A stretch of 64,000 nucleotides of DNA, taken from assembly GCA_041500865.1 (NCBI GenBank), contig JBGQMY010000002.1, positions 14,196 to 78,195 of the forward strand. The letters are read 5' to 3'. The DNA comes from Candidatus Micrarchaeia archaeon. GTDB lineage: Archaea; Micrarchaeota; Micrarchaeia; Anstonellales; J096. Shown piece after piece: positions 1 to 64,000 of this stretch. A program made the position numbers and the translations under genes. The number at the start of each line of letters is the position of its first letter. Within the stretch, counting starts at the first letter, position 1. Under the pieces are notes generated by a model that saw only the letters and a program-made list of their open reading frames with translations, was not told where the DNA came from and searched no databases.

Positions 1-183
1 GCCATAACGATAGGGAACGAGATAACCAAGAGCTTCGACCCTGAAGCGGAAGTCAAGATGGGCGCAAGGATAAACCAGTCCTTGGACGACACCATAATAG
101 TGACTGCGATAATCACCGGCGTAAAGTCGCCGTCCATACTCGCAAAGGAAGGGGGAGGCAGCGAGACGCCGCTGGTGCTTTGA
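1..183 (+). CDS. ftsZ: FtsZ cell division protein, 3' end (partial, not in ORF track)
   Basis: Frame 1 reads AITIGNEITKSFDPEAEVKMGARINQSLDDTIIVTAIITGVKSPSILAK...*, matching the archaeal FtsZ C-terminal GARI...V.AIITGVKSP pattern. Confidence 0.85.
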   Translation, partial: AITIGNEITKSFDPEAEVKMGARINQSLDDTIIVTAIITGVKSPSILAKEGGGSETPLVL

Positions 184-203
184 CAGTAAACGGTGAATGA
201 AAG

Positions 204-3200
204 ATGTTCTCATTCGACAATGCGTTCATGCTAGCGATAATATTCTTTGCAAACATACTGCCTGGCATGCTGCTGGCGCTCGGCCTGCTCAAAGGCAACA
301 AGGAATTGGGAATCATTGAAAAGCTGCTCATAGGCGCAACGCTCGGGTTCCTGCTTCCGGAGATGGTGCCGTTCCTGCTCTCAATCATAGGAATCGGTTT
401 TTCATACATGCTCGCGCTGGCATCAGTGGCGCTCATGTACGTTGCAGCCATAATATCAATCGCCTATGCGTATAAGGGAGAGAACGCAGCGGAACTTCTT
501 AACTTCAAGAACATCAAGCTGGAGCCGCTTTCAATTGTGCTGTCCATACTGCTGATTCTGCTGCTGTTTTTCTCGTTCACCATAAGGCTCAGCTCCATAA
601 GCCCCGTATACATGGAGCTGGACCCGTATTTCTATTCATACGGCGCGATATACATACTCGAGGACGGCGCAGTGCCGCTCCGCGACAGCACGGCCTGGTG
701 GCCCGAAAACGCAAGCTCGCACAGGGCCATGCCCAGCCTTATCTACCTGGAGTCCACATGGTACTCCTCCTACACCCACGGGGCTTCGGGGACAGTCAAC
801 TCGTATGTGCTCGCATACGCATCTAATTTCTATCCGCCGATAGCCGCGGCGCTGACCGTCTTCTTCATATACCTGTTTTTCAAGATGGAATTCAACAGGG
901 AGACCGGCCTTGCGATAGCGGCGCTTCTTTCACTGATACCAAGCTACCTTTTCAAGACGCTTTCCGGGGTTTTCGAGGCCCAGCCCATGTCATTCCTTCT
1001 TTATACATCAATGCTGGCGCTCGCCTATGCATACCTTAAGACGAAGGACAAGGGGGCACTTGCGGCCCTTTCCCTGATATACATACCTCTGCTGCTCGGG
1101 TCAACCGGCAGCGGGATAATGCCACTCATGCTTTCCGTAGTCATAACGATTCTGGTCGTGATGAACTTCGCAAAGTACCGCATGTCGGGCGGCAAGGACG
1201 AAAACCCGGCAAAGGACAACATGAGCTACCTCTGCCTTGCCGCGGCGCTCCTGGTGACATATACCGCATTCGCCATCCTGCAGGACTATTACCAGGACGG
1301 GATGATAGGCTTCGGCTCAATAAGCTTCTTGGGGATAATCGCGCTGCCGTTTTTGCTTCCGCTTGCGCTCAAGTTCATTTATGAGGACAAGGCAAAGATG
1401 GAAATGTTCATGAAGAACGAGTATACTGTCTATGCCGGCATATTGGTGCTGCTGATATTGTTCTTGGCGTCGCCGTTCGGCTCCGCCACATTGGACTATA
1501 TAAAGCCGGCGTTCGCGGGCGGAAACTACAATTCTGTGCTTGAGCGCACGATTGCCGAGCACCAGCAGGCCGGGGACGATTTAAGCTCCGACTTGGGGGC
1601 GCTTGGCGGAACCATAAACATACCGGTGATAAAGGACATAATCGCATTCATCTCCGGCATTGTGAACTTCATGTACACCTTCGCAATAGGGATAATCAAT
1701 GCTGCATTTGGCCTTTATCTGCCCACAATAAACAAGAGCCCAAGCATAGCGGCTGTCGCAATGCTTGGTTTCATGGTGCTGACGCTCTATGAGATTGCCA
1801 AATTCCTCAAAAGCAGGGAAATACCGCTGCTTTTCGTGTTCGTGGCAGTGGTGTTCTATCCCCTGTCCATAGCCGGCCTGATAACGGCGAAGTTCACCAT
1901 CTTTTTCACGTTTGCGTTCATATTGCTGATGGGATACGTGTTCGGGAAAATATATGGGATGGCAAGCGAGAGGCTCAAAAACTTCAAATTGGACAAGGAG
2001 GGCAGCCCGCTTCCAATAAGGCTTATCGTGTTTGCCGCGCTTTTCCTGATTCTAATCTATCCGGTGGTGCTTTCCTCCTTCTCAGTCAAGATGATGGCGC
2101 TTTCGCTGTCGCCGAAGTTCGGGGACAATCCCCATGCGTTTGACGCCAAGGCGGCCACGCTATGCAAGCTGATGGGGAACGACCAAGGCAGCGAGCCGTG
2201 CAAATACGCCGCAAACCCGGACCAGTACCTTTCAGAGATACAGAACCAGTATTCCTCGGACATGTGCTTCTATACGCTGCTTTACGACAGCATAGTCAGC
2301 AACAAGAATGACGGGGACATGCAATCTGTCGCAAGCATAAGGTGCTCGGAGATATCGCCGCCTTGGATAACGGCGCTTGACTGGATGGGCAAAAGCCTGC
2401 CGGCTGACGCCCGCGTCATGAGCTGGTGGGACTACGGCCACTGGACCAACTTCTTTGCCAGGAGGGCAAGCGTCATAAGGAACGAGCATGCGAGCATACC
2501 CATGATACAGGACGTTGCGCACGCCTTCATAATGGCGAACGAGACGGAAGCGATGGAGATAATGCAGAAATACGACTCGAAGTACCTGCTGGTGGACAGC
2601 GAGATTATACTCGGCTCCGGGAGTGTCTTCGGCGCCAAGTTCTACGCATTGAATTACCTCGCGTGCTCCAGGGACAACCTTACTGATGTCTTTACGGCGC
2701 AGATGGGCTCGCAGTGCGAGTACGACAACCTGTGGGAGGAGATAGTTCCTACGACGGAGCCGTGCCTGATATCGCCGATTTCCCAGAAGTACGGCGTGGT
2801 TGCCAAGAAAAGGGTCGTGACGTCCGAGAACGGCATAGTCAAGAGCGTTGGCCTCGCACCCGCATACTGCATGGGAAACGTCACGCTGGCGAACGGCCAG
2901 CAGATGGCCGGAACGTATTACCTTGACAGGAAGGCGCCTTCCGGCGAGCTTATGCTCAACAGGGCCATACTGGAGCCGACCAGCCAGGGCAGCTACGTGC
3001 TGCTTTACACGAAAGACGTGGTATGGATGGTGAACGGCCAGCTGACGGACGGGTACGACGACAGGATAGGCAAGGGCAGGTTCTACGACTCCATGGTGTA
3101 CAAGGGGTTCGTGCTTGGCCAGCTGGACGGCTTCAGCAAGGTGTACGACAACGGGTACATCAAGATTTACGAGATAATGAACTACACGCCCACAGGATGA
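204..3200 (+). CDS. aglB: Oligosaccharyltransferase AglB/STT3
   Basis: Many TM helices, ELDPYFY, TIAE (TIXE) and WWDYG motifs, soluble C-terminal domain. Confidence 0.93.
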   Translation: MFSFDNAFMLAIIFFANILPGMLLALGLLKGNKELGIIEKLLIGATLGFLLPEMVPFLLSIIGIGFSYMLALASVALMYVAAIISIAYAYKGENAAELLNFKNIKLEPLSIVLSILLILLLFFSFTIRLSSISPVYMELDPYFYSYGAIYILEDGAVPLRDSTAWWPENASSHRAMPSLIYLESTWYSSYTHGASGTVNSYVLAYASNFYPPIAAALTVFFIYLFFKMEFNRETGLAIAALLSLIPSYLFKTLSGVFEAQPMSFLLYTSMLALAYAYLKTKDKGALAALSLIYIPLLLGSTGSGIMPLMLSVVITILVVMNFAKYRMSGGKDENPAKDNMSYLCLAAALLVTYTAFAILQDYYQDGMIGFGSISFLGIIALPFLLPLALKFIYEDKAKMEMFMKNEYTVYAGILVLLILFLASPFGSATLDYIKPAFAGGNYNSVLERTIAEHQQAGDDLSSDLGALGGTINIPVIKDIIAFISGIVNFMYTFAIGIINAAFGLYLPTINKSPSIAAVAMLGFMVLTLYEIAKFLKSREIPLLFVFVAVVFYPLSIAGLITAKFTIFFTFAFILLMGYVFGKIYGMASERLKNFKLDKEGSPLPIRLIVFAALFLILIYPVVLSSFSVKMMALSLSPKFGDNPHAFDAKAATLCKLMGNDQGSEPCKYAANPDQYLSEIQNQYSSDMCFYTLLYDSIVSNKNDGDMQSVASIRCSEISPPWITALDWMGKSLPADARVMSWWDYGHWTNFFARRASVIRNEHASIPMIQDVAHAFIMANETEAMEIMQKYDSKYLLVDSEIILGSGSVFGAKFYALNYLACSRDNLTDVFTAQMGSQCEYDNLWEEIVPTTEPCLISPISQKYGVVAKKRVVTSENGIVKSVGLAPAYCMGNVTLANGQQMAGTYYLDRKAPSGELMLNRAILEPTSQGSYVLLYTKDVVWMVNGQLTDGYDDRIGKGRFYDSMVYKGFVLGQLDGFSKVYDNGYIKIYEIMNYTPTG

Positions 3201-3257
3201 GCCTATCTCCAGCAAGGCGTAAGAACATTTTAAAACCCTTATTAACACAAAAGAAGC

Positions 3258-4292
3258 ATGCAAAAGCTTTCAGCATCAAGAAGGGAAAGGACAAACCAGC
3301 TCAGGCTGCTTCTTCCAAAAGGGAGCCTGAACACGCCTGGCAGGGGAGACACCTGCGGGATGATGAAAAAGGCCAAATATGACATACTTGGATATGAGCC
3401 GGGCAAGGAAACCGAGCCCATAAGGATAGCGAACGACAGTGATATCCGCGTTATGCTCAGCAGGCCGCAGAGCGCGCCAACCGAGCTGATTCTGGGGATG
3501 GCGGATGCCGCAATTGTAGGCTCTGACTGGGTCAATGAAACGCAGGGCCTGAAAGGCAAACAGATAATTGAAATTCTTGACTTGGAATATGGCAAAGCGG
3601 AGCTGGTGTTCGCATCATCAAAAAAATACCGCAGCCTGAACGCTTTTGTTGCAGCCATGGACAAGACCAATAAAGATATAGTGTGCTTTAGCGAATACGT
3701 AAATACCACAGCAGCCTTTCTGGCATCATGCGGCGCTTACAAGAGGATTTTTGGCAGCAGACAGCCCATGAAAGAGATAAGGGGCACTGTGCTGGGCAGA
3801 AACAGCAAGGCCAAGGTTGTCATGAGCGACGGCGTCACTGAAGGGTATATTGCAAAAGGGGCGAACCTGGTCATGGACAATTCCCAGTCAGGAAGCACCA
3901 TGGCAAGATACGGCCTTGAGGTTATTGAGGAAATCGGGACTTCGAGCGCGCGCCTTTATGCACGGGCAGGCGCATTGGCAGATTCCTGGCTTAAAGGCAA
4001 GATAGATGAGCTTTCAAGGCAGCTTGCCAGCGTAGTTGAGGGCAGCAGGAAATATTATGTTGTGTTAAACGTGCCCAGCGACCGCATTGACAAAGTGGTT
4101 GAGTATGCGCGCTTGAACGGCCTGTTTGCGGATGAGCCAACCATCGTGAGCGGAAAGAAATTCTGCCAGATTAGCCTGCTGGTGCCAAAGGCCAACTGGC
4201 CCAAGATAAGCCAAGGCTTGGTAGAGCGGGGAGCCAGGAACATAATCCCGTTAGAACCCGGCTATGTGCTTGAAGGACTGCCCAATATTTAA
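3258..4292 (+). CDS. hisG: ATP phosphoribosyltransferase, long form (divergent)
   Basis: LLPKGSL, RPQSAP...ADAAIVGSDWV, LDLEYGKAEL, GVTEG, DNSQSGST, and a C-terminal regulatory domain (LNVP...PTI...GARNII). Confidence 0.85.
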   Translation: MQKLSASRRERTNQLRLLLPKGSLNTPGRGDTCGMMKKAKYDILGYEPGKETEPIRIANDSDIRVMLSRPQSAPTELILGMADAAIVGSDWVNETQGLKGKQIIEILDLEYGKAELVFASSKKYRSLNAFVAAMDKTNKDIVCFSEYVNTTAAFLASCGAYKRIFGSRQPMKEIRGTVLGRNSKAKVVMSDGVTEGYIAKGANLVMDNSQSGSTMARYGLEVIEEIGTSSARLYARAGALADSWLKGKIDELSRQLASVVEGSRKYYVVLNVPSDRIDKVVEYARLNGLFADEPTIVSGKKFCQISLLVPKANWPKISQGLVERGARNIIPLEPGYVLEGLPNI

Positions 4293-4352
4293 TAATGGGA
4301 ATATCTGCCAATCCCCTTCCTTTTTTAACCCTTTGCGAGCTACAATAGAGGC

Positions 4353-4476
4353 GTAGGGATGGCGGAGCCCGGTCAAACGTGCCAGACTCAAGGCGGAAAA
4401 AGACAAGGCGTAAATAAAGACACGTGAGACATCTGGTGCCCTAGCGGCTACGTGGGTTCAAATCCCACTCCCTACA
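4353..4476 (+). tRNA. tRNA-Leu(CAA) with 38-nt intron at position 37/38 (4393-4430)
   Basis: Acceptor GTAGGGA/TCCCTAC, anticodon stem CCAGA/TCTGG, CAA at 4389-4391, long variable arm, GGTTCAAATCC T-loop, bulge-helix-bulge with CTCA:TGAG helix. Confidence 0.93.
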
Positions 4477-4480
4477 CAAT

Positions 4481-4716
4481 CCTTTTTCTTCAGAGAAGAA
4501 AAAGCCTTGGGAAAAAGAAGCTACTTTTGTCTTTTAGAAAAAGAAAGCTCTTGCGGAAAGAAAACTGTATTTGGTGTCTGTGGACACAAGTTCCTCCCTA
4601 TCCCCTGATTTTTGGGCTCTATTGAGCCAATAGTTGTTTTTTGCTAAAGCCTTTTCCAAAGAACAAATCGTCGTTTTTTGCTGGAGCTTTTTAAGAAAAA
4701 GCTCCGCGGAAAGAAA
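4481..4716 (+). repeat. Cluster of short palindromic intergenic repeat modules 3' of tRNA-Leu
   Basis: Hairpins CTTTTTCTTC..GAAGAAAAAG and GGAGCTTTTT-AAG-AAAAAGCTCC; related modules recur at 9317, 25697-25800 and 49991-50115. Confidence 0.75.
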
Positions 4717-4756
4717 ATTGTTTTGGCGCCGACTGACGCCATAAACGGTCTGGCGA

Positions 4757-7700
4757 TTAGCCCTTTGGCTTTTTCGGCTCTCTTGCGGCCACCCGTTTGT
4801 TGTAATCATCTATGACTTTTTGCTTGGTTTCGCGCAATGCCGCCTTTCTGGCTTCTTCATCAGCACTTTTCTGCATTTGTGATGCCGTTTCAGGCGCCTG
4901 TCCCAACGCCTGCTGTTCGGATTGCTTTGATGGCGGCTTTTCTGGGCCGCCTTCTTTGAAGACGACCCCGGTCTCTTTCTCTTGAGGCCGCTTTTCAGCG
5001 GGCGGCGGCTCTGCGGGAGGCGTTGGCCGCCCGCCAGGCCCGGATGGGGGCAGTTCTCCATAAAGCATCGGCGCCGGCCTCCCCCTCCCCCCAAAATATG
5101 TGTCATACGTATCAAGCGCGCCCGTGGTGACCTTGCCAATGAAATTATGATAATCCTCCAATGCCGCATAATCTGCCTTGGTGCCATTCTTATCCTTAAT
5201 CCCATCGTCAGATAATTCCTTGGAATATTCCTCTTTCGCACCAATTGCGAAATAATTGCGCAGGCAATCCTTATCATAGTCTTTGCTGATGAACGCCCTA
5301 TGGAAAGTCTCATCCGAAGCTCCGGTCATGATGTCTGCAGCCGGGCTTGAATTTGCGATGTTCTCCAGCAGTCCGCTAAAATCAAAAAAAGACGCCGAAG
5401 TGAGATTTCTCCTGTTTCTTGTCTCATAAATGCGGTTTTTCATATCATCTTCAGTTACCTTGATAAGGTTCTTCTTTTCATCCTCATAAAGATCAGAGAC
5501 TACGAAGGAAAGCGACGAAAGCGCCAACGCCCCGGAAGGCGCGCCGCTGACTCCCCCGCCGCCTGCCGGCTTCGGGAACTGCCCCTGCTGCTCCAGCGCG
5601 CTCTTCATTATACTGGATTCATCCGCAGAAAGCTTGTCGAGATTGAACTGCTTCAGGATTTTATTTTCCCTGTCGTCCGGGATGGCAGTGCCATTCTTGT
5701 CGACCAGGTCAAACTTCTTTTGGTCAGGACTAAAGACAAGGAAGACATTTTCCCTGCCCTCATCCAGCTGGAACTTCTCCAACTTCTCATAAAGCTCCTT
5801 ATGGGATTTCAGGTTATCCGTAGACGCCTTGGAAGTTAGCATGCCTTCCATTGAATCAAAAAGCTGCGCGACGACACCGGCTCTTGATTCGACTCTTGAT
5901 TCTGCCCCCCCGACCCGGGCGGACATGGCATCCCTAACATCCTGATATGGAATTACATCATTGGAACTGAAATAAGGCAGCACTTTTTCCTTTATGCTGT
6001 TCTTGGATGTCTCGTTGAATGCAGCATATATCTTCGTGAAACTCTCTGATGCATCTTTCATATTAAGCTCTGCCTTCACATCATTCCCTGTTATGCGCTC
6101 CCCGGAAGAATTGTTGATCTTAGTCCCTCCCTCATCTATGCCATTGAATACGAGGTCGGTGCCTCTGAGGCTATCCTTAATCGCGCCTACGTTTACATTT
6201 CTAAATTTGTCCAGTTCTGTGATAAGCTGGGATCTGTCATTTTCACCCATAGACTTGGTTGCGTCCTCAAGGGAAACTGCCTTGCCAGTTGCCTTGTCTC
6301 TCACCAAGAAATTGCCTTCAGAATCCGCTCCTGAGAATGAATAACCTGCCACGGCAGTGCCGAATATTGTATTTATATTTTTAAAGGTATCTGTTCCCAA
6401 TGCTGAGGACGCTTTGGAGAAATCCGCCCATGAGTCCTCGTTCATCCTAGCCTTTGCCTGGTCCATGGTTAGCTTCTCTTTGCTTACTTTGTCAACTATG
6501 ACAATATCGCCATTCCTCCCATTGAAACCTTCCAGCGCCATGCCGTTCCTGTCCAATACATCGGCAAGCTTTCCCATAGGGACGATTTGGGCTGCGGCAG
6601 CTCCTGCTTCAAGGTCTTTTTGATGCGCTATGCCGAGCGCTTTTTCAATTATGCCGGATGATGCCTGGATTGCCTCAGTCCTCTTCAGCGCCAAGTTCTC
6701 TGCTGTAAAGCTGCTCTCAGGCTTCGCGCCATTTGCCATGTCTGTTAGGGTTATCATAGAATAGGCATTGTTCTCAATGCCGTATTCCGATATTACCTTG
6801 TCTTTATTTTCACCGCTGATTTCCTTGCCATTCTTGGTTATTTTTATTTTATCGGATATTTCCATTCCGCTGGCGCCGGGAACCGCCGTTATGGTGTAGC
6901 CGTCATTTACCATGCCCAAAAGGCCGTTGACAACCTGCAGCTTTGCGCTGTTCGCGCTAACGTCTGTCCTTAGTTCCCTCTCCATTTTCAGCTGCTCAAC
7001 CATATATGTTGCATTGGCCTGGTTGACATATTCAGGATGATCCGGGAACATTGCTTTCAGCACATTCTGCGGGGCATTGGCGTCTGTCCCAATCGCATTG
7101 AAATCCAACAAAAGCTTGTCGGCTCTGTCTTCCTCGCCGCTCAAGCGCAGCGACAGTGCTATCGCTGCCACTTTGTTTCCTATGGAATTCTGGGCTATCT
7201 GGCTTATCTTAACTTGGAATTCTCTTTCCGGCTGCAGGATATTGCCCTCAAGATAATGCACCGGCAAATGCGATTCCCTCATCAGCTCCATCTGGTCATT
7301 CAGCATGGTGCCGTAGGCTATCTTCATGCCTATGAAATCCGAAAGCTGGTCCTTAAGTTTCTCGTCCTTAATGCCGCTTAGCCTGTTGTCCTTGCCGCTT
7401 TGGAGGTCTTTCATCTCTGAAAGCGTGAGGGAATCCTTGCTGAGCGCGGCAAAAAGGGCCTTGGCGGTGCCGGAGAGGCCCTCGTTCTGCTCTATCCTGG
7501 ATTTCAAGGATGATATGTCATCCCAAAGCTTCGTCATCCCTTGCTTGTTTTCAGCTACTTTCTTGTCTGTCGCAGGGAAGCATTTCAGGACAAAGCCCGG
7601 CATCACGGAATCCCTTTCCTTGATTAGCTTCTCGTTCTCCTTTTCGAGCTTTTTTATGTCCTTGTTTGACGGATTGTTTTCCCTAAGCCTGGCAATCACG

Positions 7701-9256
7701 CCTTCCTTTTCCTTTATTTGGGCTTCCAAAACAAAATATTTGGCTATCGCTGCATCATAGTTCTTGTTGAAATACTCCAGGCTGAAACCGGGCCTGTTTT
7801 TCAGATTTGATAAAAGTTTTTTCTTGATGTTATCCTTTATCGTCTTGTCCATGGCTGCCTTATCCTGCCTATTTATCTCCTTTTTGATTTCTTCTTTGCT
7901 TATTGATTTGACGTCCATAGCATTGATTCCGAATGTCTTTAAGACCAGCGATAATGAGGCGCCGATTGCGCCCAGCGAAATGCCGCCAAGGCCCTTGAGG
8001 ATGCTTAAGCCCGCCCCTGATTTAGCCCAGCCCGCTTTCATCTCCTGCCCAAACTTTTTGAAGTCAGTGACCTGCACAGTTACCGGATTTCCCTTCTTGT
8101 CTATTTTCTGGGCGCCGGTTTTGGTAAGCACGGGCACCTTCACCTGGGACTTTTGTACTGCCGCCTCTATTCCCAGCATCTTGCCTCCTTGTTCTGCTAT
8201 TTTCTTGCCGGTAACCCAGCCTGTGGCACTGCCTAATGCATTTGCAACTTTTACAAAGCCTATGGCAAATTTCTGAGAGCCAGTCGGCTTTCCGCCCTTG
8301 GCTTTTTCTGCCTCGCCCTTGACCGCGGCCTTCCTGATGCCGCCCTTGTCGCCAGCCAGCCCCTCATTCACACTTTTGGCCGCGCCGTATACTGACGCCG
8401 TCTTGCTGACCACGCTTCCCAGCACGCTCTCGTGCTGGCTCATCGCAGCCCCGACAGACGACTGTATCGCCTGCGTATTCGGCTTTATGTAGTTTCTCTG
8501 CGCCCTGTCCATGCTGAACCAGAAGAACGGGTTAACGCCCATGTAGAACATGCTGGCTATCAACAAGCCTACTAAAATGGAAATCGGCAGGCATATGCTC
8601 AATTGGTCCGTTGAAAGCACCCTTGTGCCAGAAGCGCGGGTAAGGACCATTGACGACGACAGGAATAGGTTGGCTGGGTCCCAATTGCCAGTCCCGGTGA
8701 GATTGAACACCTTTGCGGTCTGTCCCCAGTTTCCCGATACAGGATTGCCCGCTGCGTCCTTGCATGCATCAATGCCCGTATATGAGGTCATGCCTATGCC
8801 GTTAGGGGGCGGAGCTGGAGGTCTGGGATAGGACGGCTTGTAGCCGATGTTGCCGTTGTCGTCAAAAACCACGAGGCAGTCGTCTATGGCGCACGTCAGC
8901 GACGCGTTGGAATAGCAGAAGACCGCTACAAACGTCGTTTTGTTCATCATCGCCTTTGAGGCGCTGAACGTGGCAGTTCCGCTCCCGTCCGTTATCGTCC
9001 TGCACAGGTACTCTTTCCTGAATCCCGTGGTGTTGAACGGCTGGATGAATATTACCGCGTCCTTTACAGGGACGTCATGGCCGTTGATTGTGGCAAAAAG
9101 CGAAACATTGTAATTTGTGGAATTGTCGGGATTGGTCCCAACCAGCTTTATGGATATGCTTGAGACCTCGGCCTTGTCGTAATAGTCCAAGGGGACGCAG
9201 GCGCTGAAAACCATTCCGAAGACAAGCAGCAGCGGGAGAATGTGCCTCATGCCCAT
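4757..9256 (-). CDS. Large membrane protein (~1500 aa): signal peptide, Cys-containing external domain, TM helix, long charged domain, Pro-rich tail
   Basis: Open 4.5 kb ORF; hydrophobic MRHILPLLLVFGMVFSA leader places the start at 9256 or 9250; TM CLPISILVGLLIASMFYMG. Confidence 0.8.
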   Translation of the reverse strand: MGMRHILPLLLVFGMVFSACVPLDYYDKAEVSSISIKLVGTNPDNSTNYNVSLFATINGHDVPVKDAVIFIQPFNTTGFRKEYLCRTITDGSGTATFSASKAMMNKTTFVAVFCYSNASLTCAIDDCLVVFDDNGNIGYKPSYPRPPAPPPNGIGMTSYTGIDACKDAAGNPVSGNWGQTAKVFNLTGTGNWDPANLFLSSSMVLTRASGTRVLSTDQLSICLPISILVGLLIASMFYMGVNPFFWFSMDRAQRNYIKPNTQAIQSSVGAAMSQHESVLGSVVSKTASVYGAAKSVNEGLAGDKGGIRKAAVKGEAEKAKGGKPTGSQKFAIGFVKVANALGSATGWVTGKKIAEQGGKMLGIEAAVQKSQVKVPVLTKTGAQKIDKKGNPVTVQVTDFKKFGQEMKAGWAKSGAGLSILKGLGGISLGAIGASLSLVLKTFGINAMDVKSISKEEIKKEINRQDKAAMDKTIKDNIKKKLLSNLKNRPGFSLEYFNKNYDAAIAKYFVLEAQIKEKEGVIARLRENNPSNKDIKKLEKENEKLIKERDSVMPGFVLKCFPATDKKVAENKQGMTKLWDDISSLKSRIEQNEGLSGTAKALFAALSKDSLTLSEMKDLQSGKDNRLSGIKDEKLKDQLSDFIGMKIAYGTMLNDQMELMRESHLPVHYLEGNILQPEREFQVKISQIAQNSIGNKVAAIALSLRLSGEEDRADKLLLDFNAIGTDANAPQNVLKAMFPDHPEYVNQANATYMVEQLKMERELRTDVSANSAKLQVVNGLLGMVNDGYTITAVPGASGMEISDKIKITKNGKEISGENKDKVISEYGIENNAYSMITLTDMANGAKPESSFTAENLALKRTEAIQASSGIIEKALGIAHQKDLEAGAAAAQIVPMGKLADVLDRNGMALEGFNGRNGDIVIVDKVSKEKLTMDQAKARMNEDSWADFSKASSALGTDTFKNINTIFGTAVAGYSFSGADSEGNFLVRDKATGKAVSLEDATKSMGENDRSQLITELDKFRNVNVGAIKDSLRGTDLVFNGIDEGGTKINNSSGERITGNDVKAELNMKDASESFTKIYAAFNETSKNSIKEKVLPYFSSNDVIPYQDVRDAMSARVGGAESRVESRAGVVAQLFDSMEGMLTSKASTDNLKSHKELYEKLEKFQLDEGRENVFLVFSPDQKKFDLVDKNGTAIPDDRENKILKQFNLDKLSADESSIMKSALEQQGQFPKPAGGGGVSGAPSGALALSSLSFVVSDLYEDEKKNLIKVTEDDMKNRIYETRNRRNLTSASFFDFSGLLENIANSSPAADIMTGASDETFHRAFISKDYDKDCLRNYFAIGAKEEYSKELSDDGIKDKNGTKADYAALEDYHNFIGKVTTGALDTYDTYFGGRGRPAPMLYGELPPSGPGGRPTPPAEPPPAEKRPQEKETGVVFKEGGPEKPPSKQSEQQALGQAPETASQMQKSADEEARKAALRETKQKVIDDYNKRVAAREPKKPKG

Positions 9257-9316
9257 GGTTCGCTTTTGCCTGGCCTTGTTTTTAAACATAGCGCCTAAGG
9301 AAACCGAGGTTCCCTT

Positions 9317-9350
9317 GAAGCATTTTTCCAAAAGGCTTCAGCGAAAAACG
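9317..9350 (-). repeat. Single copy of the palindromic repeat module
   Basis: Minus strand CGTTTTTCGCTGAAGCCTTTTGGAAAAATGCTTC aligns with 4672-4705 and 50032-50065. Confidence 0.7.
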
Positions 9351-9415
9351 TTGGCCCAACCCCCCCTTCTTACTAAGCTGTTGCATCTGGGGTATTTTTG
9401 CCAAACCACAAGATT

Positions 9416-10375
9416 TCAGCTTGCTTTTCCAAGCGCATAAAGCCTTTCCAGCCTTTTTACGGTAAGCGGATGCGTCATAAGCAGTTCACTAAGCCCGCCC
9501 TTGCCCTTCTCCTTTTCCAGTATTTCGGCAAAGGACGAACCGCGCCCCAGCATCAGCGCAATCTCGTTTATGGTCCCGCGCTCATTTGCTGAAGGCGAGG
9601 CTATGTAGAAGGAGTTCATGCTTTTGTTCTGGGCCTGCGCCTGCGGGGCCGCGTTCGCGTAGCTTATCCTTGTCAGCGCCATCATCAGCGCCTTCGGGTT
9701 TGCGGTCGCATAGGCGGAGAACTCGTCCGCATAATACTCCCTTGTCCTTGATATGGCAAGCACTATGAGCTGGCCCAAAAAGCTTGCCACGTTCGCGCCT
9801 ATTATCGTGGCCAGGAACGAACTCTGGCCGTTGTTGTCCTTTCCGCCGAAGAAGATGATGAAGGCATAATAAAGCAGTATGGGAAGCGCGCCGGCAAACG
9901 TCATCACAAGCACGTCCCTGTGCCTTATGTGGCCCATCTCATGGGCGATTACAGCCTCAATCTCGTCCGGGCCGAGCATCCTCAAAAGGCCGGTATGCAC
10001 GGCTATGGCAGAGCTGGACTGCGTCCTGCCGAAGGCAAAGGCGTTCGGATAGGGGTTGTCAACCAGGTACAGTTTCGGCACAGGCACGCCCGCAATGCCG
10101 GCATACTTCGCCAGTATCGCCCTTATCTCAGGCAATTCGCCTTCCTTCACTTCCTTTGCCTTAGTGGACCATTTTATTATCCAAGGCCCTATGTACCATT
10201 GGACAAGGAGGAATGCGAACGAGATTATAATCCAGACTAGTATCGAGCCGCTGCCCGAGAATCCCGCATAGACCAGTATGAGGCCCAAAACGGATGCGAC
10301 TATGCCGAAGACCAGCATGGTGACAAGCATCATCCTGAGCGTAAGCCCGAACGTACTGTATTGTGTGGATGCCAT
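9416..10375 (-). CDS. htpX: M48 family zinc metalloprotease HtpX
   Basis: PNAFAFG, HEMGH, SRTREYYAD and THP motifs, four TM segments; GGAGAGA SD-like sequence before ATG 10375. Confidence 0.92.
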   Translation of the reverse strand: MASTQYSTFGLTLRMMLVTMLVFGIVASVLGLILVYAGFSGSGSILVWIIISFAFLLVQWYIGPWIIKWSTKAKEVKEGELPEIRAILAKYAGIAGVPVPKLYLVDNPYPNAFAFGRTQSSSAIAVHTGLLRMLGPDEIEAVIAHEMGHIRHRDVLVMTFAGALPILLYYAFIIFFGGKDNNGQSSFLATIIGANVASFLGQLIVLAISRTREYYADEFSAYATANPKALMMALTRISYANAAPQAQAQNKSMNSFYIASPSANERGTINEIALMLGRGSSFAEILEKEKGKGGLSELLMTHPLTVKRLERLYALGKAS

Positions 10376-10422
10376 GGTTATCTCTCCTTGCCTGGATTTT
10401 AAAAATGAAATGGTTGAAAAAA

Positions 10423-13400
10423 TCAACCCTTGAATTTGTACTGCCTGCCGCTGCCGCCCCCTTCCCTCAGGAAGAAATAGTATATGGCGACTATTATGGC
10501 TGCTATCGCCACGATGGCCAATAGCGCCGCGGCCAGCACGCCGACCCAGTCAAGCGGCTTTGGCGGCTGCGCCTGTGCGCAAAGTCCCGCGCTCATGTTG
10601 CAGCTGCCTGAGCAGCAGTCGCTGTCAATCTTGCATGCCCCGTTGTCTGCGGCGCACGTGATATTGGCCCCTGAGACATTCTGGGTCACGTTGGTTGGAT
10701 GGGTCGCGTTTCCTCCCTGCTGAGCCGCTGCCCTGGCCATTGCGCCAATCACGGCAAACGCGTTGTTGCCTGAGACGTTGTTCAGCATTATGGAGACATT
10801 GAGGCTGCCGTCGCCATTCACGTCAACGGTCCTGTTCTCGCCCACATAAACGGTGATTGTGCCAGTGAGGCTGTCCACCTGGTATGCCGCATACTCGGCG
10901 CCGACGTCAATCAGGGTGACGTTGATGTACCTGGTGGAGCCGTTGCTTACATACGGGATTTGGCTTGTCTGGTTCCTGGACATGCCGCCCTGGGTGCCGT
11001 TCCCGGCAGTCTGGTTCTGCTGGCCTCCTGCTGCCGCGCAGCTGAACGACACTGTCAGCGAGGCGCTGTCGTAGCCGTCCTTGTCCGCATACACGACGTA
11101 CGTGCCGCTTGCGAGGTTGCTGAAGGTGTATCCCGAGGTATATGCCGTATGCCTGTCGTCCGAGTTTATGTAGACGGTAACCCCGCTAAGCGCCGTGCCG
11201 CTGCTGGCTACAGTAACCCTCACGTTGGCAGTTCCGTCGCTGTTGCATGACGTGTAGTTGGATATCGCCATTGAAGGCAGCGCCGCCCCGCCTCCGCCGC
11301 CCCCTCCGCCCCCTCCGCCTCCGCCACCGCTTGTCTTTACGGTAACGGTCCTAGACAGCGAGGATGACGAGTAGTTCTCGGTCGCGTTGTACACCAGCTT
11401 CACTGTGTGAGTTCCTGTCGCAGACCAGGACGTGCTGTTGTAGATGTTGCCGTTGCCTGAGCGCGAGAACGCGCTGTCCAGCCATATCTCTATGTGGCCG
11501 TTGGCCGGCGTTGTGACAGTGCCGTTGAATGTGACTGTGGCGCCGGTGTTGACGGTTATTCCGCCAGCAACCCCATTGACGGTAAGGCTTATGCTGGGCG
11601 CCGCCTTGGCTATTGTTAAATTATTTGAGGCGGATGCGCCTGTGTAGTTCTCAGTCCCGCTTATGTTGCACACAAAGAGGTATGCCCCTGCCGGCAGGTT
11701 GGCTATGCTTTCGGCGTAGCCTAGACCGCTTGCCATGAACGTGCCGTTCCTGTAAATGGATACGTTAAGGCCGGCTTGGCCGCTGCATGAAACGTTTATG
11801 TTGCTGTTGTTCCATGTCGGCGTCCATCCTGCTGACGAGGAGAACGTGAGCGCAGTTGACACTTGCGCTATTGTCAGCGTGTTTGATGCGCTGCCGTTCG
11901 TGTAGTTCTCGTTGCCGCTTGTGTTGCACACATATTCGTATGTGCCTGCAGAAAGGTTCTGCGGGTCGCTCGCAAAGCCCATGCCGCTGTCAACAAGCGT
12001 GCCGTTCCTGTAAAGCTCCATGTTCACCTGCGCGGCTCCCGTGCAGTTGACTATAGTTCCGTAAGGCCAGGTTCCGCTCCATGATGGTGAAGCTGCCAAT
12101 GCGGCACTCGGGTCTGCCATAAGCACGGTTATGCTCATGTTTGGCATAGAGTCGTTCAGGTTGCTCCACGTGTCATTGGCAGTCCACCTGTAAGTATATT
12201 CTCCTGCCGCGAGGTGGCCGGTGTCGTACTCGAACTGGCTGCCTGCCTGGCTTGTGAATGGCGATTGGACCAAAGAGCCGCTGAAGTTGTTCTCAACAAG
12301 CACTGTGTCAAGTCCCGTTTCATCCGTCCAGGTTGCGTTCAGCAGGTATGAGAGGTTGGGCCTGTATGTGTCGTTGATGTTTGCGCTTGGCTCCAATGCG
12401 GTATAATTCGGCGCATTTGATTCAGGCGTGAGGTTCATGGCAAAGAACACTGTGTCGTTGGCCGTGTTGCCTGCCGAGTCGTTTGCAATCACCGTAATGG
12501 TGTGGTTGCCGTCGCTTATGCCAAGGAGCGAACTGATGTTGGAGCATCCGGCAAGGCCGATTGCCGCGCCTCCGTCAACCATGTATCTGCAGTATGCAAG
12601 GTTCGCATCCGATGCAGTGTAGTTCAGGTCGATGTTGGCCGTGGTGTATATGGTTATGTTGTCTGGCGACTGGATTGCGACTATTGGCGCAGTGGTGTCA
12701 ACCGTGAAGGTGCGCCCAGAACTGACTGTTGTGCCTGCGCTGTCGTTGGCCCAGGCCGTCATGTTGTATATTCCGTCGTCAAAGTCAAGGGTAAATGGGG
12801 CACCTGGAGGAGTATAGATTACATTGGTTCCGTTGGTGTAGAACCATACCGTATCCAAGTTCGTGTCATTCGCGCTTATGTTTATCAGTATTGTGCTGGT
12901 GTTGTAGTAATAGCTTAGCAAAGGCGACACTATCGTTATGGTCGGGCTTACCGTGTCGACCGTGAAGTTGTCGGTTCCGCTGACTGCTATGTTGTTTGCT
13001 GCGTCAGAGCAGCTGACATTCCAAAGGTGGCTGGTTTCGGTAGCGTTGTATGACAATGACGCGGGCGTGTTGTTATGCGCATTGACACTGCCTGCAGCCG
13101 AGCCGTCAACATAGACGACGCATGTCATGTTTTCCGAAATCGCGTCAACCGCGGTGAACGACAGGCTTACCAGCGATGAGGCCGGGAAGCTGTTGTTCTC
13201 CGGAGCCACAAGGGTTATGCCGGGCGCAGTCGTGTCTATCACTATTATCCTGGTCTCTGTTTTATTGAAGTTGCCGGCCAGGTCGGACACCGAGGCATTG
13301 AGGTAATACACACCGTCGCTAAGGTTGTTGAAAGTGTGCGCTAATACTAAAATGCCGCTGGCGCTTCCGTTAAAGGTGTCATAGAGGCCAGCGGGAGTGT

Positions 13401-16400
13401 AAAGCGTAATTATGCCATTCATGGTGTTGGTATCATTCATAATCAGATTCACGTCTATATTAGGTATCGGGGTTCCCGTTGACGAATTGGTCGTAGGCGA
13501 GGCAAACCATATCTGCGGGACAGTCCTGTCAACGGTCACGTTCCTGGTCTCTGTGCTGTTGGAGCGGCCGACCATGTCGTACGCCGTTGCGTTGAAGTAA
13601 TACGTGCCTTCTGCAAGGCCGCTGAAGTTCGCAAGGAAGCTGCTTGAGTTGGACCATGTCTGGTTCCTGAGCGCACCGCTCGCGTTGTACAGCCTGACGG
13701 TCACGTTCGCGAAGCTTGAATCATTAACACTGACGTTCGCGATTATGCTGTTCGCAAACGAGGACGAGTTCGTTGACGGCGTTGCAAAGCGTATCGCCGG
13801 GTTTGTCGTGTCCACCGTGAAGTTCACGCTGGCTGTCGAGACGTGGCCGACCATGTCGGTTGACCACACCGTAAGGGTGTTGGCTCCCTCCGTGAAGGTC
13901 CTGTTTACAGGAACCATGTAGGTCTCATTGGCCGTCCCGTTGTAGAACCAGGTCGTGTTCAGGTCTGCATCAGTCACGTTTATGCTCACAAGCACCGTTG
14001 AGTTGCTGTATGCCGTGGCTGCCGGGGATATTATCGTTATGCTTGGCGCTATGGCGTCAAGCGTGACGTTCCTTGTCTCGGTCTTGTTCGTCCTGCCTGC
14101 CCTGTCGTAGACTGTTGCGTTGAAGAAGTACGTGCCATCCCCAAGCCCAGTGACGTTAAGGAATGCCGGGCTGGCAGTTGAGGTCTGGTTCCTTACCAGC
14201 GCGCCTGTTGAGTTGTATACCCTTATCGTGACGTTGGCGAGGTTGGTGTCATTCGCGCTTACGTTTATCTCTATAAAGTTGTTCAACGAGGCTGTCACGT
14301 TAGTGGTTGGCGCAACAAATGATATTTCGGGGTTTATCGTGTCAACGGTGAATGTCCTGTTCGTTGAGTTGATCCTCCCTGCGGAGTCGTTCACCCAGGC
14401 ATACATGCCATAGGTGGCATCGCTGAAGTTCCTGGCAAACGGCGTTCCATTGTATGTTTCATTGTCCGTGCCGTTGTAGAACCAGACCGTGTCCTTGTTG
14501 GCGTCTGTTGCGCTTATGTTCACCAGTATCGTTGCATTGGTGTAATAAGCCAATGACGGCGACATTATCGCTATTGCCGGGTTTATCGTGTCAACAGTGA
14601 AGTTCCTTGTTTCGCTCACGACCGTGTTGTTCGCGTCGTCCGTGCAGTTGACATACCATGTGCGGAGCGCGTTGCTGAAGTTCCTTGTCAGGTTGTACTG
14701 CGATGCGTTTGAAACCGCTACTGTTGCGTTGAGCGTGCCGTTTATGTAGATTTTGCACGTTATGCTTGTGTCAACATTGTCATCCGGCGTGAATGAGAGA
14801 GTCACATTGGTAGTTGGAGAGAAGCTGCCTGCGGCTGGCGCATTGAGCGTTATGTTTGGCGGCACTGAGTCAACAGTGAAATTGACGCTTGCCGTTGATA
14901 CGTGCCCGACCATGTCGTTCGCCCAAGCCGTGAGCGTGTTTGCTCCCTGCTGGAATGTCCTTGTGACGGGCGTTCCGTTGTAGGTTTCGTTGTCCGTTCC
15001 GTTGTAGAACCAAGTCGTGTTAAGGTCGGCGTCAGTGGCGCTTATGTTGACCCATATCGTCGCATTGGTGTAATACCTTGCCGTCGGGCTTATTATTGCC
15101 AGGGTTGGCGCGACCGTGTTGAGCGTGACGTTCCTTGTCTCGGTCTTGTTGATCCTGCCTGCCCTGTCGTATGCCGTTGCGTTAAAATAATAGACGCCGT
15201 CGCTGAGGTTGGAGTAGTTTGCGAACACCGTAGCGGACGATGAGCTGAACGTTGAGTTCCTCAGCCCGCCGGTTGAGTTGTATAGCCTTACCGTGACGTT
15301 CGCGAAGTTGCTGTCATTAACTGAGACATTCGCCAAGACATAGTTATTCAGCGAGAATGAGACATTCGTGGTTGGCGCGACAAACGCTATTGCCGGGTTT
15401 ACCGTGTCGACTGTGAAGTTCCTTGTCTCGGTCTTGTTGAGGTTCCCTGCGCTGTCAAACGCCGTTGCGTTGATGTAATAGATGCCTTCGGCAAGCGACG
15501 TCTCGTTGGCAAACAGGTTTGTCAGGGTCCCTGACGTGTTGAAATACAGCCCAGTGGAGTTGTAGAAGAATATCGTTACGTTCCTGAAGTTTGCGTCGCT
15601 GGCCGTGACGTTCACAAGGGCGCTGTCCCTGTTCAGGTATGCGCTAGAGTTTTCCGTAGGCGACTTGAAGATTATTGTCGGCTTTATCGTGTCGACCGTG
15701 AAGTTCCTGGTTTCGCTGACTGCCGAGTTGTTCGCGTCGTCCGTGCAGTTGACATACCATGTGCGGAGCGCGTTGCTGAAGTTCCTTGTCAGGTTGTACT
15801 GCGACGCGTTTGAAACCGCGGCCGTTGCGTTGAGCGTGCCGTTTATGTAGATTTTGCACGTAATGCTGGTATCCACGTTGTCATCCGGCGTGAATGAAAG
15901 CGTCACGTTTATTGTATTTGAGAATCCTCCTGCAGCAGGCGCATTGAGCGTTATGTTTGGCGGGATTGAGTCTACGCTGAAGTTAACGCTGGCTGTCGAC
16001 AGATGCCCAATCAGGTCGTTTGACCACACAGTAAGCGTGTTTGCCCCTTGCTGGAATGTCCTTGTGACCGGGGTGCCGACAGCATAAGTCTCGTTGGCCG
16101 TGCCGTTGAAGAACCACGTTGAGTTGTCAGAGTCGGTTACGCTTATGTTCACCAGTATGGAGGCGTTGTTGTATAGCTTGCTCGTAGGCGATATTATGGT
16201 TATGCTTGGCGCTGTCGCGTCAATCGTGATGTTCCTTGTCTCTGTTTTGTTTGCCAGCCCTGCCAGGTCATATACGGTTGCGTTGAAATAGTACAGGCCG
16301 TCGCTGAGGTTGGTATAATTTACAAAGACGCTGCCTGGGCTGCTTGAGAACGTTGAGTTTCTCAGCCCGCCGGTCGCGTTGTAGAGCCTTATCGTGGCGT

Positions 16401-19400
16401 TGGCGAAGTTCGTGTCGCTGGAGCTAATATTTATTGCAACATAGGCGTTGAGCGAATACGCCGAGGAGTTCGGCGTCGGAGTTGTGAATGTTATTGCCGG
16501 GTTTATTGTGTCAACAATGAACGTCCTGTTTGTTGAGTTTGTCCTGCCGACTGTGTCGTTGGCCCATGCGGTCATGTTGTACACGCCGTCCGTGTAGTTA
16601 AGCGTTACTGGTCCCGCGTATGTCGTGTTTGCAGTGCCCGTCCCGTTGTAGAACCGCACCGTGTCCAGGTTTGCGTCGCTTGCGCTTATGTTTATCAGCA
16701 TGTTGGTCCCGTTTGCGTAATATGCCTGCGAAGGCGACACTATGGATATCGCCGGGTTTGTCGTGTCCACAATCACGTTCCTGACCCCGGTTGCGTTGGG
16801 ATTCCCCGCAAGGTCGGAGCAGTTTGCGAAGTAGACGTGGGTGCCGTCGCTGAGGCTGGCCAGCGTGTAGTTGGCCGTCGTGTTTCCGTCGGAGTTGTGT
16901 ATCTGCATCGCATATGAGGATGGCAAGGCCGGAATCCTGATGTTGCCGAGGATGTAATTGGCTGACATTCCATAAGTGTTGTCGCCGTAGCAGGTGGAGT
17001 TGCCGTTTGACAACAGATAGCAGGTATGGAAGACGCCTGCTGAAAGCGCAATGGCTTTTCCTCCTGTGTAGTTGGTTGCTTCACCTGGACCGTTGCCATT
17101 GAAGCCGTAGCATGTTGAGTTGCCGTTGCTGAGAAGGTAGCAGGTGTCCAGGTTGCTTGCAGAGACTGCAATGGCGTCGCCACCCGTGTAGCTGGTTGTT
17201 TCGCCATTGCCGCTGTCATAGCCGTAGCATACGGAGTTGCCGCTGCTGAGCACGTAGCATGTGTGGTCCTGGCCTGCAGCAACCGCGATGGCGTCGCCGC
17301 CGGTGTAGTTGGTTGCCTGGCCGGCGCTGCCTACGCATGGCGTGTAACCAAGGCAGTTGGCGTCGCCGTAGCATACGGAGTTGCCGCTGCTGAGCAGGTA
17401 GCAGGTGTCGTAGTCAGTTGCAGAAACTGCGACGGCGTCGCCGCCTGTATAACTGGTCGACTGGTTCGAGCTGTCGTCGCCGTAGCATACGGAGTTGCCG
17501 TTGCTGAGCACATAGCATGTGTGCTTATATTCCGTTGAGACCGCGATGGCGTTGCCGCCTGTGTAGTTTGTCGACCTGCCGTCGGTGTTGGAGCCGTAGC
17601 ATACGGAGTTGCCGTTGCTGAGCACATAGCATGTGTGGTATTCGCCCATGGCAACCGCGATGGCGTTGCCTCCTGTGTAATTTGTTGCCTCACCGTTGCC
17701 ATTGAAGCCGTAGCATTTGGAGTTGCCGTTGCTGAGCACATAGCATGTCTGATAAGTGCCTACCGAAATCGGCGCGTTTGAGGACGCCCTTCTCTGCGCG
17801 TCCATTGTGAGCGTGCATGACTGCAGGTTCTCGCTGGAGCTGACGTTTATGGCGATGCTGCCGTTGAGATATGCTGAGGTGTTGGGCGTCGGGCTCACGA
17901 AAGCCAATGCTGGCGCCACGTTGTCTATGCTGATGTTATAGGTGCTGGAGTAGAACCTGCCGTATTCCATCAGCTCCCCGCTTCCGTCCGCAGCATATGC
18001 CACGTCTATTGTAAAGAACGAATACGTGCCGTTGTCTCCGGTCGCATAGACCTTCCAGGTGGCGTTGCACACCTTGCCCTGAGTCATGTTGCTGTAGCAG
18101 CTGAGGTTGGACGGGTTTGACGAAGTCGTGTAGAACGGCCTTGCCCCAACGGTCGTTGGAACGACGCCCTTGTCAAGCGTTGAGCCAAGTGCATTGACCC
18201 TCGGATATGTGTAGTTGAGCGTTCCTGCGGTGTCAACAATGGGCTTTCCGCCTGTCTTCAGCATCGAATCCACCTCAACCGGAGCCGGCATCCTGCCGTA
18301 GCTCTGGACAAAGAACTGGTTTATGAGCGCGATGGCGCCCGAAACGTGCGGGGTCGCCATTGACGTGCCCTGCTTCGGCGTATGAGTGCCTGCGAAATCT
18401 GTTGCGATTATGCCCACGCCAGGAGCAAGCACGTCAAGCGTCCTGTCCCTGTTGGTAAAGCCCGCTATTGCGTCCGAGTCGTCTGTTGCGCCCACTGAAA
18501 TAGCAGTGGAGATGCATGCCGGCGAGCCTATTCCGGGCACGTCAGAAAATGGGTCGGAAGCCCCGGATCCGTGGTGTTCGTTGCCTGATGCGATGACAAC
18601 CGAGATGTTGCTATTGCGGGCATTGTATAGATAAGGCGTAAAGGCGTCATCATTGTCGCAAACCTTGCCGTCGCAGCTGCCATAATTGCAATCGCTGCCG
18701 CCTATGCTTATTGATATGACGCTTATGTTATATAGGCTGGCGTTGTTTATGCACCATTCTATGCCTGCTTCGATATCGGCTTCGGGGCAGACGTCGCCGG
18801 TGCTGTCGCAGACCTTTACCATCGCGATTTTTGCGCCAGGCGCAACGCCCCTGTAAACAGAGTCGATTGAGCCGACAATGCCGGACACGTGCGAGCCGTG
18901 GCCGTTGTCGTCAATGAAGTTAGTGTCGTTGTTGTAGAAGTCGTATCCCCCTACAATCTTGCTGCAGTTGTGGCTCGTTATTATGTCTGCAAGCGTGCAG
19001 CTCCCGAAGTCCGGATGCGCGTAGTTTATGCCTGTGTCAAGTATGCACACTGTCTGGCCTGTGCCGTTTATGTTCCGGCCGTTTATTGACATGTTCCATA
19101 GCTCAGTCGCATTTATGAGCGGAACTGAAACGTCAAGCATGGTATGGAAAGTCCTTGCGATGCGGACAGATGCGACGTTCGGGTTGGCCATGAGGCTCTT
19201 TATGCCCGCAAGCGTCGCAGTCCCCGAGAAGCTGTTCACTGTGGAATACCTGTACTTAACCTTGAAGTCGCCCGAAGAAAGCGTTGAAATCACGGCAGAC
19301 TGCACCGAATATACGTTTTCCCTTGTCTTGAGGCTTGCAGCCGGCTCCTTGAGCGTCACGATTACTTCAACCGGGCCGTTCTTTGCCGCGGAAAGGATGT

Positions 19401-22400
19401 CCTTGGGCGTCTCGTTTGCGCCCGCCATTATCGGGTCAAGGACCGCGGCAACAGCCCCGCACGGGCCGCCGACGCAGGTCACGGATGCGCTGATGTTGAA
19501 CGTGGCGTTGTCTTTCATGCTGCTCCTTGTCACGTTGGTTATGTTCGCAACCAATATGCCCTGTTGCTGGACATAGAGATTATACGTCCCGGCATCACCG
19601 TAAAGCTCATCGACCTCAACGTAGTACGTGGCGGTTTCCGGTGCCGTGAACCAGATTTCGCTGTTCCTGTTGATTGCGAATATTATGTCATCGCTATATC
19701 CCAGTATTGTGCCGGTTGAGTTGTAAAGCTGCATCTGCGTGTCCGTGATTGAGATGGCCGTAAGGTTCTTGGTCCATATGAAATATGTATATCCATTTAT
19801 CGCGTTGAATTTCACGAAGTCTATATCCGTCGGGGTGTTGAACGTGTGCGTCTGCGGCACGCCGGTCGTATTTATCCAATTCGCGCTGGCGTTGTCGTTG
19901 TCCGGCTCGTATGCGTCCGGGCTCAATGGCGCTATGGTGAAGGTTGTCCTTGATGTCGCGTTGTTGCCAGGTTCCGGATATGCGAAGTCGTATGCAGTCA
20001 CATTTAACCTGTAGTCGCCCTGGGTGAGCGTCGTTGTGTTGCGCAGGCACCTCAACGTTTCGCCGTTCGGGGCCAATGCGGTGCAGTTCGCGGTGTTGCT
20101 GGTGACGCTCCCGTTTGTCGCATTGTAAACGTATGTCGTTGCGTTTATTGATATCAATATCAGGCTGGGCGCAGTCCCTGTGCCGTTGACAGTGATGTTC
20201 ATTATGAAAGACGTTATGTTGGTTGAATAGCCGTCTGCTGGCTTTACGAGGGTTATCACAGGGCTGACGTTCTCCGTGACATTGTAGCCTGAGAATCCGG
20301 AGACGTTGAACGTCAGCGTCCCCGCAACCGCGTAAGTGGCGCCAGAAAGCGAGCAGTTTGTGCCGAGTGTGCGGCATCCTGCATATCCGGCAAGGGAGCA
20401 TATGCCGTTGGAGGATGAATTTATTGAGCATGAGGTTCCGTTGACGTAGCAGTACCCGGTATGCAACTGGCACGTGCCAGTGATTGGATATGTGGAGCAT
20501 TTTTGGGTTGTGGCATTGACCGAGCACGTTCCGCCGTTCAGGGTGCTGGAGTTGTAGGTTGTCCAGCTTGCCACATGGACAGAGGACTGCTTTGGCGAAT
20601 CGTCGGCGTATATGCCTGGCTGGGAAACGAACGGCAGGTTGTAGAGCCTCACTGTCGCGTTCGTGTCCAGCTCCACGAAATAGTCCGTGTCTATGAAAAT
20701 CCTTGACTGCTCGAACGTGTCGGGCGCCCCTATGTCCACGGTTATCGCAGAGCCAAGGTTGCTGAGCTTGTCCGCGCCAGACCACGTGGAAATGTTGACG
20801 GAGGTGAGGTTTATCAGCGCTGCGCTTGAAAAGTTCGTGCTTGGGCTCAGGCCTCCGCTTGCGCAGGACTCGTTCATCTGTATGTCTATGATGAAGTTGA
20901 CCCTGCTGAAGTCAAACACCTTGGTGAAGTTGGTCGTGAGGTTGCCGAAGCGGGTGCACGGGTTGCCAGTCATGTTTGGCACGCCTATGTCCTGGAGTAT
21001 GATTTCAACGGGAGTCATGTTCCATTGGCTGAATTCATCCGTGGCGATTACCCATACCATCCTCTGATTGACGGGGCCGGGCTGTGCGTACTGGCCTATG
21101 CTGCAAGAGCCGTTCCACAGGCCCGTGGCATGGTTGAAAGTCAAATTCAGGATGCCGCCGCAGGCGCTCGCATTGACGTCCGAGAAGTTAGCGACGACGG
21201 ATGTGATGTTGCCCTCGCCGGTCGCGTTAACAGAAAGGTTGATTATGGCGTCGTATGGCGAGAAAAAGTTGTCAGGGTTGAGGATTTGGACGTCCGAGAC
21301 CGGAAGCTGGCTGCTGAGGTTTGCCAAGACGCCCCATGCCATGGCATGGGCGTTGACATGGTCATCGGCCTCAAAGCCAATCCGGTATTCGCCGTCCGGG
21401 TCTGCGCGCACAAGCGGGATGTTGGATGACGAATTTACCGGATAGATGGTTATGTTGGAGTTGTTGAACGGGACTTTCTGCGCTGTGCTCAGGTTGAGGT
21501 ATATCCTCTGCGGCATGAATTTGGTCTGGTTGTTGGCATTTATGATGCTGGTGGTGCTGAGATTGCAGCCGTCCATGCCGCACCATTGCTCGCTCGCTAT
21601 GCCCAATAAGGTTGCATTCTGGCCGTTGGACATGGACGTATTGTAGATGAGCCACCAGTTGTAGGGCTTTGTGCAGTTGTTATCCTCCCCGCAGGAGAAA
21701 ATGAAAGTGCCGTTGCAGTCCCAGGGCGCGGTGTCGTTGATTTTCAGGCAGCCTGGCACTGATGCAGTGGGGCTGTCGTTGCCAAGCGCGAGAAAGTAAA
21801 AATTGTAATAGGCCGAGACGTTCTCGCCATTGAGCGTGTAGGTCTCCTGGCTCCATGTCGTGTTGTAGGCGCCGCTGGCTGGAAAGTCCCAGTTGGTCCC
21901 CTGTGTCTCGTTGCCGGACTGGCCCCACCCGGTCACTACATAACTGTAGTTGTCCAGCACGAAGGGCGTGACGCTCCACAGATACTTGTCGGTGATGTTC
22001 GCCCTCAGGAACCACGTCCTATGATAATAGAGGGAATAATTAAGGTCCATCTTGGAAACCGAAGGCGGGCTGTTGTCCACCGTGATGTTGGGAAGCATGT
22101 CATAGCCGTATCCGCCTGGTGAAGACGCATTGAGCACTAGCGAGTAGTTTTCGCACTCGCCGGCACAATTTAACGACGTGTCCCATGAGCAGATAGGGGA
22201 AGGGTCCGTTTCATTGCTTACGGACGCTGTGCCGTTGCATATCGTTGCGTTGTAAGCGCCGTTCCTGTAGAGCGACAGCGCCCAGCTGGTCATGTTGGGG
22301 TCGTACGCTATTCCCTCGACATCCACAACGCCGCCCACGAACTGCATTATCACGCCGCTTATGTTGTCATAGTTCCCTGTTGGGTTGGTTATTTTGACAT

Positions 22401-23613
22401 CTGGGTTGCCGCCGTTTTCGGATATGTAGACCGGAACTGTCGCGCTGACCGTGACATTGGCGACCGAACTGCCGTAAGATGCGTTTGATGATGCATTGAA
22501 TAAATACTCATTATAGGCCACGACCTGTCCGATGCCGTTGCCGTATATCGCCTGGTAAGTCGTCATCCACGGAGTCAGGCCGCTGGCATCGGTTGTCGCG
22601 TTCCATGCCTGCGCCCCAAGGCCGTTTGTGGCTGTGACGTTCGCGGCATTTACAGGAGCCGTTCCGTTGGAGACGTTTGCGCGGACATACCAGCCGATTG
22701 TGAAGTTGCTGGCCGCAACAGAGCCAAGTTGGCCAAGGCTAAGGCCGCTGATGTTGATGAACGAGTTGTTGCTTGAGGACGTGTTTGAATAAACTTGCCA
22801 TGTCGTTACGTTGGCGAGGGAAACGTTGGCAATAATGTTGCTTGTCGCATAAGTAAGATGGAAGGCATGCGTAACGTTTGATATTGAGCCTCCTGTCACG
22901 GCATTGCTGCTGTCCACGGAAAATTGGATGCCGTACGTAACTTTTGATATGTAGTTGCCGCTGACTGTGTTGCTATTTGAGTTGGTGTCAAGCGCTATGC
23001 CAATCGGCGACGTGTTATTGATGATGTTGTTGGCTATTAGGTTGCTCGAGGCGCCTGGAATGTAAATGCCGAGCGTTGTGCCTGAGATGTTGTTGTTCGT
23101 TATGTTGTTGCTTGTTGAGCTGCCGCTGGAGACGTATATTCTTATGCCGTAGCCGTAATTGTATGGGTCGTTGACTGTGGTGTTCGCGATTGTGTTGCCG
23201 GTTATGGTGTTGTTGGCATTGGTGCCTGAAACATATATGTTGATGCCGCTCTGGCTCCTGGTTATGGTGTTGTTCTGGATGGTGCTGTTGGCCACGCCGC
23301 CTGACGTGCGGATGCCGTCGCTGAAGTTCCAGATGTTGCAGTTCTTTATTGTGACGTTGTTCTTGTCAGGGATATAGACGCCATACCTTCCGTTATCGGG
23401 GGTGACGCCGATTATGGAATATCCGCCGCAGTCAATCACGATGTTGCTTGCATTCACATATACGCAAGCGGTGCCGGTTGAGGCATTGGCGACCATGTCG
23501 CTTGACATCGTCAGGCTGGCATTGAGGCTTTCTGAGCAGTTCGTTGCGAAGGCCAGAGACGCAAAAACGAAAATCCACGCAATAGCGTAGCGTATGCTTA
23601 GATTACATTGCAT
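10423..23613 (-). CDS. Giant (~4400 aa) membrane-anchored surface protein: beta-helix, PPC-like domain, S8 subtilase, RCC1-like propeller, Ig-like repeats, Gly linker, C-terminal TM
   Basis: Signal peptide from 23613; NNTI.GN beta-helix repeats; catalytic LDTG / HGSHVSG / GTSMATPHVSG; repeated VDT..P.I Ig junctions; TM followed by a short basic tail. Confidence 0.9.
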   Translation of the reverse strand: MQCNLSIRYAIAWIFVFASLAFATNCSESLNASLTMSSDMVANASTGTACVYVNASNIVIDCGGYSIIGVTPDNGRYGVYIPDKNNVTIKNCNIWNFSDGIRTSGGVANSTIQNNTITRSQSGINIYVSGTNANNTITGNTIANTTVNDPYNYGYGIRIYVSSGSSTSNNITNNNISGTTLGIYIPGASSNLIANNIINNTSPIGIALDTNSNSNTVSGNYISKVTYGIQFSVDSSNAVTGGSISNVTHAFHLTYATSNIIANVSLANVTTWQVYSNTSSSNNSFINISGLSLGQLGSVAASNFTIGWYVRANVSNGTAPVNAANVTATNGLGAQAWNATTDASGLTPWMTTYQAIYGNGIGQVVAYNEYLFNASSNASYGSSVANVTVSATVPVYISENGGNPDVKITNPTGNYDNISGVIMQFVGGVVDVEGIAYDPNMTSWALSLYRNGAYNATICNGTASVSNETDPSPICSWDTSLNCAGECENYSLVLNASSPGGYGYDMLPNITVDNSPPSVSKMDLNYSLYYHRTWFLRANITDKYLWSVTPFVLDNYSYVVTGWGQSGNETQGTNWDFPASGAYNTTWSQETYTLNGENVSAYYNFYFLALGNDSPTASVPGCLKINDTAPWDCNGTFIFSCGEDNNCTKPYNWWLIYNTSMSNGQNATLLGIASEQWCGMDGCNLSTTSIINANNQTKFMPQRIYLNLSTAQKVPFNNSNITIYPVNSSSNIPLVRADPDGEYRIGFEADDHVNAHAMAWGVLANLSSQLPVSDVQILNPDNFFSPYDAIINLSVNATGEGNITSVVANFSDVNASACGGILNLTFNHATGLWNGSCSIGQYAQPGPVNQRMVWVIATDEFSQWNMTPVEIILQDIGVPNMTGNPCTRFGNLTTNFTKVFDFSRVNFIIDIQMNESCASGGLSPSTNFSSAALINLTSVNISTWSGADKLSNLGSAITVDIGAPDTFEQSRIFIDTDYFVELDTNATVRLYNLPFVSQPGIYADDSPKQSSVHVASWTTYNSSTLNGGTCSVNATTQKCSTYPITGTCQLHTGYCYVNGTSCSINSSSNGICSLAGYAGCRTLGTNCSLSGATYAVAGTLTFNVSGFSGYNVTENVSPVITLVKPADGYSTNITSFIMNITVNGTGTAPSLILISINATTYVYNATNGSVTSNTANCTALAPNGETLRCLRNTTTLTQGDYRLNVTAYDFAYPEPGNNATSRTTFTIAPLSPDAYEPDNDNASANWINTTGVPQTHTFNTPTDIDFVKFNAINGYTYFIWTKNLTAISITDTQMQLYNSTGTILGYSDDIIFAINRNSEIWFTAPETATYYVEVDELYGDAGTYNLYVQQQGILVANITNVTRSSMKDNATFNISASVTCVGGPCGAVAAVLDPIMAGANETPKDILSAAKNGPVEVIVTLKEPAASLKTRENVYSVQSAVISTLSSGDFKVKYRYSTVNSFSGTATLAGIKSLMANPNVASVRIARTFHTMLDVSVPLINATELWNMSINGRNINGTGQTVCILDTGINYAHPDFGSCTLADIITSHNCSKIVGGYDFYNNDTNFIDDNGHGSHVSGIVGSIDSVYRGVAPGAKIAMVKVCDSTGDVCPEADIEAGIEWCINNASLYNISVISISIGGSDCNYGSCDGKVCDNDDAFTPYLYNARNSNISVVIASGNEHHGSGASDPFSDVPGIGSPACISTAISVGATDDSDAIAGFTNRDRTLDVLAPGVGIIATDFAGTHTPKQGTSMATPHVSGAIALINQFFVQSYGRMPAPVEVDSMLKTGGKPIVDTAGTLNYTYPRVNALGSTLDKGVVPTTVGARPFYTTSSNPSNLSCYSNMTQGKVCNATWKVYATGDNGTYSFFTIDVAYAADGSGELMEYGRFYSSTYNISIDNVAPALAFVSPTPNTSAYLNGSIAINVSSSENLQSCTLTMDAQRRASSNAPISVGTYQTCYVLSNGNSKCYGFNGNGEATNYTGGNAIAVAMGEYHTCYVLSNGNSVCYGSNTDGRSTNYTGGNAIAVSTEYKHTCYVLSNGNSVCYGDDSSNQSTSYTGGDAVAVSATDYDTCYLLSSGNSVCYGDANCLGYTPCVGSAGQATNYTGGDAIAVAAGQDHTCYVLSSGNSVCYGYDSGNGETTSYTGGDAIAVSASNLDTCYLLSNGNSTCYGFNGNGPGEATNYTGGKAIALSAGVFHTCYLLSNGNSTCYGDNTYGMSANYILGNIRIPALPSSYAMQIHNSDGNTTANYTLASLSDGTHVYFANCSDLAGNPNATGVRNVIVDTTNPAISIVSPSQAYYANGTNMLINISASDANLDTVRFYNGTGTANTTYAGPVTLNYTDGVYNMTAWANDTVGRTNSTNRTFIVDTINPAITFTTPTPNSSAYSLNAYVAINISSSDTNFANATIRLYNATGGLRNSTFSSSPGSVFVNYTNLSDGLYYFNATVYDLAGLANKTETRNITIDATAPSITIISPTSKLYNNASILVNISVTDSDNSTWFFNGTANETYAVGTPVTRTFQQGANTLTVWSNDLIGHLSTASVNFSVDSIPPNITLNAPAAGGFSNTINVTLSFTPDDNVDTSITCKIYINGTLNATAAVSNASQYNLTRNFSNALRTWYVNCTDDANNSAVSETRNFTVDTIKPTIIFKSPTENSSAYLNRDSALVNVTASDANFRNVTIFFYNSTGLYFNTSGTLTNLFANETSLAEGIYYINATAFDSAGNLNKTETRNFTVDTVNPAIAFVAPTTNVSFSLNNYVLANVSVNDSNFANVTVRLYNSTGGLRNSTFSSSSATVFANYSNLSDGVYYFNATAYDRAGRINKTETRNVTLNTVAPTLAIISPTARYYTNATIWVNISATDADLNTTWFYNGTDNETYNGTPVTRTFQQGANTLTAWANDMVGHVSTASVNFTVDSVPPNITLNAPAAGSFSPTTNVTLSFTPDDNVDTSITCKIYINGTLNATVAVSNASQYNLTRNFSNALRTWYVNCTDDANNTVVSETRNFTVDTINPAIAIMSPSLAYYTNATILVNISATDANKDTVWFYNGTDNETYNGTPFARNFSDATYGMYAWVNDSAGRINSTNRTFTVDTINPEISFVAPTTNVTASLNNFIEINVSANDTNLANVTIRVYNSTGALVRNQTSTASPAFLNVTGLGDGTYFFNATVYDRAGRTNKTETRNVTLDAIAPSITIISPAATAYSNSTVLVSINVTDADLNTTWFYNGTANETYMVPVNRTFTEGANTLTVWSTDMVGHVSTASVNFTVDTTNPAIRFATPSTNSSSFANSIIANVSVNDSSFANVTVRLYNASGALRNQTWSNSSSFLANFSGLAEGTYYFNATAYDMVGRSNSTETRNVTVDRTVPQIWFASPTTNSSTGTPIPNIDVNLIMNDTNTMNGIITLYTPAGLYDTFNGSASGILVLAHTFNNLSDGVYYLNASVSDLAGNFNKTETRIIVIDTTAPGITLVAPENNSFPASSLVSLSFTAVDAISENMTCVVYVDGSAAGSVNAHNNTPASLSYNATETSHLWNVSCSDAANNIAVSGTDNFTVDTVSPTITIVSPLLSYYYNTSTILINISANDTNLDTVWFYTNGTNVIYTPPGAPFTLDFDDGIYNMTAWANDSAGTTVSSGRTFTVDTTAPIVAIQSPDNITIYTTANIDLNYTASDANLAYCRYMVDGGAAIGLAGCSNISSLLGISDGNHTITVIANDSAGNTANDTVFFAMNLTPESNAPNYTALEPSANINDTYRPNLSYLLNATWTDETGLDTVLVENNFSGSLVQSPFTSQAGSQFEYDTGHLAAGEYTYRWTANDTWSNLNDSMPNMSITVLMADPSAALAASPSWSGTWPYGTIVNCTGAAQVNMELYRNGTLVDSGMGFASDPQNLSAGTYEYVCNTSGNENYTNGSASNTLTIAQVSTALTFSSSAGWTPTWNNSNINVSCSGQAGLNVSIYRNGTFMASGLGYAESIANLPAGAYLFVCNISGTENYTGASASNNLTIAKAAPSISLTVNGVAGGITVNTGATVTFNGTVTTPANGHIEIWLDSAFSRSGNGNIYNSTSWSATGTHTVKLVYNATENYSSSSLSRTVTVKTSGGGGGGGGGGGGGGAALPSMAISNYTSCNSDGTANVRVTVASSGTALSGVTVYINSDDRHTAYTSGYTFSNLASGTYVVYADKDGYDSASLTVSFSCAAAGGQQNQTAGNGTQGGMSRNQTSQIPYVSNGSTRYINVTLIDVGAEYAAYQVDSLTGTITVYVGENRTVDVNGDGSLNVSIMLNNVSGNNAFAVIGAMARAAAQQGGNATHPTNVTQNVSGANITCAADNGACKIDSDCCSGSCNMSAGLCAQAQPPKPLDWVGVLAAALLAIVAIAAIIVAIYYFFLREGGGSGRQYKFKG
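16950..17770 (-). repeat. Seven RCC1/BLIP-II-like tandem coding repeats
   Basis: 7 x TCY[VL]LS[NS]GNS.CYG...NYTGG.AIAV, near-identical at DNA level. Confidence 0.88.
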
Positions 23614-23634
23614 GGATGGGCTTTGGCTGCGCGC

Positions 23635-23657
23635 CTTTTTAAACATTAATGACGTTG
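23635..23657 (-). promoter_or_regulatory. Promoter (TATA TTTAAAAA plus upstream AACGTCAT) of the giant surface protein
   Basis: CAACGTCATTAATGTTTAAAAAG ends 22 nt before the ATG; near-identical copy at 25128-25149. Confidence 0.65.
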
Positions 23658-23730
23658 GGCGACGATTAAGGCATAATTAAAGTAGAAACGTGTTGGTAAA
23701 TCAAAAAAAAGGTTCAGCGAAAAGCCCCCC

Positions 23731-25107
23731 TTATTTCCTTGCGGAGGGGGAAGGCCGGCCCCGCTTCGCGGCATACAGCAGCAGGGCAACAACCGCAACG
23801 ATGACAATTGCCGCAACAAATATCATGACGGCTGATGCCCTGCCGGCCGCGCCGGTGTTGGAGGTTGCGTTCGCCTGCGCTGCCGTAGCATTGGTTACGT
23901 TGGTTTTGGCTCCGACCTGGCCGGTTACGTTTCCATGCGTTATTGTTACATTGTTCATACCTGGGCTTCCGGCGCCGCTCCCGCTGCCTTCGGTGTAGTT
24001 GACTGTTAAGTTTCCTGTTATGTTGCTCAGGACGGTGTTGTTGGTTTCATTGTCGGGATGTATGCCGTCCCCGTCGTCGTCATGGGTCTCATTCTCATGC
24101 ACGGTTGCATTGGCGCCGTATGGGCACAGGATTGACAGCCCGTTTGTGTCGTTCGGGCCCGGCAGGGACGGGTCATTCAAGCCCTTTCCGATTCCGGCAT
24201 CGCGCAGCGCCAGGGCAGGAAAGGGGACTGCGTTCCCTTCCTTGCCGCGGCATTCTGCAGAGCCGTTGCTGAAAAGGACGCACCTGAATGAGCCGCCTGC
24301 CGCTGCAAGGCTGCTGTTGAGGACAAGGATGGCCTGGCGCCTGCCCGCTTCGGGTGATGGCACGGTGCTCGTGATGTTGAGGCGCTTGTCAAAGCTCTCC
24401 GTCCTGGAGATATAATTGATGCCAAGGAAGCAGGAGCGCGTGTCATTGTCCAATATCAGGTTTACTGTCACATTGGCGTACGGCAGGCCGAATGGGCACA
24501 GGGGCGCCAGCATGGATGAGATGTTCGGGTCAGGCTTGGAGCCAGGCGAACCTTTTTCCAGCAGATGCGAAATGCCGGAGATGAGCTGGTCGGGGGCAGG
24601 CTTTCCATCCTGTTCCGCGCCGTTGCATTTTGCGGTGCCGTTGGGGTCTATCGGCGGGTGTTCCTGCTGGCCTGAGCCTTGGCTGCCGCCCCCATCTTGA
24701 TTGCCTGCTCCGGAGCCGTTGGTGAAAAGCTGGCACGTGAATGAGCCGCCCCCTTCGGAAAGGCTTTTGTTGAGCATCATGACGAATTGCTTGCTTTCAT
24801 CGCTGATTGAGGCATTGGGCTCGCCTCCTGTGATGTTAATTAGTTTATCAATTTCCAGCTGGCTGGAGACGTAATTGACGTCAAGTGCGCAGTAATGGGC
24901 ATCGTAGTCCGCTATAAGGCTTATTGTGACATTGGCGTAGTTCATTGGGCCATTGGGACCGGTGCCGTTTTGGTCGCCGCCGTTGTGCTGGCCGCCTGTG
25001 CCGTTCTGGTCGTCTCCGCCCGGAGGCCCTGACGGCTCTGCGAACGCCATTGAGGCAAAAACAAGCATCCACGCGATGGCGCAACACACGACAAGATTAG
25101 ACTGCAT
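23731..25107 (-). CDS. Secreted, C-terminally anchored glycoprotein with a duplicated Cys-containing domain
   Basis: Signal peptide; two YANVT...C.L..NY.S...DK..NIT...GGSF.C.LF.NGS...LCP units; C-terminal TM plus basic tail. Confidence 0.8.
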   Translation of the reverse strand: MQSNLVVCCAIAWMLVFASMAFAEPSGPPGGDDQNGTGGQHNGGDQNGTGPNGPMNYANVTISLIADYDAHYCALDVNYVSSQLEIDKLINITGGEPNASISDESKQFVMMLNKSLSEGGGSFTCQLFTNGSGAGNQDGGGSQGSGQQEHPPIDPNGTAKCNGAEQDGKPAPDQLISGISHLLEKGSPGSKPDPNISSMLAPLCPFGLPYANVTVNLILDNDTRSCFLGINYISRTESFDKRLNITSTVPSPEAGRRQAILVLNSSLAAAGGSFRCVLFSNGSAECRGKEGNAVPFPALALRDAGIGKGLNDPSLPGPNDTNGLSILCPYGANATVHENETHDDDGDGIHPDNETNNTVLSNITGNLTVNYTEGSGSGAGSPGMNNVTITHGNVTGQVGAKTNVTNATAAQANATSNTGAAGRASAVMIFVAAIVIVAVVALLLYAAKRGRPSPSARK

Positions 25108-25127
25108 ACGGAGTTTTGGCGTTGCTA

Positions 25128-25149
25128 CTTTTTAAACATTATGACGTTG
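25128..25149 (-). promoter_or_regulatory. Promoter of the 458-aa surface protein
   Basis: CAACGTCATAATGTTTAAAAAG ends 21 nt before ATG 25107. Confidence 0.65.
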
Positions 25150-25185
25150 CGGGTTAATAGATGTCAGTATATGTTTGAAACGCCG

Positions 25186-25653
25186 TCATCCGGCAACGCA
25201 CTCGCTGAAGGATACTATGAATGAGTTGGATGCTTCCTTTCTCATCAGATCATACAGTAATGGCATGGATTCTAGGATATTTCTGATTTTGTCGTGCCTT
25301 GATTGCGAGGCCATGCTTAATGGGGTCCAGCCGTCATTGTTCTTTGCCTCGATGCTTGCTCCTTTTCCGAGCAGCAAGGCGCAGGTTTGGGTGTGTCCGT
25401 TCCTTGCGGCATGCATGAGCGGAGTCATGCCGCTGCCGCCTTTTGCCTCTATGCTTGCGCCAAGCTTCAGCAGCGTTTCAATGCCTGTATTGTCGCCGCT
25501 CTCTGCGGATTCCAGCAGTTCATTGTTGAGCCGCCTTTGCCCTTCTGCCGATAATGCCGGATTCTTCAATGCCGGCTTTTCGCTGGGCATGATGTCTGCT
25601 TTCAATTTAACTGGTTCTGTTGCCGGATTGTTTTGGAGCGTCTTTTCCTGCAT
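25186..25653 (-). CDS. Ankyrin repeat protein
   Basis: GMTPLMHAARNGHTQTCALLLGKGASIEAK repeats; the upstream part of the listed ORF runs through repeat DNA, so the start is set at 25653. Confidence 0.85.
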   Translation of the reverse strand: MQEKTLQNNPATEPVKLKADIMPSEKPALKNPALSAEGQRRLNNELLESAESGDNTGIETLLKLGASIEAKGGSGMTPLMHAARNGHTQTCALLLGKGASIEAKNNDGWTPLSMASQSRHDKIRNILESMPLLYDLMRKEASNSFIVSFSECVAG

Positions 25654-25696
25654 GTATCTATTGTGCGGCAAAGCAATTAAAAACAGCGCGCAGCGC

Positions 25697-25800
25697 CCTA
25701 AATGCCTTCTTTTGAACCCAAGGGCCTTTTCTTTCCCCAAGTGCTTTCTTTTTCCAATGCGCATCAGCGCCAAAAGCAGGGGGGCGGGAGGAGCTTGGAA
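25697..25800 (-). repeat. Repeat modules 3' of tRNA-Thr
   Basis: 25697-25720 is the exact reverse complement of 50067-50090; the AAAGAAAGC..TGGGGAAAGAAA module and the CAAGCTCCTCCC module are shared with the tRNA-Leu flank. Confidence 0.75.
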
Positions 25801-25901
25801 CTGCACAGTTTCGTGGGCCGTCTTTTATGCCAAAGGCAAAACAATGTGGGTATTGCCTGCTGGCCCACGACACTGTGGGGGGTGGAGCCCCCTTGGTTCA
25901 G

Positions 25902-25975
25902 AGCCTCAGGTGGGATTTGAACCCATGACCTCTCGCTTACGAGGCGAGCGCTCTACCAGGCTGAGCTACTGAGGC
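25902..25975 (-). tRNA. tRNA-Thr(CGT)
   Basis: GCCTCAGTAGCTCAGCCTGGTAGAGCG-CTCGC-CTCGTAA-GCGAG-AGGTCATGGGTTCAAATCCCACCTGAGGCT cloverleaf. Confidence 0.96.
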
Positions 25976-26032
25976 GCTGAATCCATATAATCCGGAAACA
26001 CATTTTAAAAACGTTGGTTTCAAGCGACATAC

Positions 26033-26779
26033 ATGATTGCAGAGGCGCTTGTTGCCACGTTCGTCGTAAGCATGATATCCCTTGTCGGCGTTGCTCTCCT
26101 TGTTTTGAAAAAGGAGGCGCTGGACAATGCCCTTTTCTACATACTGAGCTTTGCGACAGGCACGATGCTTGGCGCGGCGTTCCTTGACCTGCTGCCCGAA
26201 TCCGTAGGAGGCATAAAGGCAACTGCCGCTTTCGCGATGGTCCTTGCCGGCATCATGCTGTTCTTCATATTGGAGCGCTTTGTGCACTGGCACCACGCGC
26301 ACCACAGCGACCATCCGGCAAATGAGAAGCCGCTTGCATACCTTTCGCTGCTCGGCGATGCGCTCCACAACTTCTTTGACGGGGTCGCGATAGCCGCAAG
26401 CTTCGCCGCATCGTCCGCAACAGGGATTGCGACCACAATAGCCATAATAATGCACGAGATACCGCAGGAGCTGGGCGATTTCACGTTGCTGCTGTATGGC
26501 GGCTTTTCCGTCAAAAAGGCGCTTTTGTCCAACCTGCTTGTGGCGTTTACGGCGTTTTTGGGCGTGTTCGCGTTCTTCTGGCTGGCATCCTATATTGAGA
26601 ACCTGGACTTTTACGGCATGGCGCTTGCCGCAGGCAGCTTCATATACATAGCCGGAAGCGACCTTATCCCGGAATTGCACAAGGAAACCAAGACCGGCAG
26701 GTCCATCATCCAGCTTGTTGCGGTTGTTGCAGGGATATTGACCATATGGCTGCTGATATCCGCGCTGGGCGCAGCATGA
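26033..26779 (+). CDS. ZIP family zinc/divalent metal transporter
   Basis: His-rich loop, GDALHNFFDG and HEIPQELGD, about 8 TM. Confidence 0.93.
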   Translation: MIAEALVATFVVSMISLVGVALLVLKKEALDNALFYILSFATGTMLGAAFLDLLPESVGGIKATAAFAMVLAGIMLFFILERFVHWHHAHHSDHPANEKPLAYLSLLGDALHNFFDGVAIAASFAASSATGIATTIAIIMHEIPQELGDFTLLLYGGFSVKKALLSNLLVAFTAFLGVFAFFWLASYIENLDFYGMALAAGSFIYIAGSDLIPELHKETKTGRSIIQLVAVVAGILTIWLLISALGAA

Positions 26780-26843
26780 AGCGGAAAATGGGCATTCCAA
26801 GTCTGCGAAGCATTTAAAAACACAATCAGGCAATCCCATAAGC

Positions 26844-28856
26844 ATGAAAAAGCTATTCGCGCTACTTGCAGTTTTGTTCATAACGGCCTCTTTCGGCATC
26901 AGCATGGACCAGTACCTACACAATGGGGAAAACCTGACGGGCAGGAACTTCAACGTAAGCGGGACAAACTACACCCTTTACTCCATAGGCGGCAGCGAGA
27001 CGTTCCTGGTTGACAAGGACAAGGACGTGCTCATAACGGACGGGAGCCAGATAAGCTCCGTCATAAAAAGCTATTATACCGCAGCATACATGCTGACCCC
27101 GAAGGACAAGGCGGACATACTGGCGCTGCTTGATGCGTTCAACGCATCGAGGAATGACGGCCAGATAGGGACTGCGGGAAGGTCCGGCATGGAGGAGTAC
27201 GAATGCAGGAACCTGATGGCGGTCGGCGTCAGCAACCAGATAAGGAACGGGGACCCGGACTTCAACCTGCAGCTCATAAGCGACAACCTGGACCACATGG
27301 CGATATACATATCCAACGACTGGATACAGGGGGGGACGTACGGCGACGCCAACGAGCTGAAGAAGGTGATGTCGTCGTTCTTCAACGCCACGTTCAAGCT
27401 GGACAAGGAGCTGATGACGACAAGGGCGGCGATAGACGGCATAAGCGAGAATGATGCGTATTCCACGCTTGAGGGCGCGAAGCAGAGCATAGACAGGATG
27501 TACGCCTACAAGACTGCGCTTGAGAAGACCTTGCTCAGGCTGCCGAAAACCTATGGCGAATGCCCCGACTGCCTGGGCATATGCTACTATATAGAGATGA
27601 ACGTGACCGCGCTGGACCAGGCCAAGGCGAAGGTGGCCGCTGCGGAGGCCAAGGCAAAGAACCTGAGCGACACGTCCACGATAGCGGACCGCATAACGAA
27701 GACGACGGAGGAAAGGATACAGTTCGTGAAGGACAAGGACCTCGCGTCATACTACAGCATAAAGATGAGCTCCATCGCGAGCTACTGGGACAGCACGTTC
27801 CCGGCAATCAACGCAAGCCTTGCGCTGATAGACAACCCGTCGCTTGACAGCAAGGTATCCACCATAAATGGGAACATTGCCTCAATGAACGCATCCATCC
27901 AGGCGCTGTCGCTGGACGGAATCGACAAGAAGTTCAATGAAACGAGCGGCCTGATAGCCGGCGCGCAAAGCACGGCGCTGGAGGATGTCCAGCTTTACGG
28001 CGCGCTGCTCAACGCCTCGGCGGAGGCGGACAGGGTTGCGCTGCTTTCAAAGGACAACAGCGTAATAGCCGCGAAGCAGCAGCTTGACGCGCTGATGACA
28101 ATCCCGGTAGGCTATGGCACCGCGGTCCAGCTCATTGCGAATTACACGGCGCTGGCAAACCAGTCGGCCAACGTGACAAGCAGGGACCTGGGCCTGAGCG
28201 ACCAAGGCAGCTTGATTGCCGCAAGGACGATAAACGGGTTTTACATCCCGCTCAACCTTGTGGAAAGGGGCTCCATAAAGCCCTATGACAATTATGCGAT
28301 AATGTCGGCGCCGGCCCTCATAGCGATAAGCCTGTGCGCGCTGATAGCGATGTTCACGATAAGCTCCTACAGCGGGGCGAAAAGGAGCTACAGCAAGGGC
28401 AGGGTCGTGATGCTGTCGCTTGCGCCCGGCATTGTGCTGATGATGGTCGTTGTCGCGCTCTCAAGCGCCATGTACCTTTTCACGTCCAGCATCGAGGACT
28501 CCAAGGGCCCGCTCATGTTCATGGACTACACGCATGGCAAGCCGGTCTACATAGTGGCCAACACCGCGGACGCGAATTCCGCCATGGCGAAGTGCGCCAG
28601 CGAGATAGGGGCTGCGATGAACAAGAGCGGCGCTTATGTCACTTTTGCCACGTATGACGGCGCAGTTTGCACCCTCAACGGCAAGAAATACGCGACAGAC
28701 TGCGCAAACAAGATAAATGACGCAACCATATCGCTTTCAAGCGGCAACTATTCCATAAACTCAAGGCTTTTCCTGGTCCCGACGCTTGAAGTCAAGGGAA
28801 GCGACGCAGACTTCGCCAGGTGCGCCATAGCAAAGCTCTATGAGCTGGAAAAATGA
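26844..28856 (+). CDS. Membrane protein: signal peptide, helical external domain, 2 TM, C-terminal Cys domain
   Basis: Long ORF with host-like codon usage and hydrophobic segments; function unknown. Confidence 0.75.
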   Translation: MKKLFALLAVLFITASFGISMDQYLHNGENLTGRNFNVSGTNYTLYSIGGSETFLVDKDKDVLITDGSQISSVIKSYYTAAYMLTPKDKADILALLDAFNASRNDGQIGTAGRSGMEEYECRNLMAVGVSNQIRNGDPDFNLQLISDNLDHMAIYISNDWIQGGTYGDANELKKVMSSFFNATFKLDKELMTTRAAIDGISENDAYSTLEGAKQSIDRMYAYKTALEKTLLRLPKTYGECPDCLGICYYIEMNVTALDQAKAKVAAAEAKAKNLSDTSTIADRITKTTEERIQFVKDKDLASYYSIKMSSIASYWDSTFPAINASLALIDNPSLDSKVSTINGNIASMNASIQALSLDGIDKKFNETSGLIAGAQSTALEDVQLYGALLNASAEADRVALLSKDNSVIAAKQQLDALMTIPVGYGTAVQLIANYTALANQSANVTSRDLGLSDQGSLIAARTINGFYIPLNLVERGSIKPYDNYAIMSAPALIAISLCALIAMFTISSYSGAKRSYSKGRVVMLSLAPGIVLMMVVVALSSAMYLFTSSIEDSKGPLMFMDYTHGKPVYIVANTADANSAMAKCASEIGAAMNKSGAYVTFATYDGAVCTLNGKKYATDCANKINDATISLSSGNYSINSRLFLVPTLEVKGSDADFARCAIAKLYELEK

Positions 28857-29335
28857 GGGTCTTGATGGACGCGAAGGACGCAGCCGTTGTCTTAGGGGCG
28901 ATAATACTGGCCGCATGCCTTTACTGGTATTTTTATTACTACACGGCAAGCAGGGACTACTTCTTCGGCAGGGCGGACGTTTCTTACGCTGACGCGAACG
29001 CGCAGCTGCAGTCCGCCGGGTCGGTATGCATCGTGGAGAACATAAGCGGCGTGCCTGACCCGGCAAGGATGAACATCATGAACTGCGGCATAGACTTCGC
29101 GGCATCGCTGGGCGGCATAAAGGGCGTGGACGCATACGTGCTTGAGGGCGAGAACTGCACCAGCATGTCAGGGCTGCAGGCAATCTCCGGCTGCGCAAGG
29201 GAAATCCACACCAAGGGATGCTACATCCTCTATATAGGGAGCAACGAAACCGGGCCGAGGACTCTGGACGGCCTTACATACGTCCCGGTAGGCAGTGTTT
29301 ACCAGAACATGAGCTGCTCAATAAAGGTAAGCTGA
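28853..29335 (+). CDS. Membrane-anchored hypothetical protein
   Basis: ATGA overlap with the upstream gene, N-terminal TM, several Cys. Confidence 0.75.
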   Translation: MRVLMDAKDAAVVLGAIILAACLYWYFYYYTASRDYFFGRADVSYADANAQLQSAGSVCIVENISGVPDPARMNIMNCGIDFAASLGGIKGVDAYVLEGENCTSMSGLQAISGCAREIHTKGCYILYIGSNETGPRTLDGLTYVPVGSVYQNMSCSIKVS

Positions 29336-29389
29336 ACCAATCAAGGCTGCATGGCAATTATAAGAACTGCGCAATGCAGATAAAGCTAA

Positions 29390-30601
29390 TCAGTATTTCA
29401 GTATCGCTCCTATCCCGCCGAAGCCGTTCAGGAACTGCTGGCCTTCGGAGGTGTTCACGCTTATGACCTCGACGCGGATGCCCGCCTTCCTGCAAATCTC
29501 TATGATGTATTCTGCTATTGGCGCAACATCGATTTGGTTCATCAATGAGCCGCATTTTGGGCATGTTATGGTCTTTTCAGAAAGGTCTTTCTCAAAAGTT
29601 CTTGATTCTTCGGTATCGCAGGACGGGCACTTGTAATGAACGACTGAGAACGGCGCCTCTTCCGAAACAAGGACAAGCGATGCCCTTTTCGTGGCTATGG
29701 CGTCCAGCGTCTGGGAAAGGCCGTAGACCGCCTTCTCCGACTTTATTATGGTCTTCATGAATTCGTCAAAGAACTTTTTCTCCTTCACGGCCTCCTGGCC
29801 CGCTATCAGGTCGCCTGCCTTTGCCAAAACCTCCCTTGCCCCGTGCTCGTCAACATAGCCGGTGTCAACAACGCCAAGCACTTTCAGCTGGTAATTGAAC
29901 GTGTTCTGCTTCAAAAAATACTCCTTTATCGGCCCTGGCCCTCCAACAATCACGCCTTTCACTTTGCCGAGAAAAAGGGAATCCATTGCTTCCCCGACTT
30001 TCTTGTGGTAATATTCCTTGCCTTCCTCAATAAGACGGGAATATCTGTTGGCGGATTGGCCCCCGCCCTTAATCTTTGAATGGCCCAGATTGTGAATCTT
30101 GTCAACAACGCGCAATTCAGTTCCCTGCAATATCGCAAGCGTTGCGTCGCTGCCGTCAAGCACGACGATGCCGTATGCGTCCCTGTTGTTTATCATCTTC
30201 TCGAGCGGCTCAAGCCAGAAGATGGAGTCGCATCGGTACATGTTGGTCTCAAGCCTGTTTATGGGCTCGAAGTAGAACGTCTTCATATCCGTTCGTGAAG
30301 GGTCGTCCGAAAGGTTGCCGGAAAATATCACAAGGCCGTTTTTTGGCGTCTTGCGGAATCCTTTCAGCACATTGACAATCCGCTCAAGCGCGTCCTGCAC
30401 GTTGTTGCGCGTCTGCTTGCTCTTTATGTTGCCTGCCTGGTTGATTTCCTCCCTTATCCTGCCAGAAACCTCGTTTATTGGATAGTCGGCTGAAACGTAG
30501 ACTGAAACAAGCTGGGTTCCGGCGCCCCGGTATGCCTTGAGCTTCCTTAGCGTCTTTCGGAACTCATAAAGCTGGTCTGAGGCTATCTCCGGCTCCGGCA
30601 T
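29390..30601 (-). CDS. prf1: Peptide chain release factor aRF1
   Basis: NIKS, YRCD and GGQS motifs; CxxC...CxxC insert in domain 3. Confidence 0.97.
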   Translation of the reverse strand: MPEPEIASDQLYEFRKTLRKLKAYRGAGTQLVSVYVSADYPINEVSGRIREEINQAGNIKSKQTRNNVQDALERIVNVLKGFRKTPKNGLVIFSGNLSDDPSRTDMKTFYFEPINRLETNMYRCDSIFWLEPLEKMINNRDAYGIVVLDGSDATLAILQGTELRVVDKIHNLGHSKIKGGGQSANRYSRLIEEGKEYYHKKVGEAMDSLFLGKVKGVIVGGPGPIKEYFLKQNTFNYQLKVLGVVDTGYVDEHGAREVLAKAGDLIAGQEAVKEKKFFDEFMKTIIKSEKAVYGLSQTLDAIATKRASLVLVSEEAPFSVVHYKCPSCDTEESRTFEKDLSEKTITCPKCGSLMNQIDVAPIAEYIIEICRKAGIRVEVISVNTSEGQQFLNGFGGIGAILKY

Positions 30602-30617
30602 GGAATCACTCAAAAAA

Positions 30618-31175
30618 TCAAAGCGTCGTCTTAAGCATCCGCCTTATCTCCTTTATGGCCTTCTCTATCTTGTCAAGCGACTTCGCGCCTGCTATGATGA
30701 TTTTGCCGTTCTTGAAAGCCAAAAGCGAAACGCCGAGCTCCCTTATCTTGATTATGGCGCCGGGGAACTGCTCAGGCTCGTACTCTATGTCAGGCAGCAT
30801 CATGGCAACCTTGAACAGGTCCAGGTCCATGTGCAGGTCCGCGCTGGCGACGATATTCGTCAAGTCGTATTTCGGGTCCTCAAGGTCGTAATTTTTCCTT
30901 TTTTCGGCATACGGCTTGAGCAGGCCGTAAACCTTCCTTATGGCCTTTGCTATGAGCTCCCTTGTCCTGCACCCGACCACGACGATTTTGCCGTTCTTGA
31001 AAATCAGGATTGTGGCTTTAGGCTCGTTGAACTTGAGTATTGCGCCGGGAAACTGCTCAGGCTCGTACTCTATGTTCTTGAAGTTTGTCGTTAATTCGTA
31101 AAGGTCAAGCGTTAGCCCAAGGTCTGTTGACGCGACCAGGTTGGTGACAGTATAAATTTCCTTCTGCTCTGCCAT
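30618..31175 (-). CDS. tbp: TATA-box binding protein
   Basis: Two N.VAS...YEPEQFPGAI...FKNGKI repeats; GGTGAT SD before ATG 31175. Confidence 0.97.
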   Translation of the reverse strand: MAEQKEIYTVTNLVASTDLGLTLDLYELTTNFKNIEYEPEQFPGAILKFNEPKATILIFKNGKIVVVGCRTRELIAKAIRKVYGLLKPYAEKRKNYDLEDPKYDLTNIVASADLHMDLDLFKVAMMLPDIEYEPEQFPGAIIKIRELGVSLLAFKNGKIIIAGAKSLDKIEKAIKEIRRMLKTTL

Positions 31176-31212
31176 TATTATCACCATTCTTTTAATGGTT
31201 TTTATATCATTT

Positions 31213-31390
31213 AAAAGGGCAAGGTTTATAAAGTGACATCCTCCCAGCACTCTCTAAAGTGCTTGGGTTCCAGCCTCTATTTCAAGGCGTTTAGTTCCTG
31301 CTTCAGCGAAATGTCTTGCAGTTTCATTGCAGAAACCACAGAGGGCATATCTCCACAGGCGTGACTTTCCGCCAGTCCGGCGGTAGCTCG
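31213..31390 (-). ncRNA. Predicted TnpB omegaRNA (scaffold overlaps the tnpB 3' end; guide ~31232-31213)
   Basis: Typical CACGCCTGTGGAGA...GAAGCAGGAA...hairpin...TCAC architecture; 5' end approximate. Confidence 0.65.
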
Positions 31391-32660
31391 CTTGAGTATG
31401 TTCATTGCCGCGTTCACGTCCCTGTCCTCTGAATATCCGCAATTGAGGCATTTATATGTCCTTACCCCCAATGGCATCTCCTGGACGTGCCCGCACTTAT
31501 TGCATTCCCTTGACGTATTCTCTGGATTCACCTCTATTAGCTCGCAACCAGCGCTTCGAGCCTTGTATGCGAGCATTCCCCTGTACGTGCTCCAGCCTGC
31601 GTCCGATATCGACTTCGCAAGGCAATGGTTCTTCACCATGTTCTTGACCTTTAGTTTTTCGACCGCTATCTTTCCGTATGAGTTGACCTGCTTCCTTGAA
31701 AGCTTGTGAAGAAAGTCAAACTTCTGGTTGACGATTCTCTCTTCCAATCTCGCTTTTCTCCGTCTTGCTCTTCTTCTGTTCCTGCTGTTTGGCTTTTTTC
31801 TTGAGACCCTGCGGCTAAGCAGTTTGAGCCTTTTCTCTGATTTCCTTAAGAACTTAGGAGGATTTATCTTTTCGCCATTTGAAAGGGTTGCGAAACTTGT
31901 CAAACCAACGTCTATGCCTATCGCTTCCTTGTTATTGCTTTCAAACGCCTTTTCAGGCACTTCGTTTGAGAATCCGACATACCACTTTCTTGATGGATAC
32001 TGTTTTATGACGCATGTTTTTATCGTGCCTTTCGGCGGTCTGTGCATAACGATTGGTATGTTTCCTATGTTTGAGAGATGAAGCCTTTTGCTGTTTTTGA
32101 ACTTGAATCCTGACTGGGGATATGTTAGAGAACATGCATGCTTCTTTATCCTTGGAAATCCGACCTTTATCCTTTTTCCTGCTTTCTTCCCTTTAACGCG
32201 CCTGAAGAACGCCTTGTACGAGTCTCCCAACCTCTTTGATACATTCTGTGCTACTTGGGAATAAAGTTCCTGGAATTGCGGCTGCTCCCTCTTTAACTGT
32301 ATGATATGCTTGTTCATATCAATCTCCGAAAGCGTTTTCCCTGTTTCCTTGTAATACGACTTTGACTTTTCAAAAAGTAGGTTATACAGTTCCTTTGCCA
32401 GCTGCATCTGCCTGTTTAAGCGGAAAACCTGTTTCCCAGACGGATATATTCTATACTTATATCCTAGCATGCTTGCATCTTTCTGGCCTCGTTTATAAAC
32501 GTGGGCAGACCTTATTGCCAGAACCCTATTTGTGCACTTTTCATCCCGCTTTTGGAAGGCATAGACATTCTTAGTGTACCGAAAAACCGAGTTTTGTTGT
32601 GACAATGACGATAAGTCAATTCATTCCCGGGTTAAAACCCAGGAATTTCTTGTCCAGCAT
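31233..32660 (-). mobile_element. tnpB-only IS200/IS605-family element (IS1341-like)
   Basis: Left-end hairpin CAAGAAA-TTCCTGGG-TTTTAA-CCCGGGAA-TGAATTGAC (~32615-32652); right-end hairpin followed by GGAGGATGTCAC ending at 31233; no tnpA seen; left boundary approximate. Confidence 0.85.
31277..32470 (-). CDS. tnpB: RNA-guided endonuclease TnpB
   Basis: YKYRIYP start, RuvC residues IGIDVG / IAVEKL / DRDVNAA, CNKC...CLNC zinc finger. Confidence 0.95.
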   Translation of the reverse strand: MLGYKYRIYPSGKQVFRLNRQMQLAKELYNLLFEKSKSYYKETGKTLSEIDMNKHIIQLKREQPQFQELYSQVAQNVSKRLGDSYKAFFRRVKGKKAGKRIKVGFPRIKKHACSLTYPQSGFKFKNSKRLHLSNIGNIPIVMHRPPKGTIKTCVIKQYPSRKWYVGFSNEVPEKAFESNNKEAIGIDVGLTSFATLSNGEKINPPKFLRKSEKRLKLLSRRVSRKKPNSRNRRRARRRKARLEERIVNQKFDFLHKLSRKQVNSYGKIAVEKLKVKNMVKNHCLAKSISDAGWSTYRGMLAYKARSAGCELIEVNPENTSRECNKCGHVQEMPLGVRTYKCLNCGYSEDRDVNAAMNILKRATAGLAESHACGDMPSVVSAMKLQDISLKQELNALK

Positions 32661-32724
32661 GTTTAAAAATATTTCTCTCTAACTTCTCTCTAAAAGGAAT
32701 ACATACAATACAGGTGTTCAGCAT

Positions 32725-33003
32725 ATGGCAAAACGAAGCAGGGGTACGCTAAGCAGCCACACGAGGAATCTCTCAAAAAAGAAGACACTGACAGTGAACG
32801 ACTACATCAAGGGATTTGCCGTCGGAGACAGGGTGACGATAGACCAGCACGCGATGTTCAGCGGCGCGATGCCCCACATGAGGTACAAGGGCAAGGCAGG
32901 CACCGTGCTTGAGGTAAGGGGCAAGAGCTACGTGGTTGAGATAGCCGATGGCGGGATAAGGAAGAAGATAATATCCAGCCCGGTTCATATAAGGAAGGTG
33001 TGA
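32725..33003 (+). CDS. rpl21e: 50S ribosomal protein L21e
   Basis: MAKRSRG...F.VGDRV.I...MPHMRYKGKAGTV...SPVHI. Confidence 0.95.
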   Translation: MAKRSRGTLSSHTRNLSKKKTLTVNDYIKGFAVGDRVTIDQHAMFSGAMPHMRYKGKAGTVLEVRGKSYVVEIADGGIRKKIISSPVHIRKV

Positions 33004-33005
33004 TT

Positions 33006-33314
33006 ATGGAAAAGAAGGGCGAAAAACCCGTAACGTCGGCAGAGGTTGCCTCGCACGTTGAAAAAGAGCTGTCTGGCGAGCCGACGTACATGGAGGACAT
33101 GGTCATAAAGCACGGAAAGGAGATGCTGCCGCGCAAGACCGCGAATGAGAAGGCAGGGGAGCTTGGGGCGCTCGTGGGCGCAAAGGCCGCAGTGAAGATA
33201 GCGGACGTCAATCCGATTTCCGTTGAGACGGTCAAGGCAATACTGGCCGGCATCGGCGAGAAGGCGGACGAGAAGACGCTGGAAAAGATAATGGGCATAA
33301 TGAGAGGCAAGTAA
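33006..33314 (+). CDS. rpoF: Probable RNA polymerase subunit Rpo4/RpoF (divergent)
   Basis: Lies between rpl21e and DUF655; AVKIADVNP.S.ETVKAIL motif. Confidence 0.7.
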   Translation: MEKKGEKPVTSAEVASHVEKELSGEPTYMEDMVIKHGKEMLPRKTANEKAGELGALVGAKAAVKIADVNPISVETVKAILAGIGEKADEKTLEKIMGIMRGK

Positions 33315-33315
33315 A

Positions 33316-33867
33316 ATGGAAGAGTACGCCTTCGTGATAGACTACATACCGTACGGGGACAGGAGCTCAGGCTCGTCCGTAGTCCAGCTCGTGGGCGAAA
33401 AGTTCTTTGTCCTGCTTGACGCGGTCGTCAAGGAAAACGTGCCCATAGCGGTGGGCGACAAGGTCTACGTGGGCAAGGACCTGGACAAAAGGGACAAGAT
33501 AAAGAAGATAAGGGAAAGGATATTCCACGACCGGCTGACTGTTTCCGCGACCCAGAACATGGTTGATGTCTTGAAGAGGATGGTGCTTGCCGACAGCGCG
33601 AAATACGTCGATTTCATAAACCACTGCGGACCGATATCCATAAGGGTGCACCAGCTCGAGCTGATACCCGGCATAGGCAAGAAGAACATAAAGCTCATAC
33701 TTGAGGAAAGGGAGAAGAAGCCGTTCGAGTCTTTTGACGACATAAGGGTGCGGGTGCACTCATGGCTTGACCCGGTCGGAAGCATAGCGGAAAGGATAAG
33801 GAACGAGATAATCGGCAGCGAGAGGTACAACCTCTTCGTGACGCAGCCGCCGAAGGAAGCAATCTGA
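33316..33867 (+). CDS. DUF655 family nucleic acid-binding protein
   Basis: EEYAFVIDYIPYG, HQLELIPGIGKK helix-hairpin-helix, conserved archaeal gene order. Confidence 0.92.
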   Translation: MEEYAFVIDYIPYGDRSSGSSVVQLVGEKFFVLLDAVVKENVPIAVGDKVYVGKDLDKRDKIKKIRERIFHDRLTVSATQNMVDVLKRMVLADSAKYVDFINHCGPISIRVHQLELIPGIGKKNIKLILEEREKKPFESFDDIRVRVHSWLDPVGSIAERIRNEIIGSERYNLFVTQPPKEAI

Positions 33868-34660
33868 TTTTTAAACACTTATTCACACAGTAAGCGCATG
33901 GTCCAAAAAGAAATGCCAGAAAAGGGGAAACTGGTTTTAGGCGCAAGTAAAAAGCCCGCCGCGAAGGCAGGAAAACCGGCTTACAAAGCGGATATCCTGC
34001 CAAGCGGAAAAATGGCGTTATCCAAGAAAGAGCAGAAACGGTTCGATGACAATCTCCGGAATGCCGTCATATATGAAAACGTTTTTGGTGTATTGCGGTT
34101 CATCAAGTCAGGCGCAGACATGAATGCAGGGGACGACTGTGGCCTGACGGCGCTCATGCTCGCCGCATCCAAAGGAAACGCCCAAATCTGCAAACTGCTG
34201 GTTAAGAAGGGCGCGGATGTTGACGTGAGGGACAACACAAACCGGACGGCGCTCATGGTTGCCGCACAGCGGAAGCATGCCGACATCTGCAGGCTGCTGG
34301 TTGAAAATGGCGCTGAGGTGCTGGCAAGGGACTGGCATGAAAGAACTGTGCTGCATTATGCTGCAGCAGGAAGGCTAAGCGGCATATGCACGCTGCTGAT
34401 CAAGAAAGGCGCGGACGTGAATGCAACGGACAGGGATAAGAGGACCGCGCTCGATATCGCCCTAGAATCCGGCCACACGGAAATCGCCGACCTTCTGCAA
34501 AAGAAGATGAAAAAGTGAGGCATATGCAGAGACTGCGGCGTACCTCAAGTCCTTGGAAACCAAGAAAGAATAGAAATGTCCGTTTTCAGGACATTTGTGA
34601 CGCAGCCGCCGAAGGAAGCAATCTGATTTTTAAACACTTCTTCACACACTAGGCGCATGG
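33838..34660 (+). repeat. Direct repeat pair: 33838-33880 identical to 34597-34639 (43 bp), extending to ~64 bp with 3 mismatches
   Basis: GTGACGCAGCCGCCGAAGGAAGCAATCTGATTTTTAAACACTT occurs twice, each copy ahead of an ankyrin ATG. Confidence 0.92.
33898..34518 (+). CDS. Ankyrin repeat protein
   Basis: About four TALM.AA..G...IC.LL..KGADV repeats after a Lys-rich leader. Confidence 0.9.
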   Translation: MVQKEMPEKGKLVLGASKKPAAKAGKPAYKADILPSGKMALSKKEQKRFDDNLRNAVIYENVFGVLRFIKSGADMNAGDDCGLTALMLAASKGNAQICKLLVKKGADVDVRDNTNRTALMVAAQRKHADICRLLVENGAEVLARDWHERTVLHYAAAGRLSGICTLLIKKGADVNATDRDKRTALDIALESGHTEIADLLQKKMKK

Positions 34661-35076
34661 CTCAGGAAACAAGGACGGCAAAAAAGAAACTGCTTTCATG
34701 CGCAAAGAAACCGGCGCATGAATTAGCGACAGAAGGGGCAAGGAAGACGCTCAGCGCGGATATGCAGGCACGGATAGAAAAATTGCTTGTTGGGCTGGTC
34801 GCACAGGGAGATAAGGACGAGCTGACTAATCAGATAGCAAGGCTGGAAAAGGCAGGCGTTGACGTAAAGCAGATAATAAACGCAAGCGACACGGACGGCA
34901 GGACTGCGCTGATGCATGCCGCAGCAGAGGGCCGTACCGAAACATGCAAACTGCTCATAAGCAAAGGCGCCGACATAAACAAAGGGGACAGTTTTGGCTG
35001 GACCGCGTCCATGGTTGCCGGACATTACGGGCGTAAGGAAACTGAGGCATACCTCAAGTCCGTTGAATCCAAGTAA
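34657..35076 (+). CDS. Ankyrin repeat protein
   Basis: GRTALMHAAAEGRTETCKLLISKGADIN. Confidence 0.88.
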   Translation: MAQETRTAKKKLLSCAKKPAHELATEGARKTLSADMQARIEKLLVGLVAQGDKDELTNQIARLEKAGVDVKQIINASDTDGRTALMHAAAEGRTETCKLLISKGADINKGDSFGWTASMVAGHYGRKETEAYLKSVESK

Positions 35077-35135
35077 AGATGGCCTGGCAGCCGGGCCCAC
35101 TCAGCTTTTTAATCCATTAAGCCCAATTGCTTTCA

Positions 35136-37412
35136 ATGCTCAAAACGCTAAGGCTTGCCAATTGGACATCCCACAGGAACAGCGCGATATCCTTTGGCAA
35201 GGGGGCAAACATCTTCGTCGGCGTCATGGGCTCCGGAAAGTCCAGCGCGCTTGAGGCCATGTCCTTCGCGCTGTTTGGCGCCATCCCAGAGGGCAGCAGG
35301 CGCAAGGCCAAGCTGTCCGACCTGATAAGGTTCGGGGAGGACGCCGCCTCGGTTGAGCTTGAGATGGAGATAAACGGCAATGTTTACCGCGTAATAAGGA
35401 GGATAAACCGCAAGGAAGGCTCGGAGGCGCAGCTTTACCGCGGGGACGTGCTGGTGGCGCAATCGCCGTCCACAGTCAACAGGCAGCTGGAAGGCCTGCT
35501 AGGCATGAACTACGACCTGTTTTCAACCATAATATATTCGGCGCAGAACAGGATTGACGCATTCATCAACCTGCCGCCAAAAGGCAGGAAGGAGGCCATT
35601 GACGAGCTGATAGGGCTGAACGGCATACTCAAGGTTGAGGACAATGCCAACAAAATCCTCAACAGGCTGAGGCTCATTGCAAAGGAAATAGCGCCGCTAA
35701 TGCCGACTGAAACGGAAATGGGGAACAGGGAGAGGGAACTGTCGGCGCTAAAAGATTCGATTTCAAAATGGAAAGAGGAGCAGGATAGGCTGGAAAAGGG
35801 GGCTTCGGAGGCAAAGGCAAGGCTTTCGGAAACGGCAAAGGCGTACGAGGCTGTTTCGCTCAAGAGAAAGGAGCACGAGGGCCTGAACGCACGCATAAGC
35901 TCGTCAAAAGGCCGTTTGGGCGCGCTTGAATCGTCATACAACCCGTCGCTTGGCGCGGAAAAGGAAAGGGAACTGCTGGCCTCGATTGAACTGCTGAAGA
36001 AAAGCAATGCTGAATTTGAGGCGCATGAGAAATCACTGCTCAAGGATTCAAACGCCATACGGGAAAGGATTGCAAACGCAAAGGCTGCGGATGAAAGGCG
36101 CAAGAAGGCGCAAGAAGACGTCTCAAGGCTTGACGCCCTGCTGGGTAAGCTGGGCAGCAAGGAAGATGCCTCAAAAGCCATTGCATTGGCTGAGAAAGGC
36201 ATAAGAGAGTCAAACGAGAGGATGGGCATGCTGGGCGCGGCGGCAAGGGACGCAAGGCACGGGCTCATGGAGATAGGGGGTGCGGGAAGCAAGTGCCCGG
36301 TCTGCATGTCAGAGCTTTCAGGCGACGCAAAATCGCGCATAGAAAATGAATGGAAGGCAAAGCTGGCAGAATCGTCAAAACTGATGAAAGGGGAGGAATC
36401 AAGGCTGCTGGGCCTTTCAAAGGGGCTTGAAACGTACAGGGAAAGGCTCAAGAGGATTGACGCCTGCGCCGCAAAGCGCGAGGCCCTTGTTCCGCAGGCC
36501 GAGAACGTTCCGCATGACGCAGGCAAGGATGCCAACGCGCTTGACGTTGCCGAAAAGTCCATGGAGGAAAACCGCAAAAAAATCAGTGAAAACGTTTCAA
36601 GGTTGGCGGCAAGCGAAAGCTCGCTGAACGACGCCAGAAAGAACATCGCGCTGTCAAGGGAGATTGTGGCTACGCGGGCTGCGCTTTCGGAGCTTGAAAG
36701 GCGGATTTCTTCGCTTGGCTATTCCGAGGGCGATTACAGGAAGGCGGAAGACTGCTACAGAACCGCTTCCTCGGCTGCAGAAAGGGCAGGGGCCGGGCTG
36801 GAGAAGGTGAGGGCGGAAATCGCCATAAGCTCAAGGCTGAGAACCGACCTTGAGGCATTGCTGAAAAGGCATGCGTCCGAAAGGGAAAGATACGCCAGGA
36901 TAGAGTCTGCACTGTCGGACGTCTCGCTCTTCAAGGAAACGCTCAACCGCATGCAGTTGATCTTAAGGAACAGCATCATCGGGGACATAAACGTCGGGAT
37001 AAACGAGGTGTGGAGGTACGCGTACCCCTACAACGACTACGGGATGGTGAGGCTCATAGGCGACGGGGACTCGTACAACTTCGAGGTCTTCGCAAACGGC
37101 GAATGGAGGGACATCTCGCTTGTGGCAAGCGGGGGCGAGAAGACCATGTCCGCCATAGCGCTTCGCATAACGCTTGCCATGGTCCTTGCCCCGCAGCTGA
37201 GCTGGATTGTTCTGGACGAGCCGACGCACAACCTTGACGAGAACGGCATAGAGAAGCTTTCGTCCCTGATAAGGGAGAGGCTTCCGGGCCTCATAGAGCA
37301 ATTCGTCATTGTCACGCATGACAACAGGCTCATGTCATCCGGGAACGGAAACGTGTTCCAGTTCCTGCGAGAGAAGAGCGGCAACGACCCTACGTCAGTG
37401 GAAAAAGTCTGA
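35136..37412 (+). CDS. rad50: Rad50/SbcC-type SMC ATPase
   Basis: Walker A GVMGSGKS, coiled coils, central CPVC zinc hook, SGGE signature, LDEP Walker B. Confidence 0.9.
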   Translation: MLKTLRLANWTSHRNSAISFGKGANIFVGVMGSGKSSALEAMSFALFGAIPEGSRRKAKLSDLIRFGEDAASVELEMEINGNVYRVIRRINRKEGSEAQLYRGDVLVAQSPSTVNRQLEGLLGMNYDLFSTIIYSAQNRIDAFINLPPKGRKEAIDELIGLNGILKVEDNANKILNRLRLIAKEIAPLMPTETEMGNRERELSALKDSISKWKEEQDRLEKGASEAKARLSETAKAYEAVSLKRKEHEGLNARISSSKGRLGALESSYNPSLGAEKERELLASIELLKKSNAEFEAHEKSLLKDSNAIRERIANAKAADERRKKAQEDVSRLDALLGKLGSKEDASKAIALAEKGIRESNERMGMLGAAARDARHGLMEIGGAGSKCPVCMSELSGDAKSRIENEWKAKLAESSKLMKGEESRLLGLSKGLETYRERLKRIDACAAKREALVPQAENVPHDAGKDANALDVAEKSMEENRKKISENVSRLAASESSLNDARKNIALSREIVATRAALSELERRISSLGYSEGDYRKAEDCYRTASSAAERAGAGLEKVRAEIAISSRLRTDLEALLKRHASERERYARIESALSDVSLFKETLNRMQLILRNSIIGDINVGINEVWRYAYPYNDYGMVRLIGDGDSYNFEVFANGEWRDISLVASGGEKTMSAIALRITLAMVLAPQLSWIVLDEPTHNLDENGIEKLSSLIRERLPGLIEQFVIVTHDNRLMSSGNGNVFQFLREKSGNDPTSVEKV

Positions 37413-39782
37413 CAGGCTGGACTGCTTTCCGGCGTTGGCCAATTCCTGCTCGCTTACCTTTAATTCTTTCAGCAGCTTCAAGACCGACGGTATGATTTGG
37501 TTGTTGACGTAATATTCTGCATCGTAGTTCGTCGCGGTGTCCAGCGGCTCGGCCTTGTCGGAGATGTTCCTGCCGTTTTTTGTCACGACGTAACTGATTA
37601 GCGTCCCCATGCCGACCTTTATGCCCTTTGCCATCATCTTCTTTGCAGCGCCAAGCTCCGGGCTTATGATTTCATAGTCCCTTATGTCCTTGTTGAGCTG
37701 CGTGTGAATCACAAGCTCTTTCAAAGGCACCTTGTTGCCCCTGAGCCTGGTTATGACGTCCTTGACGTAGTTTACGGCCTTGTCCTTGTTGCCTTCCCTC
37801 AGGATTATGTCCAAAACCGCCCTTTGCGTCTCCCTGGCTATCTTGCTCCAGTCCCGCCTTACCAATTCAAACCCCCTTATCTTGATTTTCCCGTTCTTGG
37901 AAAGCATGGCGTATTTCTTTTTCGCGCCTGACTCGTTGCCCTTCTTTGTGACGAATACGCCCCGTGCGTAGAAGTCCTCCAATTCCAGCTTCATGTCCCC
38001 GGGAAGCTTCGCGTTCATGTGGTCCAGGAAGTCCAGGACGTCCTTTTCCGTTTTCTTGTTCATGAGGATAAATAAGGAATCCGTGTCCATGTAAAGCACG
38101 TTGAACCCGAGCCTTTCAGCCTCCGCTTCCGCAGCCTTTATGTGCGCCCTCCCCCACGCCGTGACGCTGGATGCGCATTCCCTGGAATACCACCTGCTCT
38201 TCGGGTATCCCAAATAGCCGTAAAACGAGTTGGCGATTATCTTCAGCGCCTGGACCCTTGCCTTGAGCCTGTCATGCTCCTGCGTGCCTGGCTTGGCCTT
38301 CTTGGCCTCGCCCTTCAGCGAAATCCTGAGATCCAGCACCTCCTTCAAAACTGCCGGCACAAGCCCCAGCTTGCCATTTGCGAACTTCGTACCTGAAGGG
38401 GAGACGTGCACGTTGTCGCCTGTCTCCCTTATCTCGTACGGGTCCACGTTGTACGTCGTTATGATTGAGGGATACAGGCCCCTGAAGTCCAGCACCGCGA
38501 TGTTGTCGTATATGCCCGGCTCGGGCAGCTTCACGTATGCGCCCTCAATCGGGTTTGCGAGCCTTTTGTCCACTTCCTGCTCATTGGGCTTTTTCGGTAT
38601 CAGTATGCCGTTCTTCCTTGCGTAGAACATCAGCATGTTCTCAACGAACTGGCCGGTCGTCCCCAACGACGCGTCAAAGATGAACGTCTTTGAAAGCTTT
38701 GATATCTCCATCTCCAGCGGCAGCAAGGCCATGCCCAGTTCGTACGTTGACTGCGCGTCCATCAATGAATATTTCACAAGGTCTTCCGTCTTTTCGGGGT
38801 TGTCCCACAGCTCCCAGATGGCTGCCCTGTCCACCATGAGCTTTTCCTTTCCCAAAACTGCCTTGTAGACGTCGTAGAGCGTGAACTTCTCCGCGTCAAA
38901 TACGCCTATCCTCCCGAACATCTTGGCCATCGGGTACAGGTCCAGGTGTATCCTCCCGGTCATGTCGTACCCCTTGACGTTGCCCCTGCTGATTTTCCTC
39001 ATTTTCCCCCTTTCGCGGGAAAGGCTTGCGCCCCTGATTTTCAGCGCAGCCGCCCTTTCAAGCAGATAAGGGATGTCGAACACCGATGAGTTATAGCCAA
39101 TGACCATGTCCGGATCCTTCAGCTCGACAGTCTCAAGGAACCTGGATATGAGCGCCTCTTCCGAAGACACTTTTATTACGTTTTCGCCTTTCCCCTTGGT
39201 GGAGATGACCTTGTTCTCCTCCCAGTCTGCATAGCTTACCATGATGATTGGGTCCTTCCTTGAGTCGGGCATTATGCCGGGGTTGTAAACCTCCATGTCA
39301 AAGGCAAGCGACTTCCATTTGGCTTCAGGGTTCTCGTCGACCATCGTTATGCCGTTAAGGCTGTCCCCGTCAGCGTCTATCTCCACCATTGAGAACGGGA
39401 TAAGGTGCAGGTCTATCACCGCCCTTTTTTCGTACGGTATGTCGTACTCATAGCAGGATGCGTTGGAGAGCCTCCTGAAATAGTCCTTCAGCTTTGGGAC
39501 GTCGCTCGGCAGGTGGCAATACACTTTCAGCAGCGTCTTTTCGCTTTTCTCGCTGAGCTGGACAGGCTCCACCGTCTTGACCCTGATGAGCCTGCTTTCC
39601 TCTTCCTCGACCTGCGCGGCCATGATTTCCGTTGGATTGATGTTCTCGACGTAGAAATACGGGTCGTATTTGAATTTTACTGCCGTGTTTGTCCCGTCGG
39701 TCTTCAGGTGCAGGACAACGAAGCTCTGCTCGCCCTCGACCTCATGCCCGACGTCAAACAGCACGCCCTTCTTTATTGCCAT
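37395..39782 (-). CDS. polB: Family B DNA polymerase (PolB3-type) with 3'-5' exonuclease
   Basis: FDMEVY, YNSSVFD, DFRGLYPSII, KIIANSFYGY, YMDTDS; uracil-pocket motifs PSDVP and EYDIP. Confidence 0.96.
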   Translation of the reverse strand: MAIKKGVLFDVGHEVEGEQSFVVLHLKTDGTNTAVKFKYDPYFYVENINPTEIMAAQVEEEESRLIRVKTVEPVQLSEKSEKTLLKVYCHLPSDVPKLKDYFRRLSNASCYEYDIPYEKRAVIDLHLIPFSMVEIDADGDSLNGITMVDENPEAKWKSLAFDMEVYNPGIMPDSRKDPIIMVSYADWEENKVISTKGKGENVIKVSSEEALISRFLETVELKDPDMVIGYNSSVFDIPYLLERAAALKIRGASLSRERGKMRKISRGNVKGYDMTGRIHLDLYPMAKMFGRIGVFDAEKFTLYDVYKAVLGKEKLMVDRAAIWELWDNPEKTEDLVKYSLMDAQSTYELGMALLPLEMEISKLSKTFIFDASLGTTGQFVENMLMFYARKNGILIPKKPNEQEVDKRLANPIEGAYVKLPEPGIYDNIAVLDFRGLYPSIITTYNVDPYEIRETGDNVHVSPSGTKFANGKLGLVPAVLKEVLDLRISLKGEAKKAKPGTQEHDRLKARVQALKIIANSFYGYLGYPKSRWYSRECASSVTAWGRAHIKAAEAEAERLGFNVLYMDTDSLFILMNKKTEKDVLDFLDHMNAKLPGDMKLELEDFYARGVFVTKKGNESGAKKKYAMLSKNGKIKIRGFELVRRDWSKIARETQRAVLDIILREGNKDKAVNYVKDVITRLRGNKVPLKELVIHTQLNKDIRDYEIISPELGAAKKMMAKGIKVGMGTLISYVVTKNGRNISDKAEPLDTATNYDAEYYVNNQIIPSVLKLLKELKVSEQELANAGKQSSLSDFFH

Positions 39783-39857
39783 TGCATGGGTATCCCTGGA
39801 TAGGCTTAAAACGGTTGCGCAACGGCTTTTTTAACCTCTTTTGTCCATAATGGAGGC

Positions 39858-40610
39858 ATGGCGCAAAGGCTCAGAGAGTCTAAGATTAAAAAAGCAGCCA
39901 AACGGCCAGACCTGGCCAGCAAAAAGCTGCCGACTGAGGAAAGGAAGCCCAGCCAAAAGGAGCAGAATCGGCTTGATGCCAATCTCTTGATAGCGGCCGC
40001 GAATGGCTTGCTAGATGATGCCAGGAGGATGCTGAAGGCTGGGGCGAATATAGAGGCAAGGGACAAGAACGGATGGACCGCGCTTATGTATGCTGCACAG
40101 CATGGGCACACCAAAACCTGCAAGCTGCTGCTTGAAAAGGGCGCAGGAATCAAAGTGCAGGAGCGGCTTGATGCCCGCCTCCTGAAAGCGGCAGGGGAAG
40201 GCAGGACAGGAAAAGTCGGAAGGCTTCTGAAGAAAGGCGCAAGCATCGAGGCGGGGGACAGCATCGGCTGGACCCCGCTCATGATGGCCGCGTATGGGAA
40301 CAACATGGAAACCTGCGCGCTGCTGGTTGAAAAGGGCGCGGACGTCAACGCAAAAAGCAGGGAAAGCTGGAATGCGCTCATGCTGGCCGCGTGTTGGGGA
40401 TATACGGAAATCTGCGCCTTCCTGCTGGAAAAGGGCGCAGACGTGAATGCAAGCGACTATGATGGCAAAACCCCGCTAATAGTTGCAAGGGAAAACGGAA
40501 AAACAGAAACAGCCGAACTCCTGAAGATTTATTCGATGGCAAAGATAATGGACAGGGAAACGGCGGTTACGTTCATTTCCAGCTTCCGCGAGTGCATAGG
40601 TGGTGCCTGA
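39858..40610 (+). CDS. Ankyrin repeat protein
   Basis: Multiple GWT.LM.AA..G...TC.LL.EKGA repeats. Confidence 0.9.
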   Translation: MAQRLRESKIKKAAKRPDLASKKLPTEERKPSQKEQNRLDANLLIAAANGLLDDARRMLKAGANIEARDKNGWTALMYAAQHGHTKTCKLLLEKGAGIKVQERLDARLLKAAGEGRTGKVGRLLKKGASIEAGDSIGWTPLMMAAYGNNMETCALLVEKGADVNAKSRESWNALMLAACWGYTEICAFLLEKGADVNASDYDGKTPLIVARENGKTETAELLKIYSMAKIMDRETAVTFISSFRECIGGA

Positions 40611-41273
40611 ATGGCGCAAAAGCTCAGGGAGCCAAAAATCATCCATAAGATAAGGGAATTCTTCCATAAGCCTGAGCCTGACAATTCGGCAACGCTGCAG
40701 GAGCGGCTCAATGCCGACCTTTTGAAGGCTGCCGCAGGAGGCCAGACAAAGGAGGTTGAAACGCTGCTGGAAAAAGGCGCAGAATGGTGGGCGACGAGCG
40801 AAAGCGGCTTTACCGCGCTGATGTTTGCAGCAGGCAGGGGCCACGCAAGGGTCTGCGGGCTCCTGGTTGAACATGGCGCAAGCATTGACTCAAGGGCATT
40901 GAACGGCTCAACCCCGCTGATGCTTGCAGCAGGGAACGGGAAGTCGGAAACCTGCGCCTTGCTCATTGAAAAAGGCGCTGCCGTGAACGCAGTCAACGAG
41001 GACAGCAGCAACGGCTGGACAGCGCTGCATTGGGCGGCAATCAACGGGCACACCAAGGCATGCGCAGTCCTGGTTGCAAAAGGGGCCAAGATAATGGGGG
41101 AAAATGGCTTGCATGAGATTCCTGAACTTTTGGCTGAGAGGCAGGACAAAAGGGAGACGGCCGCGTTCCTCAGGCCCATCAGGGAGATGTGGTACTCGGC
41201 CGGCAACCTGGACGGCGCAAACGGCTTTGCCATATCCATATCGTTTTTCGGCAAATGCATCAAGGCGGCATAA
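40611..41273 (+). CDS. Ankyrin repeat protein
   Basis: G.T.LM.AAG.G repeats; starts directly after the upstream paralog. Confidence 0.9.
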   Translation: MAQKLREPKIIHKIREFFHKPEPDNSATLQERLNADLLKAAAGGQTKEVETLLEKGAEWWATSESGFTALMFAAGRGHARVCGLLVEHGASIDSRALNGSTPLMLAAGNGKSETCALLIEKGAAVNAVNEDSSNGWTALHWAAINGHTKACAVLVAKGAKIMGENGLHEIPELLAERQDKRETAAFLRPIREMWYSAGNLDGANGFAISISFFGKCIKAA

Positions 41274-41291
41274 TCCCATCTGATGCAGAAA

Positions 41292-41930
41292 TCAGTAATA
41301 TTTCAGGTCAAAATCTCCTAAGCTGTCGAATACCACCTGGATGCGCATATCACAGGCGTCCCTAAGCTCCTTGGAGCTGCCGTCAAACGTATGAAGATTT
41401 ACAATCCTCAGATTGAATCTCTTTATCATGTGCGCCATTGGAACAAAATCGGCATCCCCTGAAAAAAGGATTACTGCTTCGGCTTCCTTATTCATGGCTT
41501 TTTCTATTGCATCTATGGCAATCATAACATCAATGCCTTTCTCTTTTGTATTGTTTACCAAGCCCAATCTTGACAGGAATGCCCTTAATTTTGACTTGCA
41601 TGCATCCATCAAACCCACTTCATCTGAGGCAGAGGATATCTTCTCATCCGATATCTCATCATAATACTGCAATTTCCTTATTTTGATAGCTAGTTTTGGG
41701 CTGGCGCGCCTGAGCCTTTCGTGGAAACGCTGCTGTTTGGAATAGCCTTCCGGGTCTTTGCGGGAGTTCTTTACCGCGTCATAAAATATGATCTCTTTTA
41801 TTTTGAACTTTGAGCTGAGCTTTTCAAAAAGCTCTGAGTATTCTTCTCCATCAAAAGGCAGCACACCCATGTTTTTCAGGGAATGGTATGCATTTGAGCC
41901 GTCTATCAAAAGAATTGCGGACAAGACCAT
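41292..41930 (-). CDS. NYN (PIN-like, LabA/DUF88) domain protein
   Basis: LIDGSN, EKGIDVMIAID and SGDADF acidic motifs. Confidence 0.9.
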   Translation of the reverse strand: MVLSAILLIDGSNAYHSLKNMGVLPFDGEEYSELFEKLSSKFKIKEIIFYDAVKNSRKDPEGYSKQQRFHERLRRASPKLAIKIRKLQYYDEISDEKISSASDEVGLMDACKSKLRAFLSRLGLVNNTKEKGIDVMIAIDAIEKAMNKEAEAVILFSGDADFVPMAHMIKRFNLRIVNLHTFDGSSKELRDACDMRIQVVFDSLGDFDLKYY

Positions 41931-42026
41931 AGAATCACTTAAGCCCACGTTTGCAGCATTTCTACTGCAACCGTGGGGACTCAATCTTAAGTATTATTTA
42001 TGTCCAAACATTTAAAAACAAGCAAG

Positions 42027-42434
42027 TTATTTCGCTTTCCTGAACTTGAAGCCGTAGTTTATGACGCCGTCAGGGTCGTACTGCTGTATCTTGCGGAAAA
42101 CCATCTCGACCTTGTCGCCCATCTTTATCCTGTCTTCCGTGATGTCGACGATTTGGCCAAGGACCTTCGCGCCTTCTTCCAATTCTATTATCGCGATGAT
42201 GTAGGGCGTTGCGGTCTCAAATCCGACCGGCCCCGAATAAACGGTTGAATAGCTGTATATCTTTCCCTTTCCGGAAAACGTGTAAGGCGTTATCTTTCCT
42301 TTTCTTCTGCAGTGCGGGCAGACTTTCCTTGGCGGAAAATAATAGTTTTTGCAGTTGCTGCACATCGTGCCTTCCATCCTGTAGCGCTCGGGTATCCTTC
42401 TCCAGTTGATAGGTATGCTTTCCCTCATGGACAT
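42027..42434 (-). CDS. DUF35-type Zn-ribbon OB-fold protein
   Basis: CxxC-x10-CxxC, GKIYSYS.V, PY..A.IELEEG, YGFKF; AGGTGA SD. Confidence 0.9.
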   Translation of the reverse strand: MSMRESIPINWRRIPERYRMEGTMCSNCKNYYFPPRKVCPHCRRKGKITPYTFSGKGKIYSYSTVYSGPVGFETATPYIIAIIELEEGAKVLGQIVDITEDRIKMGDKVEMVFRKIQQYDPDGVINYGFKFRKAK

Positions 42435-42438
42435 TCAC

Positions 42439-43647
42439 CTAGAAAACCGCGTAAACCTTGCCCCTCTTGTCAACCGTCAAAACAGTCTCTCCGGAAAACT
42501 TGAACGTCTTTGACTTCGCCTTTTCAAGCCTTATGCTCATGCCTTCCTTAATCAGCGCGCCCCTGTTCTCGAAAAGGTAGATTATGCCCTCCTTGCCTTC
42601 GGGGTCGGCCACGGTCAGCCTCGTATAGACTTCCCTTGCGTTCTTGGTCCTGTCATACTGCCGGTGCTCAACTTTCTTGACAAGCAGATAGTCCGTAGTT
42701 ATGTTCTTCCACCCGTCCTTTATGTTGCTTATGTCGGTCAGCTTGACTTCCTTGAAGTTCCTCCTTGCGAGCTTGAAAGCCACGTCGACCTGGTGGTCCA
42801 AGAACTTTTTCAGCGTGTCCCTCTGGTGCTCAATCAGATGTTCGTCGTCCGAAATCATCATTGAGTCGTATGCCATCCTTATTATGGACGGCTCGCCCTC
42901 CTCCATGACCTTCTTTTCTTCTTCGGTAAACAGGTTGTCCTTTGTCATGTCCTCGGCTTCCCTGCCTATGAGGTCTGCCGCGTCCGCTGAAGGCGCCGCG
43001 AACCCGGCCTCCGCTATGCCGATGTCCTCCTTTTTCGGCGCTTCCTGCGCAGCCCCCTGTTTTGGCTCCCCTTGTTTTTCCTGGGCCGGCTTTTCGTGAT
43101 GGGCCTGCCTCTCCTCCTTTGCTTCCGGCTTTTCCTCATCCTTCTGCACGGAATACAGGTTCATGACATGCGTCAAAAGATTCTGGAACGTGCTCTTGTC
43201 CTTGTGCATGAACGCCAGCTCGAACAGCTTCGGCTTGAGCTGTTCCGCCTTTTCCTTGCCCATTGATTTCTCGAACTCCTTCTGCAGCGGGTCAAGCATC
43301 TTCTCCTTCTGCTCCTTCTCGGCCTCCAGCATGGGCTTGTGCTCCGGCTCCTCCTTCCTTCCGCCCGAGAAGTCCACGCCCCTGAACAGCTCCGTCATCG
43401 GGAGCATGTCCGGCTTGTTTTGCCTCATCCTTGCCAGCCCTTCGTTGGCCGTCTTCACGACTTCCTTGTTCTTGTCGTTGGAAAGCTCCAGCATTGCCAG
43501 CGTGGCGCCTGGGTCGTTGATTTCAGCCAGCTTCCTTGCCGTCGCAATCCTTACCTTGGGGTTTGAGTCGAATGTCAGCGAAATGAGGCGCGCAACCTCC
43601 TTCTGGTCGTATTCCATGCCATCAGCCAATATTGGGTTTAAGGGCAT
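42439..43647 (-). CDS. HEAT-repeat protein with probable C-terminal OB-fold
   Basis: N-terminal DSNPKVRI.TAR.L HEAT-like repeats, acidic linker, beta-rich C-terminus (LTVADPEGKEG.IYLF). Confidence 0.65.
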   Translation of the reverse strand: MPLNPILADGMEYDQKEVARLISLTFDSNPKVRIATARKLAEINDPGATLAMLELSNDKNKEVVKTANEGLARMRQNKPDMLPMTELFRGVDFSGGRKEEPEHKPMLEAEKEQKEKMLDPLQKEFEKSMGKEKAEQLKPKLFELAFMHKDKSTFQNLLTHVMNLYSVQKDEEKPEAKEERQAHHEKPAQEKQGEPKQGAAQEAPKKEDIGIAEAGFAAPSADAADLIGREAEDMTKDNLFTEEEKKVMEEGEPSIIRMAYDSMMISDDEHLIEHQRDTLKKFLDHQVDVAFKLARRNFKEVKLTDISNIKDGWKNITTDYLLVKKVEHRQYDRTKNAREVYTRLTVADPEGKEGIIYLFENRGALIKEGMSIRLEKAKSKTFKFSGETVLTVDKRGKVYAVF

Positions 43648-43733
43648 GGGTTTTTATAGCTAATCCGGTTTTTTGGGGGGTTTTTGTGTGTTTTATATAG
43701 TGTTTAAAAAAGGTTCCGTGCCATAGCCAGACT

Positions 43734-44372
43734 ATGGAGAGCATGCAGAGGCTTGTTCCGCTTAGAAACGAAGTGTCAAACCAGAGGTATGGCACCTACC
43801 TGAGCGCCAGGCAGATGCTCAAGAGCAAGGGCGGGCTTCCGCGCATGGCATTCTGCTCAAAGGGCGTTCTTGACGATTACTGCGACAGCGGAGGGGCGCT
43901 GCCTTTTTGGCTGAACGAGATTGTTGCGCATGGCTCGCACAGGTGGAGCAAGGGCGCCGAACTGATGGGCGGGCTTGAGGACTACTCATTCGGCTGGAAG
44001 GTGCCCTTTTCCTACCTGAAGGATCCTTCAATAATCTTTGGCGACGCGTTTGCGCCGGGCGCAGTGCTCATAATAGCGCCCAAGATGCTTGAGATCGGCA
44101 GGAAAAAGGTCATTGTGCATCCGCAAACGATAGCCGTATCCATTGTGGAGTCCGGCAAAAGCCTGATAACCGTCAAGCTGGGCGGAGTAACCATACGCAT
44201 CATGGGCAGCATGGTCCCGTGCGTAAGGCCTGCCAGGATGGAGCTGAACGGCTGCGTTTCGCTGCCAAGGACAAGGTTTTCAGGCACCCATGTCGCATAT
44301 ATGCAGGGGGCGGACATCTCGCCTGCCTTGGCCATCGGCTCCAATGAAGGGAAGCCCATTGTTATGCCTTAA
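43734..44372 (+). CDS. Hypothetical protein
   Basis: Fills the gap between genes, TTTAAAAA about 25 nt upstream, no recognisable family. Confidence 0.6.
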   Translation: MESMQRLVPLRNEVSNQRYGTYLSARQMLKSKGGLPRMAFCSKGVLDDYCDSGGALPFWLNEIVAHGSHRWSKGAELMGGLEDYSFGWKVPFSYLKDPSIIFGDAFAPGAVLIIAPKMLEIGRKKVIVHPQTIAVSIVESGKSLITVKLGGVTIRIMGSMVPCVRPARMELNGCVSLPRTRFSGTHVAYMQGADISPALAIGSNEGKPIVMP

Positions 44373-44386
44373 AAGGATTCTGGCTG

Positions 44387-44995
44387 TCACATTAGGGGCG
44401 GGATGCCCATCGCGCTGCTGTAAATGAATTCCTTTTGCGGCGGAAATGACTGCATTGCGCTCATCTCGCGCATCTTTTCCGCCAGCTTGGTTGCGCCGGA
44501 AAGCCTGAACTGCTCGTATGCAAGCCCGAACAGCTCGGTCTTCGCGTATGCCAGCCCCAGCATCCTGCGCTCGTGTATTGTCATGCCGTTTCCTACCGCA
44601 AGGTATTCGTCTATCGCCTTGCTGTACCTCTTGGAGGCGTAGAACAGCATTGCGGCGGCATTGTGCATGCCATCCATGCTGAATACGTGGCCTATGAATG
44701 AGAGCGCTGACGGTTTTGTGAAGCCATACTGCAACAGGGCGTCAACGGCGTTTGTTTCGGAACCCATCATCAGCGAGGCCAATGATATGCCGAGCAGGTC
44801 CCCGCTTTTCTTGTATGCCGCAATCGCCTCAACAAGCTTCCTTGACTTCAGCAGCAGGTCGGCAGTGCCAGCAGGGCCGATGAACATCTTTGTGTAGGCC
44901 TTTTTCGCGATATGGCCGACCATCGGCTCGGTGTTTATTATGAGCTTCCTGATGCCTTCCCTGAAATGGCGCTTTTCCTGTGTTTTGTTTTGCAT
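44387..44995 (-). CDS. Hypothetical helical (TPR-like) protein
   Basis: EAIAAYKK, KAIDEY and LGLAYAK TPR-like motifs; paralog of the next gene. Confidence 0.65.
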   Translation of the reverse strand: MQNKTQEKRHFREGIRKLIINTEPMVGHIAKKAYTKMFIGPAGTADLLLKSRKLVEAIAAYKKSGDLLGISLASLMMGSETNAVDALLQYGFTKPSALSFIGHVFSMDGMHNAAAMLFYASKRYSKAIDEYLAVGNGMTIHERRMLGLAYAKTELFGLAYEQFRLSGATKLAEKMREMSAMQSFPPQKEFIYSSAMGIPPLM

Positions 44996-45043
44996 GGTTA
45001 TGTTTTATGGCAAAAGGAATAAAAAGCTTGTTTTTGGCCTTTG

Positions 45044-45577
45044 CTATGCCCTGGCCCTGCGCGCACGCTTCTTTTTTTGCTGCTTTATCCTGTATATTTC
45101 GGTATCGGCGTCGCCGATCCTGCGCTGCTTCTTTTCTAGCATTGGCCCAAATGCCCTAGGCGGGACGATGTTGGCCCTGCGCAGGTACCAGAATTCCGGG
45201 CGGCCTGCCATCACCACGCCGTCCAGCAGGACCACCTTCCTTATGAACAGGGCCGCGGCCCCCTTGGAAAACAGGTATTTCTCATTCAGGGTCTTTATGG
45301 CGCCGTCGGTGTCGCCCATCCTGAGCTGGGCGATTGACATGCCTAGCCAGTTTCCCCTGTCCTGGTATAGGCCCTTGGCAGCCTCGAACTCCCCGCGCCT
45401 CATCGAGAAGTCACCGGACTTCAGTTTCTTGGCCGTGTACATCCTTTCGTATGCCTTTTTTGCTATACATTCTGCTATCGGCGGCCTGCTTATGATGAAT
45501 CTCCTTAGGCGGTTAGTCAGTACGTTACCCTTCCAGTGCCTTCTTGCCCTGGAGTCGGGGAGCCGTTGCGGAATCAT
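45044..45577 (-). CDS. Hypothetical basic TPR-like protein
   Basis: Aligns with 44387-44995 (IAKKAY..M; G..LG.S.A.L.MG); similar upstream sequence. Confidence 0.6.
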   Translation of the reverse strand: MIPQRLPDSRARRHWKGNVLTNRLRRFIISRPPIAECIAKKAYERMYTAKKLKSGDFSMRRGEFEAAKGLYQDRGNWLGMSIAQLRMGDTDGAIKTLNEKYLFSKGAAALFIRKVVLLDGVVMAGRPEFWYLRRANIVPPRAFGPMLEKKQRRIGDADTEIYRIKQQKKKRARRARA

Positions 45578-45668
45578 AGTTATATTTAGTGGCAAAGAGT
45601 ATAAAAACCTTCTTTGGCTAATGCGGGGGATTCTAAAAGGTTTTTAACTGTTTGTCCCATATTGTTTT

Positions 45669-46112
45669 ATGCTTTCCGAATCGCGGTATGTGAAATCGGA
45701 CATTGTCTTGCGCGAGATGGCGATAGACTCGTCTGTCAAGCTGTCGCGGGAAAGCCTTTTGCGGTGGCTTGCCCTGTCCTTGGGCCTTGTTGAAAGGAAC
45801 GAAAGCAGGACTAATGTCATTCCGTTGCTTGACGTCTTGGTTGACGCGCATGTTTCCTCTGAGGGCTTGGAGCTGATGGAGCTGTACAAGCGCGTGAACA
45901 AGAAATCCGCGATGGACGACAAGACCGTTTATTATCATGTTAATAGGCTGAAGAAGATGGGCCTTGTTTCGAAAAAAGGGAATCTTTATTATTTGGGCGA
46001 CGGGTTTGAGAAGGACCTGAACACGATAATCGAAAATGCGTACAAGACTCGCATGGACGGCGCGTTTAGCTCTATTCGCGAAGCGGTCAATAGTTTGCAG
46101 AGCCGGAAATAG
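45669..46112 (+). CDS. Winged-HTH protein
   Basis: TVYYHVNRLKKMGLVSKKGNLYYL. Confidence 0.75.
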   Translation: MLSESRYVKSDIVLREMAIDSSVKLSRESLLRWLALSLGLVERNESRTNVIPLLDVLVDAHVSSEGLELMELYKRVNKKSAMDDKTVYYHVNRLKKMGLVSKKGNLYYLGDGFEKDLNTIIENAYKTRMDGAFSSIREAVNSLQSRK

Positions 46113-46114
46113 CC

Positions 46115-46447
46115 TCAATACAGTTTTCCGCCGATTGGAACTTCCCTTTCAGGCTGGATTAAGACGCATTCCTTGTCTTGGCCAGGAACCCCCAATGTCA
46201 AAACTTCCGATAAAAACGGGCCAATCTTTCTTGGCGGAAAATTGACGACGCAAAGGACCAGTTTGCCTTTCAGGCTTTCCTTCTTGTAATTTTTCACTGC
46301 CTGCACGCTTGACGCCTTTATCCCGATTTCGCCGCCCAAGTCGATTTTCAGCTTATATGCGGGCTTTTTCGCTTCAGGAAAATCCTCAACCTCTATGATT
46401 TTCCCAACACGGATATCCAGCTTCTGAAAATCATCGGATGTTGCCAT
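46115..46447 (-). CDS. csaA: CsaA/Trbp111-type tRNA-binding chaperone
   Basis: DFQKLDIRVGKI...FPEAKKPAYKL...VVNFPPRKIG.F.SEVLTLG. Confidence 0.9.
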   Translation of the reverse strand: MATSDDFQKLDIRVGKIIEVEDFPEAKKPAYKLKIDLGGEIGIKASSVQAVKNYKKESLKGKLVLCVVNFPPRKIGPFLSEVLTLGVPGQDKECVLIQPEREVPIGGKLY

Positions 46448-46511
46448 ATGGACAATAATCAATAGTTAAGATTAAAAACTGGCTTTTCATTAGTTGTGGA
46501 AGGTGATGTTC

Positions 46512-46598
46512 ATGGCAAAAAAGAAGGAAAAGAGCAGGCACGAGAACAAATACGCGAGCTTTTCAAAAAAGGCAAAGAACAAGCAGTCCGAGAAATGA
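46512..46598 (+). CDS. Putative 28-aa basic peptide (not in ORF track)
   Basis: GGAAGGTGAT SD followed by MAKKKEKSRHENKYASFSKKAKNKQSEK*. Confidence 0.5.
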   Translation: MAKKKEKSRHENKYASFSKKAKNKQSEK

Positions 46599-46671
46599 TT
46601 TCTTAGAGGCTGCCGATGGTTTGCAGGGCCGGAAGGCTTGCGATTAAATACCTATCTGAAGAAACAAAAGC

Positions 46672-47754
46672 ATGGCTAAAATCGGTGCATTGCTTGTTTT
46701 GGCGATATGCCTAGCTTCATTCGCCCATGCTGATGCCGTCCCGCTGCCATTTAGCTGGTCCAGCTATGTGGGCGAAAGCCAATGGAACGTAATCGCCACC
46801 GAAGACGACAGCTCCTGCGGAGGCCACATCAGCCACACCCAGTATACCATGACCATGCAGCACAACCTGACCTTCGCGGTGATGGGAAACGTCGGCCATG
46901 GCAACGTCAGCGGAACGTTTGAAGGCAACACGCTCCACATCAAGAGCAGGGTCGTGCCGGACTCGGGCGGAGAATCGACGCTGTCCGCATACGACGTTGT
47001 GTTCAGCTCCGACTGCTCAAGCTTCACCACCATGTATTCCTGGGACTACAGGGGCCGCGGCTCGTGCAGCGGCACCACCAAACTGGACGGGACAAGCACC
47101 AAGACCAGCTGCCCCGCGCCCACGGTCGTGCCCGTGATTCCGGAGGTCGCGCCGCCAACGACGGAGTCGCTGAGGGGCGAGATTACCGATGCGCGCGAAG
47201 ACCTCCAAACCACACTGGAGTCGCTTAAGATGATGAACGGCTACCAGGCGGCAGTCAACGCGGATAACAATGCGCTCCCGGAGTTCTCCGATGAGATGAA
47301 AGCCAAGGCCAACGAGGAAAAAGCCCGGTATGATGCGCTTGAGCCAAAGGTCGAAGCCAGGTACAAGGCCATACTTGACAAGGACCCGAACAACTTCTGG
47401 GCGAACTGGGACATGGCGGAGCTGAGGAAGAAGCAGGGGAAATACGACGAGTTCTTCGCGTACGTTGACACTGCGGCAAGCAACAAGAACCAGTTCGAGG
47501 GCACGAAAAACGTCGAGCTTGAGACGAATATCGCGCATGATTTGGGCCTGTCGAAGTTCCCGACGGTTGACAACAGCAGGGTGGTCAAGACAATCAGCGA
47601 CGAGACCGGCAGATGGACCGGCGGGATGATTTACAACGTGAATGTGCCTGCCAAGGACAAGGGCACGATTGACACGCTGCTTTACACCGTGCTTTCCGAA
47701 AGGGCCTATAACTTCGTCAACCGGGTCGCAGGCCTTCCTGGTGATAACAAATGA
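46672..47754 (+). CDS. Secreted protein with N-terminal beta domain and TPR
   Basis: Signal peptide (AHA), paired Cys, ILDKDPNNFWANWDMAEL.KKQGKYDE TPR. Confidence 0.75.
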   Translation: MAKIGALLVLAICLASFAHADAVPLPFSWSSYVGESQWNVIATEDDSSCGGHISHTQYTMTMQHNLTFAVMGNVGHGNVSGTFEGNTLHIKSRVVPDSGGESTLSAYDVVFSSDCSSFTTMYSWDYRGRGSCSGTTKLDGTSTKTSCPAPTVVPVIPEVAPPTTESLRGEITDAREDLQTTLESLKMMNGYQAAVNADNNALPEFSDEMKAKANEEKARYDALEPKVEARYKAILDKDPNNFWANWDMAELRKKQGKYDEFFAYVDTAASNKNQFEGTKNVELETNIAHDLGLSKFPTVDNSRVVKTISDETGRWTGGMIYNVNVPAKDKGTIDTLLYTVLSERAYNFVNRVAGLPGDNK

Positions 47755-48185
47755 AAAACACGTGTTTGGGCTTTGCGTTGGCGATAGCCATGATATTCGC
47801 CGCAGGCTGCTGCGGCTTACTGCCCCAGCCGGCTGCTTCCAATGCGACGGTCGTCCACAATGCGACAAACCAGACGCCCGTGTGCGGCAAGGAGTGTTTC
47901 GTTTCCGCCGCGAATGCGTGCAGGAACGCCAGCATGCTGTTTGCCAATGATGCCGGCACCTTCAATTATTCCGTTAATCCAAGGTGCATTTTCACAAAGA
48001 CGCTTTTAACCCTTAATTCCAGTGAGACGCAGGAAATGAAGAACCTTCTGCAGGGAAAGAACATGACTTGCGCATACGAAAAGGGGAAATTCGACCAAAG
48101 GCTGGTGGATTCCCTCATATTCGGCATGGAATACTGCGAAGGCGGCCTTAAAGAGGCGCTTGGCGAGCTGATTGTGTTTTCCTGA
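47751..48185 (+). CDS. Putative lipoprotein / Cys-rich secreted protein
   Basis: ATGA overlap, FAAGCC lipobox-like motif. Confidence 0.7.
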   Translation: MKNTCLGFALAIAMIFAAGCCGLLPQPAASNATVVHNATNQTPVCGKECFVSAANACRNASMLFANDAGTFNYSVNPRCIFTKTLLTLNSSETQEMKNLLQGKNMTCAYEKGKFDQRLVDSLIFGMEYCEGGLKEALGELIVFS

Positions 48186-48189
48186 AAGA

Positions 48190-48378
48190 TTAGCTTCTTG
48201 TGTATTCAATTTTGTATTCGTTCAGCATGTCCGCGACTTCGCGCTCGTCAAACGTGTGCACTTCTACTGTGTCGCCTTTCACAAGGACCTTGTCCCCAAG
48301 CCTCTGGGACATGGCTTTGAGTATGTCGCCTTTTTTCGAGTTGGTTTCATACTCATCAAGGATATACTTCACTTTCAT
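48190..48378 (-). CDS. Small hypothetical protein
   Basis: 62-aa ORF with natural composition and a TATA-like TTATAAA about 25 nt upstream. Confidence 0.6.
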   Translation of the reverse strand: MKVKYILDEYETNSKKGDILKAMSQRLGDKVLVKGDTVEVHTFDEREVADMLNEYKIEYTRS

Positions 48379-48431
48379 GTAGTCATTCGTGCATGGAACT
48401 GTTTATAATAGCCTTGCAGGGCCAGAAGCGG

Positions 48432-49007
48432 CTATGCCTTTAGCAGATTTTCCACGGTTTTCCTTGTTTTCCAATTCACTTTCTTCAGGTAACTTTCCAG
48501 CACGTCCTTCCTGAGCCTTTTTTTCATCTCCAAAATGACATCCGGATGGATAGGCTCCCTGAAACATACAAAATCTATGACCGTCTTTTCCAAATCCGAG
48601 ACAGGGACTGCAATTCCATGGTATTGGACAATATCATAGCCAAAAAACATTTTCGGCGATATCCTCCTGACTATTACGTTTGTTCCCATGACCTGCCTTG
48701 TCCCTTGCCTGGTTTTTCTAGGGGTTATTATCACGGGGTTTGTCTCCTGCTCCCATATGCCCCTGATGGACAGGGCGTCCTGCAATCCATAGTAAAACGG
48801 GGAGAACGCGAATCCCGAAGCGCTTGAATCATTGAGGAACGTGTATACGCCTCTCCCGATCCTGTTAAGCCCGCCTTTTTTCACCAGATTGGAGAGGATG
48901 AGCGAGACGTATCCCCTGCTGGCCTTTTTTCCAAATGCAGCGACAACGTCCCGTGCCTTGAAGAAGGGCCTTTCCGAAAAATGTTTCTTTATCTCCTTTG
49001 TTTTCAT
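48432..49007 (-). CDS. AbiEi-type antitoxin / wHTH regulator
   Basis: L..LVKKG.L.RIGRGVY and VSDLEKTVIDF; ATGA overlap with the toxin gene. Confidence 0.85.
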   Translation of the reverse strand: MKTKEIKKHFSERPFFKARDVVAAFGKKASRGYVSLILSNLVKKGGLNRIGRGVYTFLNDSSASGFAFSPFYYGLQDALSIRGIWEQETNPVIITPRKTRQGTRQVMGTNVIVRRISPKMFFGYDIVQYHGIAVPVSDLEKTVIDFVCFREPIHPDVILEMKKRLRKDVLESYLKKVNWKTRKTVENLLKA

Positions 49008-49648
49008 ACCGAAAACCTCGACCTTAAGACATCCTTAATCTGTTTTATTGACGGCACTGCGCCGGAATATACGATTGCGCTTAGGCTGTCCTTGTCTATC
49101 GGCTCGATGTCCAGGGCTTTTTTGATGATATCCTTTGCTTCGTCCGGGCTGGCGATTGACGAAAGGAAGTATACGTCGTAAATGTCCCGCATCAGTTTCC
49201 TTGAAATGTAAGCCTCGGCCTTTTCCATCAGCATGGGCCCGGGCATTATGGAGAAGATGTCCATTTTTCCCCCGTCTGCGCGCTCATACGGGATTGGCAT
49301 GATGGATTCTTTTTCAGGCATCCTGAAATTCGCCTCGAACCTCACTTCAGAAACCCCGTCGCTTATCTTTGAGAAGATTGTGTTTCCGGTGTCCTTGTAT
49401 TTCACTATTGAAAGGCCTGCCCTTGCCATCGCGTCCCTGAACCTTTTTTCCGACCATTCCCCCTTTTTGAGGTAGAAGTCAACGTCCTCCGAAAACCTGT
49501 TCGCCCCATGGCACCGCCAGATTGCTGTTCCGCCGTGCATGACCGCAGACGGCGCGATTTCGTATATGGCGTCCACTAGCCTGTCCTGCAGAAGCGCGAT
49601 GTCCCTGTGGGCCTTGCGCTTTAGCCTGTCGTAGAGCGGAATTTCCAT
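49004..49648 (-). CDS. AbiEii-family nucleotidyltransferase toxin
   Basis: HGGTAI, RFSEDVDF, EKAEA...RDIYD. Confidence 0.9.
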   Translation of the reverse strand: MEIPLYDRLKRKAHRDIALLQDRLVDAIYEIAPSAVMHGGTAIWRCHGANRFSEDVDFYLKKGEWSEKRFRDAMARAGLSIVKYKDTGNTIFSKISDGVSEVRFEANFRMPEKESIMPIPYERADGGKMDIFSIMPGPMLMEKAEAYISRKLMRDIYDVYFLSSIASPDEAKDIIKKALDIEPIDKDSLSAIVYSGAVPSIKQIKDVLRSRFSV

Positions 49649-49650
49649 GA

Positions 49651-49703
49651 TTTATATAATAAACGAATATTATATAAAACTATCGTTTTGGTTTATTATA
49701 TAA
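49651..49703. promoter_or_regulatory. Inverted repeats over the promoter of AbiE pair 1
   Basis: TTTATATAATA-N6-TATTATATAAA (49651-49678); TTATATAATAAAC (49652-49664) and GTTTATTATATAA (49691-49703). Confidence 0.65.
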
Positions 49704-49786
49704 TAGGGGCATATTACTGGAAACTGGTTCTCCAGCGCCCTTAAAATAAAAGATTGGGGGAGGGGTTTAATCCCCCGCGGCCTTTT

Positions 49787-49927
49787 TCATTCCGCCTTGC
49801 CAGCTTCCATATCCTTGGGGACACTCGGCACGCCCTTTGCCAGGCCTTCCGCCATCTTCATGACTGTTTCGGCCTTTGCGACTTCGCCAGCTACTTCCAT
49901 TGCCTTCGGAACTCTTTTTCTTGCCAT
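49787..49927 (-). CDS. Putative 46-aa protein (not in ORF track)
   Basis: GGTGAT SD, MARKRVPKAMEVAGEVAKAETVMKMAEGLAKGVPSVPKDMEAGKAE*, followed by a G/C hairpin and T-run. Confidence 0.5.
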   Translation of the reverse strand: MARKRVPKAMEVAGEVAKAETVMKMAEGLAKGVPSVPKDMEAGKAE

Positions 49928-49990
49928 CCAAATCACCAGATAAGCCGTCCGGGGGCCTGGTTAAAAACCAAGGCAGACCCCGTTGCCAAA

Positions 49991-50115
49991 GGGCCTTTCT
50001 TTTGCGAAAGAAAGCCCCTGGGGAAAGAAAGCGTTTTTTGCTGAAGCTTTTTCGCAAAAAGCTTCCTGGGTTCAAAAGAAGGCATTTAGGAAAAAGCCCT
50101 GGGGAAAGAAAGCGC
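49991..50115 (+). repeat. Cluster of palindromic repeat modules
   Basis: AAAGCCC(C)TGGGGAAAGAAAGCG twice, GAAGCTTTTT-CGC-AAAAAGCTTC hairpin, 24-bp module identical to 25697-25720. Confidence 0.78.
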
Positions 50116-50250
50116 TTTGCTCCGCAGCGCAAGCCGTGAAACGACATTTATCCAATAAACCAAACTATGCTTTTCTATCATTTTGGTTGATTGGGTAAGG
50201 GGCTCTTAGCTCTTTTTTGTTCGAATATGAGGGAAACCTTAAAAGTACAT

Positions 50251-50607
50251 TCAGTATTTCATGTCAGAAAGCGCCGCGCTCTCCCATAAGGCAAATTCTT
50301 TTTTCATCGCTTTTACTTCTTTTGTGGATATGGGGAATAATTCTTTCAACCTTGATATGCCCACTACAATCGCTCTCCTCATTTTAGGGCTTGGGTTGTA
50401 TATCCAGGTTATGCCCTTGACGCTTACGGCTATCTTGTTGCTTTCTTCCAGGTAAATCAGGATCGCCTTCAGCATGTTTTGGCTGACTTTTTTTGGAAGC
50501 AGCTTCTTGGTTTGCGCTATTGTCACGACGCTGCCTTTTGCGCCCTTTATCGCTTTCTCAACCAATATGACCGTGTCCAGGTCCGGCGAATGCTGTCTTT
50601 TTTTCAT
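50251..50607 (-). CDS. Small winged-helix protein
   Basis: HSP.LDTVILVE...IL.YLEESNKI...KGITWI; GGTGAT SD. Confidence 0.7.
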   Translation of the reverse strand: MKKRQHSPDLDTVILVEKAIKGAKGSVVTIAQTKKLLPKKVSQNMLKAILIYLEESNKIAVSVKGITWIYNPSPKMRRAIVVGISRLKELFPISTKEVKAMKKEFALWESAALSDMKY

Positions 50608-50626
50608 TTTAATCACCAGTTATCTG

Positions 50627-51520
50627 TTAGGATGGGTACATGCCGCGTATCTTATCCTGTATCATCGACACAAGGCGGTTTGCGTTTTCCTCCTTGAGTA
50701 TGCTTTTGTCTATGAAGATAAGGCGGTCTTCCTCAGTTATCCTTATGTCTGCCTTTGCGCCCAAAAACCCCTGGAGCTTTGCCCAATAGCTGCGCCCCTT
50801 TATCGCATCCAGCTTCTTCCTTAGGCAGGACTCGTTGGAAAGCACACGGCCTAAAACGCCTTTCCGCTCCATCTCCAGCAAATCCACTATGTCCCTGTTG
50901 ACCGGCGCCCACCCCTCATCCGAGCCCCTTGTGCACAGCGCCCTTATTTTTTCCGCGCAAAGCTCCTCCATGGAAAGCACGCGGGCCTGGGCAGAACAAA
51001 GGGCTGGATATAAAGAAGGATATATCCTTGAATACGGATCTTCCGGAACCGGCGCTATCGGCGAAAAAGGCATATGCACAAGATCGAAGCACGGGCTTTC
51101 ATCTATGCAGCTTACCGAAAGCTTTACCGGCCTTTTGAGGTATCCCGCGGAATCCATAAGCTTGAGAATGAATATCCTGCCGCCTTCCCTGTGCTTCTCC
51201 GCTCCGGCCGGCCCTGAGTTGTCTATCGCAAAACCAAGGTCCACGGCAAACCTCTCCAGGCCTTCGTGGAATCCTTTATAGCATTTCCTTGCATTTTCGC
51301 TGCCGAAAAGCGAGAAGTCGAGGTCAAAGCTGAACCTGTATGCCGGCATCGAGAAGCATTTTATTATCGCGGTCCCGCCCTTCAGCGCGAAATCAAACTT
51401 TTTCTGTATCTCCGGCAAGGTTGCGGTGAGGATAAAGTCCACGTATATGTAATCGTCCGGGAAATTCTCTTTCCTTAGCCTGAGGGAAAGCTCGTGCATT
51501 GACTCGAAATCAAGCCTCAT
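50627..51520 (-). CDS. AbiEii-family nucleotidyltransferase toxin
   Basis: LKGGTAI, RFSFDLDF, AEKIRAL, RDIVDL. Confidence 0.9.
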   Translation of the reverse strand: MRLDFESMHELSLRLRKENFPDDYIYVDFILTATLPEIQKKFDFALKGGTAIIKCFSMPAYRFSFDLDFSLFGSENARKCYKGFHEGLERFAVDLGFAIDNSGPAGAEKHREGGRIFILKLMDSAGYLKRPVKLSVSCIDESPCFDLVHMPFSPIAPVPEDPYSRIYPSLYPALCSAQARVLSMEELCAEKIRALCTRGSDEGWAPVNRDIVDLLEMERKGVLGRVLSNESCLRKKLDAIKGRSYWAKLQGFLGAKADIRITEEDRLIFIDKSILKEENANRLVSMIQDKIRGMYPS

Positions 51521-52161
51521 TTGCCCATCCTCATTGCAAAAGGCATCATCTTGATGGCCGCCTTGCTCGGATACCCGGACATAATGGTCTTTAGCAGGCT
51601 CTCCTTGCTTATTTCGTATTTTAATGAACGCTCCATCTCCTCCTTTGACACATTTCCGTTTAGATGCAGGTATATATAGTCCGCAACCGTCCGCTCAATG
51701 CTGCTGACATTATACGGTATTCCGCGGTAATCCTTTCTCATTATCCCCAGCTCCATTTTAGCAGCCGTTTTCACGAAAACGGCCTTGCCCAGCATGTCCG
51801 ATTCGATTGGCTTGCTGTACCTCCTGTTGAAGATGTAGTATTCGGAAACCGGCTGGTTTATTATGCCCAGGAGGTATATCGCGGAGATCCTGCCGAAATA
51901 CCACTGGTCGCCCAATACGGTATTGAGGCACCTGCAAAGTATGGCAAAGCGCCCCTCTTTCAGGTATTTCTTTTCCCTTTCGTCCGGATCCAGCACATAG
52001 TAAACGCCCCTGAATTTCTTTATCGGCTTTACCCAGCCGCTGTTGGTCAGGTTTGACAATAGGTTCATGGATTTTTGCCCAGATGCCTCAAAGATGTCCC
52101 TGGATGTGCAGACCTTTTTTTTGTTTTTTATCAGAATTTCAGTCAATGTCCTGACATTCAT
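51517..52161 (-). CDS. AbiEi-type antitoxin / wHTH regulator
   Basis: L.NL..SGWVKPI..RGVYY, WYFG.ISA, SSIERTVADY; ATGA overlap. Confidence 0.85.
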   Translation of the reverse strand: MNVRTLTEILIKNKKKVCTSRDIFEASGQKSMNLLSNLTNSGWVKPIKKFRGVYYVLDPDEREKKYLKEGRFAILCRCLNTVLGDQWYFGRISAIYLLGIINQPVSEYYIFNRRYSKPIESDMLGKAVFVKTAAKMELGIMRKDYRGIPYNVSSIERTVADYIYLHLNGNVSKEEMERSLKYEISKESLLKTIMSGYPSKAAIKMMPFAMRMGK

Positions 52162-52369
52162 TGTTTCACCGTTTCATTTGTTTTACGTTTTATTAAAGAT
52201 AGTATAACCGCAAGGTATTTAAATATGATTGTTCTCAGTCGGAGAACATTAAAACAAATGGTTTTGTTTAAATTATTACATACTAGAATATCCATTCTAT
52301 TTGTTTTAATAATGCCTAGGGGAAGCGGCATAGGCAACTCTTAAAAACCGCCTCTCGCATTAGCTTTCC

Positions 52370-53341
52370 ATGGCAGACAGGAACGTCCAGGAGGTCAAGC
52401 AGACCGGAATGCTGTGGACAATCAGTGCGGCGCTCGGGATAATCCGGGACGTGCTTCTTATTGTCACTTTGGTTGCGGTGATTGTTGGCATGCTGATGAT
52501 AGGGCCGAAACTCAATGCCGCGCTTGGCTCTATGGGCAGCGGCGGGTTTGCCCAGGCAGGCCAGCAATACGGCGGCCCAAACGGAAGCCAGACGGTCGGC
52601 GGGGTCAACATACAGGAAGTCGCGCTAAGGATGAAAGGCGAGGCCGATTCCGGAAACTGGGAGGCCGCGATGGGCGACATGAACATTTTGAACGGAATAT
52701 CCTCGCAGCTGCCTTCCGAGGCCCAGGACGGGCTGCGCCAGCTGGAGCAGGACATAAGGAACCATGACAAGGCGTCGTTTGATGCCCATTTCGACGCCCT
52801 TATGCAGAAATACAATAGCCAGCCGGCCCAGAACGCGTCGCAGTCCGGAAGCTCTCTGCTTGGCTCCATTTTGAGCCATATAGGCGCGTCGGACTACAAG
52901 GCCACGTATGATGTTACGGCGTCCGGGAACAGCTTTGCGATGGTGGAATACGCCAAAAACGGCAACACAAGATATGACATGGACACGATGGGGGTTTCGA
53001 CCGAGATATTCATGGTTGGCGGCAAGACCTATTCCTGCACCCAGCTTTCAGGGGGATTCGTGTGCATGAATTCTGGGGCAGGGAGCGTCCCGGTGCCGGC
53101 ATTGTCGGCCATGGCATCGTCAATATCCAGCTATGCGGTGAATGCCCTTCCGGGGCGGAACATAGCGGGCATTGAGGCGAAGTGCTTCACGCTTTCAGGG
53201 GGAGGAAACAGCGGGGATTACTGCTTTTCGAATGACGGGATATTGCTTTCGCTTTCCACATCGTCGGTTTCCATGACAGCGACAAGCGTCGAAAGGGGCA
53301 TTTCGGACAGCGTGTTTGAGCTGCCGGCGGCGGTGGGATGA
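52370..53341 (+). CDS. Membrane-anchored protein with C-terminal beta-rich (LolA-like) domain
   Basis: N-terminal TM; YKATYDV...Y.KNGNTRYD...GRNIAGIEAKCF...SDSVFELP. Confidence 0.7.
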   Translation: MADRNVQEVKQTGMLWTISAALGIIRDVLLIVTLVAVIVGMLMIGPKLNAALGSMGSGGFAQAGQQYGGPNGSQTVGGVNIQEVALRMKGEADSGNWEAAMGDMNILNGISSQLPSEAQDGLRQLEQDIRNHDKASFDAHFDALMQKYNSQPAQNASQSGSSLLGSILSHIGASDYKATYDVTASGNSFAMVEYAKNGNTRYDMDTMGVSTEIFMVGGKTYSCTQLSGGFVCMNSGAGSVPVPALSAMASSISSYAVNALPGRNIAGIEAKCFTLSGGGNSGDYCFSNDGILLSLSTSSVSMTATSVERGISDSVFELPAAVG

Positions 53342-53415
53342 AGGGGTCGAAGAAAGTGAATTTGGCAACGACGTGCCAATGGGTTTTTAAACGCATAAAA
53401 TAGAGGGATTATCAT

Positions 53416-54267
53416 ATGAGTATTATCAAAAGTTCGTTTGTAGGACAACTTAAAAATAATACCATTTACAATATTGATGCTCTAGAAGGTCTAAAAAAAG
53501 TTCCATCTGAATCATGCCAAATAATCATAGTAGATCCACCCTATTTTCATGCTATAAAAGAAAGCTGGGATAATCAGTGGAAAAATCTTGATGATTATCT
53601 TATTTGGTGTGATAAATGGCTTAAAGAATGCGTTAGAATTCTGAAACCAAAAGGCACAATGTATATCTATGGATTTAGTGAAACATTAGCATATATTTTT
53701 GTTAGATTAAAAACTAATAAAAAATGGTTGATATGGCATTATACCAATAAGACTGTGCCATCTCTTAATTTTTGGCAAAGAAGCCATGAAAGTATAATAT
53801 GCTGCTGGAAAGATGACAGACCTGATTTCAATCGGGATGATGTTAGAATTCCTTATTCAGAATCATACTTAAAAAATGCTGCTGGAAAAATTCGTGTTGG
53901 TACAAGGGGTAGATATGGAAGTGGAAAAGAAACAATTTATACGGCCCATAAAAATGGCGCACTTCCAAGAGATGTAATTAATATTCCTGCTCTTGCTGGA
54001 GGCGCAGGAATGGTAGAAGGTGTAGAGCATCCGACTCAAAAGCCGCTCGCGTTATGTGACATGTTAATCAAGGCCGCAAAAAACAAAGACAATACTGTTT
54101 TGGTTCCTTTTGTCGGCAGTGGTTCAGAGTGTGTTTCTGCAATAAAAAATAATTGTAATTTTATCGGATTTGAACTAAGTAAAGAGTACTGTAAGATTGC
54201 TGAAAAAAGAATCCTTAATGAAATGAAACAAACAAAAATATTAATTGGAATCAATTTGTTTCTTTAA
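53416..54267 (+). CDS. Beta-class N4C/N6A DNA methyltransferase
   Basis: DPPY precedes HPTQKP and PFVGSG; AT-rich. Confidence 0.93.
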   Translation: MSIIKSSFVGQLKNNTIYNIDALEGLKKVPSESCQIIIVDPPYFHAIKESWDNQWKNLDDYLIWCDKWLKECVRILKPKGTMYIYGFSETLAYIFVRLKTNKKWLIWHYTNKTVPSLNFWQRSHESIICCWKDDRPDFNRDDVRIPYSESYLKNAAGKIRVGTRGRYGSGKETIYTAHKNGALPRDVINIPALAGGAGMVEGVEHPTQKPLALCDMLIKAAKNKDNTVLVPFVGSGSECVSAIKNNCNFIGFELSKEYCKIAEKRILNEMKQTKILIGINLFL

Positions 54268-54939
54268 TTTAAGGAATAGATTATCAGTAAATATTACAAA
54301 ACCATTTGAGAGATATTTTAGACGTTTATCAGAAATAAAACGCTTATATGGTTCTTTAAATTCTCCATTGCGTTTTTTAGGCTCTTCTAGATCTTCTCTA
54401 GTAGGAACGAAATATGATATATTTATCCATTCTCCATCTAATTTGGACTTTGGTTTTCTCTCTTTTCTAACTTCTCTGCTTTGACTTTCCTTTTTTACTT
54501 GACAATTAAAAATCTGTTTTTTGTACGTTATTCTGATATCTGCCCCTTGGTGATCTAATTCTTCAGACATTTGAACTGAGTTAGCACCGAATAAGTCTTC
54601 TGCGACATATGCCGCTTGAATTTGTGTTATTATACTCGCCCAAGTCCGATATATTCTTGCAGGTAACCCTTTGTAGAAACATTTTTTACACATCTGGATC
54701 TTAGTTCTAAATGTTTCAAGGTTTTTACTTTTTTCTTTTAAATATCTACTATAAAATTTCTCAAATGGAAGAAAGTTACGTTCTTGCCAATAAACTTGAT
54801 ATAATAAAGATATTGCTTGAATATTTCTATCTAAATCCATCTCTACGATCTTGATTGAACTAAAGTTTTCTCTATATCTTTTGAGATTAACTGATGCTAA
54901 GAATATCTCAAAATTTTCCCTATCCGATTTTTTGGACAT
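54241..54939 (-). CDS. TaqI-family type II restriction endonuclease
   Basis: FE.FLAS..L..Y...IK.VE.DL, GL.AR.YRT..SI.TQ, ELD.QG.D and Q.KKE recall R.TaqI; convergent with the MTase. Confidence 0.8.
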   Translation of the reverse strand: MSKKSDRENFEIFLASVNLKRYRENFSSIKIVEMDLDRNIQAISLLYQVYWQERNFLPFEKFYSRYLKEKSKNLETFRTKIQMCKKCFYKGLPARIYRTWASIITQIQAAYVAEDLFGANSVQMSEELDHQGADIRITYKKQIFNCQVKKESQSREVRKERKPKSKLDGEWINISYFVPTREDLEEPKKRNGEFKEPYKRFISDKRLKYLSNGFVIFTDNLFLKLKKQIDSN

Positions 54940-55164
54940 AGATCGCTATTTAATATGCAATTTATAAAGATAGTACTATAGAAAGTGAATTAACGTTGTA
55001 TTAAATTGCTGGGCTTCTTTCTTGCTGCGAGATAAACGACGCTTCATTCTTAACAAATTCGAATATATTCTAATGACCAGAATTCTTTTTAGTTAGTTTG
55101 ATAACCATATCTTATCAATACTTATCAACAAGAGTTATAAACAATTAGATATATAAAGTTAAAT

Positions 55165-56445
55165 ATGAAATTTGTAGACCTTTTCGCAGGTCTAGGCGGT
55201 TTTCACCTTGCGCTTCGTGATCTGAGTCATGAATGTGTTTTTGCTTGTGATATTAATAGTAATTTAAGGGAGATCTATTATAAAAATTTTGGAATATACC
55301 CTAAAGGAGATATAAGATTAATTAAAGAAACGGATATTCCTTCTCATGATATACTTTGCGCAGGATTCCCATGTCAACCTTTTTCTAAAGCAGGAAATCA
55401 GAATGGTTTGGATGATAAAGAAAGAGGTAGACTATTCTACGAGATATTACGTATAATTAAACACCATAAACCAAAATATGTAATTCTTGAAAATGTCCCT
55501 CAAATCAGACGTCATAATGACGGCAGAACATGGTCTAAGATGGAGAAGTTATTAAAAAAAGAAGGATATGATGTTCGCTGTAAAGATTTATCGCCCCATC
55601 ATTTTGGAATACCTCAGAGAAGATTCAGAACATATATTGTAGCAAGTAAAAAATCTCTTTGTAATTTTTCATGGCCGGATAAATCATCAAAACTAAAAGA
55701 AAATTCGGTTAAAAAAGTTCTAGAAGTCAAACCGCATAATATTTGGAATATACCATCTAGAGTAAGCAATTGTCTTGAAGTCTGGCAAGAATTTCTGGAT
55801 ATTATCCCCAAAGATACAAAAATACCGCTTCCGGTTTGGGCTATGGAGTTTGGGTCTACATATCCATATAAGAAAATAACCCCATTTGTACTTCCATTAA
55901 AACGGCTGAAATATTATAAAGGATCTTTTGGAATGCCGATTTGTGGATCAAATAAAAGATCTGCATTACTATCACTACCATCTCACGCTAGAAGAGAGAA
56001 CAAAAAATTTCCAGATTGGAAAATAAACATGATTGATAAAAATCGGAAATTTTATAATAAGAATAAGCATAGGCTTAGATCATGGATAAAAAAGATTATG
56101 ACCTTTCCTCCAAGCTATCAAAAACTCGAATGGAATTGTAATGGCGATCCAAGAAATATAATGTCATGTCTTGTCCAATTCAGAGCTTCCGGAGTTAGAG
56201 TAAAAAGACTTGATACGGCTCCAACTCTGGTTGCAATGAATTTATCACAAACACCAATTGTACCTTGGGAAAAAAGATATATGACTTTGAAAGAATGCAA
56301 ACGTCTTCAAAGTATGGATTCGTTAAGTTGCCTCCCATCATCCAGAAAAGAAGCTTATAAGGCGCTTGGTAATGCTGTCAATGTAGATGTTGTTAAATTA
56401 GTTACAGAATCGTTATTATCAAATGAAGATCCTATTACTAGGTGA
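55165..56445 (+). CDS. dcm: C5 cytosine DNA methyltransferase
   Basis: DLFAGLGG, GFPCQPFS, ENV, PQRRFR, LGNAV. Confidence 0.95.
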   Translation: MKFVDLFAGLGGFHLALRDLSHECVFACDINSNLREIYYKNFGIYPKGDIRLIKETDIPSHDILCAGFPCQPFSKAGNQNGLDDKERGRLFYEILRIIKHHKPKYVILENVPQIRRHNDGRTWSKMEKLLKKEGYDVRCKDLSPHHFGIPQRRFRTYIVASKKSLCNFSWPDKSSKLKENSVKKVLEVKPHNIWNIPSRVSNCLEVWQEFLDIIPKDTKIPLPVWAMEFGSTYPYKKITPFVLPLKRLKYYKGSFGMPICGSNKRSALLSLPSHARRENKKFPDWKINMIDKNRKFYNKNKHRLRSWIKKIMTFPPSYQKLEWNCNGDPRNIMSCLVQFRASGVRVKRLDTAPTLVAMNLSQTPIVPWEKRYMTLKECKRLQSMDSLSCLPSSRKEAYKALGNAVNVDVVKLVTESLLSNEDPITR

Positions 56446-56449
56446 TTAA

Positions 56450-58279
56450 ATGAAAGAAATAAAAAAATTAGAAATTGATATTCGGCCACCAGTAAGTGTT
56501 TATGGTACATTCAGACGCCTTACATACCTACCTTGGTATGCTATAGCCGAATTTGTAGACAATGCTACACAGAACTATTTTGATCATAAACCCGAGTTGG
56601 ACAATAATAGTGACGAAAAGAAAAAGAAAAAACTTACAATAAAAATAGTATATGATAGAAAGAATAACAAATTATCTATCTCAGATAATGCTAATGGAAT
56701 GGACTTTGCTGAACTAAAACGTGCAATTAAATTAGATAGTCCGCCAGAAAACCCTTCTGGTAGATGTGAATTTGGAATGGGTCTAAAGACCGCTGCGTGC
56801 TGGTTTTCACGGAAATGGAAAATAGAAACTAAAAGACTAGGTGAAACAGAGAAATATTCACTTGTTGTAGATGTTAAAGATATGTCACACCAAGTCGAAG
56901 AAAAATTATCAGTTGATGCCATAAAGACCAAACCTAAAGAACATTATACTATTATAACACTTGAAGAAATTTACAAGCCTCTATCTTCAAGGACTATCGG
57001 AAGAATTAAACTTCAATTAGCAAGTATGTATCGTGTAGATCTTAATTCCAAAGATATTGAAATTCTATGGAATGGCGTTCGTTTAAAATCTCCCAAACAG
57101 CACGTTCTTAAAGAATCTCAGATGGATGGACGCAAAACAATATGGAAAAAAGAGATTTCATTCGAAGTTCCTTGGAAAATAGAAAATCAGATGTTATCTG
57201 TTAATGGTTGGGTAGGGATACGGGACCCCGGAAGTCAAAGGGATGCTGGATTTGTATTATTTAGACGTGGTAGAGTTATAGTAGGCGGTCCAGAGAGAGG
57301 ATATAAACCAAAGGAGATTTTTGGACAAGGCAATACATTCAGATCACAAAGACTTATTGGCGAATTAAGTATGGACAATTGGCCAGTAACTCAAGCTAAA
57401 GATGCTTTTGACTGGACAGGAGAACTTGAAGAGGCATTCATAGAAATATTAAAGAATGAAGCAAAGGATTATATGAATAAAGCTGAAAAATATAGAAGTG
57501 ACCAGAAGACTACAAAACCAGAAATACAGCAGGTTGCAAATGAAACAAAAGAGTCATCTAAAGAAGAAGAGATAGAGGCATATGAAGAAAAACTAAATGA
57601 GATTACAAAAAAATTATCTGAAGATCGGGACGAACTAGAAACTGTCAAACAGAATGAGGAGACAAATAGACATAGGGAATATGCCTTTATTATAAAAGAT
57701 AGATTAAATAATTTTCAGACTACATTTAATGAACTGAAGCAATTAATAAAAGAGAGTATAGAAAAAAACGTGGGAAAAGAAGAAAAGATTAAAGAAAAGA
57801 TAAAGAAAAATAAATGGCTTCTGGGTCTTGAATGCGATATAGACGCAAAAAATCAAGATATAGATAATCAGGGAGAGATAGATCTGCATATTAAAACGAA
57901 GTATGATGAAGATAAAATTTTTGAAATAAAAAGCCCTAATATAAAACCATTTATAGGAAAACGTATGAATTCGAAGACAAAGACGCGCTTAATTATGTCA
58001 GATGAACTTGCTGATGGACTGAGCGAACTTATATTCTATCTAGAAAGAACAAATTTATACGCCGAGCTAAAATTACAAGGAGGCTATGGTATTTCAAAAG
58101 CCTCGGGTTTTATTCTTATAGGATATAATCTTACAGATGACGAAAAAACAATGATTAATTATCTAAATTTCCATTTGAGTCCACATATACGTATTATTAC
58201 ATACAATGACCTTGAAAATAATATTGAGCGTGAACTTGAGACTGTTAAAAAGTTTGCAAAGAGCAGCAAAGAAAGATAG
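56450..58279 (+). CDS. MORC/GHKL ATPase fused to a Shedu (SduA/DUF4263)-like nuclease
   Basis: AEFVDNA, DNANGM, FGMGLK, LFRRGRV; coiled coil; C-terminal E...KWLLG...IDL...FEIKSP...GFILIG...IITYNDL. Confidence 0.75.
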   Translation: MKEIKKLEIDIRPPVSVYGTFRRLTYLPWYAIAEFVDNATQNYFDHKPELDNNSDEKKKKKLTIKIVYDRKNNKLSISDNANGMDFAELKRAIKLDSPPENPSGRCEFGMGLKTAACWFSRKWKIETKRLGETEKYSLVVDVKDMSHQVEEKLSVDAIKTKPKEHYTIITLEEIYKPLSSRTIGRIKLQLASMYRVDLNSKDIEILWNGVRLKSPKQHVLKESQMDGRKTIWKKEISFEVPWKIENQMLSVNGWVGIRDPGSQRDAGFVLFRRGRVIVGGPERGYKPKEIFGQGNTFRSQRLIGELSMDNWPVTQAKDAFDWTGELEEAFIEILKNEAKDYMNKAEKYRSDQKTTKPEIQQVANETKESSKEEEIEAYEEKLNEITKKLSEDRDELETVKQNEETNRHREYAFIIKDRLNNFQTTFNELKQLIKESIEKNVGKEEKIKEKIKKNKWLLGLECDIDAKNQDIDNQGEIDLHIKTKYDEDKIFEIKSPNIKPFIGKRMNSKTKTRLIMSDELADGLSELIFYLERTNLYAELKLQGGYGISKASGFILIGYNLTDDEKTMINYLNFHLSPHIRIITYNDLENNIERELETVKKFAKSSKER

Positions 58280-58403
58280 ACGGTGGCATTTTGTTTATAA
58301 AAAGTGATTAATATTGTATATTTGCTATTAAATTCTAAATTATCCTTCTGACAGCCGTTCATGATATTTTCTGATATCGCACGATTGAAAAGTCTCCTGC
58401 GCC

Positions 58404-58456
58404 TGTTAACACCATCTTAACAAGATTTATAAATGTTTGTTAACAACATCTTAACA
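58404..58456 (+). promoter_or_regulatory. TATA box flanked by two 19-bp operators
   Basis: TGTTAACACCATCTTAACA (58404-58422), TTTATAAA (58426-58433), TGTTAACAACATCTTAACA (58438-58456). Confidence 0.8.
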
Positions 58457-58872
58457 TGCCACTGGGCAACAGACGGATAAACATCATCATAACAAGGCGC
58501 GGAGCTCCGGCCATGGGAGATGACTTGGAAGCATTCACGCAGATGCTTAACCTCGTCTCGGCCCGGGACACCAACCGCACCGCCTTGCAGGTCTTCCGCT
58601 GGGTGCTTGCCAACTCCGCACAGGGCATCTCCAGCTCCACCATGAGCGATGCCTGCGACATGAACCGCCTTACCTGCCTCCACCACCTCAAAAGGATGGA
58701 GGACCTGGGCATTGTGCGCAATGTTGACGGCCGGTATCTCATGGAAACTGAAGGCATGGAGGCCTACATTGACGGCCTGGAAAAGGAGGCAACCGAGACG
58801 TTCGCGGCGCTAAGGGAATTGGCGAAGAAGATAGACCAAAAGTACGCAAGAAAGGAAATCAAAATACGGTAA
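58456..58872 (+). CDS. Winged-HTH transcriptional regulator
   Basis: SSTMSDACDMNRLTCLHHLKRMEDLGIVRNVDGRY followed by a C-terminal helix. Confidence 0.78.
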   Translation: MPLGNRRINIIITRRGAPAMGDDLEAFTQMLNLVSARDTNRTALQVFRWVLANSAQGISSSTMSDACDMNRLTCLHHLKRMEDLGIVRNVDGRYLMETEGMEAYIDGLEKEATETFAALRELAKKIDQKYARKEIKIR

Positions 58873-58999
58873 AGAAAAAGACGACGAAAAGTATAGGGAC
58901 TGGGCAAGATAAAGGGAAGGAAAATAGACGGAAAAGACAAGAAAATAAGGAAGGAAAAAACGACAGAAAGATAAAGGGCAAAAAACGAAAAAACGGTGA

Positions 59000-62001
<3,002 letters not shown>

Positions 62002-62096
62002 CCGACGGGCTAGGTAAGGACACTATGGTTAATTATTTCCTTTGTTTATAAATAAAACGGATAAGGTATATAAATAGTGCTACTTAATTGCATATC

Positions 62097-63263
62097 ATGA
62101 GAGATGCCCTAGAGCAATACAACCCTTGGAACAGGGAAATAGATTACGGAACGGACAGGCTGTTCCATTACCAGGACATTGTCTCCTTCTTGTTCAGGAA
62201 GGAGATACAGGTCCTTACGGGCATAAGGCGCTGCGGCAAAACGACATTGCTGAGGCAATGCATGAGATATTTGCTGGACAGGGGAATCAAAAAGGAGCAG
62301 GTCATATTCATACCTTGCGATGACCCATTGCTGAAAATAAAAAATTTTGAGGACCTGCACAGGATACTGAAGGGATTTCAGGCAAAGGAAAGGCTGTTTG
62401 TCTTTCTGGACGAAGTCCAGGCTGTCAAAGGCTGGGAAAAATATGTCAAGTCAGTATATGATTCAGGCTCAAATGTGAAGTTCATAATAACGGGCTCAAC
62501 CGCATCATTTTTCGAAAAGGATGTTGCCAGCTATCTGACGGGCAGGCATATATTCCATAAGATAAAGACACTGGCGTACAAGGAATACCTGAGGCTAAAG
62601 CCCAATGGCTCTTTGCTGGATTATGCTGAATGGGGGGGATTTCCCGAAGTTGTCAAAACGGATTCTGCCGAACAGAAAAACCTGATTCTCAAGAATTACC
62701 TTCAGACCATAATATTGAGGGACATCATCGAAAGGAACAGCCTAAGGAATGAAAAGGTGGTTACGTCCTTGCTGTACGCATTGGTTTCGGTAGTTGGCGG
62801 AAAGATAAATTTGTCCAGATTATCAAGGCAGTTCAGCCTAAGCAGGAAGACTGCTGAGAAATATGTCAGGATAGGCGTTGATGCCTTCCTGCTTGAGGAA
62901 GTGGGCTTTTTCTCGCATTCACGGAGGAAAAATATCCAGAAAGAATACAAGATATACCCTTCGGATTACGGATTCTGCAGAATGATTAATGGCAGGTTTG
63001 AAAAGGGACGGGCAATGGAATGGGCGGTTCTCCATGCCCTTTCGAGCCCTTCATACTGGTCTTCAAACGGCCATGAGGTTGATTTTGTCTCAAAGAACAC
63101 TGGAATACAGGTGTGCGCAGGGGATAAGATGCCTGAAAGGGAGATGGACAGCCTTATTGCATTCAGGAAAATATTCCCCTTCAGGGGTCTGATGCTTTGG
63201 AACCAAACGACAGACAAGACTGTTTCAATTGAAGAGTTCCTGCTGAACCCTGATGTGCGTTAA
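62097..63263 (+). CDS. AAA_14-type ATPase with DUF4143 C-terminus
   Basis: YNPW, GIRRCGKT, FLDEVQ, ITGS, GGFPE, EVDFV. Confidence 0.9.
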   Translation: MRDALEQYNPWNREIDYGTDRLFHYQDIVSFLFRKEIQVLTGIRRCGKTTLLRQCMRYLLDRGIKKEQVIFIPCDDPLLKIKNFEDLHRILKGFQAKERLFVFLDEVQAVKGWEKYVKSVYDSGSNVKFIITGSTASFFEKDVASYLTGRHIFHKIKTLAYKEYLRLKPNGSLLDYAEWGGFPEVVKTDSAEQKNLILKNYLQTIILRDIIERNSLRNEKVVTSLLYALVSVVGGKINLSRLSRQFSLSRKTAEKYVRIGVDAFLLEEVGFFSHSRRKNIQKEYKIYPSDYGFCRMINGRFEKGRAMEWAVLHALSSPSYWSSNGHEVDFVSKNTGIQVCAGDKMPEREMDSLIAFRKIFPFRGLMLWNQTTDKTVSIEEFLLNPDVR

Positions 63264-63322
63264 TGCTGCCAGGCCTTGGAGCCACAATCCCATATTAAAA
63301 TATATCTGCCTGAGGAATTATT

Positions 63323-63886
63323 ATGGAAGATTTTGGTAAGAAAGTCGCCAAGGGTTCAGAGGCCGAAATCTACGAGAAAAACAACGAAATCATAAAATAC
63401 AGGAACAAAAAAAGCTACAGGATAAGGGAAATTGACGCTGAAATCAGGGAAGGCAGGAACCGGAGGGAGGCAAGAATCCTGAAAAAGGCGAGGGAAATCG
63501 GCCTTCCGGTCCCGAAAGTCTTGGGCGAAGGGGAAAACTACTTCATAATGGAGAAAATCAGGGGAAAAAAGGGAAAGGCGTCATTGGAAACTGCTAAAAA
63601 CATAGGAAAAGCGCTCGGAAAGCTGCACAAGAACGGAATCATACACGGGGACCTGACGCCTGCGAACATGATAGGCAACAGGATAATAGACTTCGGGCTG
63701 AGCTTCATGTCAAAAAGGGCGGAAGACATGGCAGACGATTTGCTTGCGTCATACTATTCATTGAGGGAGCATGAAAGGGCGCTGTTCAAGGCATACGAAG
63801 ATGAATTCAAGGATGGAAAAATAGTCATAGAAAGGATGGAGAAAATCAAGGGTCGGGTCAGGTATGCAAACGACAAGGGCTGCTAA
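63323..63886 (+). CDS. bud32: KEOPS kinase Bud32
   Basis: KGSEAEIY, K.YR..EID..IR..R..REA, HGDLT.AN, IDFGLS, GRVRY. Confidence 0.9.
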   Translation: MEDFGKKVAKGSEAEIYEKNNEIIKYRNKKSYRIREIDAEIREGRNRREARILKKAREIGLPVPKVLGEGENYFIMEKIRGKKGKASLETAKNIGKALGKLHKNGIIHGDLTPANMIGNRIIDFGLSFMSKRAEDMADDLLASYYSLREHERALFKAYEDEFKDGKIVIERMEKIKGRVRYANDKGC

Positions 63887-64000
63887 GGGCCAGGCATCGG
63901 CATCGTTCCTTTTGACGTTCGCAGCGCTGGCCGCCGCGGTCTTTGTGCTGTTCTCGGCGTTATCCTACGTTTCAAAGAATGCCGAAACATCAGTGTCGTC
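63864..64000 (+). CDS. Class III signal peptide (type IV pilin-like) protein, partial
   Basis: MQTTRAAKG/QASASFLLTFAALAAAVFVLFSAL..., open to the window edge. Confidence 0.6.
   Translation, partial: MQTTRAAKGQASASFLLTFAALAAAVFVLFSALSYVSKNAETSVS

Follow-up and report, generated by a model that had tools for sequence, protein, structure and literature searches.

A 64,000-nucleotide stretch of the genome of a Candidatus Micrarchaeia archaeon (the window, taken at its full length) contains a cytosine-methylase gene followed almost immediately by a gene for a protein in which a GHKL ATPase precedes a Shedu-like nuclease. This arrangement raises the question of whether the two genes constitute a compact restriction system in which methylation gates an ATP-regulated nuclease, as an earlier note made from the sequence had proposed, or whether the methylase owes its position to some other cause. 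The features on which the answer turns are the following:

53350..58390, no strand assigned: low-GC island holding dcm and the fusion gene (~32% GC; GC3 0.23-0.25 versus 0.64 in cdc48)
55165..56445, + strand: dcm, C5-cytosine DNA methyltransferase of 426 residues (PF00145, E 1e-69)
56450..57553, + strand: MORC half, residues 1-368, GHKL ATPase and S5 (profile match, homologue alignment, motifs)
57554..57562, + strand: in-frame junction, residues 369-371 (per-residue profile, alignment starts, X2 contig)
57563..57769, + strand: coiled-coil linker of the Shedu donor, residues 372-440 (mean identity of 30% across 12 donors; extended helices predicted for the donor)
57770..58279, + strand: Shedu (SduA_C/DUF4263) PD-(D/E)xK nuclease, residues 441-609 (profile, motifs, donor structure)

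Architecture of the 609-residue protein

The layout described in the earlier note is borne out by the sequence: the stop codon of dcm is followed by TTAA, and this four-nucleotide gap by the ATG of a 609-residue open reading frame at 56450-58279. Every motif that had been quoted was found, along with the S5 segment and the coiled coil, namely AEFVDNA (residue 33), DNANGM (79) and FGMGLK (108) in the MORC half, and KEEKIK (residue 443, position 57776), KWLLG (455), EIDL (476), FEIKSP (491), LADGLSELIFY (520), GFILIG (553) and IITYNDL (582) in the nuclease half. The N-terminal region matches the HATPase_c_3 profile (residues 28-154, E 1.9e-15) and has the residues E34, N38, D79, G109/G111/K113 and the S5 lysine K317. 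Furthermore, the segment GFVLFRRGRVI at residues 267-277 fits the pattern GhXhhpXXRhl, and the protein thereby combines the GHKL motifs and the S5 signature by which prokaryotic MORC ATPases are recognized; the MORC assignment was thus correct. Residues 1-368 are up to 68% identical to unfused MORC ATPases of about 520 residues encoded in dcm-MORC-Z1-DUF4420(-Vsr) operons. The best 119 of 1,094 homologues, self excluded, are mostly 496-552 residues long and align well only to about residues 1-368, such that the alignment spans just 57-69% of the query; the one exception among the matches listed, at 86%, also ends in a MORC-type C-terminus. All of these 119 have the MORC-specific S5 motif and 114 of them a C-terminal NxxHP, which is missing from the query together with the rest of the roughly 150-residue C-terminal domain of its parents.

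A search with residues 365-609 recovered 13 proteins of 210-360 residues at 45-57% identity, none of them a fusion, of which 12 are full-length and have an N-terminus of their own of about 100 residues. The parents of residues 372-609 are accordingly stand-alone archaeal Shedu proteins of about 330 residues. The suggested kinship with SduA/DUF4263 holds, in that the SduA_C profile (PF14082) gives 33.5 bits, above its cut-off of 27, when the last 179 residues (431-609) are scanned alone, and 33 of 47 relatives match it at E<=0.01. Scans of the whole 609-residue protein against Pfam and PADLOC returned no SduA match, and PADLOC no REase_II match either, so the PADLOC check proposed earlier was negative at full length; a further scan matched the PADLOC SduA model at E 5e-6. 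As whole-protein scans with both resources are blind to the nuclease, chimeras of this kind are probably under-counted. The predicted nuclease residues are E444 (motif I), D478 (II), E492-x-K494 (III) and E526 with Y530 (IV), numbered after Gu et al. and mapped by hand via alignments. Motifs I-III are invariant or nearly so across the 47 relatives, and motif IV has E in 19 and Q in 28 of them. The ExxxY to which the earlier note drew attention, in place of the usual QxxxY, is indeed present, but it is not special to this protein, being common to all 13 close relatives of the Shedu half; by this comparison E526 would be a subfamily variant of motif IV.

Structural comparisons of the donor family lend further support to this assignment. 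Its profile detects the E. coli SduA structure 8PS4 (E 1.6e-9) and the B. cereus structure 8TI8 (E 2.6e-7) in the PDB. The predicted model of donor P0128, which is 52% identical over the shared region, has a pLDDT of 84; its top nine Foldseek matches are all Shedu chains, and Shedu structures align with it at Z 12.4-13.0 (VIA). On the evidence of this donor model the C-terminal half is predicted to adopt the Shedu nuclease fold. The N-terminal domain of the donor model matches Pur-alpha/PC4 folds (at Z 7.0, over 74 residues, and Z 5.9, values that are moderate but span the whole of this small domain), and this fits type 1A of Gu et al. The PC4/Whirly-like sensor of the donors is absent from the 609-residue protein. 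As to the window's own protein, a single-sequence model of its C-terminal 185 residues was unusable (pLDDT 39.8), and phmmer with all 609 residues found nothing in the PDB at E<=1. SduA_C clusters ranked top in the ESM Atlas, with scores of 0.84-0.86, which we regard as a lead only.

The position of the joint is sharply defined. In a per-residue profile the likeness flips from MORC to Shedu relatives between residues 368 and 372, and 10 of 12 local alignments to Shedu donors begin at residues 372-373. The S5 domain ends shortly before the joint, the Shedu linker begins immediately behind it, and the frame is kept. The coiled coil shows a mean identity of 30% to the donors (fragment P0133 omitted), versus 43% usual among the donors themselves, one of which is similarly divergent at 31%. 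The GC3 of the two halves is alike (0.24 and 0.25). Judging from these comparisons, the 609-residue gene is very probably a natural chimera of a MORC-operon ATPase and a stand-alone archaeal type 1A Shedu.

Ancestry of dcm and its neighborhood

The catalytic motifs of dcm are all intact (FxGxGG, PCQ with C70, ENV and QxRxR), and the protein is 54-69% identical to eight dcm proteins of dcm-MORC-Z1-DUF4420 operons, in which these motifs are invariant. In trees of nine rows each, from which loci L017, L020, L024, L025, L031 and L066 were left out, the sister of the window dcm was that of L015, a complete operon of this type (support 100/100), and the MORC half likewise joined L015 (99/98). The two genes also align with L015 as a single 2.3-kb block (55159-57487) at 68% nucleotide identity. 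The fact that dcm and the MORC half share the same closest operon implies that dcm was inherited together with the ATPase. Consistent with this, the same dcm family lies directly upstream of MORC in 12 of 14 distinct MORC-donor loci (L059 merged with L021 as one), and Z1 comes next after MORC in 10 of the 11 that are long enough to show it; DUF4420 was seen in seven of the 14 and Vsr in four.

On the Shedu side neither the dcm family nor the MORC clade of the window occurs in any of nine donor loci, and the match to the query was confined to the Shedu half in all eight Shedu-donor genomes checked. One of these loci (L006) has a dcm, which is unrelated (29%) and heads a GHKL/response-regulator cluster of its own, and four of the nine are located within or next to restriction-modification genes of type I, IIG or III, the usual company in defence islands. 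The window's dcm was seen in none of 18 members of the host's family. The idea of a two-gene methylation-gated system therefore fails on dcm linkage: synteny of dcm with homologous fusions did not recur, there being no second fusion in our searches, and this dcm family is missing from the nine Shedu-donor loci. The adjacency looks like a leftover of the MORC operon, which would make dcm a passenger and not a partner of the nuclease. Under-representation of palindromes gave no pointer to the dcm target site (strongest GATC 0.14, CTAG 0.39). Separately, a predicted complex of dcm with MORC residues 1-365 scored 0.00, a value given no weight here.

The pair is embedded in an island of about 5 kb that also carries a separate N4/N6 methylase and TaqI-like endonuclease pair, in a host genome of 1.04 Mb that is 92% complete. 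In the two congeners that were searched the flank from 58390 onward is shared, but the island genes have no match. In a repeat search the island was not bounded by direct repeats, and the repeat matches listed include no pair at the junction; a sigma-70 scan, with a model unsuited to archaea, gave 16 sites versus 17 expected. The earlier note had named Z1, DUF4420 and AIPR as usual partners of such MORCs and as missing here. The closest operons vindicate this for Z1 and DUF4420, often with Vsr, but not for AIPR, which did not follow DUF4420 in any locus whose next gene was scanned or annotated. As to their absence, Z1, DUF4420 and Vsr are all missing at the locus; Z1 and Vsr were not found in the 92%-complete genome, nor was DUF4420 in that genome by tblastn, the better test given that the DUF4420 family search was silent in all control genomes. 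AIPR was not found in it either, a weak result as its family search was equally silent in the controls. The most plausible cause of the loss of Z1, DUF4420 and Vsr is the event that gave rise to the fusion.

Reality, rarity and origin of the fusion

As the assembly is a metagenome-assembled genome with a depth of only about 7-9 in the likely source run, and the fusion is a singleton, we considered an assembly chimera of two low-GC islands. Against this, a contig from another study (X2) spans 57415-57678 with 0 differences, reaching 139 and 116 letters to either side of the joint, and X1 also spans it. Unless X2 and X1 have material in common, the unchanged crossing in X2 indicates that the joint is not a misassembly, and we regard such an artefact as extremely improbable.

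No second copy of the fusion was found in 5.8 billion clustered proteins or in 1,316 genome searches, repeats included (among them 401 of the host's own phylum, 176 of its own order, and 401, 215 and 61 of three further phyla of DPANN type). Matches in the latter, the window's own gene excepted, each cover one half only; the widest spans residues 7-500 at 26% identity, in a frame of about 490 residues with no Shedu match. A profile search of 1.84 billion representatives gave 26 clusters at E<=1e-30, all of 365 residues or fewer and none a fusion, though at 50% clustering a fusion could be concealed in a cluster represented by a MORC, and the whole-protein search was read from the 120 matches listed out of 1,094. 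Relatives of either half were absent from the viral contigs searched, the sequencing runs listed as holding the locus include no RNA run, and we found no dcm-linked or MORC-derived Shedu in the open-access literature. On present sequence searches the fusion is apparently unique.

A locus with both exact parents was found neither among the 14 MORC-donor loci nor among the nine Shedu-donor loci. In L026, a locus from the same taxonomic order as the host, a distant MORC overlaps the start of a stand-alone Shedu, and this is the kind of arrangement that one deletion could fuse. L026 and L015 are flanked by the same four-helix-bundle and integrase-like genes (names read from sequence), which suggests a common cargo site through which both MORC operons and Shedu genes pass. 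We propose that a one-step in-frame deletion or recombination in such a defence cargo region produced the fusion, and that it would have removed together the MORC C-terminal domain, Z1, DUF4420, Vsr and the PC4/Whirly-like sensor of the Shedu, so that what had been a type 1A Shedu would have come under ATPase regulation in the manner of type 1D. As both halves have the same GC3, the splice probably took place in or between low-GC donors ahead of the arrival of the island.

Predicted function and relation to known systems

The earlier note was right that fusions of GHKL and Shedu domains are already known: GHKL-DUF4263 proteins have been published as type 1D Shedu and as paraMORC3, and Table S3 of Gu et al. 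(10.1101/2023.08.10.552793) gives 19 HATPase_c_3-DUF4263 fusions, all bacterial. By domain composition, HATPase_c_3 and a middle domain fused to DUF4263, the 609-residue protein belongs to the type 1D class. Like VcSduA of Vibrio cholerae, which acts alone and needs both its ATPase and its nuclease (PMC12137116), it has a GHKL ATPase, an S5-like middle domain and a DUF4263 nuclease in one chain, with a similar length before the nuclease and catalytic residues present. It departs from VcSduA and paraMORC3 in its ATPase, which bears the S5 signature of true MORCs and is 68% identical to MORCs that occur unfused in operons, and in its nuclease, whose source is a type 1A subfamily of archaea; the joint is visible, dcm has been left over beside it, and a single instance is known. 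Among the MORC operons, the third type of Iyer et al. 2008 (PMC2292703), which comprises dcm, MORC, Z1, DUF4420 and Vsr and is related to Mza, is the one to which dcm and MORC residues 1-368 are orthologous, with order and tight spacing kept, but here without the MORC C-terminal domain, Z1, DUF4420 and Vsr. With type 1A Shedu (B. cereus SduA, 8TI8/8TI9) and E. coli SduA (8PS4) the protein shares the nuclease fold predicted from its donor, motifs I-III and the helical linker, and its donors have the type 1A-like PC4/Pur-alpha-like N-terminal domain; it differs in having an ATPase in the sensor's place and, relative to B. cereus SduA (Q295), an E in motif IV. Type II restriction-modification pairs resemble it in that a methylase adjoins a nuclease; however, no REase_II model of PADLOC matches the 609-residue protein, sequence-specific cutting is unsupported, and no PADLOC system model covers the dcm and fusion pair.

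In B. cereus, Shedu forms a tetramer that its N-terminal and linker domains keep inactive, and the protein becomes toxic when both are removed (10.1101/2023.08.10.552793); E. coli SduA senses DNA ends (Loeff et al. preprint). VcSduA has been modelled as a dimer. As the fusion retains the linker and swaps only the sensor, and given the VcSduA precedent, the simplest model is an ATP-dependent MORC clamp for which dcm is not needed. The nuclease domains would oligomerize and be kept off by the retained coiled-coil linker, and the MORC module, in place of the lost sensor, would dimerize on ATP, clamp DNA and license nicking or cutting of invading DNA by its structure and not its sequence. Meanwhile dcm would still methylate its own site and be unneeded for self-protection. 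Regulation by ATP is plausible by analogy with VcSduA, and the retention of catalytic residues together with a variant in another strain (X4) provides signs of function. X4 holds pieces of dcm, the MORC half and the Shedu half that are 90-96% identical to the window's; the only indel listed is an in-frame deletion of 6 nucleotides, with no frameshift listed, and 26 of 35 changed codons in dcm are synonymous, a count restricted to dcm (39 of 119 differences). The pieces stop short of bridging the junction, and X4 may have either the fusion or an unfused precursor. By analogy with the characterized systems, we give about even chances to the chimera being a working, dcm-independent, single-gene type 1D-like Shedu.

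The same origin could also have left a neutral scar, a silent, misfolded or unregulated deletion product beside an orphan dcm. The lack of a second fusion in the proteins and genomes searched would fit this, as would the loss of the MORC C-terminal domain, the longer terminal branch of the MORC half (0.44 versus 0.25 for its sister) and the fact that one deletion in three stays in frame by chance. However, the joint falls between domains and leaves the Shedu linker entire, no catalytic residue has decayed even though the halves are 32-45% diverged from their nearest parents, the two halves agree in GC3, and a strain diverged by about 5% has both halves with no frameshift listed; we consider a scar a real, though the less probable, outcome. 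A proposal closer to the original one is that a single recombination event yielded a functional hybrid of two known parent families, whose MORC module would keep whatever part it had in reading the dcm mark in the parent operon and, driven by ATP, license the Shedu nuclease only on unmethylated DNA. This draws on the intact dcm four nucleotides from the fusion with its mostly synonymous changes in X4, on the restriction-modification genes in or beside four of the nine Shedu-donor loci, on the placement of prokaryotic MORCs in restriction-modification systems with cytosine methylases by Iyer et al. (PMC2292703) and on the suggestion of Gu et al. (10.1101/2023.08.10.552793) that methylase-fused Shedus are type II equivalents. 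Yet inheritance fully accounts for the adjacency, the nuclease and helicase of the parent operon, which would be the likelier site readers, are gone, domain scans detected no methyl-reader domain in the fusion, this dcm family is missing from the Shedu-donor loci, the dcm of L006 being unrelated, and characterized Shedus act as single genes that sense DNA ends or are sensor-gated; methylation gating is hence unlikely.

Descent from the old paraMORC3/VcSduA family of GHKL-Shedu fusions, of which the protein would be an ordinary member, accords with the identical domain order and with the roughly 440 residues before the nuclease, compared with 437-497 for the 19 fusions tabulated by Gu et al. 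Each half, however, is 45-68% identical to unfused parents, no full-length relative is present among the matches listed, and the protein has the GhXhhpXXRhl motif that divides MORCs from paraMORCs in Iyer et al. (PMC2292703), where paraMORC3 is defined as being without it. Such membership is very improbable; the fusion is predicted to work like the paraMORC3 class while standing outside that family by its MORC motif.

The locus thus appears to be an archaeal case in which the GHKL-Shedu architecture arose independently, with a true MORC as its source, and in which the two parents and the point of joining can still be recognized. It is a one-off case of defence-domain swapping, and as a singleton gives no evidence for a new widespread system. 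The diversity of Shedu is thought to come from sensor domains swapped onto one nuclease core, and these swaps are usually old, with parental genes that have since been lost; in this locus the two parents can be identified and the joint placed within four codons. If methylation gating should prove true after all, the hybrid would demonstrate that in prokaryotic MORC systems it is the MORC ATPase that tells self from non-self. In either event the locus allows a three-way comparison of the parent Shedu, the parent MORC operon and the chimera, which bears on whether a sensor swap gives immediate defence and on the role of the MORC ATPase.

Neighbours of the dcm-fusion cassette in and around the low-GC island

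The low-GC island that holds dcm and the MORC-Shedu fusion gene also contains a separate restriction-modification pair, and the following features of the window lie within or beside it:

48432-52161, upstream of the island, a tandem of two AbiE-type toxin-antitoxin pairs
53416-54939, convergent genes with overlapping ends for a 283-aa N4/N6 methylase and a 232-aa endonuclease of the TaqI family
~54980-55041, decayed end of a multi-copy element (77% over 62-65 nt)
58404-58456, 19-nt direct repeat (95% identical, copies 34 nt apart)

The methylase and TaqI-family endonuclease constitute an ordinary type II restriction-modification pair. This pair is not covered in X4, a sequencing run containing close relatives of dcm and of both fusion halves, though dcm and the fusion are, which implies that the two cassettes may travel separately. 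The element remnant separates the pair from dcm, and other copies of this element lie at the ends of contigs C3, C4, C11, C16, C30 and C34; judging from its hairpin and reading frame, the element looks like IS200. The direct repeat, beside the right edge of the island, is immediately 5' of a winged-helix gene (58456) and is possibly an operator.

Archaeal relatives of the two halves of the fusion

The Shedu-donor loci (L001-L008 and L010), together with proteins P0121-P0163, define a compact archaeal Shedu subfamily of about 330 aa, whose members combine a PC4-like domain, a long coiled coil and a nuclease domain with ExxxY, in that order. Pfam did not detect SduA_C in several of them. Their genes often sit within restriction-modification operons, and in L003 and L005 they lie between hsdM and hsdS.

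Loci L011, L026, L048 and L054 encode MORC-like ATPases of 530-600 aa that form a second DPANN clade, 26-32% identical to the fusion protein. Their neighbouring partners differ between loci, and no Z1 gene was seen beside them in the available DNA. One of these loci, L026, shares a cargo site with L015, which carries an intact MORC operon:

L015:3122-11271, cargo dcm-MORC-Z1-DUF4420-Vsr
L026:692-8438, cargo DpnII-like restriction-modification set, MORC and stand-alone Shedu

Both are bordered by genes for a small helical protein and a tyrosine-integrase-like protein (flanks 68-74% identical in nucleotides), and the two cargoes are differing contents of one site.

Under-represented palindromes in the genome

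Across the whole assembly TCGA is under-represented (0.60 of expected), GATC strongly so (381 seen versus 2,763 expected), and CTAG is also below expectation (0.39). The shortage of GATC and CTAG points to restriction at these sites, past or present.
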